Assembly: GCA_963663545.1 (NCBI GenBank)
Contig: OY760505.1
Location: 384,001-448,000, forward strand
Length of the DNA stretch: 64,000 nt
Direction: 5' to 3'
Origin: Candidatus Delongbacteria bacterium
GTDB lineage: Bacteria > CAIWAD01
In this document: positions 1-64,000 of the stretch, piece after piece
Position numbering within the stretch: position 1 is the first letter of the stretch
How the letters are laid out: each line of letters begins with the position of its first letter
Position numbers and translations under genes: made by a program
Notes under the pieces: model-generated
Seen by the model: only the letters and a program-made list of their open reading frames with translations
Databases searched by the model: none
What the model was told of the DNA's origin: nothing

Positions 1-1
1 C

Positions 2-1465
2 CTCGAGCTGCTTGACACCCAGCGCGATGCGACGCTCGTCGCGATCGAACTGCAGCACCTGCACCTGAAGCTCCTGGTCCTTCTTGACCAGCTCGCCCGG
101 GTGACGCAGCTTGCGGGTCCAGGAAAGGTCGCTGATGTGCACCAGGCCCTCGATGCCAGCTTCCAACTCGACGAACACGCCGAAGGGAACCAGGTCACGC
201 ACGACGCCGGTGTGCACCGTACCAATGGCGTACTTCTCAGCCAGCTCTTCCCAGGGATTGGGCTCGGTCTGCTTGAGACCCAGGCTGATCTTGCGCTCTT
301 CCTTGCGCACCTCGAGCACCATCACCTCGACCTCCTGGCCGACGCTCAGAATCTGACTCGGATGCTTGACGTGCTGGGTCCAGCTCATCTCGCTGATATG
401 AATCAGGCCCTCGATACCCTCGGAAAGCTCCACAAAGGCACCGTAGCGGGTCAGGCTGACCACCTTGCCCTGAACGCGCTCGCCCACCGGATAACGCTCG
501 TCGACGTCGTTCCAGGGGTGCGGCTGCAGTTGCTTGAGGCCGATGGAAATGCGATTCCGGTCGCGATCGAAGTTGAGCACCTTGACGGTGATCTTCTGAT
601 CCAGCTTGACCACGTCGGAAGGATGATTGACACGACCCCAGGACAGGTCGGTGATGTGCAACAGTCCGTCCACACCGCCCAGGTCGACGAAGACGCCGAA
701 GTTGGTGATGTTCTTGACCACACCCTCGCGGATCTGGCCGACTTCCAGCTCGCCCAGGACCTTCTCGCGGATCTCGCGCATGTCCTCTTCGATGAGCACC
801 TTGCGGCTGACGACGATGTTCTTGCGCGCGTCGTTAATCTTGACGATACGGAAGTCCATCTTCTTGCCGATGAGGCCGTCGAAGTCGCGGACCGGATGAA
901 TGTCGATCTGGCTGCCGGGCAGGAAGGCGTCGATACCCATCAGGTCGACCACGAGGCCGCCCTTGATGCGACGAATGACCTTACCCTCGATCACGGCACT
1001 GTCGTTCTCGAGCGTCTTCAGGGACATCCAGGTGCGCTCCACGTCGGCGCGCTTCTTGGATAGCATCAGCGTGCCGCCGGGACCTTCGAACTTCTCGATG
1101 AAGACTTCGATGGTGTCGCCGATGGTCAGCGCCTTGGGATCGTCAAACTCGTCCAGGGGAACCCAACCTTCGGACTTAAAGCCGATGTCCACTGCCACGT
1201 CACGATCGGTGATGTTGACAATGCGGCCCTCGGAGATCGAATTCTCCTGGTTGTCCTTGAAGGTCTCGTTGTACAGGGCTTCCAACTGGTCCCGCTCATT
1301 GGCGGAGTAGGAATACTCTTCCGCAAAGAGGTCTTCGTCGCTCAGCTCAAACTCGGACTTCACGGGTGTCTTGGCGGCTGCTGCAACCGGCTGGGTCGCT
1401 TCAACCTGCGGGGTGGCCTCTACCGGGGTCTCTTCCGGTGCGGGATTCCTGGTTTCTTCGGACAT
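2..1465 (-). CDS. rpsA: 30S ribosomal protein S1 (3' end runs off the window)
   Basis: Not in the ORF track because it is truncated. Reading from ATG 1465 gives MSEETRNP...VAVDIGFKSEG...KGGLVVDLMGIDAFLPGSQID...NIVVSRK (S1 repeats), with strong codon bias. Confidence 0.97.
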   Translation of the reverse strand, partial: MSEETRNPAPEETPVEATPQVEATQPVAAAAKTPVKSEFELSDEDLFAEEYSYSANERDQLEALYNETFKDNQENSISEGRIVNITDRDVAVDIGFKSEGWVPLDEFDDPKALTIGDTIEVFIEKFEGPGGTLMLSKKRADVERTWMSLKTLENDSAVIEGKVIRRIKGGLVVDLMGIDAFLPGSQIDIHPVRDFDGLIGKKMDFRIVKINDARKNIVVSRKVLIEEDMREIREKVLGELEVGQIREGVVKNITNFGVFVDLGGVDGLLHITDLSWGRVNHPSDVVKLDQKITVKVLNFDRDRNRISIGLKQLQPHPWNDVDERYPVGERVQGKVVSLTRYGAFVELSEGIEGLIHISEMSWTQHVKHPSQILSVGQEVEVMVLEVRKEERKISLGLKQTEPNPWEELAEKYAIGTVHTGVVRDLVPFGVFVELEAGIEGLVHISDLSWTRKLRHPGELVKKDQELQVQVLQFDRDERRIALGVKQLE

Positions 1466-1542
1466 CAGGGTTGTTCCTTACTTGCTTCGTTTGGGGTTGT
1501 ACTCGCCCGACCGCGCCCAGTTCGCGAGCGGGGAAACCGCAT

Positions 1543-1551
1543 AGTATAACA
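1543..1551 (-). promoter_or_regulatory. Candidate extended -10 promoter (TGtTATACT) for rpsA
   Basis: TGnTATACT about 80 nt upstream of the rpsA start; no good -35. Confidence 0.4.
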
Positions 1552-1589
1552 CATGAAGATGGAATATGCCGCAAGTTCTCTCATACAAT

Positions 1590-1613
1590 AGGAAAGGGCC
1601 GGTTGCCCGGCCC
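1590..1613 (-). terminator. Putative intrinsic terminator after the lamin-tail gene
   Basis: GGGCCGG-N4-CCGGCCC stem followed by TTTCC on the minus strand. Confidence 0.45.
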
Positions 1614-1653
1614 ATAGTTGATTGCGTCAATCCGTTTGGATCACGATAGCGAT

Positions 1654-1673
1654 CCGACTCCATTTGGAGTCGG
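1654..1673. repeat. REP-like palindrome CCGACTCC-N3/4-GGAGTCGG (copy 1 of 5)
   Basis: The same palindrome occurs at 3666, 9071, 56333 and 57804, each flanked by CGATnn hexamers. Confidence 0.8.
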
Positions 1674-1694
1674 CCTCGATACCGATTCTAAGAG

Positions 1695-3299
1695 TTACTT
1701 CAGCAGAACCATGCGACGGGTCTGGCTCAGGCCATCCGCCTCAAGGTGATACAAGTACACACCGCTGGCGAGCGCACTGGCATCAAAGCTCAGCTGATGC
1801 TCGCCGGCTTCAAGCAGACCCTTCCGAAGCACGGCCACCGTCGCGCCGCTGAGGTCGTAGACGGTCAGCTTGACCTGCGAAACTGCGGGAAGCGTGAACG
1901 CAATGGTAGTGCTGGGATTGAAGGGATTCGGATAATTTTGATGAAGCGAGAAGGTGCCAACCTGCTCATGGGCGTCGGCGGTCTGGTTGGTTGAATTGGG
2001 TGCGCCGGGAGTGCCGCCAAACACGTAGCTGGTGTACCAGTTGTCGCCCTCGTTGTTGTCCAGTGCAGGATCCATCAACTCAAGGCTGGATCCATCGCCG
2101 TCGGCGGCTCCGCCGCCCCAGCCATCGCCGTAGGCCACCAGGTCGATCTGCACGCCGCAGGCGTTCTGCAGCTCCACGCTCTCACCACCGTTGGAGAGAT
2201 TGCCATCGTCCCACTGCAACGGCTCAAAGCCGTACCAGGCCGCAAAGGTGGTCGCGTTTTTGGCGATTACCAGATAGTCTTCGGCAGCGATGCTGCAGGT
2301 GTCGGCAAAAGTGAAGTCGATGCCCTGGGTGAAAGCCCAGCCCGCCAGACTGACCGCGTAGGTATTGGGATTGTAGAGCTCGATGAATTCGTAATCATCA
2401 TCGTCACCCTGGTCGCCGCTGGGATTGAAGTGCAGCTCGTTGATCACGATCACTTCAGCCGCAGCGCAAACGGTGTAAGTGAAGCCGTACTCCGTGTGCA
2501 TGCTGTTGCCCGAGTAAGCCGAGATTTCGTAATACACTTCGGTGCCTGCGGGCTGTCCGGGAATGGTCGTGGACCAGACATTGTCGGCACCTTCGGTCAT
2601 CCACAAGCTGTCGTAGTCATAGACGCCGGGAATGAGGTTGTAGGCCAGTGCCACGGAATCGATGCCAAGAGCACAAATGGCCGTGCAACTCACCTGCACC
2701 GCCTCGAACGCTGTAGGTTGAAGCGGATCCTGGCTGATGCTGCTGATGAGGATCTCGTCACTGATCTCCTGATACACGGAGTTCTGCGCACCGGGAGTAC
2801 CATCGTCCACCAGGGAGGCGGCCCAGTTCACACCCGCATTATTGTCGAAGATCGGGTTGATCAGCTCGCAGCTGGGGCCGTCGCCATCCGCCGCGCTGGG
2901 CCAGTCGTTGCCATCATCATAGGTGACGCTGTCCAGCAGCAGATCGTCGCCATCGTGTAGTTCAATGGTTTCGCCGCTGTTGTTGATTGCCTCTCCGGTA
3001 TCCCACTGGATCACACCGCTGATGCCGTAGTAGGTCTCCACTTCGCTGGCGGTCTGCGCAAGAACCAGATAGCCATGCGCGCCTATTGTGGTGCCCGCAG
3101 GAATGACTCCTTCAACGCCGTTGGCCAGATAAGCCCCGCCAAGATCCACGGCAAAGTCAGCGGTGTTGTAGAGCTCGATGAACTCATAAAGAGCATCGTC
3201 GCCCTGGTCGGGATTGTAATGGATCTCGTTGATCACGATGTCCGCCAGCGCTGCAGTGCAGAACAAGGACATCGAACAAAGCACGAGCAAGCTTTTCAT
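1695..3299 (-). CDS. Secreted lamin-tail-domain protein (2x LTD) with T9SS-A-like C-terminal domain
   Basis: Signal peptide; two VINEI/LHYNP...EFIELYN...GTPG modules; NYPNPFNPST tail. Confidence 0.88.
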   Translation of the reverse strand: MKSLLVLCSMSLFCTAALADIVINEIHYNPDQGDDALYEFIELYNTADFAVDLGGAYLANGVEGVIPAGTTIGAHGYLVLAQTASEVETYYGISGVIQWDTGEAINNSGETIELHDGDDLLLDSVTYDDGNDWPSAADGDGPSCELINPIFDNNAGVNWAASLVDDGTPGAQNSVYQEISDEILISSISQDPLQPTAFEAVQVSCTAICALGIDSVALAYNLIPGVYDYDSLWMTEGADNVWSTTIPGQPAGTEVYYEISAYSGNSMHTEYGFTYTVCAAAEVIVINELHFNPSGDQGDDDDYEFIELYNPNTYAVSLAGWAFTQGIDFTFADTCSIAAEDYLVIAKNATTFAAWYGFEPLQWDDGNLSNGGESVELQNACGVQIDLVAYGDGWGGGAADGDGSSLELMDPALDNNEGDNWYTSYVFGGTPGAPNSTNQTADAHEQVGTFSLHQNYPNPFNPSTTIAFTLPAVSQVKLTVYDLSGATVAVLRKGLLEAGEHQLSFDASALASGVYLYHLEADGLSQTRRMVLLK

Positions 3300-3565
3300 G
3301 GCTTCCCCTCATATGGTTAGTAGATGATTTGATCACTCAGGTAACGCCTGATCCGGACAGAACTGGCGTTGGGCACAACGGAGGGTACCTTAGTATTGTT
3401 AGGCTAGTATGTCGAGTTAAAGCTAGTGCATGTGAAAATATCTGAAGACCCGAACAATGGACGAAAGTCACGTCCCGCTCCAGCCGAAGTCAGCCTGAGC
3501 GGGTTTAGCACATTGCCTCAAGTGGATCACAGGGGAAGAGTGCCAGCACTGCGAATCACGCTCAT

Positions 3566-3690
3566 GTGACATATAAGAAAAGGCCGGATCGCGCCGGCCA
3601 TTTCTTTTGTGTCACGATGATCATGCTAATGTGGCTTTTGGGATAGGCCACTCTCCGATACCGATCCGACTCTGAAGGAGTCGGCACCGA
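3566..3690. repeat. 125-bp direct repeat, copy A (terminator-like hairpin plus REP-like palindrome)
   Basis: Near-identical to 8971-9095. Confidence 0.92.
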
Positions 3691-3732
3691 TCCGGGTGCA
3701 ACGCAACCGGCAGCGATATCAATGAAGGGCGG

Positions 3733-6255
3733 TTACTTGAGCAGCAGCACACGCTGCACTGCGCTTTGCTCCTCGCCCGCAAGATGCACCAGATAGAGAC
3801 CGCTGGCCAGCGCGCTGCCATCAAAGCGCGCTTCGTGCTCACCAGCGAGGAACTGGCCCTCAGCCAGAGTCTGCACCAGGCGGCCCTGCAGGTCGTAGAC
3901 CTTCAGGCTGAGCTCCTGAGTGCGCTCGGTGTCGAAATTGATCACCGTGCTCGGGTTGAAGGGATTGGGAAATGCTGTTATCGCAAGACTGCCAGGTTGC
4001 GTGATACGAGGGTTGCTCACCCCGACATCTGACACGTTCTCCAACCATCCCAGATGCTGTCCCTGACTCGCACTGTACACGAGGTCGATCAAACCGTCGC
4101 CGTTGATATCACCCGGTTTCATGGCAATCCGATAGGGAAGGTTGCATACAATGGACTCTTCATAATCGCTTTCCGGAGTGTAGCAGTGTACGTACCAATA
4201 CCTCATCGCAAGGACTTCAGCACGAGAATCGCCTGCCAGGTTTGCATAAACAACAGATTCGACCTCGCGATATGCGTGCTGTGGACCAAGGAAATGTACA
4301 CCCCCAAAGCCGTTTCCGCTGTTAGTGTTCTCTATCCATTGAAAATTGTAGACTATTGTGTATTCAGGAATTACGTCCTTGGATATTAAAATGATATCAG
4401 GATCGCCATCGAGATCCAGGTCGTGTGTTCCAAAGTAGTGACAGTAGTATCCCCCTATCCCTACTGAAGAGGTCACTCCGCCATAAGACCCGGCTCCATC
4501 CTCGTTCAAATAGAGGCTCATATGACTACCCGAACAGAGAACCAGGTCATTATCATCATCCTGATCGAAGTCCACAAGTGCAGCGTAGTCAGCTCTTGGG
4601 ACTTCGAAAAGCTCGATGTAGGCAGCAAATGTATCAGCCTGATCAACATGCGGATAGTACACCAGACGTTGCGAAGGTATCTGATACATGAGGACATCGG
4701 GCAGTTGATCGCCGTTTACATCACCACATGTGAGATACCTGACGGTCTCACCACCATCAAGGTATTGTACATTTTTCCGGTATTGCCCAGTACCCAAGTT
4801 CTGCAGCCAGTACACTTCGATCCCACTGCTTTGGCCGTAGGTGTAGTAATAATAGAAATAGTCCAGGTCGCCATCTTGGTCAAAATCCAGCACCTCGCCA
4901 GACAGGGGCACTGGTCCATGGGCATTTCGGTCAAGGAGGATCGCTGGGGAAAAAGCACCGGACGCGTCCTGATTCTCGTACCAGAAAACCCTGCCCTTGT
5001 TGGCGGCAATCAGGTCCAGATCTCCGTCCTCGTCGACATCGAAGAGGTCGAACTCTGAGCACTCAGGGGCCGAGAAAGTCAGATCCGCCTGCCAGGTATA
5101 TTGCGCGTCCACACAATTGTAGACCGTCACCATGCCCTCATTTGCAGCTACTGTGAGCAGCTCACAAGCGCCATCTCCCCACAGATCTGCAGCTTCTGCA
5201 TAGGAAGCCAGCAGCACATCGTCCGCAACCACTTGAGCGGGTTGAAAACTACCCGCGGGAGTAGCGTTGGCGAACCAACTAACCGTATACTGATCCCCAG
5301 AAACCAAACAAACGTCGTAGTCGCCGTCCGCGTCCAGATCGCGCGCCAGCAAGTGCGAAAGCTGGCCCATTCCGGTCGCAATCGAGTGACTCTCTGAGAA
5401 GCCACCACTTCCATTGTTCTCGTACCAGAGAGCTTCTCCCGCTGTAGCATCGGCACACAGCAGATCCAGATCGCCGTCTGCATCCAGATCGGCGACGTCC
5501 AGCTCCGGGATGTAGGCCAACGCAGCACTGATCTCGTGGACAACCAGGAAACTCATCTCCCGGTTCTCGTACCAGAACAGCTGATCGGGACATGCGAGCA
5601 GCACGTCCGCGTCTCCGTCACCATCCAGGTCCACCACATGGAGCGCGCTCACTGCCGAGTACTCTCCACCCACAAGCGTAGGCCCAACAAACGAACCCAT
5701 GCCATTCACATTTTCATATAAGGACACAGTATCACTGAGCAGCAGCAGGTCCAGATCACCATCCTCGTCCAGATCAGCCAGTTCTACGCGCGAACCACCC
5801 GCGTCACTGAGAATCAAGTACCACAGTCCCTGTCCTTCTCCAGTGCCTAAGTTTGGATACCAACGCAATCCAGCTTGACCGGAAGAGACCGTTACAACGT
5901 CGGGATACTGGTCTCCATTCAAGTCGGCCACCTGCAGATCCGTCACATTTCCGGCACTCTCGCCAAACAGATGTTCCTCGGCACAAAAACTGGTACCGAG
6001 ATTCTCAAACCACAGGACCTTGCCGCTGGTCGACGCGCACACCAGATCCAGATCACCATCCAGATCCATGTCTGCAGTCTGTATTGCACGCGTGATGCTC
6101 AGATCCAGGCGCTGGATGGTTCTAGTATCGCTGAACTGAAAGTCCTGTGAATTGCTTATCTGAATCAGCAAGAAGATTGCCAGCGCAGACAGCGTCCATT
6201 TATAGCAATTCAGCACGACTCCAAGGCTGTTTGCCAATTGGCTGCGGTTCTCCAT
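3733..6255 (-). CDS. Secreted FG-GAP/VCBS repeat protein with T9SS-A-like tail
   Basis: Many DxDxDGDxD motifs, hydrophobic N-terminus, AFPNPFNPST tail. Confidence 0.9.
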   Translation of the reverse strand: MENRSQLANSLGVVLNCYKWTLSALAIFLLIQISNSQDFQFSDTRTIQRLDLSITRAIQTADMDLDGDLDLVCASTSGKVLWFENLGTSFCAEEHLFGESAGNVTDLQVADLNGDQYPDVVTVSSGQAGLRWYPNLGTGEGQGLWYLILSDAGGSRVELADLDEDGDLDLLLLSDTVSLYENVNGMGSFVGPTLVGGEYSAVSALHVVDLDGDGDADVLLACPDQLFWYENREMSFLVVHEISAALAYIPELDVADLDADGDLDLLCADATAGEALWYENNGSGGFSESHSIATGMGQLSHLLARDLDADGDYDVCLVSGDQYTVSWFANATPAGSFQPAQVVADDVLLASYAEAADLWGDGACELLTVAANEGMVTVYNCVDAQYTWQADLTFSAPECSEFDLFDVDEDGDLDLIAANKGRVFWYENQDASGAFSPAILLDRNAHGPVPLSGEVLDFDQDGDLDYFYYYYTYGQSSGIEVYWLQNLGTGQYRKNVQYLDGGETVRYLTCGDVNGDQLPDVLMYQIPSQRLVYYPHVDQADTFAAYIELFEVPRADYAALVDFDQDDDNDLVLCSGSHMSLYLNEDGAGSYGGVTSSVGIGGYYCHYFGTHDLDLDGDPDIILISKDVIPEYTIVYNFQWIENTNSGNGFGGVHFLGPQHAYREVESVVYANLAGDSRAEVLAMRYWYVHCYTPESDYEESIVCNLPYRIAMKPGDINGDGLIDLVYSASQGQHLGWLENVSDVGVSNPRITQPGSLAITAFPNPFNPSTVINFDTERTQELSLKVYDLQGRLVQTLAEGQFLAGEHEARFDGSALASGLYLVHLAGEEQSAVQRVLLLK

Positions 6256-6292
6256 TTCACCCTCCGCTTAGTAGTTGGTCCAACAAAGAAGC

Positions 6293-8875
6293 CTACTTCA
6301 ACAACAACAGGCGTTGCGTTTCAGAAGCCTCTTCTCCAAGCAACTGCACCAGGTAGATGCCGCTGCTCTGCGCGCTGCCATCGAAATACACATGGTGCTC
6401 GCCCGCAAGAAAGCGGCCTTCTGCAAGAGTCTGCACCAGTTGGCCGCTGAGGTTGTAGACCTTCAGGCTGAGGTTCTGGCTGCGCGCAGCACTGAAATGG
6501 ATCACGGTGCTTGGGTTGAAAGGGTTGGGAAATGCACTCATGGACAGGCTCTGTGGCGAACGATGCGGGGCTTCGGGAAGATCGAGGATGGTCTCGTTGC
6601 GGTACCAGGTGACGTTGCCTGCGCCCCCATCGGCGACGATGACCAGATCATTGTCGCCATCTCCATCCAGATCCAAACCTGCGGCAGTGCAAAACTCTGG
6701 TATCTGTGTTTCCAGGTAGGAGGAAAATGCAATGCTACCTGATGTTGTACTAATGAAGGCTGCAATCCCATCGGGATGAGCTTCGTAGTTCCGCTCTGAC
6801 ACTAGAAGATCGAGATGAGAATCGCCATTCAAGTCCAGCAGAACACCCCACTGCGGATCCATTCCGTATGTGCCTCCGATCCAATAACGATCGAAGTCTC
6901 CGCTCTCCTCCTGCCAGCTGTAAACTGAATAATCAGCACAAGAAAACGGGTCCCCATAAGGATCGAGCCCATAATAGAAACTCAGTACAAGCACATCTTC
7001 TTTACCATTGTCATCGAAATCCGCGACTTGCAATACAGGAACAGGACATCCCCTTGACCGGAGGATTCGGGTTTCGCTGAACTGGCTGCCCCCGTCCAGG
7101 TTTTCCTTCCAACAGACACCACTGAACTCTGGATACCCAGTAGATATAATCGAGTACACCAGGTCGTCATCGTGGTCTCCGTCCAGATCAGCGAATAGAG
7201 TTTTGCTCATAGCAAGACCTTCGAAAGCAGCTGGTACGTCAGCTTCGACAAACTCCCCGTCCTGCTGCAGAAAGAAGCGGTAGTCCGGACCGGAGGAATA
7301 CAACAGCAAATCGGCCAATCCATCACCGTTGAAGTCTGGCATTTTGACTTGATCAACACTGGTATCCAAATTGAGCATGATGCTTTCCTGCGGAAAGCCG
7401 ACCTCGCCGGCCAGCTGCTCCAGAAGTATCAAATCCTTGGTGTAAATGTCCTGGGCCAAGAAGTCGCCCTGCCTATCTCCGTTAACATCTATATAATCAA
7501 TAACATCGATTCCTTGTTTGATCAGAATCGGGTCTTCAAGGAGACTCCACGAATTCCTGTTCAGATGATACTGAATAGTACAACTCTCACGCGCATAGGA
7601 AATACAATCCGGATCGCCATCTCCATCGATGTCATCAAAGTAAACGGCAGCTATTGGCTGGATAACTTCACTGATCTCTACTCTCAAATACGAAACCGGC
7701 GCATTTGCCGACCTGATGTATACTTGTAGGCCCTCCTGACAGGCGGTGACAAAGTCGTCGATCCTATCATAATTGAGGTCACGAAAGCACAGCGATCGAC
7801 ATTCATATATGTCTGTCACCAAGTACTCCGGAGTTCCAAAGCTGCCGCCCTCGTTCCAGCTCACCATCAGTCCATAGCAGTCAGTGGCATCCGACAGGGC
7901 CAGGTCAAGATCTCCATCGCCATCCAGATCCCGTGGTTCAATCACTCGAAAAGCCCTGTTGGGGCTGATTTCCACCGGAGCAGCGTACTGGAAAGGACTG
8001 TTTACACTACGGTGAAGGAACGTGAACTCAGCTCGGGACGAATACTCTCTCCCCGAGCTCAGTAGATCGGGACATCCATCGCCATTCACATCTGCAACCG
8101 ATGCGCCATAGATTCTGGAGCCTTCATATGAATACGCAAGACTGAAGCTTCCGCTGCCATTCGTGTTTTCTATGACATACAATCCACGATTACTGTCATT
8201 GCAGCTCACAACCAGATCCAAATCGCCATCATTGTCCATATCAGCGGCAATGTGGCGACTCGCCAAACTTGAAAAAGCCGGTCCCGAGCCAGAAGGTGTA
8301 AACTCGCCCGTGGCAGAACCAAAACACACTCCCAATTGATAGTCCGTCAGGTGATAGAAGCCTGCAAGATCAGCGACACCGTCTCCGTTGAAATCAGCGA
8401 TCACCGTAGTGATGAAGTAGTCGGGGACACCAGGTAGCGGCGCACGGTCTTCAAAACTGATTCCGCCCACCGAAGTGGTGTTCTGCAGCCATCGCGTACC
8501 CTGGTTCGTACCAATGACGATATCCAAGTCTCCATCCTGATCAATATCCCCGGTCAAGAATTTCTGGACATCATTCGCTGGTGTTCCAATGAGCCCACGT
8601 ATATAGTCTACGGTACTATTGGGATTGACGTGACGCTCGTACCAACACACTTCGCCGCCTTGCTCTAATGACAGAAAGTCGTAATCACCATCACCGTCCA
8701 GATCCACTGGTGTTGCAAACAAGGCAACATGAGGTCCACTGACTGCTGGGGTCAAGGGAAAGGGACCTGAGTACTCCGGCCATTGCGCCTGCGCCGTCTG
8801 CAACAGCAGCAAACAAAGCCCACCCACGATTGTCCAGAAAGGAATCGATCGATGACAACACCGGCTGCTGTTCAT
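6293..8875 (-). CDS. Secreted FG-GAP/VCBS repeat protein with T9SS-A-like tail
   Basis: Same motifs as the neighbour; start moved to ATG 8875, which follows a GGGGAGG RBS and precedes a signal peptide. Confidence 0.88.
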   Translation of the reverse strand: MNSSRCCHRSIPFWTIVGGLCLLLLQTAQAQWPEYSGPFPLTPAVSGPHVALFATPVDLDGDGDYDFLSLEQGGEVCWYERHVNPNSTVDYIRGLIGTPANDVQKFLTGDIDQDGDLDIVIGTNQGTRWLQNTTSVGGISFEDRAPLPGVPDYFITTVIADFNGDGVADLAGFYHLTDYQLGVCFGSATGEFTPSGSGPAFSSLASRHIAADMDNDGDLDLVVSCNDSNRGLYVIENTNGSGSFSLAYSYEGSRIYGASVADVNGDGCPDLLSSGREYSSRAEFTFLHRSVNSPFQYAAPVEISPNRAFRVIEPRDLDGDGDLDLALSDATDCYGLMVSWNEGGSFGTPEYLVTDIYECRSLCFRDLNYDRIDDFVTACQEGLQVYIRSANAPVSYLRVEISEVIQPIAAVYFDDIDGDGDPDCISYARESCTIQYHLNRNSWSLLEDPILIKQGIDVIDYIDVNGDRQGDFLAQDIYTKDLILLEQLAGEVGFPQESIMLNLDTSVDQVKMPDFNGDGLADLLLYSSGPDYRFFLQQDGEFVEADVPAAFEGLAMSKTLFADLDGDHDDDLVYSIISTGYPEFSGVCWKENLDGGSQFSETRILRSRGCPVPVLQVADFDDNGKEDVLVLSFYYGLDPYGDPFSCADYSVYSWQEESGDFDRYWIGGTYGMDPQWGVLLDLNGDSHLDLLVSERNYEAHPDGIAAFISTTSGSIAFSSYLETQIPEFCTAAGLDLDGDGDNDLVIVADGGAGNVTWYRNETILDLPEAPHRSPQSLSMSAFPNPFNPSTVIHFSAARSQNLSLKVYNLSGQLVQTLAEGRFLAGEHHVYFDGSAQSSGIYLVQLLGEEASETQRLLLLK

Positions 8876-8970
8876 TGTGCCCTCCCCACGGCCCAAGGCC
8901 TGTGCATTGAAAAGTGTGATGTGCTGTCGTCCATAGTAGGGTTTTCGCTGCGGGAATGGAAGGGATTTTC

Positions 8971-9095
8971 GTGACACAAAAGAAAAGGCCGGATCGCGCC
9001 GGCCATTTCTTTTGTGTCACGATGATCATGCTAATGTGGCTTTTGGGATAGGCCACTCTCCGATAGCGATCCGACTCTGAAGGAGTCGGCACCGA
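8971..9095. repeat. 125-bp direct repeat, copy B
   Basis: GTGACACAAAAGAAAAGGCCGG-atcgcg-CCGGCCATTTCTTTTGTGTCAC hairpin followed by the CCGACTC palindrome; matches 3566-3690. Confidence 0.92.
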
Positions 9096-9100
9096 CAAAG

Positions 9101-10420
9101 CTAGGCTTCTGGATGGTCCAGCGCGAACGCCGCGAGACGCTCCTCCATTTCGGCAAAGCGCGAAGCATCGGTGAAGCTCACGCAGGCGCGCAGGCCCTCG
9201 CTGCGGGTCGATCCGGTGATCTGCAGGGTGATCATGCTCACACCGTAACGCAGCAGTTCCAGCAGCAGCTCGGGACCGTCGAAGCCCGGATAGCTGACGG
9301 TGAAGTAGAAGCCGTCGCCGATGGGCTCGCCCAGGTCGTTGTCGTAGACCAGCTTGAAGCCGTGACGCAAGAAGCACTCCTTGAGCCACTTGGCGCGCCC
9401 GGAATACTCCTCCACATTCTTGCGGAAACTGGTCTCGCCCTCGCAGGCAGCATTTAGCAGCGCGGCCAGACCGTATTGCCCGCCGTGATTCACGCCCGCC
9501 GTCGAGCTGTAGATGCCGCCGTGGATGAAGGCGTGTAGGAAATGCGTGGTGGCGTAGTGTTCCTCCAGGGCGGGGAAGCGGCGATGGGCCAGCTCAGGCG
9601 CAATGGCCAGCACGCCCACACGGCTGCCAGCGAAGCTGAAGAGCTTGGAGCCGGAGAGCAGCATCACCCAGTTCTTGCCCTTGTGCGCCACCGTCGGCAC
9701 GTAGGGCTCGCGACCGGGCGTCAGATAGTCTTGGCGCAGATCCATGCCGAAGTAGGCCATGTCCTCGATGAGTAGCACGTCATGCTTGTTGCTCACCTCC
9801 GCCAGCCCGTCCAGCTCTTCCTGCGTGAGACAGACCCAGGCCGGATTGTTGGGTGAGGACCAGATCACGCTGCCGATGTGCCCCTGTGACACGCGGCGCT
9901 CCACCTCGCGCACTAGCTTCTCGCCACGGAAATCGTAGAAGTCGACGCTCTCGGCCTTCAGCCCGAAAAAGCGCGCCTGCAGCCTGTTTACCGGAAAGCC
10001 GGGATCCAGGAAGAGCACCGTATCACGGCCGGGCAGCATGCGCACGCCCAAAACCTGTGATACAAATCCGCCCTGCATGGCGCCGCAGGTGGGAATGATC
10101 ACTTCCGGCGGCAGTTCGATGTTGAGGAAATCCTTGATGAAGCGGACGCCCGCCTGCTTCAGTTCGGGAATGCCGTCGAAGGGCGGATAGATGCGCTGAC
10201 TGTCGCACTCGCGAATGGCGCGGCACTCTGCTTCAATGGCCACTTGGGGCGTTGGCAAATTGGGAATGCCGAACTCCATGCGAATGAAGCGCAGCTTGGC
10301 GGCCTCCTCCAGGTCATTGGCCAGCTTGACCAGCTCACGAATTGCCAGGCGGCGTGGGTTGAAGCCCAGGTGGTTCAGGCACTGGGTAATCAGCTCTGCA
10401 GGTAGCGGTTGAAAACTCAT
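9101..10420 (-). CDS. PLP-dependent aminotransferase, class I/II
   Basis: SPNNP, EDMAY and SGSKLFSFAGSRVG (PLP lysine) motifs. Confidence 0.92.
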   Translation of the reverse strand: MSFQPLPAELITQCLNHLGFNPRRLAIRELVKLANDLEEAAKLRFIRMEFGIPNLPTPQVAIEAECRAIRECDSQRIYPPFDGIPELKQAGVRFIKDFLNIELPPEVIIPTCGAMQGGFVSQVLGVRMLPGRDTVLFLDPGFPVNRLQARFFGLKAESVDFYDFRGEKLVREVERRVSQGHIGSVIWSSPNNPAWVCLTQEELDGLAEVSNKHDVLLIEDMAYFGMDLRQDYLTPGREPYVPTVAHKGKNWVMLLSGSKLFSFAGSRVGVLAIAPELAHRRFPALEEHYATTHFLHAFIHGGIYSSTAGVNHGGQYGLAALLNAACEGETSFRKNVEEYSGRAKWLKECFLRHGFKLVYDNDLGEPIGDGFYFTVSYPGFDGPELLLELLRYGVSMITLQITGSTRSEGLRACVSFTDASRFAEMEERLAAFALDHPEA

Positions 10421-10438
10421 GCGTCGCCTCCGCTCGAT

Positions 10439-11086
10439 CTATTGTGGGTCTGCGTTCGTCATCATGATCTGGATTTCAGCCAGTACGCGGTCAGCCACTC
10501 GCTGGTAGGCGGCTGCTTTTCCTCCCTCGACAGCCTGATCCTCCAGAATGGCGCGGATCTCCTTAGCAGGAATGGGATGCCCGTACTCCAGCAGCAAGCT
10601 CGGGCGATGGCGCAGGAAGCGCGCCTTCTGTCGTGATCCAAGTACCAGGACCGGCAGAATGTCGCAGTTGCAGCTGGCGGCCAGCATACCTACACCGGCA
10701 CGCGCTTTCCCCAGCTTGCCGTCACGACTGCGGGTTCCTTCAGGAAAGACCAGCAGGTTGCGACCTTCCTTGAGCAGCCCGGCCAGCCGATTCATCGCCT
10801 TGCGATCGCTGCCTTCGCGGTCAATGGGAATCGCATTGAAGTAGCGTATCACGGCACCCAGAAAGCGGTTTTCGAAAAGCTGGCGCTTGGCCACGATAAA
10901 CAACTCCACCGGCAGCCAGCTGCCTACCAGCGGTGGATCGAAATTGGACTGGTGATTGGAAGCCACAATCAGCTGTCTGTCTCGCGGCACGCGTTCGCGA
11001 CCACGCACGTCGACGGCGAACAGGCAGCGTATCACGAGTCGCAGTACGCCCTGCGCAAAGTAGTACGTGGGGCGGCGACGGCTCAC
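10439..11086 (-). CDS. plsC: 1-acyl-sn-glycerol-3-phosphate acyltransferase
   Basis: NHQSNFD and FPEGTRS motifs; GTG start overlaps the cmk stop. Confidence 0.92.
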   Translation of the reverse strand: MSRRRPTYYFAQGVLRLVIRCLFAVDVRGRERVPRDRQLIVASNHQSNFDPPLVGSWLPVELFIVAKRQLFENRFLGAVIRYFNAIPIDREGSDRKAMNRLAGLLKEGRNLLVFPEGTRSRDGKLGKARAGVGMLAASCNCDILPVLVLGSRQKARFLRHRPSLLLEYGHPIPAKEIRAILEDQAVEGGKAAAYQRVADRVLAEIQIMMTNADPQ

Positions 11087-11757
11087 GGATTCTGCTCCAA
11101 CTCTTCGCGTACTCGTGACACGATCCAATGAACCTGCTGCTCGATGCTCAGTCCGGTGGTATCCAGCTCCACTGCATCCACAGCCTTTTTCAACGGCCCC
11201 ACTTCGCGAGTGGAATCGATATGGTCGCGGCGAGCGATCTCATCCATCAGCTGCTGCAGGCTTACACTCTGGCCGCGCTCGCTCAACTCGCGCTGGCGTC
11301 GCAGAGCGCGCTCCTCCAAGCTTGCCACCAGGAAAAATTTGAAGCGCGCGTCGGGAAAGACCACTGTGCCGATGTCGCGTCCGTCTACAATTGTAGCACG
11401 ACGGCTTCCCAGTTCACGCTGGAAGAGTACCATGTACTCGCGCACATCGGCCATGGTGCACAGCGGACCCATCACTCGTGATACTCGATTCTCACGAATG
11501 CGCTCGCTCACATCCGTATCACCTAGACGCACACAGGTTCCCTCGATCGTGAGCTGCAGAGTTTTCAACAGCGGCACAACGGCTTCTGCACGAGCAGGGT
11601 CGGCGCCGTGATCCAGCACATGCAGCGTGAAAGCGCGGTACATCGCGCCCGTATCGAGGTACTGAATCCCCAGCTCCTTGGCGACCGCCTTGGCCGTGGT
11701 GCTCTTGCCCGAAGCTGCCGGTCCGTCCAGAGCGATCTGGTAGATGTCCTGTGTCAC
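11083..11757 (-). CDS. cmk: Cytidylate kinase
   Basis: IALDGPAASGKST, YLDTGAMYR, DGRDIGTVVFPDA. Confidence 0.97.
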   Translation of the reverse strand: MTQDIYQIALDGPAASGKSTTAKAVAKELGIQYLDTGAMYRAFTLHVLDHGADPARAEAVVPLLKTLQLTIEGTCVRLGDTDVSERIRENRVSRVMGPLCTMADVREYMVLFQRELGSRRATIVDGRDIGTVVFPDARFKFFLVASLEERALRRQRELSERGQSVSLQQLMDEIARRDHIDSTREVGPLKKAVDAVELDTTGLSIEQQVHWIVSRVREELEQNP

Positions 11758-13424
11758 GCCTTCTTCCTTCCGGTGCCACGCTCTTTGCCGCGAGTACCCT
11801 GGCGCGGACGATCCGGTTTGGCGGAATACTCGCCGGGAGTTCGCTGTCCGCGCTTGGCTCCGCTATCGCGCTCCTTGCCACGTGTCTCACGGCTCGGACG
11901 ATCCGGTTTGGCGGAATACTCGCCGGGAGTTCGCTGTCCGCGTTTGGCTCCGCTGTCGCGCTCCTTGCCACGTGTCTCACGGCTCGGACGATCCGGTTTG
12001 GCGAAATACTCGCCGGGAGTTCGCTGTCCACGCTTGGCTCCGCTGTCGCGCTCCTTGCCACGTGTCTCACGGCTCGGACGATCCGGTTTGGCGGAATACT
12101 CGCCGGGAGTTCGCTGTCCACGCTTGGCTCCGCTGTCGCGCTCCTTGCCACGTGTCTCACGGCTCGGACGATCCGGTTTGGCGGAATACTCGCCGGGAGT
12201 TCGCTGTCCGCGCTTGGCTCCGCTGTCGCGCTCCTTGCCACGTGTCTCACGGCTCGGACGATCCGGTTTGGCGGAATACTCGCCGGGAGTTCGCTGTCCA
12301 CGCTTGGCGGTCTTGCGTCCTGTATCACGGGAGTCGCTCGGACGCGATCCCCGGCCGGAGCGACCCGATCCGGGGTTTCTACTCTCTGCAGTCTCCTCAT
12401 CTCGATTCCGCACTTCGCCGCCACGTGTGTTAGGTGATACGGATGATCGTGATCCACGCTTCATCCTGTCAGAGAAAGGCGCAGCTGCTTCCTTTGCCGG
12501 AGTGCTGCGCTTGCGTGCTTCGCGATGTTCTGCATCACGCTTCGCATCGGCAATGGCGATTTCGGCTTCGTCCCTGAATCTGCGCGCGGATTTGGGCTTG
12601 GCAGCGCGATAGGCGGCAGACTTCTTTGTGGACTGTTTCTCTACACGCGCAGGCTTGATCAGCCCAGTGGCACCTTCTTGTTGCGCACGCGCTCGCTCAC
12701 TCAGGTTCTCCTCGCGTGTCATTTGGGCTTCACGCTTCAAACGCAGCACTTCGGCTCCGCTGAGAATGCGCCACTGGCCGGGTTCCAGGTCGCTGATGCC
12801 CATGCCACCGATGGTGCGCCGGGTCAGTCGCTTGACCTTGACATCCAGGCTGCCCATCATGCGACGGATCTGCCGGTTGCGACCTTCACGCAGGGTAATG
12901 ATGTAACGCGGCCGTCCGCGCCCGACGCGTTCGATGTCAGCAGGTTTGGTGCGGCTGCCATCCAGCTTGATGCCGCGCTGAAAGCGGCCGAGTTCGATTT
13001 CCGTCAACTCACGGTCGGTGAGCACCAGATAGGTCTTCTCCACGTGGCTGCTAGGATGTGCCAGCAGTTGGGCCAGCTCACCGTCGCTGGTCATCAACAG
13101 CGCGCCGTTGCTCTCCTTGTCGAGGCGCCCGATGGGAAACACTCGCTGCGGCAGTTCCACCAGGTCGCGCACAGTTTTGCGTCCGTGGGTGTCCTGCATC
13201 GTGGTCACGACGCCGCGCGGCTTGTTGAGCAGTATGGTAATGTGCTTCTCGGTAATCTCCACGACGCGACCGCGCACCGTGATGTGATCCTCGACGGTGT
13301 TCACCTGCGATCCAGGCGAAGTACAAACAGCTCCATTCACGCGTACTACGCCCGACAGTACCAGTTCATCCGCGGCACGACGGCTGCAGACGCCACAACG
13401 GGCGAGGTACTGATTGATTCTCAT
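11754..13424 (-). CDS. rluB: Pseudouridine synthase (RluB/RsuA family) with long basic repeat tail
   Basis: S4 domain MRINQYLA...SRRAAD, GRLD catalytic motif, EGRNRQIRRM; lies after scpAB. Confidence 0.88.
   Translation of the reverse strand: MRINQYLARCGVCSRRAADELVLSGVVRVNGAVCTSPGSQVNTVEDHITVRGRVVEITEKHITILLNKPRGVVTTMQDTHGRKTVRDLVELPQRVFPIGRLDKESNGALLMTSDGELAQLLAHPSSHVEKTYLVLTDRELTEIELGRFQRGIKLDGSRTKPADIERVGRGRPRYIITLREGRNRQIRRMMGSLDVKVKRLTRRTIGGMGISDLEPGQWRILSGAEVLRLKREAQMTREENLSERARAQQEGATGLIKPARVEKQSTKKSAAYRAAKPKSARRFRDEAEIAIADAKRDAEHREARKRSTPAKEAAAPFSDRMKRGSRSSVSPNTRGGEVRNRDEETAESRNPGSGRSGRGSRPSDSRDTGRKTAKRGQRTPGEYSAKPDRPSRETRGKERDSGAKRGQRTPGEYSAKPDRPSRETRGKERDSGAKRGQRTPGEYSAKPDRPSRETRGKERDSGAKRGQRTPGEYFAKPDRPSRETRGKERDSGAKRGQRTPGEYSAKPDRPSRETRGKERDSGAKRGQRTPGEYSAKPDRPRQGTRGKERGTGRKKA
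11770..12308 (-). repeat. In-frame tandem repeat, 90-bp unit, about 6 copies
   Basis: cggacgatccggtttggc recurs at 11805, 11895, 11985, 12075, 12165 and 12255. Confidence 0.97.
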
Positions 13425-14518
13425 GTAGTCCTTCTTTCCAGGGAGGAATCCGCCTCGTGATCCGTTGTCGGCGGGATATGGTTGTGGACCTGTGATACAT
13501 CATCATACTCATCAACCAGAGGGGAATCCTGTGTCACAGATGAATGCGCCACGCTCTCGTCCTCGCTCGATTCCTCTGGTACAGCAGACACGCCTTCGTC
13601 AATAGGCGCGTCGTCACGTTTATCGCGACTTGGATCCACGGGAAAATCACTTGGATCAGCTTCCATGGAGTCTCCCTGTATCACGCCGGAGGAATCCTTC
13701 TCCTCGTCGACGGGATTCCGCTCCCCCAGCAGCTCTGGCGGCAGATCCTCATCACCGTGATCGCGTCCCTTCAGCAGGTCCTTGATCTCTTTCAATCGCG
13801 GCAAATCATCCAGCGCGCGCAGACCGAAGTACTCCAGAAACTCGCGTGTAGTACGGTAGAGCAAAGGGCGGCCAACGGCATCACTGCGGCCACCAATCTC
13901 CACAAGTTTGCGATCCAGCAGAGTGCGTATCACGCCGTCCGCCTTGACACCACGAATAGCTTCGATCTCGGTTTTGGTCAGCGGCTGTTTGTAGGCCACC
14001 ACAGCCAAAGTCTCGAGGGCCGCACGGGACAGTCGCTGCTTGACTCGCGTCTTCAGCAGCTTGCGCAACAGCTCGCCGTAACGACGTCGGCTGACCAGCT
14101 GCACTCCGCCCGCCAGTTCGCGCAGAGTAAAGGCGCGCCCCTGCTCCTCGTAATCGCGGTTCAGGGCTTCAATAGCCTCGCGCACATCTTCTGGAAAGCA
14201 GCCCAGGACCGCAGCCAGGCCCTCAACCGAAAGCACTTCCTCGCTACCGAACAGCAGCGCCTCTACCAGATCGCGTCCATCTTCGTGCATGGCCGAGCCC
14301 AGCAGTTGAGTGGCGGCCACTTCACGCAAAAAAACGGCGGGCAGGTTTTCTTCGGCATCTTCAACGGAAGCAGCCATTTCCTCTTCCGCAAAAAGATCCT
14401 CTTCAGCCTGCGCCCGCGCCTGCTTTCCGTCGTCCTCCACCGGGCCCGTGCCACCACCAACGGCCTGCGACTCCGGCTCATCTGCTGATCGTCTCAGCAT
14501 GCTGATTTCCTCATTCAT
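13421..14518 (-). CDS. scpB: SMC-Scp complex subunit ScpB with acidic extensions
   Basis: LSRAALETLAVVAYKQP...IRGV...GRPLLYRTTREFLEYFGL. Confidence 0.96.
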   Translation of the reverse strand: MNEEISMLRRSADEPESQAVGGGTGPVEDDGKQARAQAEEDLFAEEEMAASVEDAEENLPAVFLREVAATQLLGSAMHEDGRDLVEALLFGSEEVLSVEGLAAVLGCFPEDVREAIEALNRDYEEQGRAFTLRELAGGVQLVSRRRYGELLRKLLKTRVKQRLSRAALETLAVVAYKQPLTKTEIEAIRGVKADGVIRTLLDRKLVEIGGRSDAVGRPLLYRTTREFLEYFGLRALDDLPRLKEIKDLLKGRDHGDEDLPPELLGERNPVDEEKDSSGVIQGDSMEADPSDFPVDPSRDKRDDAPIDEGVSAVPEESSEDESVAHSSVTQDSPLVDEYDDVSQVHNHIPPTTDHEADSSLERRTT

Positions 14519-14536
14519 GCGTTTGTATCACGGCGC

Positions 14537-15292
14537 CTAAGCGCTCTCGCGCAGCATGCGCAGCCAGTCGTCAAGTTGGCTCGGATCAAAAAGCCAGATC
14601 TCGCTACGCGGATTGTGCTGGCGTGCAATCACCTCCTGGTGACGCGCCAGATCCAGAACAGCCAGGAAACTGACCACCATCAGATTGCGATCCTCCGGGT
14701 CGTCAATGACGCGGCCCAACGGAAAACACGCCTGCTCGCGTAGACGGTCACGAATGCTGCGAATCTGATCCTCAACCGTGAAGCGGAAGAGTTCCACATC
14801 GTGTGTCACAACACCGCGGGGACGCTCCTGCATCTCGGCAAAGCAGCAGGCCAGATCGAAGAGACTGACGTCCTGCAGGCTTTCATCGCGGGTTTCAGGC
14901 TCCACCCAATCCAGATTGAAATAGCGGCGTGGATGGATGCCGCGCATCTCGTGCTCAAGATCCTGCAATCGCTCGCTGATTTCACGGAACTGGCGGTACT
15001 CCAGCAGCCGCTCGACGAGCTCGCGGCGCGGATCTTCGGATTCTTCCTCCTGCTGCTGTTCGCGCGGCAGTAACATGCGCGCCTTGATCTGCAGCAGGGT
15101 GGCCGACATCAGAATGAAATCGCCAGCCAGATCCAGATCCACTTCGTCGATCTGCTCCATGTACTGCAGGTACTGGCGCGTGATGGCAACGATGGGAATG
15201 TCATAGATGTCGATCTCGTTCTCTCGAATGAGAAAGAGCAGCAGATCGAGCGGACCTTCGAAGTCCTGCAACATGACTTTGTACGCGGGCAC
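14537..15292 (-). CDS. scpA: Segregation/condensation protein A
   Basis: FEGPLDLLLFLI...DIPI...DPRRELVERLLEY; GTG start after GGAGG. Confidence 0.96.
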   Translation of the reverse strand: MPAYKVMLQDFEGPLDLLLFLIRENEIDIYDIPIVAITRQYLQYMEQIDEVDLDLAGDFILMSATLLQIKARMLLPREQQQEEESEDPRRELVERLLEYRQFREISERLQDLEHEMRGIHPRRYFNLDWVEPETRDESLQDVSLFDLACCFAEMQERPRGVVTHDVELFRFTVEDQIRSIRDRLREQACFPLGRVIDDPEDRNLMVVSFLAVLDLARHQEVIARQHNPRSEIWLFDPSQLDDWLRMLRESA

Positions 15293-15474
15293 ACGGCCTC
15301 CAAATTCCTTGACCGGGCAAGGTAGCAAACCCATCCACATGCGACCAGTGCTGCTTGATATTGGTCGATATCAACAAGTGTACGTCAACCAAATCACTGC
15401 TCATATAAACCACTCCTGCTTCGTACGCGAGCAGGATCGGCCCAAGTCAAAGCTAATCCTCGACGATGTCCCGA

Positions 15475-15490
15475 TTGGCATAGGGCTTGC
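15475..15490 (+). promoter_or_regulatory. Sigma-54 (-24/-12) promoter
   Basis: TTGGCAtagggcTTGC with exact GG-N10-GC spacing, just upstream of RBS AAGGAG and ATG 15517. Confidence 0.6.
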
Positions 15491-15516
15491 CCCATGCCAT
15501 AAAAAAGGAGAGCCTC

Positions 15517-15684
15517 ATGCGACGCAATTACGAAAGCGAGAATGCAGATGCGGCCCTGTGGATGGAAGAGGAATGGGCCCTCAGTCGGCGCGATCTGTGG
15601 CGCACGGGCTTTCATTATCTGCTTTGCTGTATTGTGGCGCCTCTGGTTGTCGGGCTGAGTCTGCATCAGCTGTTTCTTGGCTGA
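15517..15684 (+). CDS. 55-aa small membrane protein
   Basis: Strong RBS, C-terminal hydrophobic segment, fills the intergenic gap. Confidence 0.6.
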   Translation: MRRNYESENADAALWMEEEWALSRRDLWRTGFHYLLCCIVAPLVVGLSLHQLFLG

Positions 15685-15720
15685 AGAGCATCTCGGTCGA
15701 TGCTTGGCGCTTTAGTGCCG

Positions 15721-17151
15721 CTAACGGAGTGGTGCCAGTACCCGGAATACCCGGCTTTGACTCCCAGTCTTCCACTCCAGGAAGTAGAGGCCCGCTGCCA
15801 GAGAAGCGGGCAATTGTAGCAGCGCGCTGCGCTCACCGGCCATTTGCTCGCCTAGCCGATATCGGTGGATCTCCTGCCCCAGCAGATTGTATAGGCGGCC
15901 GTCGACCCCACCCTGATTCGCTTGCTCCCAGTACACACGAAACACACTCTGCGCATTGGCCAGCAAAGCGTCCGATTGGCGCTGTGGAAGGATTTCCTGC
16001 GGCGGATAGTTGTTCTGTTGTAGGGCGTCCCAGGCGTGCACGGTCCAGGCATCACACCATTCGGCGCGGGCGGCGCTGCTCAGCTCAAGGGGCCTATCGG
16101 CGTCCCAAAACTGAGCGAAGGCTTGATCACAAACGGGCATCCAGCCCGGAAGGTCCTCGGGATGCAACCAGCAGACGCTGCTGGTGAAAGTCATCAGCTC
16201 TTCCACACGGTCCTGCACCAGATCAGCCCACTGTCCGCCCGCGTCCAGGCTGCGGCACACGGCCAGTGGCGGATGCCCCGGCTCAACGGCCAACGGCGGA
16301 CTGGCCGCAGGAAAGCCCAGGCGCGCCAACATCATACCCGGGGAGGCATTCTCATCTGCACCGATTAGAACGGCTGCGCTACGCGTCCAGCGTCGGCAAA
16401 TGGTTTCCTGAAGCGAGCGCCCCAGCAAGGGGTGGTCTTGATCCGGTGAGACAAGATCCGTGGTGCATTGCCGCAGCAGAAACAGGGCATCGAGGGAGTC
16501 GACGCGTTCGGCCTGTCCAAGCATGGCCTCGGCACGCAGTCGTCGATCAATGCCGTAGCTGGAAAGCGGTGTAGTGCCGCTGTCGAGGTAATTGGTTCGC
16601 ACCAGCCAAGTAACACCCGCCTCTTCAGGGCGATAGCGCAGCCAGTAGGTGTTGTAGCACTCGTAGATGGCGCACGCACCGCTAGCGTCAAAGGCTCCGA
16701 AGTTTGACAAGCTGCGACGTCCAACCTGGTTGGTGGAGTCGAGAAGCGCCTCGAATTCGGCCAAGGTACTGCACTGCCTCAGCGCAATAGCCATCAGCTC
16801 GCCATTTCCCACACCCTCGCTCAAGTCATCGGGACCGTTTTGTGGCAGCGTATTGGCCACAGCAAAACTGGCGCTGTTGATGCCAGCCCAGTATTCGCTG
16901 GGATCGTCTGCATCGACAATGCCACACCAGGCCAGCCCGCCGGCCTCGGCATCGGCCTCAAGGGCGTGCAAACGCTGAGAAGTATCACGATTCTTCCACA
17001 GTAGCGGTCGACCATCCGGAGTCGACGCACCGCCGATGACAGCCATGGTGCATTCGTCATAGTCGACAAGTGCGGGCGGCAGTTGGCCCTGAATCAGCAG
17101 TAGCAGTGTCAGCGATAGCAGCACGCCACAGAGACGGCGCCAGGCACCCAT
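15721..17151 (-). CDS. Secreted Ntn-hydrolase (peptidase C45/C69-like) with degenerate sorting tail
   Basis: DE|CTMAVIGG...DGRPLLWKNRD, VRTNY; YNLLGQ...AGLYFL tail; start uncertain. Confidence 0.75.
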   Translation of the reverse strand: MGAWRRLCGVLLSLTLLLLIQGQLPPALVDYDECTMAVIGGASTPDGRPLLWKNRDTSQRLHALEADAEAGGLAWCGIVDADDPSEYWAGINSASFAVANTLPQNGPDDLSEGVGNGELMAIALRQCSTLAEFEALLDSTNQVGRRSLSNFGAFDASGACAIYECYNTYWLRYRPEEAGVTWLVRTNYLDSGTTPLSSYGIDRRLRAEAMLGQAERVDSLDALFLLRQCTTDLVSPDQDHPLLGRSLQETICRRWTRSAAVLIGADENASPGMMLARLGFPAASPPLAVEPGHPPLAVCRSLDAGGQWADLVQDRVEELMTFTSSVCWLHPEDLPGWMPVCDQAFAQFWDADRPLELSSAARAEWCDAWTVHAWDALQQNNYPPQEILPQRQSDALLANAQSVFRVYWEQANQGGVDGRLYNLLGQEIHRYRLGEQMAGERSALLQLPASLAAGLYFLEWKTGSQSRVFRVLAPLR

Positions 17152-17289
17152 CCTGCGAGTGATGCAATTTCTGATTCCGCTGACCAATGGTAGCTCCCTA
17201 GTGCACAGATCTATGGCCAAAACCGGACCCCTGCAAACGCAACATGAACACACCTCTTGCCAGGTTCGCCACAAACGCGCGGTGTTTCT

Positions 17290-18531
17290 CTACTCGACAA
17301 CGTCGTATCCCGCTTTGCGCACCAGATCGGTCAAGGCTGCGCGCGTCGCCGCAGGATCGGCGGGCATCTCCAATACGCGAAGGATTCCGCTGGAAAGCTC
17401 CAACTCAAACTCTCCAATCAGGCCGCTCTTCTTCAGTGCATCTTGTACGCGCCCCAGACAATGGGGACAGGTCATGCCTGCTATGGTCATGCTGAACTCG
17501 CTCATTCCAGCCTCCTTTGGTCTGGTGCTAAAACGTCCACGAAGGGTAGCAAGGTAATGCAGCAGCATCAGCCCGCCGACAAGGATGAAGCCAAGCCAGT
17601 GCCACCAGGCACCTCCCGGTCGATGCAAGTGATGCATTGTTTCGGTCGTCTGCTTCACCGACTGCGCTAGCGGTCCATTCACCAGTGCGCCGGCAGCCAG
17701 CGCCACCAGAGCGATGCTACTTAGGTAAATGGCCGTGGGGCGTCGCCCGAGCGAACTGCGCATCATGTTGAGGGTCACCATGTTGGTTGCGGGCCCGCTA
17801 AGCAGAAAGACCAGTGCAGCTCCGGGACTGACACCTTTCATGATCATAGCTGCAGCAATGGGCGTTGAAGCCGTCGCACAGACGTACATTGGAATTCCTG
17901 CGGCCAGCATGACCAGCAGCTCCAGCCAAGGTGCGTGGGAAAACAGTCCTTCAAAAAGCCCATCGGGCACCAGGACGAGAATGGCTGCTGCCAGCAGCAA
18001 TCCGATCATAAGGCTGTCCGCCAGACCGCCAAAGAGCTCCAGCAGAAAGCGCGGCACTCCTCGTAACCTGTCCAGAGCGTGCTCTTCCCTGTTGTCTCCC
18101 GGTGGTGATTCTGGTTTGATCCCTTTGCCACTCAGCGTGTTCTCAGCAAGACCGCCCAAGAGCGCGGTCACAAGAGCAGCTAGAATCCGGTACAGGGCAA
18201 ACCAGGGACCGAGCAAACCATAAGTAAGTGCATAACTGTCAGCGCCAATCTGTGGAGCCGCTGTCAGAAAGCTCACACTCGCACCCGTTGACGCGCCCTT
18301 ACGTCGCAAAGAGGCCACAACGGGGACTACACTGCAACTGCACAACGGCAAGGGAATGGCCAACAGAGTCGCCTTGATCACCGCAGATCCACTATTGCTG
18401 CCCAAGTGTCGAATAACTGTAGCCTCACCCAAAGCGACGTGCAATGCGGCTGCCACCAGCAGCCCGATGATGAGCAGAGGTGAGATTTCCAGGCTGAGCG
18501 TGAGGAAGGCCCTCAGGAAGTCCGCAAACAT
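17290..18531 (-). CDS. SO_0444-like metal permease with C-terminal HMA domain
   Basis: PLPLCSCSVVP, PMYVCATASTP, GMTCPHC. Confidence 0.9.
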   Translation of the reverse strand: MFADFLRAFLTLSLEISPLLIIGLLVAAALHVALGEATVIRHLGSNSGSAVIKATLLAIPLPLCSCSVVPVVASLRRKGASTGASVSFLTAAPQIGADSYALTYGLLGPWFALYRILAALVTALLGGLAENTLSGKGIKPESPPGDNREEHALDRLRGVPRFLLELFGGLADSLMIGLLLAAAILVLVPDGLFEGLFSHAPWLELLVMLAAGIPMYVCATASTPIAAAMIMKGVSPGAALVFLLSGPATNMVTLNMMRSSLGRRPTAIYLSSIALVALAAGALVNGPLAQSVKQTTETMHHLHRPGGAWWHWLGFILVGGLMLLHYLATLRGRFSTRPKEAGMSEFSMTIAGMTCPHCLGRVQDALKKSGLIGEFELELSSGILRVLEMPADPAATRAALTDLVRKAGYDVVE

Positions 18532-18610
18532 AGAGGGCTAATATGGAGTGGAAACGGCAAAGGTTCCAGGGGAATTGCAGTTTGTTTGGCGAGTCTCACT
18601 TTACTCGCAG

Positions 18611-19480
18611 TTAAGGTTCTACCCAATTCAATTCCACGCTACCCATCCCAACAGACAAATCGAAATCAAGATTACCTGGCCCGGCCTGCCAGTTATCTGA
18701 ATACCATGTATCCTCGCTGATACGTTCCAGGCGCGTGAAGTCATGATTGGAAAGGAAGCTGTCATCGTGGCGCATCTTCACACCGACATCCTCGGGCACC
18801 TTGAGGGCGAGGGATCCCATGCCCACATCCAAGGAAACATCCACATTGGTCCGGTAATGACCGTCAAAAGCAAGAGTAGCGGAGCCCAGGCCCCCAACGA
18901 AGCTAAGCTGTTTCATCCAGACGTTAGCAAGGCCACGTACTTCCATCGAGCCAAGCCCCGTGGCCAGTTCCATCTCATCCATCTCACCTTGGCAAGGTGT
19001 ATCAAAGGAAATGGCCACTTCCGACAAGCCCGTAGCAAACGACAAATGATGCAGCTGCATTCCACCCAACTCGACCTGGCCCGGGCCGAGACCGTAGGCA
19101 ACATCCAAATCAATGGGCAGACTGCGTGAGAAACTCAGCACCCAGTGGTCCTTGTTCTTACGACTGCCCAGGATCGAGTAGCCTTCCTCATCGTCCTCGC
19201 CACTGGAAAGGATCAGATGCCCGACACGGCTGCTTGTGGAAAAGTGGATAGTGGGCTCCCAATCTTCACCGTTTGCATCGGTGACTACAACGTCCAGCTG
19301 CATCGAAACGAGAGGCTCACCATCGTGGGTGCGTATATCCAGCTGCGCAGCTCCCAGGTGCAGCTCGATTGAAGCAGAGTCCAGCCCATGTAGCGGGATT
19401 TCACGCTCAACTCGCTTCACTTCGGCCGCCCGACTCAGGCCGATCAGACACAGGACGAGGGCTAAGCTACTTCTAAACAT
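18611..19480 (-). CDS. Exported beta-solenoid (LiaF/toast-rack-like) envelope protein
   Basis: Signal peptide; repeated GLG/GMG strands; last gene of the ECF operon. Confidence 0.6.
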   Translation of the reverse strand: MFRSSLALVLCLIGLSRAAEVKRVEREIPLHGLDSASIELHLGAAQLDIRTHDGEPLVSMQLDVVVTDANGEDWEPTIHFSTSSRVGHLILSSGEDDEEGYSILGSRKNKDHWVLSFSRSLPIDLDVAYGLGPGQVELGGMQLHHLSFATGLSEVAISFDTPCQGEMDEMELATGLGSMEVRGLANVWMKQLSFVGGLGSATLAFDGHYRTNVDVSLDVGMGSLALKVPEDVGVKMRHDDSFLSNHDFTRLERISEDTWYSDNWQAGPGNLDFDLSVGMGSVELNWVEP

Positions 19481-19492
19481 GGTGTCCTCCGA

Positions 19493-21061
19493 TCAGAAAC
19501 GAGCCTTCAGGCGGAACATCAGGCGCCAGTCAGCCTCACCGGACTCGGTGCTGCGCGACATGATTAAACGCCACTCATCAAAACCACCGGCAATACCAAA
19601 TCCTATATCATGTTGGAACTCGTCCAATTCCAGGTCTCCCAGGTCACCACTGTAGAGACGCCCCGCGCTACTGGTTACGATCAAATCCAAATCCTCAAGC
19701 GGAAAGGGGATGTTCAACCGCTCTTCCAGCGCTTCGCCGTGGATCACATATTCCAGCGTGCCCAACACCATACCAGGCGCTCCTGCATCAAGAACGAGCC
19801 TGGAATCGTTGGCCTCGGAATCTCTGTAGTCCAGTTTGCCATCTGCGTTGTCGTCCACCAAGTCAATGGATTTCGGGCGATAGCCAGGCAAAGCGTCCGG
19901 ACCGCCCAGGCGGTACAAATAGGGCTCGGGAATGTGTGCGCCCCAAGTGTTGCCAAGCAGGATTCTGCCATTCAAGTTCTCACACTGGTAGGAATCGAGC
20001 GGCAGATGAAAATGCATGCTCCCCATCCAGCGTTCGTACTCATACTCGGATTCGTCGCCTTCAAAATCACCCAGTCCACGCTCCCATTTTGCAGCAAGGG
20101 TGAGGCCGTACTGGTCGTACTCGCGCTCCTCGATCATGTCCAGCAGGAGCTCGGCGCGCAGGCCACGGGCATCGCCTCCCTTGAAGCCAAAGAGCTTGGA
20201 ATAGAGGTTTTCCTGATAATCGCGAGAGCCGTTCCAGCTCCACTGCGTATTGCGATCCAGAGGATCCATGCTTTCGGCGAACCATCCAAAGCCAAAGTTG
20301 ATCCGGCGTTCCCACAGTCGTGTATTCACAGTGACATCATAGCCTTCGCTGTCGTAGTGATCGAAGAAATCCATATGCAGCAGCCCACCTGCCAGGGTGT
20401 TCTCAGTGGAGGTCAACATCCAGTTATCCTGGCTTTCGGTCAAGGTGTGCCCACCGATGCCCAGTGTGAGTAGCGGCTTGTGCAGCAATGCACGGCGCAT
20501 TTGCATTTCGGCTTCGACGCGATGCGTGCCAAAGGCATAATAGGCTGTTCCGTCCAGATCAAAAAGGAGGGAAGGATTCTTCTCCAGATCGACGGGCAAT
20601 AGCTGAACGCCCAATTGCAATCCCGCCACACGATTGAAGGCAACATAGACATCCGTGTCGTCGTCCAGGTCTTTGCCCTCATCCTCCTCTAGATCCTCGT
20701 CGACGTCCTCGCGATCGCCCAAAGCGAAAGGAGTAGCCTCATCGCGATTGGTACTCAAGTAGTCCTTTTGCGAAATGCGACCGCCAACCTGATCCTTGTT
20801 GTCCAAAACCAGTTCGCCGTGGATGACCACCAGGTCGCCCTGGATGTAGGCACCAGGCTGTAGCACACAGTCACCGAAAACGACGAGCACTTTGCCCGTC
20901 ACCGTGCCTGCCAGAAAAAGATCGCCACGATACACCATTAGGTCGCCGTCAACGGTTTCCTCGGCTGAAATCACGATATCGCGCAGATAATGAGTTTGGG
21001 ATTCAGCGTGAAGAGCCGTGCACAAGGCGAGCAGCAGCACAAGCAGTAGAAAGTGTCTCAT
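19493..21061 (-). CDS. Exported protein: bactofilin-like N-terminus plus probable outer-membrane beta-barrel
   Basis: GDL/GxV beta-helix repeats, FNRVAGL, terminal FRLKARF barrel signal. Confidence 0.6.
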   Translation of the reverse strand: MRHFLLLVLLLALCTALHAESQTHYLRDIVISAEETVDGDLMVYRGDLFLAGTVTGKVLVVFGDCVLQPGAYIQGDLVVIHGELVLDNKDQVGGRISQKDYLSTNRDEATPFALGDREDVDEDLEEDEGKDLDDDTDVYVAFNRVAGLQLGVQLLPVDLEKNPSLLFDLDGTAYYAFGTHRVEAEMQMRRALLHKPLLTLGIGGHTLTESQDNWMLTSTENTLAGGLLHMDFFDHYDSEGYDVTVNTRLWERRINFGFGWFAESMDPLDRNTQWSWNGSRDYQENLYSKLFGFKGGDARGLRAELLLDMIEEREYDQYGLTLAAKWERGLGDFEGDESEYEYERWMGSMHFHLPLDSYQCENLNGRILLGNTWGAHIPEPYLYRLGGPDALPGYRPKSIDLVDDNADGKLDYRDSEANDSRLVLDAGAPGMVLGTLEYVIHGEALEERLNIPFPLEDLDLIVTSSAGRLYSGDLGDLELDEFQHDIGFGIAGGFDEWRLIMSRSTESGEADWRLMFRLKARF

Positions 21062-21996
21062 CGAGTGCCTCCTCCAAGCGGACTTGCGCTACCGCCACCC
21101 GCTGATAATACACGACCAGCCAAGCCACGCAATTCGGGTGTGGGATCGTCAACCAAGGCTTTCAAAAAGGCCTGGCGTACGACGGGCAGATCGATACTGG
21201 GAGCGAGCGCGCCAGCAGCCGCATAGCGGACATCCTGACTGGGATCGTGCGAAAGCGCATACACGAGTACATTCAACGTGTTGGGTGTAAAAGCACCGTC
21301 TTCCAGAATACGGATTGCCTTCAAGCGCCGGTCGCTGTCACGATCGTTGCGCACGATGTAACCCAAGTATTCCTGAATCTCGTCGTCGGCCGCAGACCCG
21401 TTGATCTCGTACCGGGAAGTCTCGTCCAGCAGGATGCGTACGCCAGAACCCGACTCGACTTCAAGATCCTGCACCGCATACTGCCGACTGCTGGGGCTAC
21501 CCACGGCTTGGCTGTTCAGGCTGGCCGCAGTCAACTCACCACCGCCAAAGGGGACAGGCGCCTCTGCAGTAGTGTTTAGCGGATGCTTGTTCAAAACCAT
21601 CATCATCGCTATCACAGTGCACGCGGCTGTGGAAACGGCATAGGCTGCCAATCGCCAACGACGAACAGGACGCACGCGCGGCTGAGGCACAGGCTGGGCC
21701 GGACGAGTATCGGGGATGGCTTTTAGGTCGGGTGAGGCAGTATCGAAGTTGGCCGGATGCCGGGGATGGCGCGCCAACAAAGCACTCAAGCCTGCGCGTG
21801 CCAGATCAAGCTCACCTTCATCCACACAGGCTTCTTCGGTCTCGGTCAACTCAGCCTGCAGCACTTCGATCTGGCGTAGCTCTTCGCGCAGTCCGGCGTC
21901 CTCGTCCAGAGCGGCGGCCACGAATTGATAACGAGCTGGATCAAGTGTGCCTTCAAGCCAGGCGATGAGATCGTGCTCGGTGGGTTTATTGCTCAT
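21058..21996 (-). CDS. Transmembrane anti-sigma factor with HEAT repeats
   Basis: LIAWLEGTL N-terminus, one TM segment, ALSHDPSQDVRYAAA; coupled to the sigma gene. Confidence 0.8.
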   Translation of the reverse strand: MSNKPTEHDLIAWLEGTLDPARYQFVAAALDEDAGLREELRQIEVLQAELTETEEACVDEGELDLARAGLSALLARHPRHPANFDTASPDLKAIPDTRPAQPVPQPRVRPVRRWRLAAYAVSTAACTVIAMMMVLNKHPLNTTAEAPVPFGGGELTAASLNSQAVGSPSSRQYAVQDLEVESGSGVRILLDETSRYEINGSAADDEIQEYLGYIVRNDRDSDRRLKAIRILEDGAFTPNTLNVLVYALSHDPSQDVRYAAAGALAPSIDLPVVRQAFLKALVDDPTPELRGLAGRVLSAGGGSASPLGGGTR

Positions 21997-22616
21997 TCGA
22001 GGTCATCCTTCAGTTGGTCCCTGATCGCGCGTACGGCGCGAAAGGCCAGGATTTTGACGGTGCCTTCGGGCATGTCGAAAATCTCGGCAATCTCCTTCAC
22101 TCTCAGCCCGTGCTGGTGGCGAAGGCAGAAAATCAGTCGCTGCTTTGGCTTCAGGGTTTCAACTGCGGTCCAGATTTTCTTTAACAACGCTTCCTTGCCA
22201 AATGTTTCCTGTTGATCCTCGATGGGGTTCACCGCCTGGTGCGCCACCACCCGGTCCATCCAGTCGCCGTCTTCCTCGTCATCCAATAGCGGTTGGAGGT
22301 GTTTCTTCTCTCTGCGGCCACGCTGATCGAAGTAGGTCATGCAACGATTGACGGCAATCCGATACAGCCATGTGAAGAATCCGGCTTCTAGTCGAAAATT
22401 TGGCAAGCCGAGCCAGGCACGCAGAAAGACGTCCTGATAGACGTCGCGCGCGTCTTCGGAATTGCGAACCATACTGCGAATAAGACCCATCAACCGTCTG
22501 TCATAACGACTGACCAGCATCTCAAACGCCGTCTGATCCCCTTGCTGGGATTTGAGAATAAGTTCTCGCTCGTCCTGCTCCAAGGTCTCTCCATTACTGG
22601 CGAGTTGGTGTGACAC
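21993..22616 (-). CDS. ECF sigma factor
   Basis: GDQTAF, DARDVYQDVF, FFTWLYRIAVN, EIAEIFDMPEGTVK. Confidence 0.95.
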   Translation of the reverse strand: MSHQLASNGETLEQDERELILKSQQGDQTAFEMLVSRYDRRLMGLIRSMVRNSEDARDVYQDVFLRAWLGLPNFRLEAGFFTWLYRIAVNRCMTYFDQRGRREKKHLQPLLDDEEDGDWMDRVVAHQAVNPIEDQQETFGKEALLKKIWTAVETLKPKQRLIFCLRHQHGLRVKEIAEIFDMPEGTVKILAFRAVRAIRDQLKDDLE

Positions 22617-22665
22617 TGCAAGATGTAAAAATACAGAAGGACGGCCAAGCGCTATAGACTACCTG

Positions 22666-24171
22666 TTACCAGCTCACAGCGACGGCGCGCATTTCCCATT
22701 CGCTCCCTGTATGAACCCGCAACAGATACGCACCTGGCTCGGGCAACTGCCCGTTCTCCAGTCGACCATTCCAAAGATAGGAGGAAGATTCAGTGTAGCG
22801 TTCGAAAAGCCGTTCTCCCAGTCGGGTCCACAGTTGTATCACAAGACGCTCCGACCCGGGACAGGAAATGCGTAGATGCGCATTTTCGTTGGTTGACAGC
22901 GGCAGCAGCAAATCACTCGAAAGCTGCAATCCAGCCCGGTCAGCGGAGGGAATCCAGCAGGAATTCTGTCCTCCAGGAGTTCCGCCCGTCACCGAACTGC
23001 AGCTCCAACTCTCGGGCAATTCTGCTTGCAGCTCAGGGCCCAGTCGCTCCAGGCTGCGAGCACGGCAATGCACGGGCGTATCCCATTGCACTTCCTCCAC
23101 TCGCTCTCCATCGGGTGACTCTAGTACTAGAAAGCCCTGAAGATTCAGGTGAGGAGCACAGACAAAAGTGCGGCAGTCTTCCCTTGTCTGTGTATCACGG
23201 CCAAGCAGTAGATAGCAAGCGGCTGCCAGTGTGCCCTCCAACTCCTGCGACCAGCTATCCGCCACCAGCTCCATGCCATCCAATACCAATTCACACTCGC
23301 CTGCATTCCACAATTCGATCCAATCGCGGCCTTCTTCCCCGTCGGCCATGATTTCGTTGATACAGAGGCCATCGCGCGCAGGCCGCCACAGCAGCGTGTC
23401 AAGTAGCAGTCGTGATCCACCGGGCGACGGATGGCTCAGATGAAATGGATTGTTGCCCGCCAAAGGCAGAGGGGGCAGCGTTTGCTCCCAGCATTCTCCC
23501 CCGTTCAAATCCGGAAGCACAAGCTCCGTTTCAAGCGCGCACGAGCCCTGTCCAGCACAAAGAGTGACAGGGCCGGACCAGCCTGCATAGCCACAGGCCC
23601 TAAGCAGAAGCCGCTCCAGCTTGATCTCGAGCAGTTCCAGCTCGTAGTCCAGTCGCTGCACGCTGTTTGGTCTTCCCAGACTATGGGAGCCCAGTCGATG
23701 CGGAAGCCAGCTCGCGCTGCTGCATGGATCACGCTCGCGTCGTTCGCAACTACAGCCAGCGGGCAGATCGCCTCGGGTCCACAACGAATCCAGGACCTCG
23801 CCCTCGGCAGACAGCAACTGAAGGCACTCCCCACCGCCATTGGTCAAGCCGCCGGACCCGAACGAGGTGTCGCCGATGTACAGCACGACAACCGAATCGG
23901 GCAGTCCTTGTAAATAGGCACCGCTATGGTCTGGGTCCAGGATCAGCGCAATTTGCCCCGGTGGCAGGCTGTCTGCATCGCTGACAAGCTCATCGATCCC
24001 GCTTCCATCACTCAGCCGCAAGTCGTCAAGGGATACAGCGCTGGCGCCCGGATTCCAGAGTTCGACGCATTCGTCCTCATACTCAGAACCCAATGGATTT
24101 GACAAGTATTCGTTCAACAGAAGCTGTGCTGCACACAGCCTCGCCAACAAGAGCAGCAGCAGATAGCGCAT
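22666..24171 (-). CDS. Secreted lamin-tail-domain protein with FlgD-like tail
   Basis: LLNEYLSNP..VELWN, INEIMAD..WIELWN, WNGR...PGAYLL. Confidence 0.8.
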   Translation of the reverse strand: MRYLLLLLLARLCAAQLLLNEYLSNPLGSEYEDECVELWNPGASAVSLDDLRLSDGSGIDELVSDADSLPPGQIALILDPDHSGAYLQGLPDSVVVLYIGDTSFGSGGLTNGGGECLQLLSAEGEVLDSLWTRGDLPAGCSCERRERDPCSSASWLPHRLGSHSLGRPNSVQRLDYELELLEIKLERLLLRACGYAGWSGPVTLCAGQGSCALETELVLPDLNGGECWEQTLPPLPLAGNNPFHLSHPSPGGSRLLLDTLLWRPARDGLCINEIMADGEEGRDWIELWNAGECELVLDGMELVADSWSQELEGTLAAACYLLLGRDTQTREDCRTFVCAPHLNLQGFLVLESPDGERVEEVQWDTPVHCRARSLERLGPELQAELPESWSCSSVTGGTPGGQNSCWIPSADRAGLQLSSDLLLPLSTNENAHLRISCPGSERLVIQLWTRLGERLFERYTESSSYLWNGRLENGQLPEPGAYLLRVHTGSEWEMRAVAVSW

Positions 24172-24253
24172 GGTTCACCTCCGCAGGGCAAACACGCAGC
24201 TGCGGTATGAGTTTCCAGAAAAGCGGCTCTTGGCGGAAAGGAGATCGCAGGTG

Positions 24254-25111
24254 TCAGTTGGGCTGGACATCTTCGTCGCCCCGGGCGGAGGCGCGCAGAT
24301 CCAGCATCAAGCTATCAGCAGTGTAGGTTTCGGTGACGGGTTTGCGAATGTTCGCCAGCATATTGAGCACACGCCCCAGGCGGCGGACTTGGGCGAGAAT
24401 TGTCCGCAGCTTGTCCTGTACTCCTTCGTCAGAGTCAAGCAGCTGCAGTGAAAGCAACTCGGCAGAACCGTTGATAATGGTGAGCGGATTGTTGATTTCG
24501 TGATTCATGGTGGCAATCAGCTCGCCCACGGCCTTGAGCCGTTCGCTCTCCACAAGACGTCCTTGCATGTCTCGCAGCTGTCGATTTCGCTGCGCCAATA
24601 CCGCATTTGAGGTGCGCAGATCGCGTACCAGGTGCATGTTATGGATGAGCTGGGCCAATTGACCGGCTAGCAGTCTCAGGGGTGTTTCTTCCAACTCATG
24701 AAAAGCTCCGCTGGTGCTGTGGCCGAAATTCATTACTCCCAGCAGCTCGTCCTCCACCACCAGAGGTAATCCGACGTAGGACTGGACCCGATGCGCATCA
24801 ACGTTTCGGCGCCGCCCCAGTACAGGTAGAATGATCGGGCGACGCTGCTGGGCAATCCACGCACTAAGGCCGAAACCCATGTCGAAGCGCACGACGTCGA
24901 TCAGGTTCACCGGTGTATCACCGACCATCTCGTCCTGCACAAGTTCGCCACTCTCATCGTCCAAGAGGTACAGTGTGGCGGATTCGTAAGGGATGATGCG
25001 TGCTACCAAATCCAGCACCGGGCGAAGACTCTGCTGTTCGGCTGTACTGGCCTGCAGCAGGCTGGTCAATTCCAGCAGAACGCTGAGTTCTTCGCTACGG
25101 ATGCTACCCAT
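24254..25111 (-). CDS. GAF plus HisKA(DHp) protein lacking HATPase domain
   Basis: GAF domain, HEINNPL H-box, ends about 80 aa later with no N/G1/F/G2 boxes. Confidence 0.85.
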   Translation of the reverse strand: MGSIRSEELSVLLELTSLLQASTAEQQSLRPVLDLVARIIPYESATLYLLDDESGELVQDEMVGDTPVNLIDVVRFDMGFGLSAWIAQQRRPIILPVLGRRRNVDAHRVQSYVGLPLVVEDELLGVMNFGHSTSGAFHELEETPLRLLAGQLAQLIHNMHLVRDLRTSNAVLAQRNRQLRDMQGRLVESERLKAVGELIATMNHEINNPLTIINGSAELLSLQLLDSDEGVQDKLRTILAQVRRLGRVLNMLANIRKPVTETYTADSLMLDLRASARGDEDVQPN

Positions 25112-25124
25112 GTCACAACGGTCC

Positions 25125-26555
25125 TTAGTCTTCGCGCAGTTCCAGTATCAGGCGGACCTCATCAACACCCATATCCAGCGACTCGGCAATCTCGACGATG
25201 GACTTCTTCTGGTCCGCCAAGCGGTACACAGCCTCCTCGCGGCTACCGCTTCCCATGGGGATATCGTCATCTTCCGGAGTCTCTGGAGCGGGTTCTGGCA
25301 TCAGATCGGAAACATCAGGTATTTTTGTGTCACGCTTTGGAGCGGGCGGCGCTTCCGCCTGACTGCGGCTCAGTTCCGCCAGTTCCTGTTCAAGCTCATC
25401 CTGCACACGACGTGAGACACTGCTGTAATCGTTCAATTCTTCCGGGACTTCAGGATTGCTATCTCCTAAAGCATCTGCAATGATTCGTCTGCGCTCACGA
25501 GCCTTTTTCCGCTGTGATACAATGAACTGGCCCAGTAAAAAGGCCGCCAAACCCAGGGCGATTCCCAGCATCAGGCCAGGCAGAAAACGGCTGCTCTTCT
25601 TGACAACAACGGGTGTGGTGTATAAATCCGTTGCTGTCAGCGGACGCCCCTGGCGCAGGACTTCGAGATAGTAGGCCAGATCGTCCTGATTGATCTCCCC
25701 GCCCGGCAGGACGCCGTTGACTTCCTGCCCATCGAGCTGCATCACAACCAGGCGCGCGGCGTCGCTGTAGATGGGGTTCTCCAGCAAGGGGTCCAGCTGC
25801 TGCTTGGCGCGAAAAAGATCGCCGAGATTGTAATACACCTGTCCCAAGCGGTAGCGCACCATCGGATGCTCGCTACTGCGATCGCTTAGCTTTTTGAGCT
25901 GTTGCAGTGCAGTGGGATAATCGCCCAGTTCAAGTAGTAGTTCACCGATGCGCAGTCGCTTGTAATCGCGGTTCGAAAGCCCCTGGTAGTTCTTGGGATC
26001 TTCAATTCCACCCGTCGGTGCAGTCTCTTCCTGCAGTCGCGGTTCAGGTTCATGCTGGGGCTCCTGCTGCTCATGTTGTGATACAGTCCGGTTTGCGAGC
26101 GGGTCTGTATCACGGCTCGTGTGGGTAGCTGGAGTGATCTGAGGTCTTGTCGCTGGCGAGCTTGCCGCATCGGAATCTGTGTCACCCGGATACACATCAA
26201 TGACGATGCGGAAGGGGCTTTCATCGAGGCCAAAATGGCGCACACGGCCCACGCCCGAGCAACTCAGCTTCCACACGGTCTGTCCATCGCGCATGCCCGC
26301 TGCTTCTGCGCGCTCCACAACACCACTGCCGACGCGTAAGCGGTCACTCATGCGATGACTGACATCACCCGCCAGAAGCACATCCACTTCACGCGCGGAG
26401 ACACGTAACACCTGGTAGGACAGGCGCTCACTCAGGTCAAAAACGATCCGCGTGTGATCCTCGTGCTCGAACCAGCGAATGCTATCCAACTCGGCCGCGA
26501 CAGCGGGCAGCAGCCACAGCAATAGAGTTACGATGCGCAGCGTGCACTTCGTCAT
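25125..26555 (-). CDS. AMIN-like + TPR + TM + C-terminal HTH-like (DUF2802/SwrB-like) protein
   Basis: HTRIVFDL...RIVIDV, TPR helices, one TM segment, EIAESLDMGVDEVRLILEL. Confidence 0.65.
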   Translation of the reverse strand: MTKCTLRIVTLLLWLLPAVAAELDSIRWFEHEDHTRIVFDLSERLSYQVLRVSAREVDVLLAGDVSHRMSDRLRVGSGVVERAEAAGMRDGQTVWKLSCSGVGRVRHFGLDESPFRIVIDVYPGDTDSDAASSPATRPQITPATHTSRDTDPLANRTVSQHEQQEPQHEPEPRLQEETAPTGGIEDPKNYQGLSNRDYKRLRIGELLLELGDYPTALQQLKKLSDRSSEHPMVRYRLGQVYYNLGDLFRAKQQLDPLLENPIYSDAARLVVMQLDGQEVNGVLPGGEINQDDLAYYLEVLRQGRPLTATDLYTTPVVVKKSSRFLPGLMLGIALGLAAFLLGQFIVSQRKKARERRRIIADALGDSNPEVPEELNDYSSVSRRVQDELEQELAELSRSQAEAPPAPKRDTKIPDVSDLMPEPAPETPEDDDIPMGSGSREEAVYRLADQKKSIVEIAESLDMGVDEVRLILELRED

Positions 26556-26559
26556 GCCG

Positions 26560-27774
26560 TCACTCCTTGTTGGGGTCGTGCAGATCAATGTCCAGCATTT
26601 CGGTGTCCCCCAGGTACTTCACGCGCTTGATCTCCTCGACGCGCTCCAGGTGGCGGGCCACCGTTTCGATCTTGCGGCACGAGGTTTCAATGACGTCCAG
26701 GCGATGCAATAGGTTCTCATCCGCCTCTTCGCCTAGATGACGCCGGATCATGAAGAGGTTGCCAATGATGGTGGTCAGCGGATTGTTGATTTCGTGATTC
26801 ACCGTCACCGCAGCCAGCATCACAGCGCGCAGACGCTCGGCTTCCGTAGCCTGCTCCTCAAGACGGCGCCGCTCCGTCATGTCGCGAATAATGGCCATCG
26901 TCGAAGCCCGCATCGGGTGTTTGCTGCTCAACGGCGTCAGCGTCAGTTGTATCACGCGTAGTGGTGGCTGGCCCTCTTCGCCAGGGAGCTCAACTTCCTC
27001 AAGACTGCGATGGCCGTTGGCAATGCCCTCCAGCAATCGATCGCGCTGTTCCGGGTCGGCGACAAAATCCAGCAGGCAACGCCCCACCAGGCGACCGGGC
27101 TCAATGGCCACAACCTCGGCCCGCTGGTTGCTGTAGCGAATGCGTCCTTCACTGTCCAGCAACAGAATCAGATCCGTGGCGCTATCAAACATTTCCTGCA
27201 ACTGGGCACGGCTATCGGCGAGCTGAGCCAGCAAACGAGAGTTTTCCAGCGCCATGGCGGCCTGAGCAGCAGCGAAGGCCAACAGATCCATACGCTGAGC
27301 GGTCAGTTCCTGCTCCTGCATGGGCGTGCGAATCAGCAGCACGCCGATGCCGGTGTTCATCACGGCAAGCGGCACGAGCAGATCACTTTTTCCGCTCCCG
27401 GTGCCCAGCAGATCGGGCACCTGCACCGGACGTCCTTCTTCAAGCACCCAATCGCAGATGCCTTCTTCGTTCAAATTGTACACAGCCTGACGGATGGTAA
27501 CGGAAGGGTCGCCTACCGCTTCAAGCAGGTGTTCGCTGTTGTAAAGGAACAAGCCCAGGTGCGGCTCGGGGAGCACACGGTCCAGTAGCGTCTGCAGCGC
27601 TTCGACGATCGAACTGGTTTCAGTGGAGGAACGCACGGTTCGCGCCAGATTCTGGATCTCGCGCAACTCCTCCAGGCTGTGCTTCAACTCGGCACGCACG
27701 GCCCGTAGGTGTTCCACCTCCTGCTGCAATTCGGTCTGCGCTATTTTCAGACGACCCTCACCCTCCGGCGCCAT
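26560..27774 (-). CDS. GAF-PAS-HisKA protein lacking HATPase domain
   Basis: GAF domain, PAS (LLLDSEGRIRYSN...RDMTER), HEINNPL, short tail. Confidence 0.85.
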   Translation of the reverse strand: MAPEGEGRLKIAQTELQQEVEHLRAVRAELKHSLEELREIQNLARTVRSSTETSSIVEALQTLLDRVLPEPHLGLFLYNSEHLLEAVGDPSVTIRQAVYNLNEEGICDWVLEEGRPVQVPDLLGTGSGKSDLLVPLAVMNTGIGVLLIRTPMQEQELTAQRMDLLAFAAAQAAMALENSRLLAQLADSRAQLQEMFDSATDLILLLDSEGRIRYSNQRAEVVAIEPGRLVGRCLLDFVADPEQRDRLLEGIANGHRSLEEVELPGEEGQPPLRVIQLTLTPLSSKHPMRASTMAIIRDMTERRRLEEQATEAERLRAVMLAAVTVNHEINNPLTTIIGNLFMIRRHLGEEADENLLHRLDVIETSCRKIETVARHLERVEEIKRVKYLGDTEMLDIDLHDPNKE

Positions 27775-27776
27775 GC

Positions 27777-28676
27777 CTAGTCCTCCACCTCACGTCCAAG
27801 CACCAGACTGCGGAAGGTCTCGGCGCGCTGGAGTTCTTCCTCGTAGCGTTCGCGGTACCAGTTGATATCCAGGCTGCCGATCTCGTTGCGGCGCAAGCCA
27901 AGCAGGCTGACGACCTCATCACCGGGCGCCGACAGGGGACCTTCCTGCAGAGGATTGTCGGAAACCAGGTGCGCCAGATGCTCCGCCACGTGCACAATAC
28001 CGGTCAACATGTCCGGCCGGTCCATCTCCATCGGATGGTGATGCATCGCAATCGCGTCGCAGATGCTGTCGGGCAGATTCCAACGACGGCAGAGCATGCC
28101 GCCCACTTCGGCGTGACTCATGCCCAATTCCTGATGCTCGATGACCCAGAGATACGTGTTCTGGTCATTGAGCGCCGCCGTGATACGTTCGTGTTCGTCG
28201 GGAACATAACGCGCAATTACCAGTCGGCCAATGTCGTGCAGCAGCCCGGCCACAAAGGCCTCGCCCACAGCTCGGTGGCCGCACTCGCGCTGGATCATGC
28301 GCGCTGCAATGGCCGTCGAGACGCTGTGCTCCCAGAAATCCGTCATGCCCATGCCGGAGGGGCCGCCCATGTTCAGGCGCTCCACCAAACTGGCAGAAAC
28401 CGCCAGATCGCGCACTGTATTGAAGCCCAGCACGACGATGGCCAGATTGATGGTGCCGATGCGGCGGGGAAATCCATAATACGCACTGTTGGCCAGTTTC
28501 AGCATGCGCGCCGTCAGCGCCGGATCGGAAGCGATCAGCCGCGACAGTGTGGAGGCGTCGGTGCGGGGATTGTCCACCAGCTCGACGATTTTCGCCACCA
28601 CCGTCGGCAAGGTGGGCAGATCAAGAATACCACCCGCTATGCGGCGCATGCGCGCTCTTTTGTCCGTGTCTTCCAT
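27777..28676 (-). CDS. HDOD domain protein
   Basis: LPTLP, DPALTARMLKLANSAYYG, GLLHDIGR. Confidence 0.95.
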   Translation of the reverse strand: MEDTDKRARMRRIAGGILDLPTLPTVVAKIVELVDNPRTDASTLSRLIASDPALTARMLKLANSAYYGFPRRIGTINLAIVVLGFNTVRDLAVSASLVERLNMGGPSGMGMTDFWEHSVSTAIAARMIQRECGHRAVGEAFVAGLLHDIGRLVIARYVPDEHERITAALNDQNTYLWVIEHQELGMSHAEVGGMLCRRWNLPDSICDAIAMHHHPMEMDRPDMLTGIVHVAEHLAHLVSDNPLQEGPLSAPGDEVVSLLGLRRNEIGSLDINWYRERYEEELQRAETFRSLVLGREVED

Positions 28677-28996
28677 CAGGCTCTCAAATCGATATGGGGA
28701 TGGGGCTCATCACCGTCCTCCGCGTCCTCGGCGGAGTCTTTGCGTTTGCGCCGCTCCCTTTCCTGAACAAGCGGGATATCAATCGTATCACCGCGTTCGT
28801 CCTGTTCCTGTGATACACGCGATGCGCGATCTCGATCCTCATCACGGGGGTCTTCGTCCTCACCACGTTCCTCCTCCGTGACACGCCGTACAAGCTCCTC
28901 GCGGAAAGATTGGCTATCCTCCGGACGCATGTGCTGACGACTGCGGCGACTGACAGGGTCTACGCGCCGCGGGCCACCGGGGGGACGAATGTTCAT
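28676..28996 (-). CDS. Small charged hypothetical protein
   Basis: RBS GGGAGG, coupled to the HDOD gene, ends HIDLRA. Confidence 0.6.
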   Translation of the reverse strand: MNIRPPGGPRRVDPVSRRSRQHMRPEDSQSFREELVRRVTEEERGEDEDPRDEDRDRASRVSQEQDERGDTIDIPLVQERERRKRKDSAEDAEDGDEPHPHIDLRA

Positions 28997-29015
28997 CCCG
29001 ACCTCCCGTGATACA

Positions 29016-29780
29016 TCAGGGGGCGATCATCCTCCTGATGTGCGACTTCATGCTGGCGATGATCTTCGTATGAATCTGGCTCACACGCGACTCGCTGATA
29101 TCGAGTACGCGGCCAATTTCCTTCAGGGTCAGTTCTTCGTAGTAATAGAGCGCGATCACCAGTTTCTCCTGCTCGGGGAGACGGTTGATCAGATCAATAA
29201 TCAGACGCTTGATCTCCTTGCGCTCCATCATGTCCAACGGATTGTCGTGACGCGCGTCTTCCACCAGGTCGTACAAGCTGCCGGAAGCATCCTGATCACT
29301 GCCGGACAGGGGACGATCGAAGGACAACATCGTTGTGGCGCCCACTTCATCGAGCAGTTTGTGATACTCGCTGATGCTCAAGCCCATCGCCTCGGCGACT
29401 TCTTCTTCGGTGGGCACGCGTCCCAATCGGGCTTCCAGCTCGGTCAACGCCGACTCGTGCTGCTTCTCCTTGGCGCGAATGGAACGCGGCACCCAGTCGT
29501 AGTCGCGCAGACCGTCGAGGATGGCTCCACGAATGCGAGGAATTGCATAGGTCTCGAACTTGAAGCCCAGCGAAGGATCGAAGTTTTCGACGCTGTTGAT
29601 CAGTCCAAGAATGCCCGAGCCCACCAGATCATCCAGACAGACAGAATGGGGCAAAGACATTTTCATGCGGCTGGCCACCTGTTTTACCAGGGGGAGATAG
29701 GTCACCAGCAGCTTTTCCTTCATCGGCTCGCTGCGCTCCTTGGAGTAGGACGCCCATAGCTCGTCCGCGCGGATCGCCAT
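29016..29780 (-). CDS. fliA: Flagellar sigma factor sigma-28
   Basis: KFETYAIPRIRGAILDGLRDYDWVPRS, LYYYEELTLKEIG...SESRVSQIH. Confidence 0.97.
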   Translation of the reverse strand: MAIRADELWASYSKERSEPMKEKLLVTYLPLVKQVASRMKMSLPHSVCLDDLVGSGILGLINSVENFDPSLGFKFETYAIPRIRGAILDGLRDYDWVPRSIRAKEKQHESALTELEARLGRVPTEEEVAEAMGLSISEYHKLLDEVGATTMLSFDRPLSGSDQDASGSLYDLVEDARHDNPLDMMERKEIKRLIIDLINRLPEQEKLVIALYYYEELTLKEIGRVLDISESRVSQIHTKIIASMKSHIRRMIAP

Positions 29781-29782
29781 AT

Positions 29783-30151
29783 CTAGGCCTCATCCTCATT
29801 TGCGCCCAAACCGGGGGCACTTTCACCACTATCAATCATGTTCACCAGCTCCGCCACCTTCTCGCGACGACGACGACGCTCGCGCAACACACGTTCTTCT
29901 TCTTCACGCGCCATGCGCAGATTTTCGCGCAGCTCGTCTTCGCGCTGCCGGTACTGAGCGTATTTGGTCAGCACGCGTATCACACCGCCGAGCAGGCTGA
30001 CCGCCAGCCAGATAAAAAAGGCACGAATGGCGCTATCCCAGAGCGGATGCCCGCTGCCGACGCGCACGAGTAGAAAACCCAGAAAGACCAGCAGGCCTAC
30101 CTGGTTCATGATCTTCTCGCCATCGCTGGGACGTCGTGCACTAGCGGCCAT
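29783..30151 (-). CDS. Hypothetical 2-TM coiled-coil protein
   Basis: Tightly packed between the flhG-like gene and fliA; two hydrophobic segments. Confidence 0.65.
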   Translation of the reverse strand: MAASARRPSDGEKIMNQVGLLVFLGFLLVRVGSGHPLWDSAIRAFFIWLAVSLLGGVIRVLTKYAQYRQREDELRENLRMAREEEERVLRERRRRREKVAELVNMIDSGESAPGLGANEDEA

Positions 30152-30896
30152 CGATCAAACTCCGTTCTCCGATCTGGTGCTGCGGCGCATGTACCATCAG
30201 ATCCGGGCGATGAGCCCAGGCCATTTCCAGATGCAGCAAACGACGCGCAAGGCTGCGTATCACGCGCGAATTCGGATGATTGGGCACGGCACGCAACAGG
30301 GAAACGTGTTCCCGCGTAGCACGCCGGGAATCAAGAGCATCACGAATGCCGCCCAGCACCAGCAATTCACGGCCGCCAAGGGCTTCGAGGCGCGCATTGA
30401 ACTCGTCGCCCAGCTGCTGCCATTCCTGGTTGTAGCTGATGCGGTTGAAGCACACGTACACCGGTAATCCCGGCTGATCGCGCAGGATGCGACTTGCCAG
30501 CAGCAGCCCCTTGGCGGGACCGTCTTCGCGTGCATCCACCATCAGCAAGACTTCATCCGCCATTGCGTACCAAGGGCTGTTTGCCACCGCGAGGCCCGTG
30601 AAGCGGTCGACGAGTACAAAGTCGGCCTCTTCGCTCATACGGCGCAAACTGGCGTGCGCGGGTTGAGCCAGAAACTCCAGCGGACACAGACTGGGTCCGT
30701 GACGCATTTGTAACACAAGGCCTGTATCACGGCGCTCACCGCGTGGAGTCATTTCGGCGGGAGGCATATTGTCCAGGCCAGTGGCAATCAGCACCTCACG
30801 CCCGAGCTCCGCCAGAGCATCGCCCAGCGCTAGCCCCAGACTGCTGACTCCCTGCCCTGCTGGCAATCCAGTCAAAAGAATGGTGCGGCCGTCCAT
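30141..30896 (-). CDS. Degenerate MinD/FlhG-like protein
   Basis: Position after flhF; DFVLVD, ADEVLL, FNR and MinD-like layout, but Walker A reads GLPAGQGVSS. Confidence 0.7.
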   Translation of the reverse strand: MDGRTILLTGLPAGQGVSSLGLALGDALAELGREVLIATGLDNMPPAEMTPRGERRDTGLVLQMRHGPSLCPLEFLAQPAHASLRRMSEEADFVLVDRFTGLAVANSPWYAMADEVLLMVDAREDGPAKGLLLASRILRDQPGLPVYVCFNRISYNQEWQQLGDEFNARLEALGGRELLVLGGIRDALDSRRATREHVSLLRAVPNHPNSRVIRSLARRLLHLEMAWAHRPDLMVHAPQHQIGERSLIDGR

Positions 30897-32374
30897 TATT
30901 CCTCCCCGTGTTCCACCAGCAGCAACCCGGGTTGTAACACAGCGGCGGCCAGCAACTGGGCGCGGGCGCGTTTCAGGTCTCCGGGAATGCTCTGTCCTAC
31001 AGCAAGATAGCTAAGTGGCAGACGAGTACGGGCAGCAAGTTCCGCTGCGGCGCCAATTCGCCGTGTTTCATCCAGCTTGGTCAATAGCAGCCGATCTGCT
31101 CCGAGTCCGCGGAAGCGCTGTGCCACTTCGACCATATCCTCCAGCCGCGTGCTGGCACCCATCACCAAGTGCGTCTCCGCAGGCTGCAGGATTTCCAGAA
31201 AACTGCTCAGTCGTTCCAGTGTGACACGCTGGTACAGGCCGCAGCCGGGAGTGTCGACAAAGATCAGCTCACAGCCCGCCAGTCGCTCCAGCGCTCGAGG
31301 CAACTCGGCGGGACGATACACGGGTTCCAGGCGGCACTTGGCAATACTGGCCAGACGCCGTACTTGATCCACGGCCGCGATGCGCTGTGTATCCAGAGTC
31401 AACACGCCGACGCGGTGCCCGCCAAAGGCCTCGCGGTTGAGCATCATTTTGGCGATGGTCGTCGTCTTGCCCACACCCGTGGGACCGACCAGCGCAATCA
31501 GTCTCGGGCCACGAACGCCCTCAAACTGTAGTGGTGTCGCACAGGCCAGCCTGCGCGCCAGGGCAGTGCGCAAGGCGGGTTCCAGCTCAGCCATGGAGCC
31601 CTCGCGAGGCAGCTCATCCAGGATGCTGGTAGCCAGGGGACGTGACACGCCGGAATGCAAAAGCTGACGGTACAGCGTTTCCGCCGGTCCGGTGTAGGCC
31701 GGTGCACTGGGACCAAACTGGACGACCTGTGATACATCCATGAGGGTACGCTGCATACTACGGATCTCGTCACGCAGTCCCTGCAGTTCGCGGCTTTCCG
31801 ACTCACCGGCTTGCGTGGATACCGCAGTTGACGCAGCCGCCGGGGGAGCGGATTGCGTTGCCGGAGTCGCCAGCCGCTGCACCGGCGCTTCTGCCTGTAC
31901 ACCGGTTTTGCGTGTGTGAGCCCGCTGAGCTTGTGCTGCCGCAGTCTGTGTTTCACGGCGCTTCAGCCTGGGCAGACGGCCATCGCCCGAAGCCTGCAAA
32001 TGCTCAAAGACTTCTTGGCGGTGTTGCATCTGGTCCATTGGACGACTTTGCGCATCCCCCACCCGCGGTGGCTGCCAACTGGCGGCAGTTGTTCCGGGCT
32101 GATGGATGCGCGCTGCCACCTCACGGATTTCTTCTTCCACAGCAGCCTTGGACTCGGCCGTATCACCGGGACGCCTGCGTGATACACGCGGTGGCGGCGC
32201 GGTCTTTTCCTTAACGGCAGGGCGAGCGGCGGTGACTTCGATCAGCCGTGATGCAGCGCCATCTTCGCCATCCACGCGACGACTGGAAAGGATGATGGCC
32301 TCGTCGCCAAACTCCTCCTTGACCAGTCCCAGCGCGTCCACCATGGTCGCTGCGGTGAAAGTTCTGATCTGCAT
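30896..32374 (-). CDS. flhF: Flagellar SRP-type GTPase
   Basis: GPTGVGKTTT, DTPG, TKLDE, GQSIPGDL. Confidence 0.95.
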   Translation of the reverse strand: MQIRTFTAATMVDALGLVKEEFGDEAIILSSRRVDGEDGAASRLIEVTAARPAVKEKTAPPPRVSRRRPGDTAESKAAVEEEIREVAARIHQPGTTAASWQPPRVGDAQSRPMDQMQHRQEVFEHLQASGDGRLPRLKRRETQTAAAQAQRAHTRKTGVQAEAPVQRLATPATQSAPPAAASTAVSTQAGESESRELQGLRDEIRSMQRTLMDVSQVVQFGPSAPAYTGPAETLYRQLLHSGVSRPLATSILDELPREGSMAELEPALRTALARRLACATPLQFEGVRGPRLIALVGPTGVGKTTTIAKMMLNREAFGGHRVGVLTLDTQRIAAVDQVRRLASIAKCRLEPVYRPAELPRALERLAGCELIFVDTPGCGLYQRVTLERLSSFLEILQPAETHLVMGASTRLEDMVEVAQRFRGLGADRLLLTKLDETRRIGAAAELAARTRLPLSYLAVGQSIPGDLKRARAQLLAAAVLQPGLLLVEHGEE

Positions 32375-32391
32375 ACCGCCCTCCTGTCCGC

Positions 32392-34386
32392 CTAGCCTGC
32401 TGTCTCGCTGGCGGGATCGAAGTTGATGTCGTCTTGGTTAATCACGCCCTTGTCCCAAAGGTCAAGGAATTTGTCCACCATGCGGGGCTCGAACATGCGC
32501 CCCGACTCGTTGCGCAGGATGCGCAGAATCTTGTCGACTTCCATTCCCTTACGGTAAATACGATCGCTGGCCATGGCGTGAAACACGTCGGCAATGGAAA
32601 GCGAACGCACCGCTAGCGGAATTGCCTCGCCGCGCAAGCCATCCGGATAACCCGCTCCATCCCAGCGCTCATGATGGTGTCTCACGTAGGGAATCAGGTG
32701 ATGCAGATGGGGTGCGCGCTCAAGGATTTTCGCGCCGATCAGGGGATGAGTCTTGATGTGACTGTATTCGTCCGGGTTAAGCTTGCCCGGTTTGTTCAAC
32801 ACCGCGTCGCGGATCCCGATCTTGCCCAGATCATGCATCAGTCCACCCAGGCGCAGCTCGATCAGCTCCTCTTCGCCCAATCCCATGGCTCGCGCCACCT
32901 TGACGGCGATGGCTGCCACTTGCGCACTATGGCCGTGGGTGTAATGATCTTTCTCGTCAATGGACTTGCTGAGCACTTGCACGGTCTCGAGATGCAGACG
33001 CCGCTGACTGGTGAAGAGCAGCGAGTTCTGCAGGGCCGAGCTCACGCTACTGGAAAGCAGCATGAAATTGCGCACTTCGAGCTGACTGAAATTCTCGCCA
33101 GCCAGTCGTATCACGCCCATCAGTCCGAAAATGCCGTAGCTATCGGAGAGCGGAACCCAACTCTGGAAGCGCACCCTGCCACTGACTTCGTTGTAATACT
33201 CGTAACGGCCATTGAAGCGCCGGGTTTGCCAGTGAAACTGGGCATCATTGATGCGCGTGACACGCTCGTCGAAGTGTTCGCGCAGCTCGTTCTGCAGTTG
33301 TGCATCGGGGCGACTGCGCCCGCGCAATTCAATGGTCAGTTCGTGCACGGAACGATCGAGATGTATCACGGCAGTATATTCGCAGTTGACAAAACTGCGG
33401 ATGCCAGCGTGAATTTCGTCCAGCGTGTTCTCCATGTCGAGGCGCGAATTCAGCCGACGACCGATTTCGGTCAACTGCTGCGTCGAACGCATTTCGCGCG
33501 TGGCAACGTGATACAAATGCGCATTCTCGAGAGCCACGTTCACGTGCGAGGCCATCACCTTGAGCAGGTCTAGTTGCTGCGCGTCAAAGGCGCCGTTTTC
33601 CAGCGTGCGCGTAATCAGCAAGTAGCCGCGTGTACGGCGATCACTCAGAAGCGGGATGCAAGCCAGCCAGCGTGGTCCCATCTCCTGCTGCACAATCTCG
33701 CCGCGGCTTTGCGCTTCCACCACCAACAGCTGCTCACTCTCGTCCAGCTCGGTCGGCAAGCCTGGACTGCGCCAGAAGATGCTCTCGTCGTCCACATCGG
33801 CAAAGCGGTACTGAATGGTGACGTCGCCTGCTTTAAAAGTGCTGACGATCAGCTGGGCAATGCGGTCCGGTAGATCGGACATGTGCAGGTTAGAGGTAAT
33901 CACCTGCGAAAGCTCGCGCAAGGCCACCTCGGCCTTCAAACGATCGCGCTCGAGACGAATCTTGCGATTGGCTTCAACGCGCTTGAGAATGCTGTAGGTG
34001 GCTGGCAGATCCACCGGCTTCTCGATGTAGTCGGCGGCTCCAAGGCGCATCACCTCCACCGCGTTCTGCACCGAGCTTAAGCCGGTCATCAGCAGTACAT
34101 CGATATTCGGCCACTGCCTACGGATCTCCTGCAAGAGTTCCTGGCCGCCAAGACCGGGCATGTTGCGGTCGGTGAGCACGATATCCACCGTATCACGCCG
34201 CAGTATTTCCAGCGCCTCCAGGCCGTTGCCGGCCTCCAGGATCACAGCGCCTTTCATCTCCAGATATCTCTTCAGGCTGATCACGACGCCCGGTTCGTCG
34301 TCCACCAACAGAATGCGGGAATGCAGTCGGCTATCATCGCCGTTCATATGCGCTCCTGGGCTTTGCACTGCTCCCGCCTGGTTCAT
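32392..34386 (-). CDS. REC-GAF-GAF-HD-GYP c-di-GMP phosphodiesterase
   Basis: LLVDDE/D/T/KP receiver; HDLGKIG; HHERWDGAGYP. Confidence 0.92.
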   Translation of the reverse strand: MNQAGAVQSPGAHMNGDDSRLHSRILLVDDEPGVVISLKRYLEMKGAVILEAGNGLEALEILRRDTVDIVLTDRNMPGLGGQELLQEIRRQWPNIDVLLMTGLSSVQNAVEVMRLGAADYIEKPVDLPATYSILKRVEANRKIRLERDRLKAEVALRELSQVITSNLHMSDLPDRIAQLIVSTFKAGDVTIQYRFADVDDESIFWRSPGLPTELDESEQLLVVEAQSRGEIVQQEMGPRWLACIPLLSDRRTRGYLLITRTLENGAFDAQQLDLLKVMASHVNVALENAHLYHVATREMRSTQQLTEIGRRLNSRLDMENTLDEIHAGIRSFVNCEYTAVIHLDRSVHELTIELRGRSRPDAQLQNELREHFDERVTRINDAQFHWQTRRFNGRYEYYNEVSGRVRFQSWVPLSDSYGIFGLMGVIRLAGENFSQLEVRNFMLLSSSVSSALQNSLLFTSQRRLHLETVQVLSKSIDEKDHYTHGHSAQVAAIAVKVARAMGLGEEELIELRLGGLMHDLGKIGIRDAVLNKPGKLNPDEYSHIKTHPLIGAKILERAPHLHHLIPYVRHHHERWDGAGYPDGLRGEAIPLAVRSLSIADVFHAMASDRIYRKGMEVDKILRILRNESGRMFEPRMVDKFLDLWDKGVINQDDINFDPASETAG

Positions 34387-34394
34387 CTTGAATC

Positions 34395-36452
34395 CTATGC
34401 CGCCTGTTTTTTCTTGGGCAGACCGATGCGCGATATACTTTCCAGTTCGACGTTGATGCTGAGCTCGCTGTAGGACAGGATCATCAGATCCTGCAGCGGG
34501 CCCTCCAGCAGACGCCGCAGATAGGCGCGAACATCGGGACGTGTCACCACAACCGGCGTGCGTCCTTCCGCCTGCAGGCGGTTACGGTACTCACGCAACT
34601 GTTGTATCACATAGGCGAAATCATCGGGACTCAGAGTACCCGCGCGGGAACCGTCCTTCTCACTGGCCAGAACGTTCTCCAGCTCGTGCTCCAAGGTAAT
34701 TGCCTTGATCCGTTGATGTTCACCCAATACCAGAGTCGTTATCGTTGGTGCCAACGCAAATCGCACGTATTCACCCAGCACTTCGGGGTCCTTGGTCTGG
34801 CTGCCGTAGTCGCTCAGGGTCTCCAGAATGGTGACCAGATCGCGCACCGGCACGCTCTCCTTCAGCAGGCGCTGCAGCACTTTGTGAATCTGCCCCAGTG
34901 ACATGGCGGAAGGATAGAGTTCGTCCACCAGCACCTCGTGTTCGGGCTTCAGATTGTCCAGCAGATGCTTGACGTCCTGGCGGCCCAGAATGCGCCAGGC
35001 CCAACGGCGAATGAGCACTTCCAGGTGCGTGGCCATGACCGCGCCCGGCTCCACCACTGCGTGTCCCTTGCGCTCGGCCACGCGCGCGCGCTCCTGGCGT
35101 ACCCAAAGGGCGGGCATGTGGAAGGTGGGATCCAGCGTGGGAATGCCTTGCAGCTCGTGATCCTTGGCGTCGGCGCCCAGCGCTAGCACGTAGCCCGTGC
35201 GGATTTCCGCCTCGCCCACCACGTTGCCGCGAATCTTGATGCGATACTCGTCGGGGCGCAGAGTAATGTCGTCGCGAATGCGCACCGGCGGTAATATGAC
35301 GCCGAGCTCGCCAGCCATCTGTTTGCGAATGCGCGAGATGCGCTGCACCAGGTCGCCGCCCTGATCTCGATCCACCAGCGGAATGAGCCCGTAGCCCATT
35401 TCAATTTCCATGGTGTCCAGGGTCAGATAGTCCTCAATGCGCTCCTCGCTGGACTTGGGTTCCGGTTTGATCTCCTCCTCCGCTGGCTCCTGCTGGGCCT
35501 TGCGCACCTTCCAGGCCAGTGCGCCCGATCCGGCGGAAAGCAACAGGAAGGGAATGATGGGCAGGCCGGGCACGAGCGCGAAGAAGAAGAGCATGCCGCT
35601 GGAGACCATCAGCGGTCGGTACTGCCAGAAGAGCTGGCGCGTCAGGTCTTCGCTGAAATGCGAGCGCGAGCCCGCGCGTGTTACAATGATACCCGCAGAA
35701 GCGGAAATGATCAGCGCTGGAATCTGGTTCACCAGGCCGTCACCCACCGTCAGCAGGCTGAAGGTGCGCGCCGATTCGCTGAAGCTCATGCCGAGCTGCA
35801 GGCTGCCCACCGCCAGACCGCCCAGGAGGTTGATCAGCGTGATCACGATACCCGCGACGGCGTCTCCGCGCACAAACTTGCTGGCACCGTCCATGGCACC
35901 GTAGAAGTCCGCCTCGCGACCAATCTTCTCGCGGCGGCGGCGTGCTTCGCGTTCGTCGATGAGACCGTTGTTGAGATCGGCGTCGATGGCCATCTGCTTG
36001 CCGGGCATGGCGTCCAGAGTGAAGCGCGCGGCCACTTCCGCCACACGGCCTGCACCCTTGGTGATGACGATGAAGTTGATCAGCACCAGGATCAGGAAGA
36101 CGATAAAGCCCACCACGACATTGCCGCCGACGACGAACTGGCCAAAGGCCTCGATCACCTTTCCCGCGTAGCCCTGCCCCAACACCAGACGGGTGGAAGC
36201 CACGTTCATCGCCAGCCTGAACAAGGTCAGAATGAGCAGCATGCCCGGGAAAATGCTGAACTCAAGCGGCTCGACGGTGTACAGGGCCACCAGCAGAATG
36301 ATCAGCGCCAGCATGATGTTCAGGGCCAACAACATGTCGAGGAAGACCGGCGCCACCGGTAGCACCATCATGACAATGATGCCCACGACGCCCAGGGCGA
36401 GCAGAATGTCCGAGCGGCCCATCAGCCGTCCCAGGAATCCCTTGCCACCCAT
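34395..36452 (-). CDS. flhA: Flagellar export gate protein
   Basis: RVAEVAARFTLDAMPGKQMAIDADL, FYGAMDGASKFVRGD. Confidence 0.98.
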   Translation of the reverse strand: MGGKGFLGRLMGRSDILLALGVVGIIVMMVLPVAPVFLDMLLALNIMLALIILLVALYTVEPLEFSIFPGMLLILTLFRLAMNVASTRLVLGQGYAGKVIEAFGQFVVGGNVVVGFIVFLILVLINFIVITKGAGRVAEVAARFTLDAMPGKQMAIDADLNNGLIDEREARRRREKIGREADFYGAMDGASKFVRGDAVAGIVITLINLLGGLAVGSLQLGMSFSESARTFSLLTVGDGLVNQIPALIISASAGIIVTRAGSRSHFSEDLTRQLFWQYRPLMVSSGMLFFFALVPGLPIIPFLLLSAGSGALAWKVRKAQQEPAEEEIKPEPKSSEERIEDYLTLDTMEIEMGYGLIPLVDRDQGGDLVQRISRIRKQMAGELGVILPPVRIRDDITLRPDEYRIKIRGNVVGEAEIRTGYVLALGADAKDHELQGIPTLDPTFHMPALWVRQERARVAERKGHAVVEPGAVMATHLEVLIRRWAWRILGRQDVKHLLDNLKPEHEVLVDELYPSAMSLGQIHKVLQRLLKESVPVRDLVTILETLSDYGSQTKDPEVLGEYVRFALAPTITTLVLGEHQRIKAITLEHELENVLASEKDGSRAGTLSPDDFAYVIQQLREYRNRLQAEGRTPVVVTRPDVRAYLRRLLEGPLQDLMILSYSELSINVELESISRIGLPKKKQAA

Positions 36453-37525
36453 CAGGCGGTCCTCCGCTTGATCCGATAGACCCAGGCCAGCACTTCAGCG
36501 ACGGCACGGTAGAAGTCAACGGGCACGGCTTCGCCTACTTTGCAGGCCTTGAAAAGCGCGCGCGCCAGGGGCACGTTCTCGATGATGGGAATGTCGTTCT
36601 CGCGTGCAATGGTCTTGATCTTCTCCGCCATCAGGCGCTGCCCCTTGGCCACGACGACGGGCGCCGCCATGGTCATCTGGTCGTAGCGCAGCGCCACGGC
36701 GAGGTGCGTCGGGTTGGTCACCACGACGTCCGCGCGGGGCAGTTCCTTCAGCATGCGGTTGTAGGCGATCTCCATCTGCATGCTGCGAATGCGGCTCTTG
36801 AGCTGCGGATCACCGTCCGTCTGTTTGCGCTCTTCCTTGACTTCCTGCAGGGTCATGCGCAATTGGCGACTGTGGTTCCAGCGCTGAAAGATCAGGTCCA
36901 GAATGGCAATAGCCACCAGGCCTGAAAGCGCCCAGGCAAAGAGGCGCAACATGGCTCCAGCCAGAATGCGGACGGTGTTGCCCAGCGGAGTGTGAATCAG
37001 TGTCAGCAGGCGCGGCAACTCGTGCGAAAGCACGATGTAGACGATGGCGCCCACCAGCGCGATTTTGAGGATGCTCTTGATCAGCTCCACCAAGCTGCGC
37101 ACGCTAAAGAGGTTCTTGAAGCCACTGATGGGATTCAGGCGGTTGGGATCGGGTTCAACGGCTTTGGAGCTGAAGACGACGCCGAACTGCATGATATTGA
37201 TGGTGACCGAAACCACGGCGATGGCCAACACGAAGGGGCCAATGATAGTAAAGAGGACCATGACCGCTCGGGCAAATATTTCCGGAAGGTAGTCAACGCT
37301 GACTTGGGTGTAGGGAATGTCGCCGAGAATGCTGACCAGATAGCCGCCCAACTTGCCCACCATGAAGTGGCTGCCGACGACCATCATCGCCAGCGAGATC
37401 ACCAGTACAGCGGCTGAATTCAGATCCTGAGAACGCGCGACCTGACCCTCACGGCGAGCATCCTCGCGCCGTTTTTGGGTCGCCTCTTCCGTGCGTTCCT
37501 GGAAGGATTCCTGCTGGTCGGCCAT
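36452..37525 (-). CDS. flhB: Flagellar export switch protein
   Basis: RTEEAT, DGDP, NPTH autocleavage motif. Confidence 0.98.
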   Translation of the reverse strand: MADQQESFQERTEEATQKRREDARREGQVARSQDLNSAAVLVISLAMMVVGSHFMVGKLGGYLVSILGDIPYTQVSVDYLPEIFARAVMVLFTIIGPFVLAIAVVSVTINIMQFGVVFSSKAVEPDPNRLNPISGFKNLFSVRSLVELIKSILKIALVGAIVYIVLSHELPRLLTLIHTPLGNTVRILAGAMLRLFAWALSGLVAIAILDLIFQRWNHSRQLRMTLQEVKEERKQTDGDPQLKSRIRSMQMEIAYNRMLKELPRADVVVTNPTHLAVALRYDQMTMAAPVVVAKGQRLMAEKIKTIARENDIPIIENVPLARALFKACKVGEAVPVDFYRAVAEVLAWVYRIKRRTA

Positions 37526-38164
37526 GCCGGCTCCCTTTTAGGCCCATTTTCCGGGCACAATCTTCCCCCAGAAGGTCCACGAAATGGGCTTTTGGGATAG
37601 AAAGGCAAATGGCGGGCCTGAATCGGAAACTTGGAGAGTTTGGAACTCACTCCTGCGTGTTCATGAGTAGTACTCGCCCTCCGTCTCTTCCGGCGTTGAC
37701 GTGCCGGTCGGACCTGATCCGGCTCCTGCCCATCGCTCGCACGGTTCTGGATCGTCGCCAGTTCAAGCGCACATCCAGAATCTCGCTCAAGTCCGGAGTT
37801 GGCTGCGAGCCACCACCCACCCCCCTGCCGGGGTCACGCTTGGCAACTGGCTCCGGTTCCCGGAAACTCGCCTCAGCGAGAAAGATTGCTCTCGTGTGTC
37901 ACGCCCGCTGGACGGTTCCGGCACATACCGTCTGAATCAGCGCCTCGGCGCGTTTCCCTTCCCGGTGTGTCGCTGCCCGCTTGCATGCGTACTCTTACTC
38001 CTGCACGCACGTGTACGCTTCCACGTTTCGAGAAGACGGAAAGCGTGGACGCGTCCAAGATCTCGAAATGATGGGAAGCATGGACGAGTACGTCCATCGG
38101 CCTCTGGAGGAATGTGCGAGGGTTCGTGTTCTGCAGAAAGGGAAAGCCGCGAGCTATATCCCGG

Positions 38165-38641
38165 CTACTCCACGATTCGCCCAGCGCGACGAAGATGCTG
38201 GCGAAGATTCGCCATCAGCGCCGTATCACGGGCAGAATCGAAGTGCGGACCCGCTCCCCAGTCATAGCCCCAGACCGGACGCGGACGCATCTCCTCGGGT
38301 TCGTCGTAGTAGCGGGGGAAAACGTGAGCGTGCAGCGTTGGATCGACATTGCCCAGGATCTCGTAATTGAGCCGGCAACAGTCGGTGAGGGCCAACAGCG
38401 CATCGCCGGTTGCGGTCCAGTCCAGCATGAAATCACCGCGCTGCTGTGGATTCAGCTCGTTCAAGGTGCGGATCGGAAGTGCGTCCGGATCACGCCCCAG
38501 CGGGTCGGACAGCAGAACACAGTACCCGCGCAGAAGTTGCCAGTCGCCCAGTGCCAACCAACCGCTGCGCAGGCGCGCGATCACTTGCGCGTTGTCGCCG
38601 GTACGGGCCAGTTCAATACGCTCACGAATGCTCAAGGCCAT
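38165..38641 (-). CDS. HIT-family protein
   Basis: NYEILGN...LHAHVFPRY. Confidence 0.85.
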   Translation of the reverse strand: MALSIRERIELARTGDNAQVIARLRSGWLALGDWQLLRGYCVLLSDPLGRDPDALPIRTLNELNPQQRGDFMLDWTATGDALLALTDCCRLNYEILGNVDPTLHAHVFPRYYDEPEEMRPRPVWGYDWGAGPHFDSARDTALMANLRQHLRRAGRIVE

Positions 38642-38658
38642 CGGCCCCTCCTCTGAAC

Positions 38659-39333
38659 TCACTCCGGTATTCCGATAGGCATCAACAACAAGGGCGTTTC
38701 CTGCAAGGGCAACTGCAGCAGCGATTGGACTTCGGTGTCGTCGAAGGCGCCCACAGACAAGGTTCCCAGCCCGAGGCTCTCGGCCTGCAAATACACGTTC
38801 TGTGCCGCGTGCCCCACTTCCATATCGGTGTAGCGCACACCGCGCTCGCCATACCGGACCGTCATGCGCTCGTAGGCCGCTGCCATGACCAGCACGACGG
38901 GCGCATCCTGCACCCAGGGCTGCGTGTAGGCGGCGGTGGCCAGCGCCTCACGAATGTCCGCATCGGCGTGGCGTACCAGAACATGAGCGCTGGGGTAATA
39001 ATTGTAGATGCCCGTCGCCAGATTCTCCACCTCGTAGGCCACCAGATACAACTCCAGCGGATAACGGGCTCCCGCCGAAGGCGCGGTGCGATACTCGAAG
39101 CCCTGGGTAAGGCCCTGAGCCGCCCAAAGAAGTTGAGAAAGCTGCTGCAGACTCAGGCTGCTATCCTGGAAAGCACGGCGCGAACGACGCTGATTCAGTG
39201 CCTGCTCGAGAGAAAGCGTGCCCGTCCGCTGCGGCTCCGGCAGTGTGATACGATCAAGCGCCATGGCAAGTTGTGTCACAAGTACTAGTAGTAGCACGTG
39301 ACACAAGCATGTAAGTCTTCTACACCACATCAT
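38659..39333 (-). CDS. SagB/ThcOx-type nitroreductase
   Basis: RRSRR, RTAPSAGARYPLE, GHAAQNVYLQA, GAFDD. Confidence 0.92.
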   Translation of the reverse strand: MMWCRRLTCLCHVLLLVLVTQLAMALDRITLPEPQRTGTLSLEQALNQRRSRRAFQDSSLSLQQLSQLLWAAQGLTQGFEYRTAPSAGARYPLELYLVAYEVENLATGIYNYYPSAHVLVRHADADIREALATAAYTQPWVQDAPVVLVMAAAYERMTVRYGERGVRYTDMEVGHAAQNVYLQAESLGLGTLSVGAFDDTEVQSLLQLPLQETPLLLMPIGIPE

Positions 39334-39599
39334 CTTGCTTCCCTCCTCTGCCAGATGGACAATGACGACCAGAGCAGCAGCAGGCGACCTCGGTCTATGC
39401 CTCCCGGTGCTTCAAGTTGGTAAAGGCAAGTTTCCTACTTCAGGTTGCGTATCACGAGTTCTATGCACGAGCAAAACGGTCCACGTGTTCCACCACCACA
39501 ACTGGAAAAAGAACTCGCCGGTCGCAGACGGCAACCGGCGAGATGAGATGCGTAGTGCGCAGATCCGAAAAAGCCCTTTCGGATCTCGACCTGAGACGA

Positions 39600-40121
39600 T
39601 TAGTCCAGAGTCACTTCATGCGTCGTGTAGCACTGCACTGTGGTGGCGCTGCTCATGGTGGCCTCGTCGCCCTTGATCAGAAAGCCGAGGATGCAGCAGA
39701 AGACGCCGATGCCGATGGAGAGAATCATGCGATCCTCACCCTTGGCCATGGCCAGGCCGCGCTCGAGAGGAATGACCGTGCCATCGGGCGCAGTCACGCT
39801 CTGGAAGGAAATGTGGATCTCACCGGGAATACCTGCCAGGTTGGCCTTGACGGAATTGGTGATACGTCCGATGACCGCAGAACCAGCGGGAATCACCTCG
39901 ACACCCTTCACCATCACCGGAGCTGTCGTCTCGCCGCTGATGGAAGAGCCGACGCTCAGAGTGCCAGAGGTCAGCACCTGGTTCAGCTTGACGGTTATCG
40001 GCGTACCCGCAGGAATGGTGGTTCCAGCATAGGCACTCAGCGGAGCGCCGCACAGAACCAACATGGCCAGAACCAGCAGGCGCGCCGTCTGGCGCCAGAA
40101 AAAGGATTGCGCAAACTTCAT
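39600..40121 (-). CDS. Exported hypothetical protein
   Basis: ATG 40121 after AGGAG; signal peptide; IPAGT repeats; C-terminal hydrophobic CC segment. Confidence 0.7.
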   Translation of the reverse strand: MKFAQSFFWRQTARLLVLAMLVLCGAPLSAYAGTTIPAGTPITVKLNQVLTSGTLSVGSSISGETTAPVMVKGVEVIPAGSAVIGRITNSVKANLAGIPGEIHISFQSVTAPDGTVIPLERGLAMAKGEDRMILSIGIGVFCCILGFLIKGDEATMSSATTVQCYTTHEVTLD

Positions 40122-40135
40122 GGTTCGCTTAACTC

Positions 40136-40960
40136 CTACCTGAATGTGGATTGATATTGGTGAACACGATACTCGTTGATACGCTGCACGGCGTTCCAGG
40201 AGCCGTACATGTTGCCGAGATAGAAGCCGACGGTGGCAAAACCGCTGAGAGCGGCAAGACCTTCGTGACCGGCATCGATGGCGCTCCAGGTGCCAAAACC
40301 AAGCGCACTCACAACCAGCAGGGCTGAAATGGCCGTTCCCCAATGGTCGGCATAGGCGTAACCAGCACCCGGCATGATGGCCAGTGTTGCAGCCAGTTCC
40401 GGAGATTTCTGACGAGGCAATTGTGTGTCACGCGCCAGCGTCCACAGCTCATGGGCGTGCGCGTAGGTCGAGGCGTCTGCGGGAATGGAATCCCATGTGT
40501 GACACGCATCCTGGGGACGAAGCTGGCAAACTTGCGCCAACCCCAGTTGCAGCGCCGCCAGATCTCGGCCACTGTCGTTTGATTCGTGAACCACGCGATC
40601 GAGCAGCTGCTCCGCCTCACTGTATTGGCCTACGCTGACAAGCACTATTCCGCGCCTGAGGGGAAGCTCTTGTGTCACCTTCTCCGTCTCGGCCTGCATC
40701 CGCGAGAGCCAATCGAGGGCGCCGTCAAAGTCCTCGAGCAACAGAAAGCAGGACAGCGCCTGCAGACGCGCCTCGTCCCGTGAACCGGCATCGTCAGCGT
40801 TGTGGGAGATACGCAAGTATTCGGTGAGCGCCCGGTCGTAATAGCCCTGGGCAAGCAGCCAATCGGCGAAAGAGCTCTGCGCACACAAGGGCAGACACAG
40901 CACCAGAAGCGCAACGAGGCAAAGGGGGAGATTAGGGCTGATCTTCACAGCGCGGTCCAA
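40136..40960 (-). CDS. TPR protein with C-terminal membrane domain
   Basis: FADWL...YDRALTEY; KSPELAATLAIMPGAGYAY. Confidence 0.78.
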   Translation of the reverse strand: MDRAVKISPNLPLCLVALLVLCLPLCAQSSFADWLLAQGYYDRALTEYLRISHNADDAGSRDEARLQALSCFLLLEDFDGALDWLSRMQAETEKVTQELPLRRGIVLVSVGQYSEAEQLLDRVVHESNDSGRDLAALQLGLAQVCQLRPQDACHTWDSIPADASTYAHAHELWTLARDTQLPRQKSPELAATLAIMPGAGYAYADHWGTAISALLVVSALGFGTWSAIDAGHEGLAALSGFATVGFYLGNMYGSWNAVQRINEYRVHQYQSTFR

Positions 40961-41291
40961 TTGGTGTCAGGGTACGTTGATAATAGCGGATCTCGTGGCC
41001 GCAGCGCAGCAGGCGATCGGTCGTCTGCAGCGTCGCCAGAAAGGGAGAATGGCGCTGAAGCGAGAGCGCACAATACTCGGAGCAGCTGGGATGCATCACG
41101 CAACTGTGATCGTCCACATCGGTGATGTAGTGTTGGTAGAAGCGCACACCCAGCAGTAGAAAGGAATTGACACAGTCCAGCAGCCCCACTCGCGGTTCCT
41201 GGGGCGGCACTTCGGGTTTGTGCTCGAGCTGGGTTGCCCAAACGCATCGTAGACACGTGAGTGCTAGCAGGAAACACACTGCGCGCTTCAT
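40932..41291 (-). CDS. YidD-like (haemolytic domain) protein with signal peptide
   Basis: FYQHYI...CVMHPSCSEY...DRLLRC...DQP. Confidence 0.8.
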   Translation of the reverse strand: MKRAVCFLLALTCLRCVWATQLEHKPEVPPQEPRVGLLDCVNSFLLLGVRFYQHYITDVDDHSCVMHPSCSEYCALSLQRHSPFLATLQTTDRLLRCGHEIRYYQRTLTPIGPRCEDQP

Positions 41292-41402
41292 TCCCTCTCC
41301 GGTTGTTCTTTCTTTAACAAATATCCTGAAAAGCCCTTCCAGGGACAAGTGCGGGAGAAAAGAAAAGAGCCGTGATCAGAGAAGGCTGCGAGAAAACGGC
41401 CC

Positions 41403-42617
41403 TCAGATGAGGACCGTGTCGTACCACAGGCGGTACTCGCAATCACGGAAAACGCGTGCATGCTTCAGCGGAAGCTGCTCAAAGCCTTGGCTTCCCGAAA
41501 CGGGCGCGTTTTGTGATACGTAGCGTCGGTGAAGCACCTGGCGTCCTTCTGCGTTATAGAAGCTCTCGGCGGGTGACCCATCCTGCCAGGACCACCAGAC
41601 CGCCAGACAGCGCCCCCAGTTTGTGTCACCGATGCGCAGGTCCACTACACGTGCCGCGTACTCCGCGTGCTCGCCACTGCTGAAGGTTGCACGAAACAGT
41701 CCGTCCTCACCCTGTGGACAGAAGCTGCCGGGGAGCTCTGCGTCCGCCGTGATACGCATCAACCAGCGAAAGCCTTCCTCTGTAGAAGCGATGTAGTCCA
41801 GCACATTCGGCTCGGCGGGTTCGCACTCGCTGTGTTGAATCAGCACTTCCAGGCAGTCATGGCCCAACAGTTGTCGCCTCCCGAGCACTGTGGTGTGCAC
41901 CACTTGAGTCAGAATGCCGTGAGGATAATCGTAGAAGCGGCACTCCTCCTTGTGGCCCTCCTGTAACACACTGCCGAAGTACAAGCCCGGCCCTGCTGCT
42001 CTCACGCTCATGCTCTCTTCGGGCCGTTCGTGCAGAGTGATCTCCGGCACGCGGGCAAGCGCGTCGATGTTTCTTCCCTTTGTGCTCATCTGACTCAACT
42101 CCTCTTTGATGCGCGCACGACTGTCGAACAGTCGCCGCTTGACCGTACCCAGAGGAATGCCCAGTCGTCGAGAAACCTGAGCCTGATCGTGATGCAGTAG
42201 ATAGCTCAGTCGTGCCGTCTCACGCAAAGGCGGTGACAGTGCAGACAGCGAGCGCAGACAGGATTCAAGACGTGTGACACGCAACTCCTCCTCGTCCGCA
42301 TCGGCCACAAGCGTTGTGTCACATTCTTCCGGCAGCAAGGAAAGTCGCGGCGTGCGCGATAGGAAGTTCCGCGCCTTGTTGCGCACAATCTGCTTCAACC
42401 AGGGAGCGAAGCGATAGGGCGGTCGCAGACTGTCAATGCGCTGCAGTGCCGTGACACAAGCCTCCTGGATCAAGTCATCGGCATCGGCAGAAATGCAGCC
42501 GTGAGCCAGCGCCACCGCGCGTGCATCACACCAATGTCGGCCAAACAAGTGTGCGAAAGCTTGTGTATCACCTTTTTGCGCACGTAGTACGAGCTCGCTG
42601 TCGCTGCAGGTGTTCAT
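41403..42617 (-). CDS. ECF sigma factor with long C-terminal extension
   Basis: SDSELV..GDTQAF, DADDLIQEA, WLKQIVRN, LGIPLGTVKRRL, then about 230 aa of unknown domain. Confidence 0.85.
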   Translation of the reverse strand: MNTCSDSELVLRAQKGDTQAFAHLFGRHWCDARAVALAHGCISADADDLIQEACVTALQRIDSLRPPYRFAPWLKQIVRNKARNFLSRTPRLSLLPEECDTTLVADADEEELRVTRLESCLRSLSALSPPLRETARLSYLLHHDQAQVSRRLGIPLGTVKRRLFDSRARIKEELSQMSTKGRNIDALARVPEITLHERPEESMSVRAAGPGLYFGSVLQEGHKEECRFYDYPHGILTQVVHTTVLGRRQLLGHDCLEVLIQHSECEPAEPNVLDYIASTEEGFRWLMRITADAELPGSFCPQGEDGLFRATFSSGEHAEYAARVVDLRIGDTNWGRCLAVWWSWQDGSPAESFYNAEGRQVLHRRYVSQNAPVSGSQGFEQLPLKHARVFRDCEYRLWYDTVLI

Positions 42618-42731
42618 GGTCCCTTTCCCTTTGGCATTCCAAGAGCGTAACACAAAGGGCGGGCAAAGGTTCGGCTGATGGAAGCGGAATTCCGCGCATT
42701 TTGGACATCCGCTCCGTGCGTGTAGAGAGGA

Positions 42732-44081
42732 CTATTCCGCAACGATGTGCTGTGCCAGCTCCAAGGCATAGACCAGATCCTGCTCGTCCAGCCGGAAGGA
42801 CGTGCCACCGGCATTCAGCGGATCCCTCACGGGCTCGCGGCTTCCGCCCTGATCCAGGCAATCGCGGCCTACAGAATAGACCAGCTGCTGCTCCGGCAGA
42901 TAGCGCAGCACGGCTCCATCAAATGGATCACGCGGGACAGCGGCCATGTAGGCGGGAACCAGCTCCTCAAGCGTCTGCGGCACGCTGTCATGGTCGAGCT
43001 GATAGCGCAGAAGTGCCAGATTCAGACGACGTGCATCACGTGCCACTCGCTCAGCCTTCACAACAAACAGCGGTAGCACTCGAGTGTGACTATTGTAGGC
43101 CAACTCGCGACCAGCCCCATTGGGTAACAACAGGGTGGCGAAAATGCCGGGGTCTTTGAAATACCCCGTCTCGACCCACTCCGTCACGGGCTGCTCGCAA
43201 CGAGCGACCAGCTGGGCAAAGGAATCACGCACGAGTAGCCGACTCAGCTTGGGCATGTAACTCCAGCGGGTCCAGGCTCGGATGAACCAGTTCGTCGGAG
43301 GATCGAGTTCATCCCCACCGGGCCAGGCTTCCTCAGCGGTGATACGTCCGAGGATCACGTCCTGCATCAACTCCCTGGAAGCCAAACCATACTGACACTC
43401 TCCCCAGAGCGCGCGCTGCAGCGCTTCAGGCTGCGCGCCCTGTGCCAGCAAGTGCTGCAGCTCCGCAAGCTGACTCGCAGTAAGCAGATCCGCCTGCAGC
43501 AGGTCCTCGATCTGCTTGTCCGTGATAGCGTAGGCGATCACACCAAGGAGGTAGCTGAGGTAGTTGTTTGCATCGTTCTCGATTCTGTTCGCCAGAGTCA
43601 GCGCGGCCTTGAAATGCGCGCAGGCTGTATCACCATCCTCCTGCCGCAACGCCTGTTGCATGGCTAGCATGCGCCAGCGCACGAGGCGGATGTGGGGCAT
43701 CATGTTGGGCCGCTCGTCCTGCGGGCCCTTCATCAGCGGTGCCTGGCAGTGTGGCAGTTTGCAGATGCTATCCATGGCGGCACACAGTGGCTCCTTGTCC
43801 TGCAGCAGTTCGGCCACAAAGCCCGCGTCCCACTCTTCGCCCTGGTCGTGACGCATGAAGCGCGCCGAGAGCGAACTGTCCGCGTCCAGCTCACGGTCGA
43901 ACTCCTGCCCCAATGCTTGCAATGCAGCAAAGGCGTTTTCTGCATCGGCCACCTGAAGCGGCTTGGGCAGTTCAACGAGCTCCTGCTTCCGCTCCCGCTG
44001 CAGCGCCCACTGATAGGCCAGCACCAGCAGCAGCAACACCGCAAGGATTCCGACTAGCCAATTGCGTAATGTGTGATACAT
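42732..44081 (-). CDS. Membrane-anchored hypothetical protein with pseudopilin-like C-terminal motif
   Basis: N-terminal TM; PQTLEELVPAY...PRDPFDG...YSVGRDCLDQGG. Confidence 0.7.
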   Translation of the reverse strand: MYHTLRNWLVGILAVLLLLVLAYQWALQRERKQELVELPKPLQVADAENAFAALQALGQEFDRELDADSSLSARFMRHDQGEEWDAGFVAELLQDKEPLCAAMDSICKLPHCQAPLMKGPQDERPNMMPHIRLVRWRMLAMQQALRQEDGDTACAHFKAALTLANRIENDANNYLSYLLGVIAYAITDKQIEDLLQADLLTASQLAELQHLLAQGAQPEALQRALWGECQYGLASRELMQDVILGRITAEEAWPGGDELDPPTNWFIRAWTRWSYMPKLSRLLVRDSFAQLVARCEQPVTEWVETGYFKDPGIFATLLLPNGAGRELAYNSHTRVLPLFVVKAERVARDARRLNLALLRYQLDHDSVPQTLEELVPAYMAAVPRDPFDGAVLRYLPEQQLVYSVGRDCLDQGGSREPVRDPLNAGGTSFRLDEQDLVYALELAQHIVAE

Positions 44082-44163
44082 GAATCCTCCCCCTCTTTCT
44101 GTGTGCCTTTCCTCCTCGCGCATCAATGAGAAAAGTACGTAATCCTGAAGCGCAGGGCCAGGA

Positions 44164-44724
44164 CTATTCTGCGCTGTTCGAAGGCCGCTTCCGCGACCCC
44201 GCCCAGTTCACGCCCAGGTCACATGTGTTACGCAGACGATCCGCGATTTGCGCGGCGTGGTGCTGGATGTGCCTGATGTTGACGAGCTGGTGCTCCAGCT
44301 TGGGGATTGGGTACCAGAAAAAGCCGCTCTCGCTGCTGGCCAGGTCCATGTCGTTTACGCGCTCGTCCACCCTTGTATCACAGAATTCGCAGTAGGCGAG
44401 CACTTGTTCACGAGTGTAGGGCGTAGGCATGTGCGGCAGCTCGCTATTCGGGTCGGGCGGGCCGGGAATGCCGTCGGGATTCTGCACCTGCGCCTGGTGT
44501 TCGACCCAGGGCACAAAATCATCGGGCGTATCCATCATGTAGAAGTGAGTGTAAAACAGCACGTGATACGCGTGTTGCCAGCAGGCGTTCCGCGGTGTGG
44601 CGTCCAGCCAAAGCTCGTCCGGGCAGAGTTCCACAGCCTCGCGCAGCATGGCGAGGGCGGCGTGATACTGCCGTTTGAGGGAATCGCGGACTAGGTTGAG
44701 ATCGAGTGTGGGGTGAGATGACAT
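44164..44724 (-). CDS. DinB family protein
   Basis: CPDELW, WQHAYHVLF, NIRHIQHH. Confidence 0.85.
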   Translation of the reverse strand: MSSHPTLDLNLVRDSLKRQYHAALAMLREAVELCPDELWLDATPRNACWQHAYHVLFYTHFYMMDTPDDFVPWVEHQAQVQNPDGIPGPPDPNSELPHMPTPYTREQVLAYCEFCDTRVDERVNDMDLASSESGFFWYPIPKLEHQLVNIRHIQHHAAQIADRLRNTCDLGVNWAGSRKRPSNSAE

Positions 44725-44799
44725 GGGAACTCCAGTGGCCGGTTAGCTAGGACTTTTGGCAAGCTCGAGCCTGTTTCGCCTGCCATCTTCTAGTGAGAA

Positions 44800-45093
44800 C
44801 TAGTGCAGAACGCTCGAGAGATCCTGAGCAGAGCTGAGAATGCGGACGACTTGAACTGGATTGCAATCGTCAAGATAGACAATCAGGTATGAGTAGACCG
44901 TGTAGAAGCGAACAGGCTTAGTTGTCAGGTCGCTGCGAAAGTGGCCGGCCCCGGGGTTCTCAGCAATCAGTTCGAATGCTTCCTGGATCCGCTCCATGAC
45001 TCGCAGAGCGGCATCCACGCTATCCTGGGCAATGTAATCCAGGATAGTATCCAGATCGTTGCGCGCTATGCTAGTTAGCTTGTAGCTAGCCAT
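44800..45093 (-). CDS. RelE/ParE family toxin
   Basis: ARNDLDTILDYIA, PGAGHFRSDL, YLIVY...VVRIL. Confidence 0.9.
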   Translation of the reverse strand: MASYKLTSIARNDLDTILDYIAQDSVDAALRVMERIQEAFELIAENPGAGHFRSDLTTKPVRFYTVYSYLIVYLDDCNPVQVVRILSSAQDLSSVLH

Positions 45094-45352
45094 TCCGATT
45101 TGCCCGCTCTCGCAGAGCGTTGCGGAGCTCCTCTAAAACGGCCTCTCCATCCACCAATTCACCCCGCTCAGCCTCCTGGATGCCGAGCTCGATGTCACCA
45201 CGAAGTGCCAACAGTTTCGCTTCCAGCAATCTCTCGCGCTCCTTCAGCAAGCGCAGACCCGCGCGAACGACTTCGCTGGCGGAGGCGTAATCGCCCGTGG
45301 CAATCTTCTGCTGCACATAGTTCTCGAAGTCTTTGCCAACTGACACGTTCAT
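45086..45352 (-). CDS. ParD-like RHH antitoxin
   Basis: MNVSV...GDYASASEVVRAGLRLL; overlaps the toxin gene; palindrome ATGTCAAT-A-ATTGACAT upstream (45409-45425). Confidence 0.9.
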   Translation of the reverse strand: MNVSVGKDFENYVQQKIATGDYASASEVVRAGLRLLKERERLLEAKLLALRGDIELGIQEAERGELVDGEAVLEELRNALRERANRNG

Positions 45353-45470
45353 TTGTGGACCTTTCCCGTTTTTGCAGACTGCACGGAAGGAGGGAAAAGG
45401 AATTGGGAATGTCAATAATTGACATCACTACTCGTACTCCGTCGGATTCCTGACTAAGTAGTGGACTGTG

Positions 45471-45983
45471 TCACGACTTCCCAAGCCGCTCGTGCAGCGC
45501 TTCCGAAGGACTCCTCCAATCAATGCTCTTCCAGATTTCCCGGTTGCTGTCGCGAATGATGGCTGACAGATCGCAGTACTGAAGCCCGCCTGCAACCTCG
45601 ATGCGGTCCCTGTATTGCAGCAGGATCTCATTCATGCTGCCCAGTACGCTGCGGCTCACTGTTTTGGTGAACTCGTAGTCGAGGTACTCCTCCACGATGC
45701 CCTGGATTTTCTCCCACTCGTAGCCCTCAAGTTGAAGCAGCTGCGCCAGCCCCTTGAGGAAGGCCTCGTGAATGTGCGGCGTATGGGTTTTCCTGACGCC
45801 GAAGAAGGCGAAGGAGGCTAATGTGCGCTCATTCACGAAGAGCAGGGCCTTCCTTCTCTCGATGTAAAACAGGTGGAGGTACCAATCTCCCAGGGTACTC
45901 GTGGACTCCCGCACCTCGCTCAGATCGGCGGGCTTCAGGCCTAGCTGGTCCTGAACTTTCTTGGTGCATCGTAGCTGCAGCAT
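45471..45983 (-). CDS. Conserved hypothetical protein (DUF6933-like)
   Basis: LRCTKK, LGDWY, FVNERT, SRSVLGSMN. Confidence 0.75.
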   Translation of the reverse strand: MLQLRCTKKVQDQLGLKPADLSEVRESTSTLGDWYLHLFYIERRKALLFVNERTLASFAFFGVRKTHTPHIHEAFLKGLAQLLQLEGYEWEKIQGIVEEYLDYEFTKTVSRSVLGSMNEILLQYRDRIEVAGGLQYCDLSAIIRDSNREIWKSIDWRSPSEALHERLGKS

Positions 45984-45992
45984 GGGCTCTCC

Positions 45993-46970
45993 TTATGCGA
46001 TGGTAGTGGCCACATCCTTGAAGCGATACACCGTTGTTCGCTTGTCGCCGAACTTCTCCACCCACTCGCGCTGCACGGCGAAACTCAGATCGCGGCTGGC
46101 TGTGGCAGCCGAAATCTGGCGATTGGCACGTAGGTAGTCCTGTCGGGTGAAAGCCTGATCCCCGATCTGCTCCCTGAACCTGTGCAGTCGATCCTCTTGC
46201 GTCAGTGAGACATTACCCGCGGAAAGCAACTCCTCCAGGGACTCATCGATGTTGCGCAACATGAATTCGATGAAGGCCGTGGAGTCCCCCGCTTGATCGG
46301 AACTCTCCAGGACTGCGTAGTACTCCTGCTGCCGCTGCTTCACCAGGACCTCGACGGGCAGATACTCGAACACAGGAGAATGCTGCGCCAGAATGCAGGT
46401 CTGCCACAAACGCCCCATCCGACCATTGCCATCCAGGAAAGGATGGATGAACTCAAACTCGTAGTGGAAGACGCAGCTCTTGATGAGCAGCAGCTCCTCA
46501 TCCCTAGCGAGATAGCTAAAGAGCTCGTCCATCAAGGTCGGCACACGCAGTGCCGGCGGGGCAAGGTGCGAGACGTGGTCCCCCTTCATAATGCCCACCT
46601 GAGAAGTACGAAAGCGCCCGGGATTGTCCACTAAACCCGCCATCAGCAGGCCATGTGCCTCGCACAGAGCGTCGGAAGCAAAGGGGTCGAATTCCCTAAG
46701 ACGATCGTAGACGGCGATGGCATTACGCACTTCAAGGATGTCTTTCTGCGGCCCCAGTACAGGCCTGTTCTCCAGCAGGGCCGTAATCTGCTCCTCCGTC
46801 AAGGTGTTGCCTTCGATCTCGAGGGAGGAGTGGATGGTTTTGATCTTGTTGCGGCGCCGCAATTCCGTGGGGGGACGATCCAGGTTGGCGGTACTAAGCT
46901 GGCCGATCTTCCCGGAAATGGAGGCGACCAGGGCCAGGATCGTCGAAGTAATCTGATAGGGCGGTTTCAT
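45993..46970 (-). CDS. Fic family protein with C-terminal HTH
   Basis: SLEIEGN, HPFLDGNGRMGR, ISAATASRDL; start MKPPY. Confidence 0.93.
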   Translation of the reverse strand: MKPPYQITSTILALVASISGKIGQLSTANLDRPPTELRRRNKIKTIHSSLEIEGNTLTEEQITALLENRPVLGPQKDILEVRNAIAVYDRLREFDPFASDALCEAHGLLMAGLVDNPGRFRTSQVGIMKGDHVSHLAPPALRVPTLMDELFSYLARDEELLLIKSCVFHYEFEFIHPFLDGNGRMGRLWQTCILAQHSPVFEYLPVEVLVKQRQQEYYAVLESSDQAGDSTAFIEFMLRNIDESLEELLSAGNVSLTQEDRLHRFREQIGDQAFTRQDYLRANRQISAATASRDLSFAVQREWVEKFGDKRTTVYRFKDVATTIA

Positions 46971-46981
46971 TGGCTGCACCG

Positions 46982-47005
46982 TGATAGTATCATTTGATAC
47001 TATCA
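46982..47005. promoter_or_regulatory. Palindromic operator upstream of fic
   Basis: TGATAGTATCA-tt-TGATACTATCA, a perfect 11-bp inverted repeat. Confidence 0.6.
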
Positions 47006-47107
47006 TAGCAAAGATCAAGCGGAGGTACAGGAGTTTTCGCGGCACCTGAATTGGAAGACTGGAGAGGCGCCGGTGCAATGGAAATGAAAGACTTACCCAA
47101 GCAGGTT

Positions 47108-47235
47108 CTACTCGTCAACGCCTGCATACTGGCGCTGTTGCCAGACACCGACGATCCAGATCGTATCTCCTTTCCGTCTGTAGAAGATGCGGTGCTCGTG
47201 CTCGACAGAACACACCCTGCGTTTTGTCTTGCCTC
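47108..47235 (-). pseudogene. 3' remnant of a RelE/ParE-like toxin
   Basis: ...HRIFYRRKGDTIWIVGVWQQRQ; no matching N-terminus. Confidence 0.5.
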
Positions 47236-47275
47236 CTGGTAGCACATATGTGTCACTCACACCCGGAGGTGCATC

Positions 47276-47503
47276 ATGGTCAAGGAAGTCGCAGCACGAA
47301 AAGTCGGTGGATCCATTGGCACAACGCTGCCAAAGGACATGGCGGAACGCCTTCATATTGAGCCCGGTGATCGGCTGTTCGCCATAGAAACACCAGATGG
47401 CATTCTGCTTACGCCCTTTGATCCCGTTGCAAGAGAAGCTCTGGCAATTGCTGCCGATCTTGCAAAGCGTTATCGAAATGCGCTAGGCGAGCTAGCCAAG
47501 TGA
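47276..47503 (+). CDS. AbrB/MazE-type antitoxin
   Basis: RKVGGSIGTTLPK, GILLTPFDP, YRNALGELAK. Confidence 0.9.
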   Translation: MVKEVAARKVGGSIGTTLPKDMAERLHIEPGDRLFAIETPDGILLTPFDPVAREALAIAADLAKRYRNALGELAK

Positions 47504-47510
47504 ACGCGTA

Positions 47511-47909
47511 ATGAGCGAGCCAAACTGGATTCCACGCTACATTGTGGAAGCGATTCACCTGGACCAGATTCGCGAACATGGTGGCTTGCCGGGCCTCCGC
47601 GACAAGGCCTTGCTTGAGTCGGCACTAGCGAGACACGGGAACAGGTTCAACTAGGACACCCACTGCGGCATGCATGAGCTAGCTGCCGCCTACTGTTTTG
47701 GCCTCATTCAGAATCACCCCTTTACCGATGGCAACAAGCGCCTCGGCTTTCTCGTCATGGCTGTTGTTCTGGAGCTGAATGGCATCCGTTTTCATGCGAC
47801 GGAAGAGAGCACGACGCTTACCATCCTTGCGCTTGCCGCCGGGGAGCTTGATGAGTCGGAGCTCGCCGACTGGATCCGGCTAAACTCAAGCTGTGCCACG
47901 TCCGACTAA
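47511..47909 (+). pseudogene. doc: Doc toxin with in-frame TAG at 47652
   Basis: MSEPNWI...HGGLPGLRD..LLESALAR..NRFN*...NHPFTDGNKR, all in one frame. Confidence 0.85.
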
Positions 47910-47963
47910 GGCCGAAACTCCTGCCTTCTCGCCGCAGCCTTGCCCTCCGCGGGTGCGCGGCTT

Positions 47964-48230
47964 CTACACACTACAACATACCACCACACGTGTACCCTTG
48001 CCAGCGGTACCAAAGCTCAACCTCTGCCAGCCCTTCATCAGCTGCTCAATCTCCTCTTCCCGGTATCTGCGAAAGAGCATGTCGCGCTGATCGCCGCGCA
48101 CCAAGACAGGGTGCCATCCTCCAGTACCTCAGCCTCGTTCAGCCGATCCTCATCCGTATCCACCGGATCAAAGGTCAGCAGCAGAGCTCCGCCGGGCGGC
48201 AAGTGCTGCTTGCAGAAGGCCGGCAGTATG
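47964..48230 (-). pseudogene. Possible frameshifted 3' fragment of a SAM methyltransferase
   Basis: HLPPGGALLLTFD in one frame and RRYREEEIEQL in another. Confidence 0.3.
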
Positions 48231-48342
48231 TGAGCGGGAGTGGGGCGGGAGTAGTCGCTGGTGGTGGGGTCAAGGTTCTGGTAGTAGTGGCTCCAGTAGG
48301 GGTTGGGGGCCTCCTAGTATCCGGGTGTCTCATCAACTACAA

Positions 48343-48918
48343 TCACGACCTACTACCTGCCGAGCGAATCTGGGTGCGCAGCAGGTTGAATGCGGTGGGT
48401 TGCGTATCGGAATTGACAACACCTCGTATCACCGATACGCACTCCTCAACGCTCATCTGCGAAGTGTCGACCTCAACATCATAGTTCTTGTTGGCGTACA
48501 CGCGATCGTACTGATAGCGAGCCGTACCGATCTGTCGGTCGCCACGCTCCTTCTCCCGGGCTTCGAGCACGTCCAGCGGACAGCACACACCGACGAACAC
48601 AACCCGCAGACCGTCAAAGGCCTCCACGAAGGGCGCCACCCACGACGGCTCCTGCAGCACATGGTCGACGATCACATTGTTGCCTGCGCGAGCGATGGCA
48701 GCGGTTGAGGCATTGAAACCCGCCAACAGCGTTGGAAATGCTTCTGAAAGGTAGGCGCGGTCTGCGAGATAGGTGTCGGAAAGCTGGTGCAGGAAAGCAT
48801 CCACAGTAACATGCAAGTAGGCCTGGCCGAGGGACTCCTGGAGCCCCCTGGCGAGGGTGCTCTTGCCGGAACTGGAGGTTCCGTTGAGGAAGATCACTTT
48901 GCCGTGCGACTTGTTCAT
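48343..48918 (-). CDS. Chloramphenicol-phosphotransferase-like kinase
   Basis: IFLNGTSSSGKST, GNNVIVD, REKERGDR, YDVEVDTS. Confidence 0.88.
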   Translation of the reverse strand: MNKSHGKVIFLNGTSSSGKSTLARGLQESLGQAYLHVTVDAFLHQLSDTYLADRAYLSEAFPTLLAGFNASTAAIARAGNNVIVDHVLQEPSWVAPFVEAFDGLRVVFVGVCCPLDVLEAREKERGDRQIGTARYQYDRVYANKNYDVEVDTSQMSVEECVSVIRGVVNSDTQPTAFNLLRTQIRSAGSRS

Positions 48919-49080
48919 GTGTGCTTCTTCTCCTGTGAAGGGTCAAGGCTCCTTAGTTCGGGGCGAGGTGTGGAGCGGCGTTTGCGTCAGTCTTCATCAC
49001 TGCAAGAACTCGCGGCTCGTAAATGGCGCCTGTTGTCTAGCGGCAGGCTGGCACTGCTGTGGGGCCGGAGCAAGCATGTG

Positions 49081-50889
49081 TTAGGAGCTGGATACTTCGT
49101 TCAAACCCCTTAAGCCCTTGGCAACTGCAAACATGCACGTCACAACACTATCTATCATCTGAAGACCTTGAGAAATGAGTGACTGTCTTCTGTCAATCGA
49201 TAGCAAAGCGAACGCATCATCAAAATTCTCACTTGGAAGGTGTGAATCTGCGTGTCTCAGGTTATATATACCGTGCAATGGAGCTAGGTTCTTCTTCACG
49301 ATATCTGGATTATATCGAGCAGAGAAGACGGAATCTAAGAGCTTCAGCGAGCCCCACTTACCGTTTGCTCGGTTTGCCAAATACTGTCTCAACAGTTGCG
49401 TGTCAAATGTCTCGATAGTGAACCGAGTCAAGTCTTTCGCCAGAGCTAGAAGGCCAGCATCGCTTGTAACTCTGAACCTGTGGATACACTTGCCGAGTAT
49501 TTTCAAATAGTCGTGATCTGCACACAGTTTGAAGCCGAGAGCTAATGAGGAAAAGTGATTCACTGCTTCTCGGGAATCAAAGATGAACATTTCTGGCGCT
49601 TCAGATTTAGCCGGTTCGGCATCCACCTGAGACATCAGCAGTTCATGAGAAACCTTACCATCTGGCGGGATGTTTTGTGCTGCCCAAAGCCGGAGCTCCC
49701 ATTCCTCTAGAAAGGCTAGATCTTTCGCATAAACCGTAATCAGGCTACGATCATTAACTCCAAAATGGACACTCAATCCGTAGCTACTGGCAATTCTCCC
49801 AGTGTGCCGTGTGCAGAACTCAAGAGATGAATCCCTTTGTTGAAGCATGCTGTTAATGACTTCAGGGTTAAACCAAAGCCATCTGCTTGCTTTTCTTAAT
49901 TCACCAGCTTGAATCCGTCTACCATTTGGATCTATGGTAAAAGAAACAGTTGACTCTATTTTGTCACCACGCACTCTTGGACTTGTATCACCAGGTGGAA
50001 TCCATTCATTGCGCTTGAGCTCCCCACTAATGTAATACAGCCTTACACCTGAGAATTCCTTCTCCCAACTTTCACTTCGTGTATTCGCTTCTGAAGGCAT
50101 TGAATCGAGATCTGGAACATCATCCTCCTTATCCAGATCAGTCCGTGCAATGTGAATCACGGCAACCTTCTCGCCAAATGGCATGCCCCCCGCGTGAATC
50201 GAAGCAATCCGTCCATTCCAGGACTCATCAGATTTGGTCCAATTTGATTCCCCGTCTACCCAATCGAATTCAACGAGTGAATCAACAATCTGGTCTCTCT
50301 TGAAAAAGCAAGTGAGATACAAACCCATACCTCTTGCACAAAGGTAATCACGAAGATACTCTGCTTTCATCTCCAACAGAGTAGGCTTCCCATTAAGTGC
50401 ATACTCGATTCTAGCAACTTCTGCATAGTTATCTTCAGGGCGGAGCCAAAGATTACCTTCTCGAATCAAATGAAGTGTAAGTATGATATCCTGATTCAGG
50501 TGCCATATCTCAGGAAGTTTACAATGGGAATCTTGATCAAGGACAAGATTGAGACCCTCAGAATCTGACGCATATCTGGTGTAGCGTTCTGCTGGCGAGT
50601 ATAGATTGTCATCGACATACCCGCTATGAACTCCAGAGAGTCCAATATCATGCCATTCAAGTTTACGTGCTAAGCGCTCTTGATCAACAGGGAAAGCAAC
50701 TGATCCAACAGCATAGTAGTCATCTACATACCCATTCCTCCCACTCTCACCTTCCGTTCTTAGGGACTTACTAGCACGCAAAGGAATCCAAACGGATTTC
50801 GCAAATCGTCTATGCTTGGAATCCTTGAATTCAAACCAGTCCTGCTGATAATGATCCACAACAGCCTCCAATGTCGGCTCCTGCTGCAT
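49081..50889 (-). CDS. Low-GC hypothetical protein, about 600 aa
   Basis: Long open frame with atypical composition; the true start may be GTG 50859 (after GGAGG). Confidence 0.8.
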   Translation of the reverse strand: MQQEPTLEAVVDHYQQDWFEFKDSKHRRFAKSVWIPLRASKSLRTEGESGRNGYVDDYYAVGSVAFPVDQERLARKLEWHDIGLSGVHSGYVDDNLYSPAERYTRYASDSEGLNLVLDQDSHCKLPEIWHLNQDIILTLHLIREGNLWLRPEDNYAEVARIEYALNGKPTLLEMKAEYLRDYLCARGMGLYLTCFFKRDQIVDSLVEFDWVDGESNWTKSDESWNGRIASIHAGGMPFGEKVAVIHIARTDLDKEDDVPDLDSMPSEANTRSESWEKEFSGVRLYYISGELKRNEWIPPGDTSPRVRGDKIESTVSFTIDPNGRRIQAGELRKASRWLWFNPEVINSMLQQRDSSLEFCTRHTGRIASSYGLSVHFGVNDRSLITVYAKDLAFLEEWELRLWAAQNIPPDGKVSHELLMSQVDAEPAKSEAPEMFIFDSREAVNHFSSLALGFKLCADHDYLKILGKCIHRFRVTSDAGLLALAKDLTRFTIETFDTQLLRQYLANRANGKWGSLKLLDSVFSARYNPDIVKKNLAPLHGIYNLRHADSHLPSENFDDAFALLSIDRRQSLISQGLQMIDSVVTCMFAVAKGLRGLNEVSSS

Positions 50890-51056
50890 GCGAGCTAGTG
50901 GCTGCCGACTTGTTTAGACGGTCAGGCGACGGTACGTCGCTAAATCTGAGGGTTCATGGGACGAACCGGTCTACTACATTGTGGCCGAAGGCCCAATGCT
51001 CTGATTTGTGGCCCTGCAAGCGACGTGACACTGGGCGGGACAATTGAAAGTGATTG

Positions 51057-51914
51057 TTAGCCATAGGTATTTTTCACAATCATTGGCGCATTAGGCTTTA
51101 GTTCGCCTTGACCGGACACAATAATTAGCTGCCAGTTCTCGGGGACTTCATTCCGAACCCAATCTTCTCGTATAGCTGATTCGGGAACGAATGCTTCAGT
51201 CATGTACAGTACTGCATAAAAGTTCTTCCATATTTCGCTACCAGAGTACCCATGTACATCCGTGTAGATTCCGTCTAGAATATTCCTTGCCTTGGCTTCT
51301 GTGTTGGCATACTTGTATTCAATTGCGCATGCTAGACTTTCAACTCCAATGTCGATTTTGAAATTTTTGAGAGAATTGGAAATAGGCACTTCACGGACGG
51401 TATTCTCGAATACAATGCGGAGGACTTTATAGACTGCATTTCGAACATCGTTTTCACATCTTGGTTTAACACCAAGCAGATTTATTATGTGTCCTGTTGA
51501 TTTTAACACAGCCTCAAGGCGATATAAATCGGAGTCTCCTTGTGGGCTTTCAAGATTTGGATTAGGAATAAAGGCAGCAAAGGATCTAATGAAATCCCTG
51601 AATTTGATCAACACTGGAGAATAGAAGCATTCATAATAATCGTGGAACTCTATCTGGCAGGAGTCTTGGGTGCTACTCCAGAATCTAGACAGCTCTTCAT
51701 CGAACCGATTGAGACCCAAAATTTGGGCAGATTGCGCCATCAAGCTTCTTAGTGTTTCAAGCGAACTCGCCAGCCTCTCTTGGACTGCGTACTCTTCTGC
51801 TTCGTATCCATCGTATGGATTCAAGTATAGATCTTCAAGTTCGTCAACTGCTTGCTGTGCAGACTGAAGTTCAGAATCAATTGCTCTCCAGAAGGTCGCC
51901 CCATCAAGATTCAT
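51057..51914 (-). CDS. Low-GC protein with C-terminal PD-(D/E)XK nuclease-like domain
   Basis: ENDV...KIDIG...AIEYKY...DVHGY; strong RBS GGAGGAG. Confidence 0.7.
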   Translation of the reverse strand: MNLDGATFWRAIDSELQSAQQAVDELEDLYLNPYDGYEAEEYAVQERLASSLETLRSLMAQSAQILGLNRFDEELSRFWSSTQDSCQIEFHDYYECFYSPVLIKFRDFIRSFAAFIPNPNLESPQGDSDLYRLEAVLKSTGHIINLLGVKPRCENDVRNAVYKVLRIVFENTVREVPISNSLKNFKIDIGVESLACAIEYKYANTEAKARNILDGIYTDVHGYSGSEIWKNFYAVLYMTEAFVPESAIREDWVRNEVPENWQLIIVSGQGELKPNAPMIVKNTYG

Positions 51915-52464
51915 TATAGCTCCTCCAAATGGTTAACATCTGATTATACGGACCGCATAAGACCAGCCCCGATACCATATACGTGTCCTGATAAGTACGA
52001 CAACCACATTGCTGCATTCCTGTGTTTCTCATGCAGAGTGCACCTCAGGATAGCAATGCCACGCAGGCAAGACAAGATAAAACATAGCTTTGTCCAGAAT
52101 ACGTATCATTCGGAGTCATTCTTGCTGCCTTCTCCTGGACTCAACTTGCCTGTGCACAATACTCTCTATTCCTGACACCGAACTCGTAGGCATCAGGGCG
52201 GATTTCTCCTTACCACAGCATGGCTCCTGGGCCCTTCTTCTCCGCGCGGCCACGCATCGTCAGCGCACAGCTGGCTCTTGTCTCACCCTGACAGCCCACA
52301 CTCAACAGCCTTCTCCGCGCCACAATGAGTGCAATAGAATGACACTTGCCATCAATCGAAATCAGGACAAACACACTGTACGCTCTACCCGAGCTGCATG
52401 TCGTATGAACACCTCTCCCCTTGCGCAAGCGTGTTCGGCCAATCAATGAGAATGAATCGTCCGC

Positions 52465-52650
52465 GCCTGGGCCGCCGATTCCGCATTCACATCCCAGCCC
52501 GGAAACACCAGCACTGCAGGATGACAATGCAGCGCGCGCGCGCCAGGATCCTGGCCCGTTCCACTCCCAACTTGATGCGACCGTTCTCCAGCGCAGAAAG
52601 CGTGGACTGCGGAATGCCGGTCAGAGTGGTCAGTTGGTTCTGACTCAGCT
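52465..52650 (-). pseudogene. XRE-family HTH remnant with frameshift
   Basis: LSQNQL..LTGIPQSTLSALENGR...ILARA joins LHCHPAVLVFPGWD if 2 nt are removed from the (GC)6 run at 52532-52543. Confidence 0.7.
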
Positions 52651-53029
52651 TTGAGCATAACAACAGTCTTTGCCGAGTGTGGGGTTTGTGCGCGGTCGTC
52701 GGCAATCCATCATCAGGATGTGACACGCGCATCACGCCCTCACCCGGTGTATCACGTGCCCAGTTCGTGATACATCTGCAAACCCTGCGCAGCAGAAGCT
52801 CTACAGAGATCCTTCCCGACAGCAATCGCATCACAAATGCCCGTCAGGGCACCAGTGAATACCGAAGGTGTGAACACATGAGCGTTGCCTTGTAGCCACC
52901 ATCGGGTACCCGCCCGCGGCGGTTGTCCAGCGGACAAGCGTCCTCGGGTCGGAGGGGAAAAAGCGCTTTCTTTTGCTACTTGTATGTTCACACCCGCCAA
53001 AAAGGCTGACAGCTGGTCTAACTAGATGT

Positions 53030-53213
53030 ATGCGGGGTTTTCTCTTCAAGGCCTTGAAGAGAAAATCGCGGTGAACGAGCGGCTTTTGCGAATGGGTAGA
53101 ACCCGAAGAAAAGATACCGCCGTTCACCGCTACCGCGCTCTACGTGAAGACCGGACACCATCGTGATCCGAAGATCGCATGTTGCAAGAATGGTCCAGTA
53201 GGCGCATCCGCAT
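53030..53213 (+). ncRNA. IS110 bridge RNA
   Basis: 5' hairpin plus two internal-loop arms whose loops match the target flanks and the donor junction; exact ends uncertain. Confidence 0.85.
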
Positions 53214-53254
53214 GGTAGGGAACTCTTATTGCTTCAAAAAGGGAGAACTTCATC

Positions 53255-54286
53255 ATGGACAAGCCTCCACACTGGATCGGAATTGACGTTTCGAAGCAGA
53301 CTTTTGATGCAGCTTGGTGTCACCCTGAGTATTGTGACACCAGGCTGCCACTGTCAGAGTATCCATGCTCTTCGTTTCCCAGATCAGAGGTTGGTGCAGC
53401 TCAGCTTCTGGAATGGCTCCAGGAGATTTGTTCCACGCAGGATTGGCTTCCCGCAGGCATTGTCATGGAGAGCACAGGGCGCTACAGCGTAGAGCTGAAG
53501 GACTGGCTGCTTGAGCTGGAGCCCTCTCTGCTTGTCGCTATTGAGGATCCCACCAGAACCTCGTATCACGCGAAAAGCCTTGGCGTACGTAACAAAACCG
53601 ACAAGATGGACGCTGCAGCACTCGCCCGCTACGGCTGCGAGCGGAAGCCAAGTCCATTCCATGAGTTGCCATCTGCTTACCAGGTTTTGCGTGAACGTGT
53701 ACGCTACAGAGCACATGTCATGAAGCTACGCAATGCGGCCAGGCAGCGACTGCAGGAGCTGACAGGTGATCCAGAGCTGTTCGAGGCCGACAAGGCCCTG
53801 GCTGAGCAGTTGGAGGCTGCGCTGAAGCAGGCGGACATGCTCATTCAGCAGTGTGTGAATGAGCATGAAGAGCTGTGCAATGCTACTGGGCTGATGCGCA
53901 CAATTCCTGGAGTTGGTCCTATGGTTGCCGCTGTCGTGCTGGGCGAGGTAGGGCCACTGGAGCGCTTTGCGCGTAGCCGCCAGCTATCGGCGTACTCCGG
54001 GCTATCTCCACGCCAGCGCCAATCCGGTACAAGCATCAAGAGTGGCGGTCACATCACCAGACGTGGATCTGCACTCCTCCGGCAGATGCTGTTCATGGCG
54101 AGTGTTACAGGCCAACCTAAGGGGTCTCCGCTGAAAGCCTTTAGTGATGGCCTGATCATCAGAGGCAAAGGCAAAATGCAGGCACGGTGTGCTGTCATGC
54201 GCAAATTGCTTGTGCTGATGCGGGCTGTCGTGGTTACTGGCAAGGTGTACGACCCGTATCACGTGCCCAAGCCTCCAGCAGAATAG
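53255..54286 (+). CDS. IS110 family recombinase (DEDD RuvC-like + Tnp)
   Basis: GIDVSK, MESTG, KTDKMDA, IPGVG, GLSP...QSGTS. Confidence 0.96.
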   Translation: MDKPPHWIGIDVSKQTFDAAWCHPEYCDTRLPLSEYPCSSFPRSEVGAAQLLEWLQEICSTQDWLPAGIVMESTGRYSVELKDWLLELEPSLLVAIEDPTRTSYHAKSLGVRNKTDKMDAAALARYGCERKPSPFHELPSAYQVLRERVRYRAHVMKLRNAARQRLQELTGDPELFEADKALAEQLEAALKQADMLIQQCVNEHEELCNATGLMRTIPGVGPMVAAVVLGEVGPLERFARSRQLSAYSGLSPRQRQSGTSIKSGGHITRRGSALLRQMLFMASVTGQPKGSPLKAFSDGLIIRGKGKMQARCAVMRKLLVLMRAVVVTGKVYDPYHVPKPPAE

Positions 54287-54598
54287 AGCTGGAGACAAAT
54301 TATCTTCAGACTAAGGCTTGCTTATGAGCACACCATCTTTTCTTTGGCGCTCCAAAGAAAAGTAGGCTCTTCGCATCGCAGCCGCGATGCCAGCTGTTCA
54401 CACAGCCCAAGCAAGCTCGCTGCAGGCGGAGATAGACCCCGCGTCAGCGGGAAAGGCCCGGCTGGCCAAGCCATGCTCCGATTGCGACTCCGAAATCAAT
54501 CCTGATAGCGAGGGCAGTTTCGGCAGCAAGCCGCAGCGCACAAACGGTTGCGCCAGACCGTCTCTTGCTACCTTGTGGGCGAAATACAAGGAGAATTC

Positions 54599-56263
54599 AT
54601 GAGCGAGAATAAGGTCATCTTCTCGATGGTCGGCGTCGGCAAGGTGCTGCAGGACAACCGGCAGATCCTGCGCGACATCTACCTCGGTTTCTACTACGGC
54701 GCCAAGATCGGCGTGCTGGGTCTGAACGGCTCAGGCAAGAGCACGCTGCTGCGCATCGTCGCGGGCGAGGACAAGGACTACCTGGGCGAGATTGTATCAC
54801 AGCAGGGGCTGACCTTCGGCTATCTGCCGCAGGAACCGCAGCTGGAAGCGGGCCGCACGGTGCGCGAGGTGGTCGAGGAGGGCGCGGGTCGCGCTGCCGC
54901 ACTGCTGAAGGAATACAACGCGATCAACGAGGCTTTCGCCGATCCCGAGGCGGACTACGACAAGTTGCTGGCGCGCCAGGGCGAGCTGCAGGAGCAGATC
55001 GATCACCTGGACGCCTGGGATCTGGACAGCAAGCTCGAGCAGGCGATGGACGCCCTGCGCTGCCCGGACGGTGATACACGGGTGGAGGTACTCTCCGGTG
55101 GTGAGAAGCGCCGCGTGGCCCTCTGCCGTCTGCTGCTCTCCAACCCCGACGTACTGCTGCTGGACGAGCCCACCAACCACCTGGACGCGGAAACCGTCGC
55201 CTGGCTGGAACAGTACCTGGCCCGCTTCCCCGGCACGGTGCTGGCCGTGACACACGACCGCTACTTCCTCGATAACGTCGCCGGCTGGATCCTGGAGCTG
55301 GACCGCGGCCACGGCATTCCCTTCGAGGGCAACTACTCAAGCTGGCTCGAGCAGAAGAGCCAGCGTCTGCTGCAGGAAGAAAAGACCGAGAGCAAGCGGC
55401 GTAAAACCCTGGAGCGCGAGCTGGAATGGGTGCGCATGGCGCCGCGCGCGCGTCACACGAAAAGCAAGGCGCGTCTGGCCGCCTACGAGCGCATGGTCAG
55501 CGAGGAGAGCGAAAAGCGCCGCGAGGATCTGGAAATCTACATCCCGCCGGGACCGCGCCTGGGCCAGGTGGTGATCGAGGCCAGCAAGCTGAGCAAGGCC
55601 TTTGGCGAGAAGCTGCTCTTCGACGGCCTGGATTTCGCTCTTCCCCCCGGCGGCATCGTCGGCGTGATTGGCGCCAACGGAGCGGGTAAAACGACGCTCT
55701 TCCGCATGCTGACGGACAAAGAGCAGCCCGACGGCGGCAGCATCAAGGTCGGTGATACAGTCAAGCTGGGCTACGTGGACCAGGATCGCCCGATGGACCC
55801 GGAAGCCAGCATCTGGCAGGTCATCAGCGACGGCCAGGATTTCATCGACCTGGGCGGACGCGAAGTCAACAGCCGCCAGTGGGTGTCACGCTTCAACTTC
55901 AGCGGTAGCGACCAGCAGAAGCCGGTGGGCAAGCTCTCCGGTGGTGAGCGCGGTCGCGTGCACCTGGCGCGTACCCTGCGCGAGGGCGCCAACCTGCTGC
56001 TGCTGGATGAGCCCACCAACGACCTGGACGTCAACACCCTGCGCGCGCTGGAAGAAGGTCTACTGAACTTCGCCGGCTGCGCGGTGGTCATCAGCCACGA
56101 CCGCTGGTTCCTGGACCGCATCGCCACACACATCCTGGCCTTCGAGGGCGACAGTCAGGTGGTCTGGTTCGAGGGCAACTACAGCGATTACGAGAGGAAC
56201 CGCAAAGAGCGTCTGGGCAACGAGGGTCCGCATCGTATAAAATACCGGCGGTTGACCCGATAG
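54599..56263 (+). CDS. ettA: Energy-dependent translational throttle ABC-F protein
   Basis: [52 protein letters not shown]. Confidence 0.96.
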
Positions 56264-56275
56264 TGCGCGTGATAC

Positions 56276-56547
56276 CGTGATACATGACAAGGGGAAGCTT
56301 AGGCTTCCCTTTTCTCTTCATCGAAATCGGAGCCGACTCCAAAGGAGTCGGATCGGGATCGATATCGGAGTCGGTGTGCTTCAAGCTACGCTCGAAGCAC
56401 CTCGACGAAGCCACGCTTCAGGACTCTTTGTGTTTGCAGCCTCTGCATAATGCGTGTCTTCGTCCATAGACCTTCAGGCGTAGCTATTCGCAGCGCTGGC
56501 TCCCGATTGCGACTCCGAGCCCGATTTCGATTTCGGTGAGAGAGGCT
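56276..56547. repeat. ~275-bp direct repeat, copy A (includes ettA terminator-like hairpin and REP-like palindrome)
   Basis: Near-identical to 57747-58024. Confidence 0.93.
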
Positions 56548-56641
56548 GCAAGCGACTAGCACAGTTGACAACGTGGACCGCCGAGCAAAACTCCCTCAGC
56601 TTCCACTTGCATGATTCACAGGATTTGGCGATCCTTTCGCC

Positions 56642-56702
56642 GGAGGCTCGGCCTGAGGATTCCCATCTGGTTATCCGACTGGCATTGCCTCCTTTTCTTT
56701 TT
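56642..56702 (-). ncRNA. Candidate DUF3800-associated RNA hairpin
   Basis: Directly after the stop codon: A-tract, then GGAGGC-AAU-GCC...GGC-CGA-GCCUCC. Confidence 0.5.
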
Positions 56703-57584
56703 CTATTCCTTCAGGCAGTAGGGATCCGCGACATAGAATACACTATGTGACACGAAATGCTGCCCCGCACTCCAGTGTTCGGATGAATGCTGAAGTCCGG
56801 CAATCTGATTGGCGTAACGCTCAGCGATTTCGCATCTGATCGGCGCACATAGTCCCTTCCCATGGCCCCTGAAGCCCCAGTTTACACAGTAGATCAGAAC
56901 ATCCGCAGCTTGAACGGGCAGTGACATATCCGAAGAAACAAAGATGGGTACTGGAACCACCCATCTTGCACGCACTCTTCCGGCTGAAGTACGCTGAAAG
57001 TAGGTCTCCAGTCGTCGTACAAACCTTCTATCCTCTGACTTCTCTACCTCATCCATCACAATCAAGCCGTATTCCTTCTTCGCTTGCAGCAGGTAGAAGA
57101 ATCTCTCCATCAGAAACACATGGTCCTTTCGAAGAAGCTCACGCGCATTCCTCGCTAGTGATTTGCTGCTGCCACGCGGAATCATGGATGCTAGCAGTAC
57201 AGCCCGATGCTGTCTGCACAGACGAAAGATCCCATCAGCCATATAAAGCGAAGCTTGCCCGTAGCCAGCAAACTCCCGCCGCACAGGCTGGCGCCCAGAG
57301 GCTCCTTTTGCAAGAAACATGCGCGCCATCTGCTGTCGTTCACTCGCCGTCATCTCCTCCGTTTGACTAGCCCACTTGAAGCGATCTTTGTCCAGTAGGC
57401 GCGCTCCCTTGATCTCCTTTCCATATCGCTGCAGGGAAACACCAAAGGACTGCTGTTCAAGCGCTTTCATGGACTGAATGAAGGGCCAAAGCTGCCCAGC
57501 ATGGAGGGCAATACCGCCACGCACTTCGTAAGGCATCGTCTGGTGGTCATGCCCACTCTCATCCATGAATAGCAGATAGCTCAC
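56703..57584 (-). CDS. DUF3800 domain protein
   Basis: YLLFMDESG, EIKG, IVMDE, VQAADV. Confidence 0.88.
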   Translation of the reverse strand: MSYLLFMDESGHDHQTMPYEVRGGIALHAGQLWPFIQSMKALEQQSFGVSLQRYGKEIKGARLLDKDRFKWASQTEEMTASERQQMARMFLAKGASGRQPVRREFAGYGQASLYMADGIFRLCRQHRAVLLASMIPRGSSKSLARNARELLRKDHVFLMERFFYLLQAKKEYGLIVMDEVEKSEDRRFVRRLETYFQRTSAGRVRARWVVPVPIFVSSDMSLPVQAADVLIYCVNWGFRGHGKGLCAPIRCEIAERYANQIAGLQHSSEHWSAGQHFVSHSVFYVADPYCLKE

Positions 57585-57746
57585 TCCTGCACCTCCAGCA
57601 CACTCAGAAGCGCATAGTCAGGGAAGCGATCCGCGGATCCGCCTTTTCCATTGGAATGATCGAAGAACTTTAAGCATGTCACTACGAATGGACAGTTCTT
57701 GAAAAGCGCTGACATGACTGAAGGAATTGCGCTGTATCTTCGCAGG

Positions 57747-58024
57747 CGTGATACACGACGAGGGGAAGCCTGGGCTTCCCTCTTCTCTTAATCGGTATCG
57801 CTGCCGACTCCAAAGGAGTCGGATCGGGATCGATATCGGAGTCGGTGTGCTTCAAGCTACGCTCGAAGCACCTCGACGAAGCCACGCTTCAGGACTCTTT
57901 GTGTTTGCAGCCTCTGCATAATGCGTGTCTTCGTCCATAGACCTTCAGGCGTAGCTATTCGTAGCGCTGGCTCCCGATTGCGATTGCGAATCCGAGCCCG
58001 ATTTCGATTTCGATGAGAGAGGCT
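57747..58024. repeat. ~275-bp direct repeat, copy B
   Basis: Matches 56276-56547; abuts the esterase stop codon. Confidence 0.93.
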
Positions 58025-59318
58025 ACTGCAGCAGAAGAACTCGGCGCAGCGCGACATTCCCCGCCTCATCGCTCACCCGCAGAAAGCGCAGCCCGCTGCT
58101 GCCGCTGAACTCGATGGAGAGCGGCTGCGATTGTCCCTGCAGGCCGTGTTGCGAAAGGCGCTGTGTCACGCGTCCCAGCAGGTCGATGACTTCGATAGTG
58201 AGCCGACCCTCGCGCGCGGGCGTGATCCAAACGGTCGTGGAAGGATTACAGGGATTGGGAAAGGGTGCGCTCAGTTCCAGTCGTGCTGGCTGCAGCGGTG
58301 TATCACGGCGTGACACATCCACGCTCTCCGCATAAAGGGAATCGGCAAAACGCAGCGCATAAGGGAAGCGCGCCGTCAGGATGTCGTTGTGGCCGCCACC
58401 GGATATCTCATCCAGCCGGACCGCCAGGCCGTTCTGCTCCATGGTCTGGAAGAGGCTGCGGTTGCAGTCGATCCAGATGCTGTCGGCATCACCGCACTGC
58501 AGATAGAACACTGGAGGCTGTGTCACGCTGGCGGCCAGTGATACGGGATCGTGCTCGCGCCAGCGGTCAAAGACGGTTTGGATCACCTGTCCTGAGTCAT
58601 CCACCGGCAGATCCACCTGATAGGGCAGGCTTTGCAGATTGGGCGAGAAGGCCGCGCTGGTGCTGTAGAGAATCTGACTCCAGGTGCCAATGACGGGATT
58701 GTAGGGCCCGTTGCCGCCGTTCTCCTGCAGCGCCAACTCCGTGATACCGTTCAGCGCAATCTCCAGATCCACCACACCGCCGAAGGTGCAGACGGTACCG
58801 AAAACGCCCGGCCAGAGCATGCCGATGGAAGCCGCTCCGCAGCCTCCCATGCTATGACCGATCAGCGCGCGTGCATCACGCTCCGCAATGGTGTGATACT
58901 CGGCATCCACCCAGGCCACCAGCTCCTCCGCTACGAAGGAGGCAATGGGGCCGTTGAGCTCGCTGTCCGCCCACCAGGTCAGGCCGCCGTAGTAATCGCC
59001 GTTGCCGTTGGGCATCACGGCGATGCAAGGATGAATGTAGCCCGCAGGCGGTGATCCGACCTCGCTCCAGATCAGCTCGTCCAGCGCGTCGGTGAACATG
59101 GGATAGGAGGCGTTGTTCACGTATCCGCCGTGCAGGAAATAGACGACCGGATAGTGCGTGTCCGTATCACCGGCGTCGTAGCCCTCGGGCAGGTAGACGC
59201 GCACGTTGCGGCTCTCCAGCATTCCTTCGCTGAAGCACGTGCGGGATTCGATGCTACTCTCGGCGTGACACAATCCCGTCAGGAGAAGTAGGGAAACACT
59301 GATCACCTTCAGCTTCAT
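58023..59318 (-). CDS. Secreted esterase (alpha/beta hydrolase) with sorting tail
   Basis: VYLPEGY, YPVVYFLHG, GHSMGG, PFPNPCNPST. Confidence 0.9.
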   Translation of the reverse strand: MKLKVISVSLLLLTGLCHAESSIESRTCFSEGMLESRNVRVYLPEGYDAGDTDTHYPVVYFLHGGYVNNASYPMFTDALDELIWSEVGSPPAGYIHPCIAVMPNGNGDYYGGLTWWADSELNGPIASFVAEELVAWVDAEYHTIAERDARALIGHSMGGCGAASIGMLWPGVFGTVCTFGGVVDLEIALNGITELALQENGGNGPYNPVIGTWSQILYSTSAAFSPNLQSLPYQVDLPVDDSGQVIQTVFDRWREHDPVSLAASVTQPPVFYLQCGDADSIWIDCNRSLFQTMEQNGLAVRLDEISGGGHNDILTARFPYALRFADSLYAESVDVSRRDTPLQPARLELSAPFPNPCNPSTTVWITPAREGRLTIEVIDLLGRVTQRLSQHGLQGQSQPLSIEFSGSSGLRFLRVSDEAGNVALRRVLLLQ

Positions 59319-59346
59319 ATTCCACTCCAATGTGTGTATCACCAGA

Positions 59347-59910
59347 CTACTTGGTCCCGATGTCATCGGCTCCATACTCGCCAAGCAACTCCCTTACGAG
59401 CTTAGCACCGTGATGCAATTGATAGCACTGCAATTGCAGCGCAGCATTCACCATGGCGATCGTCTTTGCCTGCTCCTGTACACCGTGTTGTACTTGAACA
59501 CCATGATCGGCCAACCAGGGAATCACTTCGGACCAGCGCCACAACCGTGGCCTTGAAGTCATGCCACGCATGGGAAGGGGGAACCGACCAGCGCCGCGCT
59601 TTCCGGCTGCCAGCAAGCGAATACTCTCGCGTGTTCTTCCTGTCCGTCGACTGATATCCGCCAGTGTCACCAGTTCATCCGGCTCGATATGCGCAACACA
59701 GCCCGCCCCTAGAACCTGCTCCACCTGCTTCATGGCCGTGGAAAGCGCTTCCGCGAAACAGCCTGCCTCACGCGTGAAATCCAGATAGGGGATTTCATCT
59801 ACAGCCCCTACAAGAGCGTCGTCGCAGCCAGCACGAAAAAGGGCATCAACTTGTTCCTCACTTAGCTCAGGCACGCGCAGTACCAGGGTAAAGTCGAATT
59901 CCTTCATCAT
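59347..59910 (-). CDS. Putative antitoxin (HicB-like N-terminus plus HTH)
   Basis: LFRAGCDDA, LDFTREA, LVTLADISRRTGRTRESIR, FPLP. Confidence 0.7.
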   Translation of the reverse strand: MMKEFDFTLVLRVPELSEEQVDALFRAGCDDALVGAVDEIPYLDFTREAGCFAEALSTAMKQVEQVLGAGCVAHIEPDELVTLADISRRTGRTRESIRLLAAGKRGAGRFPLPMRGMTSRPRLWRWSEVIPWLADHGVQVQHGVQEQAKTIAMVNAALQLQCYQLHHGAKLVRELLGEYGADDIGTK

Positions 59911-60149
59911 TCGTCCTCCTGATGCGGGCAGGCATCCACACGCCGTCTGATTTGACGCGCATGATTCTCAGGACTTCGTGGCGTAGACCAGATGGACAGC
60001 TGGCAGGAATCCCGACTTGCTCCCTGGCAGAATGCGCGTCCCCAGGCATGGCCACTATGTCCTGACTTCTCAACTCGCCAACCGCATGCCGCGGCATAAC
60101 GCAAAGCAGCTTCAATTTCCTTCTTCGGGTGACGGGTACGAGTTGACAT
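59907..60149 (-). CDS. Putative HicA-like small toxin
   Basis: HPKKEIEAAL...GWRV...HAWG...SIWSTPR; overlaps its partner gene. Confidence 0.6.
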   Translation of the reverse strand: MSTRTRHPKKEIEAALRYAAACGWRVEKSGHSGHAWGRAFCQGASRDSCQLSIWSTPRSPENHARQIRRRVDACPHQEDE

Positions 60150-60154
60150 GGTGG

Positions 60155-60200
60155 AAACTAGTAGCTGTGTTGTCATTTGTCAACACTATTTGCAGACAAA
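60155..60200 (-). promoter_or_regulatory. Sigma-70 promoter with overlapping operator
   Basis: TTGACA-17-TAGTTT ending 5 nt before the ATG; inverted repeat TTTGTC-N13-GACAAA. Confidence 0.65.
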
Positions 60201-60251
60201 CTAACACTGAAGAACTGCAGTGTCAGAAGACTGTTACACTATTGCCCTAAC

Positions 60252-60509
60252 TCATCTCAGCTCGCGAAGAAAGGCCTTCAGTTCAGCCTTCACTTCGGCA
60301 GATAGGCGACTGTCGGGAATGCCGCGCACGGCGCCTTCAATGCCGTAGAGCATGTGCAGGCAGGCGCCCGCATCCACGTGTCGGCGAATGCGTTGGAAGG
60401 CTTCCCGTGATCCAAGACTGCGCAGCTCCTCCGGTGTCTCAATACCCACTTTCTGCAGATGACTGGCCAGCACTTTGCCCACGTTGGGTAGTTCCAGCAG
60501 CGTCTTCAT
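60252..60509 (-). CDS. TfoX C-terminal domain protein
   Basis: LPNVGK...VGI...LRSLGS...CLHMLYGIEGA. Confidence 0.88.
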   Translation of the reverse strand: MKTLLELPNVGKVLASHLQKVGIETPEELRSLGSREAFQRIRRHVDAGACLHMLYGIEGAVRGIPDSRLSAEVKAELKAFLRELR

Positions 60510-60532
60510 GTGTCACGTCTCCCGTTTTTGTG

Positions 60533-61435
60533 TCACGCTGTCCCTTGCCCTTTGCGCAACTCGACTTGTCGCGAAAGCCAGCGCGGCAACACCCCAAGTG
60601 CCAGAGCGGTTCCCATCAGTGTCAGCGCCATTCCGGCCAACAATCGCGCTGTGATGGGCTCAGCCAGAAAGAGGCGTCCCCAGAGTACGGCGAAGACGGG
60701 AATCAGGAAAGTGACGCTTGTCGCCGCCAGCGGTCCGGTGCGCTGAATCAGCCGGTAATAGATGATGGTGGGAGCCGCGGTGCAGACTAGTGCCAGCGCA
60801 ATTACCGCCGCCCACATGCCGGGTGCCGGTGATACCTCCGGCCAGGCCAGAGTGCCAGCTGGCAGCTGCAGCAGCGCGGCAAAGAGCAGACTACCTCCCG
60901 CCAACAATGTTGGTGATACATGAGCCAGCTTCTCGCGCGTGTAGTTAGCGCCAATGCCGTAACACAGACTGGCCACCAGCGCAGCCACAACCGCCCAGCC
61001 GCTGCCGCCCGCTTGGAAACTCAGTTTGTCCAGCGAAAGCAGAGCGACTCCGCCCATGGCCACCAGCAAACCCGAAGCCTGTCGCGGCGTGATACGCGTT
61101 CCCAACCAGACGGCGGCCACCAGTACGGTGAAAATAGGCGTTGTGGCGTTGAGCAGGCTGGCCAGCCCCGCCTCCAGACTGAGACTGGCGTAGGCTAGCA
61201 GCGTGAAAGGCAGGGCTGAAGAGATGAATCCAGCGATCACCAATAGCCAGCGATTCTGCCAGAGCACGCGACGAGCTCGCGCAGACAGGAAGAAGGGCAG
61301 CAGCGCCACACCAGCAAAGGAAAGACGCATCAGGATCAGACTGAAGGGGCCGAAGGCGGGTGCAGCCAGACGCAGAAAAAGAAAGCTGGCGCCCCAGACG
61401 GCGGAAAGCAGTAGCAACAGAAGGGAATCCAGCAC
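60533..61435 (-). CDS. DMT/EamA transporter
   Basis: WGASFLF, LLNATTP, about 10 TM segments. Confidence 0.92.
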   Translation of the reverse strand: MLDSLLLLLLSAVWGASFLFLRLAAPAFGPFSLILMRLSFAGVALLPFFLSARARRVLWQNRWLLVIAGFISSALPFTLLAYASLSLEAGLASLLNATTPIFTVLVAAVWLGTRITPRQASGLLVAMGGVALLSLDKLSFQAGGSGWAVVAALVASLCYGIGANYTREKLAHVSPTLLAGGSLLFAALLQLPAGTLAWPEVSPAPGMWAAVIALALVCTAAPTIIYYRLIQRTGPLAATSVTFLIPVFAVLWGRLFLAEPITARLLAGMALTLMGTALALGVLPRWLSRQVELRKGQGTA

Positions 61436-61516
61436 GCGGCCTCCGGAATGGTCATCTTCAAGGCCACAAGGTAGGAAGGGAGCGGGGTTCTATCTGGAGT
61501 TGAGACTCGCACCGCC

Positions 61517-61556
61517 AATAAAAGGAGACTCCCGCCACATTGCGCAGGAGTCTCCT
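61517..61556 (-). terminator. Intrinsic terminator
   Basis: AGGAGACTCC...GGAGTCTCCT stem followed by TTTATT. Confidence 0.75.
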
Positions 61557-61584
61557 GTTGTTGCTGAAGCAGTAGACGAACGGA

Positions 61585-63675
61585 CTAGTTCTTGCCAGGC
61601 ATCTCTTGATGTTCCACAGTCTCAAGCTCACCCGTACGCGCCATCAGCGGGCCTTGCGGGTTGAATGTGACGATCGTGTTGGTTCCATGATAACCGACAG
61701 ATCCAGAATAGGTCTGCGACCAGCCGAAGGCCTGCACAACCACAGTGTAATTCGTCGGCGATACGCCCGCATAATGATGCACCTGAACCGTGTACTCGCC
61801 CAGCGGGGCACTATCCGGCGGCCAGAAAATGTTCTCCGGTCCGTAGCCATTGGTGTCATCAAAATCCAGTTGTCCGCCGGTTGCCGACGAAGTGTGCGCG
61901 TACCAAATGTGCTCGCCGCTTGGCTCATAGACATGCAGATCCATATCGGAAGTATTGTCCCAGCTAAGCGTAACGATCACATCTCCCGTTCCCACGCCTA
62001 CGGTCACCGTGTGACTCACCGTGGCGCATTCGTCGTATGGATCACAGACCTGAAGCGTAACATCGAATGCACCCGGATCATTGAAGGTGTGACTCACGAT
62101 CTCCCGTCCAAGGAGTCCCGTATCCCACACTCCGTCACCATTGAAATCCCACTGATAGGTCAACTCGTCGGGCTCGGAGAGGTCATCCCAGGTTCCGCTT
62201 GGATCGAAGGAGAACTCGGTTCCTACCGTTCCATACGTGGCGGAAGAAGTGAATACGGGATTGGGCGGGTCGTTCTCCGGCCCGCTATCCTCGGCAATCA
62301 GTCGCTCAATCAGATTCCCATTCCAGCTATAAGCAAGGGCATCGTCCAGAATCTCGACCTGAAAACCCAGGGTGGCATCCAGCCCGGCATACAAGCTCCA
62401 CTCCCAGTGCTCCGGATTCAGCTCGGCAAGCCCTTCCCAGCGCATGTACGGACGCAGCCCTACACGGGGGCCGGCAACACTGTAGAGCAAGGCGCGCAAG
62501 TCGGTTCGCATACATCCGCTGGCGCTCATCTGCCCACTCACGTTCCAATCCGGCTCCGCCGCATCAAAACTGTCCGTGAACTCATTGATGGGCGACCACT
62601 GCCCATTCTCGTACTCGGCTCCGGATTTGAACGTTGTGTGATAACTAAAACCGGTCTGGATGTAGCCGTTGACTTCAGCACTGAAGGCATAACCAACGTA
62701 GAGGTCCAGATAGAAAGTCATGAAGACAGGCACAGGGCCAATGGCGAAGTGAACCGTCCCCATGTTGAAGGTCGTGATCAGCACTGAGTCTTCCCTGGCG
62801 AAGCCCGCGCTGGCCTCCGCGCGCACGTTGACCGCAAGTGTTGCTGGAATTCTAGTCTGCAGTTTGAACTGCTCGAGATGCAGATCCTGCACTCGGCAGG
62901 CGACATCAACGCAAGTGTTGTAGCTGAAGTGCGAATTCGGCATGGTTACACTCACGTGTGCCGGACCAACATTTCCACTCCATAGCGAACCGCCGAAGAC
63001 GTAGCCAAAACGATCGTGACTCATCTGGACGCCGGGTGCCATGTACTCCACCCGCATCTCGTCCGGGTCCATGCAAATTGTGCCAATGAATTCGCCACTG
63101 GTAACCGCATCCACCAGTTCCACAAGCTCCGTCAGTACCCGTGTAAACCAGCCGTCACGCATGCGCACGGTTTCCACGCTGACGATACGTCGCAGGAAGG
63201 GGTACTGTTGGTTGCCCACCAGCACATCGCCCACCTGATAGCCCGGATCCTCCAGACTGAGGAGCTCAATCACGCCACTTTCGGAGTCAAACGACTGAAT
63301 CTCCGTCGTCTCGTCCACAACCTTGGTCGTGCTTGGGATCACGGGCACCATCAGCGATCGAACACGAAACTTCACTAGATCGCTGTACACATTTGCGTAA
63401 GAAGCGAAATCGACATAGATCGTATTCTGGCCGGGGTAAACACTCTCGCCCACATCGCCGGAGAGGAACTCTTGGGGAATCGTATTGAACAGATACCCTG
63501 CGTCCAAAGACACTTCCAATTGTATTGTAGATGGCTCACCACTTAACTGATAGTCGACGATGACCATGCCGCTGCCATCGGCAATCTGCTGGAAACTGAC
63601 TGAACTGATCGTCTGGGCTCTCAGCGCGCTGCATGCGGCCAGGAGTAGCACCAGAACGGCAACAGACTTCTTCAT
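61585..63675 (-). CDS. Secreted PKD + YfaP(DUF2135)-like protein
   Basis: Signal peptide; YQWDFNGDG PKD motif; LSWDNTSDMDLHV...GYGPENI. Confidence 0.85.
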   Translation of the reverse strand: MKKSVAVLVLLLAACSALRAQTISSVSFQQIADGSGMVIVDYQLSGEPSTIQLEVSLDAGYLFNTIPQEFLSGDVGESVYPGQNTIYVDFASYANVYSDLVKFRVRSLMVPVIPSTTKVVDETTEIQSFDSESGVIELLSLEDPGYQVGDVLVGNQQYPFLRRIVSVETVRMRDGWFTRVLTELVELVDAVTSGEFIGTICMDPDEMRVEYMAPGVQMSHDRFGYVFGGSLWSGNVGPAHVSVTMPNSHFSYNTCVDVACRVQDLHLEQFKLQTRIPATLAVNVRAEASAGFAREDSVLITTFNMGTVHFAIGPVPVFMTFYLDLYVGYAFSAEVNGYIQTGFSYHTTFKSGAEYENGQWSPINEFTDSFDAAEPDWNVSGQMSASGCMRTDLRALLYSVAGPRVGLRPYMRWEGLAELNPEHWEWSLYAGLDATLGFQVEILDDALAYSWNGNLIERLIAEDSGPENDPPNPVFTSSATYGTVGTEFSFDPSGTWDDLSEPDELTYQWDFNGDGVWDTGLLGREIVSHTFNDPGAFDVTLQVCDPYDECATVSHTVTVGVGTGDVIVTLSWDNTSDMDLHVYEPSGEHIWYAHTSSATGGQLDFDDTNGYGPENIFWPPDSAPLGEYTVQVHHYAGVSPTNYTVVVQAFGWSQTYSGSVGYHGTNTIVTFNPQGPLMARTGELETVEHQEMPGKN

Positions 63676-63685
63676 GATCCCACTC

Positions 63686-64000
63686 CTACTTGATCAGCGT
63701 GATTTTCTGGTTCGTCACCTTTAAGCCGCCTTTCAATTGAACGAAGTAGAGGCCACTCGACAGGCTTTCACCGTTCAACTCGGCTACATGCACTCCGGCA
63801 TCTTGCAATCCTGTATATAACGTGCGAACGACTTGTCCCTGCACATTATAAACCTGAAGAGTGCACTCGCAGGTCTGATCAAGCGAGTATTCTATGCTGG
63901 TTGTCGGGTTGAAGGGGTTGGGATGCACGCTGGAAATCTCGAAAGTCAAAGGTGTTTCAAAGGCTGAAGCGGTGCCGTCGCTAATTCTGAACGGGTTTGA
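63686..64000 (-). CDS. 3' end of a protein with T9SS-A-like tail (5' end off window)
   Basis: HPNPFNPTT...SGLYFVQL...KITLIK. Confidence 0.85.
   Translation of the reverse strand, partial: SNPFRISDGTASAFETPLTFEISSVHPNPFNPTTSIEYSLDQTCECTLQVYNVQGQVVRTLYTGLQDAGVHVAELNGESLSSGLYFVQLKGGLKVTNQKITLIK

Follow-up and report, generated by a model that had tools for sequence, protein, structure and literature searches.

The bridge-recombinase family was described in 2024. The described system closest to the element reported here is IS621 of Escherichia coli (structures 8wt6–8wt9), which has a two-domain DEDD and serine recombinase, a CT core, and a left-end RNA composed of a 5′ stem-loop plus arms for target and donor, and which inserts into a repeated extragenic hairpin element. 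A second reference is ISCro4 (9t56), a near-identical copy of which is found at a locus (L127) on an Enterobacter cloacae plasmid. The published accounts predict thousands of bridge-recombinase orthologues (PMC11208160) and give the guide layout of IS621 (PMC11208158). Each of the features listed for IS621 has a counterpart in an element of the window, the 64,000-nucleotide stretch of Candidatus Delongbacteria DNA analyzed in this study. The element is very probably an intact IS621-type insertion sequence of the IS110 group that would work by an IS621-like circle and bridge-RNA mechanism, because its protein, its RNA architecture, the complementarity of its guides to flanks and ends, and its copy number all fit this assignment.

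The element is 1358 bp long (52981–54338; all features are on the + strand) and has a CT core at either side (52979–52980 and 54337–54338). Its non-coding left end of 274 bp (52981–53254) begins with TGTATGTT, and 45 of 58 relatives carry CT-TGTA[TA] at the head of the left end. The right end of 50 bp (54287–54336) closes with the letters ACACCAT. By direct reading, the two ends are not inverted repeats. The proposal made in the preliminary description depended on other copies having the same ends, and this is what we observed: the genome (3.72 Mb) contains three copies that are 100% identical over 1360 bp, with the same ends and with CT cores on both sides. The lack of terminal inverted repeats, the short core on both sides, and the common ends of the copies place the element in the IS110 group. 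A blastn search of the element against E. coli genomes gave no match, and both the element and its target repeat are absent from all eight other genomes examined of the same bacterial family. One contig of a public sequencing run (X4) diverges from the element at 53168 and continues with 26 letters that do not resemble it; this was taken as an assembly break at a GATC palindrome.

The recombinase gene (53255–54286) encodes 343 residues, with an N-terminal DEDD RuvC-like domain (PF01548, E = 3.4e-14) and a C-terminal Tnp domain (PF02371, E = 1.1e-20). The protein aligns over its full length with the recombinases of IS621 (8wt6; E = 5.3e-32, 114.8 bits) and ISCro4 (9t56; E = 1.1e-31). D11, E72, D116, and D119 align with D11, E60, D102, and D105 of IS621, whose roles are described in PMC11208158. 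S257-G258 is placed opposite the ESG of IS621, and S257 corresponds to S241 once two tag residues in the chain are allowed for. D11, E72, D116, S257, and G258 are invariant in all 40 aligned homologues, and position 119 is Asp in 26 of them. In a protein search, the closest proteins were 80% and 76% identical and all others were at most 49% identical; it is therefore fair to regard the sequence as a new orthologue with its own target specificity, as had been claimed. A protein search of 60 related genomes returned distant IS110 members only (best E = 3e-17), and a single-protein scan of genome contigs gave no confirmed relative.

The left end contains the structured core of a putative bridge RNA (53030–53213). 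A 5′ stem-loop (53036–53067) of 14 bp with a GGCC loop includes a 28-nt perfect palindrome (53038–53065). It is followed by the target-binding arm (53068–53130), in which a basal stem of 14 bp (53068–53082/53117–53130, with A53078 bulged) leads to a top stem-loop (53094–53104) with the inner stem GGGT (53094–53097)/ACCC (53101–53104). The donor-binding arm (53135–53205) consists of an outer stem (53135–53146/53196–53205), the basal stem GACC (53149–53152)/GGTC (53192–53195), and a top stem-loop (53163–53178) with an inner stem (53163–53168/53173–53178). The hairpin and both arms lie where the preliminary description had located them, and the fold is far more stable than expected from composition (MFE −86.3 kcal/mol, z = −6.9; none of 200 shuffles was as good). 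The ATGCGG/CCGCAT helix said to close the whole structure is also present (53030–53035/53208–53213); it is not kept in the relatives, where 53.5% of its cells are paired, and it was rejected as a family feature and is regarded as lineage-specific.

In an alignment of 59 sequences, 72.9% of the cells are paired, compared with 62.9% in shuffles (0 of 500 reached the observed value) and 37.7–48.6% in slid registers. The first 10 basal pairs of the target arm are kept in at least 55 of the 59 rows, with 2 to 29 double changes each, and the donor-arm helices (6, 7, and 8) are paired in 87.2, 80.2, and 77.5% of the cells, respectively. RNAalifold gave 31 pairs, of which 27 show compensatory changes. 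A covariance model, the check suggested in the preliminary description, was built from 55 metagenomic relatives with the window sequence left out. The RNA segments of the relatives were chosen by alignment to the window region, so the model is independent of the window in letters and not in location. It matched 53031–53212 (113.4 bits, E = 3.7e-28) as its sole match within the 64 kb and found exactly three matches in the genome. It also aligned end to end with the ISCro4/IS621-type left end at L127 (42.6 bits, E = 2.4e-11); the lower score puts L127 in this RNA family as well, on a branch further removed from the window element. An Rfam scan of the element gave nothing above noise in a collection that holds no bridge-RNA family. 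On these features, the predicted left-end RNA qualifies as an IS621-type bridge RNA.

The internal loop of the donor arm corresponds to the ends of the element. The left donor guide ACACCAUC (53155–53162) comprises 7 nt of the right end and the core C; in DNA letters, ACACCATC at 53155–53162 is identical to the right end followed by the core C. The left donor 8-mer recurs once, just past the ORF, in 34 of 58 relatives. The right donor guide is discontiguous (AU ... GCAAG, 53179–53188; the A, the T, and GCAAG are conserved) and pairs with CT-TGTAT through one G-T pair. Both donor-guide pairings had been proposed, the second as TGCAAG (53183–53188) with CTTGTA, and both hold. The likeness of the circle junction to the IS621 donor, noted in the preliminary description, is also borne out: the ends at the ISCro4/IS621-type plasmid locus L127, from which the IS621-type ends were read, are ACAGTAT-CT and CT-TGTAT, against ACACCAT-CT and CT-TGTAT here. 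The dinucleotide AA at the handshake position of the donor arm has no complementarity to target positions 6–7.

When the two ends are joined, a −35-like TTGCTT (54318–54323, right end) comes to lie 17 nt from a −10-like TATGTT (52983–52988, left end). TTGCTT agrees with the consensus at 3 of 6 positions, which is weak and below the threshold of the promoter scan, and TATGTT agrees at 4 of 6. The position of TTGCTT is that of the −35 box in the right ends of 34 relatives, of which 25 read TTGAC with a spacer of 17 or 18 nt. In the integrated element, the scan found no + strand promoter. By homology with IS621, the element would be excised as a 1358-bp circle, and the joining of the right and left ends over the CT core would create the junction promoter, which may drive a left-end RNA of roughly 200 nt. 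In this RNA, the 5′ hairpin would be followed by two arms that both contain an internal loop. The loop of the first arm would read the chromosomal target, with CUUUUGCGAA pairing to the bottom strand on the left side of the core, and that of the second arm would read the joined ends, the left donor guide addressing the right end and AU..GCAAG the left end. A tetramer of the DEDD/serine recombinase bound to the RNA would then exchange strands at the CT core, with the terminal hairpin of a genomic repeat (5′ arm) as the preferred target. Circle formation, transcription, RNA binding, and catalysis are assigned here by analogy with IS621.

The left target guide CUUUUGCGAAU (53083–53093) had been reported to match the left flank at 9 of 11 positions. 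This count is correct for an ungapped comparison with the window copy, in which only CTTTTGC is contiguous, and the best support comes instead from the other two copies (B and C): CTTTTGCGAA (53083–53092) is identical to the 10 nt left of the core in both, a contiguous 10/10 match. Many relatives have a CU in the left guide that reads the core, and this CU is lacking here. When the guide is aligned in the family's usual register, only 5 of 11 positions agree with copies B and C, and the 10-nt match needs a 1-nt offset. In the right target guide GAAGAAAAG (53105–53113), the 3′ AG reads the core, and AAGAAAAG (53106–53113) is reverse-complementary to the core followed by the right flank, in agreement with the pairing proposed previously. 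The adjoining AU (53114–53115) is a candidate handshake guide of the target arm, by analogy with the role described in PMC11208158; it complements donor positions 6–7 (AT), and AGAT is conserved in the alignment. Among the relatives, the right guide agrees with the element's own right flank at 7/7 positions in 22 of 30 cases, compared with 1 of 812 cross pairs, and for the left guide, a run of at least 7 nt is shared with the left flank of the same element in 17 of 45 cases, compared with 21 of 1976 cross pairs.

Pairing between the left and right target guides (CUUUU/AAAAG here) was considered as a family feature and rejected. The longest self helices have a mean length of 3.0 nt, against 2.78 nt for cross helices, with Watson-Crick pairs only, and 4.02 against 3.72 nt with G-U pairs. 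The pairing is seen here because the target contains the direct repeat CTTTT...CTTTT.

The element targets a genome-specific repeat of ~165 nt at its terminal hairpin, and all three insertions are located in the 5′ arm of that hairpin. At the window copy, the left target half TTTTGCTA (52969–52978) precedes the core within this arm, and the right target half TTTCTTTG continues into the remainder of the hairpin (TTTCTTTGG CGCT CCAAAGAAA; 54339–54360). An Rfam scan of ten copies of the repeat gave nothing above noise. Empty sites were found only after the repeat family had been aligned. The 9-mer of core plus right half occurs at 65 genomic sites, of which only three are occupied, all three with CTTTTGC on the left. 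The five sites that match the left half only are all empty. Five sites in the genome have two halves, and occupancy is limited to sites at which both guide halves find a match. An unoccupied site identical to the window-type left half is located at ~874937 (−) of the genome (G000), and no uninterrupted B/C-type target (20-mer, at most 3 mismatches) was found in the genome. This natural specificity experiment of 65, 5, and 5 sites agrees with the published two-guide model.

The distance between the anchor CUUUUGC:CTTTTGC and the core is 3 nt in two occupied sites but 2 nt in the window copy. One or more natural insertions thus appear to have taken place with guide and target out of step by 1 nt, through a bulge or a slip. 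We suggest only tentatively that the left guide reads its target without core pairing and in two registers, for which the conserved hairpin may supply positional information; this is possible, with the balance on the side of doubt. If it is true, it would represent natural, indel-tolerant recognition of the left half, which is relevant to the prediction of off-target sites for bridge editors. The register difference between the occupied sites offers a modest lead on mismatch and bulge tolerance.

The same register difference, together with the position of all three insertions in a conserved hairpin, could also mean that protein recognition of the hairpin mainly sets the target and that the matches between loops and flanks are secondary or coincidental. 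A target stem-loop was reported as an extra specificity determinant for ISPpu10 (10.64898/2026.03.19.712850). A fixed protein-DNA contact, however, cannot explain why guides and flanks covary across 19 distinct right guides among the relatives, and six further hairpin-bearing copies of the repeat, whose arms are unlike the guides, are unoccupied. Chance matches are also rare: random genomic 14-mers matched the 274-nt left end over at least 10 nt in 10 of 5000 trials (0.2%), and random 12-mers over at least 8 nt in 97 of 5000 (1.9%). We therefore consider a mainly hairpin-directed choice of target quite unlikely. The fold itself might instead be a feature of the DNA, such as recombinase binding sites or subterminal repeats, because covariation in an alignment cannot separate RNA helices from DNA cruciforms and the 28-nt palindrome is symmetric on both strands. 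Yet the structured model matches one strand only, and G-U pairs, which are not compensatory on the opposite strand, are common in the conserved helices (UG:19 at columns 11/34; UG:32 at columns 137/229). The homologous region of IS621, moreover, is a sequenced RNA of 177 nt that was resolved in cryo-EM complexes (PMC11208160 and PMC11208158). A DNA-level origin of the fold is highly improbable, and a guide RNA that reads the target is the preferred reading.

Whether such an element still moves is a separate matter. A genuine IS110 member may have become inert; its copies would then be relics that multiplied as the flanking repeats were duplicated or recombined, and not through RNA-guided insertion. 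The assembled contigs of four public sequencing runs contain neither a circle junction nor an emptied site, the −35 box at the junction is weak, and copies B and C are only 10.5 kb apart, in inverted orientation, within related repeats. Against this, the copies are completely identical while the repeats that host the three insertions are only 75–91% alike and differ by an insertion of ~100 nt, which fits separate recent insertions and not the duplication of a segment. The ORF is open with its catalytic residues intact, the occupied sites match both guides, and another run, labelled with a different organism, contains a near-identical element (2 differences in 1088 bases) whose flank is not the same. 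Inertness thus seems unlikely. Since three identical copies sit in diverged sites, the locus is probably a genuine bridge-recombinase element that was recently active in appearance, and the "probably active" of the preliminary description can be understood in this sense.

Compared with IS621, the element shares, beyond the general architecture, a left donor guide of 8 nt whose first base is A and whose last is the core C, the discontiguous right donor guide with one G-T pair, and the right donor half TGTAT (layout and bases from PMC11208158). Their natural targets are also alike in deviating slightly from the guide; the common natural site of IS621 is one base off its loop (PMC11208160). The two differ in that the protein here is distant (114.8 bits; ~30% identity to an ISCro4-type relative by tblastn) and the left donor half is ACACCAT, against ACAGTAT at the ISCro4/IS621-type locus L127. 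The right target guide is longer (8–9 nt, against 4 in IS621), and the left target guide matches 10 nt and has no core-reading CU. An extra outer helix surrounds the whole RNA, and the target sequence and the host are different. L127 has the same end pattern (CT-TGTAT and ...TAT-CT) and a different target; its left guide ACCCGGCCU is identical to the left flank of L127 followed by the core.

ISPpu9 and ISPpu10 of Pseudomonas putida resemble the present case as multi-copy IS110 elements restricted to one repeated intergenic stem-loop sequence; their targets are described as REP or stem-loop sequences (PMC12288879 and 10.64898/2026.03.19.712850). The IS1111 group has the recombinase family and the RNA-guided logic in common with this element (PMC11208160). 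However, its seekRNA or bridge RNA is located in the right end, whereas here the sole model match precedes the gene, within the left end, and only 50 bp and the core make up the right end. Nothing in the locus alters existing knowledge of the family, and the element is an ordinary new addition to the well-described IS110 bridge recombinases. What it contributes is one more natural orthologue: the element is compact (1358 bp), its right target guide is long, its target is rich in T, and its bacterial lineage has been sampled only sparsely.

The IS110-family element is 1358 bp long (window 52981–54338), with one CT directly to its left (52979–52980) and a terminal CT at 54337–54338. Its sole long ORF (53255–54286, + strand) encodes a 343-residue recombinase and lies between a 274-bp non-coding left end (LE) and a 50-bp right end (RE). 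The genome, a single contig of 3.72 Mb with 56.7% G+C, contains three copies with 100% identity over the full 1360 bases searched: the one in the window, copy B (863050–864409, + strand) and copy C (851133–852492, − strand). The preliminary description of a complete bridge-recombinase system is favored by the outcome that three of three copies share the same ends, rather than differing there, together with the flanking CT on both sides. The repeats surrounding them are only 75–91% alike, with an insertion of ~100 nt at copy B, while the IS copies are identical; therefore, the copies are separate, recent insertions. Copies B and C are inverted relative to each other and 10.5 kb apart, and an unoccupied copy of the repeat is located near 874937, another 10.5 kb beyond them. 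Repeats and IS copies thus form a regularly spaced cluster, and this inverted layout could permit inversion of the segment between B and C.

The recombinase matches PF01548 (DEDD_Tnp_IS110, E = 3.4e-14) and PF02371 (Transposase_20, E = 1.1e-20). The structures of the IS621 recombinase (8wt6) and of ISCro4 (9t56) align with residues 3–334 (E = 5.3e-32) and 1–334 (E = 1.1e-31), respectively. In the structure-based match, D11, E60, D102 and D105 of IS621 correspond to D11, E72, D116 and D119 of the element, and the catalytic serine loop of IS621 aligns with S257-G258; the catalytic roles of these IS621 residues are those given in PMC11208158. Across 40 aligned homologues, D11, E72, D116, S257 and G258 never vary, and position 119 is occupied by D (26 sequences), E (10), A (3) or M (1). 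The nearest proteins among 5.8 billion clusters (80% and 76% identity) are both from metagenome assemblies, and the others share at most 49%.

The hairpin, target arm and donor arm previously proposed for LE were all recovered in the predicted fold. It consists of a 14-bp 5' hairpin (53036–53067), a target arm whose 14-bp basal stem has one bulged A and leads to a small top stem-loop, and a donor arm built of an outer stem, the GACC/GGTC stem and a top stem-loop of 6 bp. The minimum free energy is −86.3 kcal/mol (z = −6.9), and none of 200 shuffled sequences was equally stable. Relatives were collected from 80 metagenomic loci with 37–46% protein identity; of the 73 with 300 nt or more upstream, 61 are unique. 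L043, L078 and L109, apparent near-duplicates of L042, L066 and L104, were removed manually, and the alignment comprised 58 relatives and the window. RNAalifold yielded 31 consensus pairs from this alignment, 27 with compensatory changes. The window-derived structure is paired in 72.9% of 3232 cells versus 62.9% after shuffling, and none of 500 shuffles reached the observed value; when the partners were slid by 1–3 columns, only 37.7–48.6% of the cells paired. Double changes are seen at 49 of its 57 pairs. The target-arm basal stem and the outer, basal and top stems of the donor arm are kept in 77–87% of cells. The outer ATGCGG/CCGCAT helix closes the RNA in the window fold, as had been described, but is not kept in the relatives (53.5% of cells). 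The target-arm top stem, in the RNAalifold register one column away from the window-derived one, is G-C in 58 of 59 rows, followed by 53 + 5 and 46 + 10.

A search of Rfam 15 gave no match to the element; therefore, a covariance model was built from 55 relatives, excluding the window and dropping L058, L077 and L107 as divergent. It matched the window end to end at 53031–53212 (+ strand, 113.4 bits, E = 3.7e-28), the only match in the 64 kb, and the whole genome contains exactly three matches, one per IS copy. A second, very distant IS110-family-like ORF (3550969–3551364, − strand; 24% identity to the element recombinase, E = 1.3e-4) had no match to the model. To link this RNA family with the experimentally studied one, we chose L127, a plasmid-borne element of Enterobacter cloacae with a transposase nearly identical to those of ISCro4 (E = 5.2e-188) and IS621 (E = 1.5e-178). 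Its left end (517–712) matched the model end to end (42.6 bits, E = 2.4e-11, filters off), and the alignment places its ACAGUAUC opposite ACACCAUC of the window.

Guides were sought as exact matches of the flanks and ends of the element within its own LE, and these matches are located in the loops. The left target guide, CTTTTGCGAA (53083–53092), is identical to the 10-nt sequence on the left side of the core in copies B and C. The right target guide, AAGAAAAG (53106–53113), is the reverse complement of the core plus right flank, and G53105 extends the pairing by a G-T pair. As a chance control, 5000 random genomic 14-mers gave 10 matches to LE of at least 10 nt, and 5000 random 12-mers gave 97 of at least 8 nt. 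The same guide-to-flank logic holds in the relatives. Among the 30 with a flank of 7 nt or longer, which have 19 distinct guides, the right target guide fits its own flank at 7/7 in 22, 6/7 in 4, 5/7 in 3 and 2/7 in 1, and only 1 of 812 cross pairs reaches 7/7. The string CT-TGTA[TA] is located 44–130 nt upstream of the RNA segment in 45 of 58 relatives (42 of them at 100–130 nt), and a run of at least 7 nt is common to the left guide and the left flank of the same element in 17 of 45, compared with 21 of 1976 cross pairs. In many relatives, the 11-nt left loop terminates in a core-reading CU; in the window element, it terminates in AU. In the family-typical register, the earlier count of 9/11 against the window flank was borne out, but the B/C flank agrees at only 5/11; shifted by one, the loop matches the latter at 10/10. 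The CTTTTGC anchor is 2 nt from the core at the window site and 3 nt at B and C. Judging from these sequences, guide and target would have to slip or bulge at one of the two site types, window or B/C.

A ~165-nt repeat, which occurs at least 12 times in the genome (52790–52978 and 54339–54370 in the window; others near 306, 875, 1297, 2633, 2642, 3255, 3303, 3322, 3400 and 3540 kb), hosts all three insertions, each in the 5' arm of its terminal hairpin. The repeat forms four hairpins with compensatory changes, and the terminal one is A/T-rich and 13–14 bp long. It has no Rfam match, was not found in 8 other genomes of the family, and may represent a small-RNA family or a REP/BIME-like element. 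Just upstream in the window, a small ORF (52487–52834, − strand) contains a helix-turn-helix-like stretch, LTGIPQSTLSALENGRIKLG. Of 65 genomic sites with the core-plus-right 9-mer CTTTTCTTT, 3 are occupied; left-half-plus-core strings without the right half occur at five further places, none occupied. Where both halves are present, two of two B/C-type sites (perfect 10-nt left match) and one of two window-type sites are occupied, the identical empty site being at ~874937 (− strand), and the single site with one extra nucleotide, in repeat copy r306, is unoccupied. Repeat copy r3539, with a second copy of the r306 left arm, is also empty; it carries an additional T in the right half and is not one of the 65 sites. 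Six repeat copies with an arm unlike the guides are all empty.

The resemblance of the junction ACACCAT-CT-TGTAT to the IS621 donor, as described earlier, was confirmed: 12 of 14 positions are common to L127, with ends ...ACAGTAT-CT and CT-TGTAT..., and the right half agrees with C8, T9, T10, G11, T12, A13 and T14 named for IS621 in PMC11208158. The left donor guide, ACACCATC (53155–53162), equals the last 7 nt of RE plus the core C, exactly the layout of the 8-nt guide in IS621. In 34 of 58 relatives, this 8-nt guide reappears a single time, 1.0–1.1 kb further downstream and shortly after the ORF, with T as the next base. The right donor guide, AU + GCAAG (53179–53180 and 53184–53188), base-pairs with CT-TGTAT, one of the pairs being G-T, as in IS621, and its columns A, T and GCAAG are conserved across the family alignment. 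A candidate handshake guide, AU (53114–53115), directly follows the right target guide and complements donor positions 6–7 (AT), which matches the expected behavior; its donor-arm counterpart, AA (53189–53190), has no complementarity to the target.

The right ends of 34 relatives have a −35-like box 13–14 nt from the core, and 25 of these are TTGAC-type with a 17- or 18-nt spacer (TTGACT 11, TGACTT 8, TTGACA 3, TGACAA 2, TTGACG 1). When the ends are joined, a 17–18-nt spacer separates the box from TATGTT/TATGAT of the left end. The window junction has TTGCTT (54318–54323; only 3/6) and TATGTT (4/6) with a 17-nt spacer; therefore, a candidate junction promoter is present by position but weak. 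No sigma-70-like site was found on the + strand of the integrated element. Many relatives (L048, L054, L057, L059, L067, L073, L089, L096, L112 and others) also have a conserved T-rich direct repeat, TTTTCTTTTTG GTT CTTTTTCTTTTG, inside LE, ~30–90 nt upstream of the bridge-RNA segment. It resembles the target of the window element and is followed by two TGTGGATA-type motifs, which we take to be similar to DnaA boxes. The LE of the window element lacks this arrangement.

Public runs containing the stretch were examined as assembled contigs only. Two runs from a single sample assemble the element as a separate 1369-base contig with a word depth of 18.6–20.2 versus 5.7–10.6 for the flanks, a ratio consistent with about three copies. 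A B/C-type flank is present at one end of an element contig; no circle junction or empty-site joint was found among the run contigs carrying the stretch. A run labelled as another organism contains the element with 2 differences over 53273–54360, followed by an unlike flank. Contigs of all four runs pile up at 54694–54750 (word depth 70–279, with unlike sequence on both sides), within an ABC-F ATPase gene (54548–56263); this is probably a conserved ATP-binding motif common to other organisms in the samples.

For the protein domains, the element ends, the RNA fold and both guide loops, the sequence-level tests of membership in the IS110 group and of an IS621-type bridge RNA gave positive results. 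The element would be expected to function like IS621, and its expression, RNA binding and recombination may be inferred by analogy. Because the bridge RNA is upstream of the gene, the element does not belong to the IS1111 group. The description of bridge RNAs dates from 2024, and they have been predicted for most catalogued IS110 elements (PMC11208160); target hairpins and half-site effects are already being investigated (10.64898/2026.03.19.712850, 10.64898/2026.08.31.748434 and PMC13626964). The element is a further member of the IS621-type bridge-recombinase family, already described in 2024.
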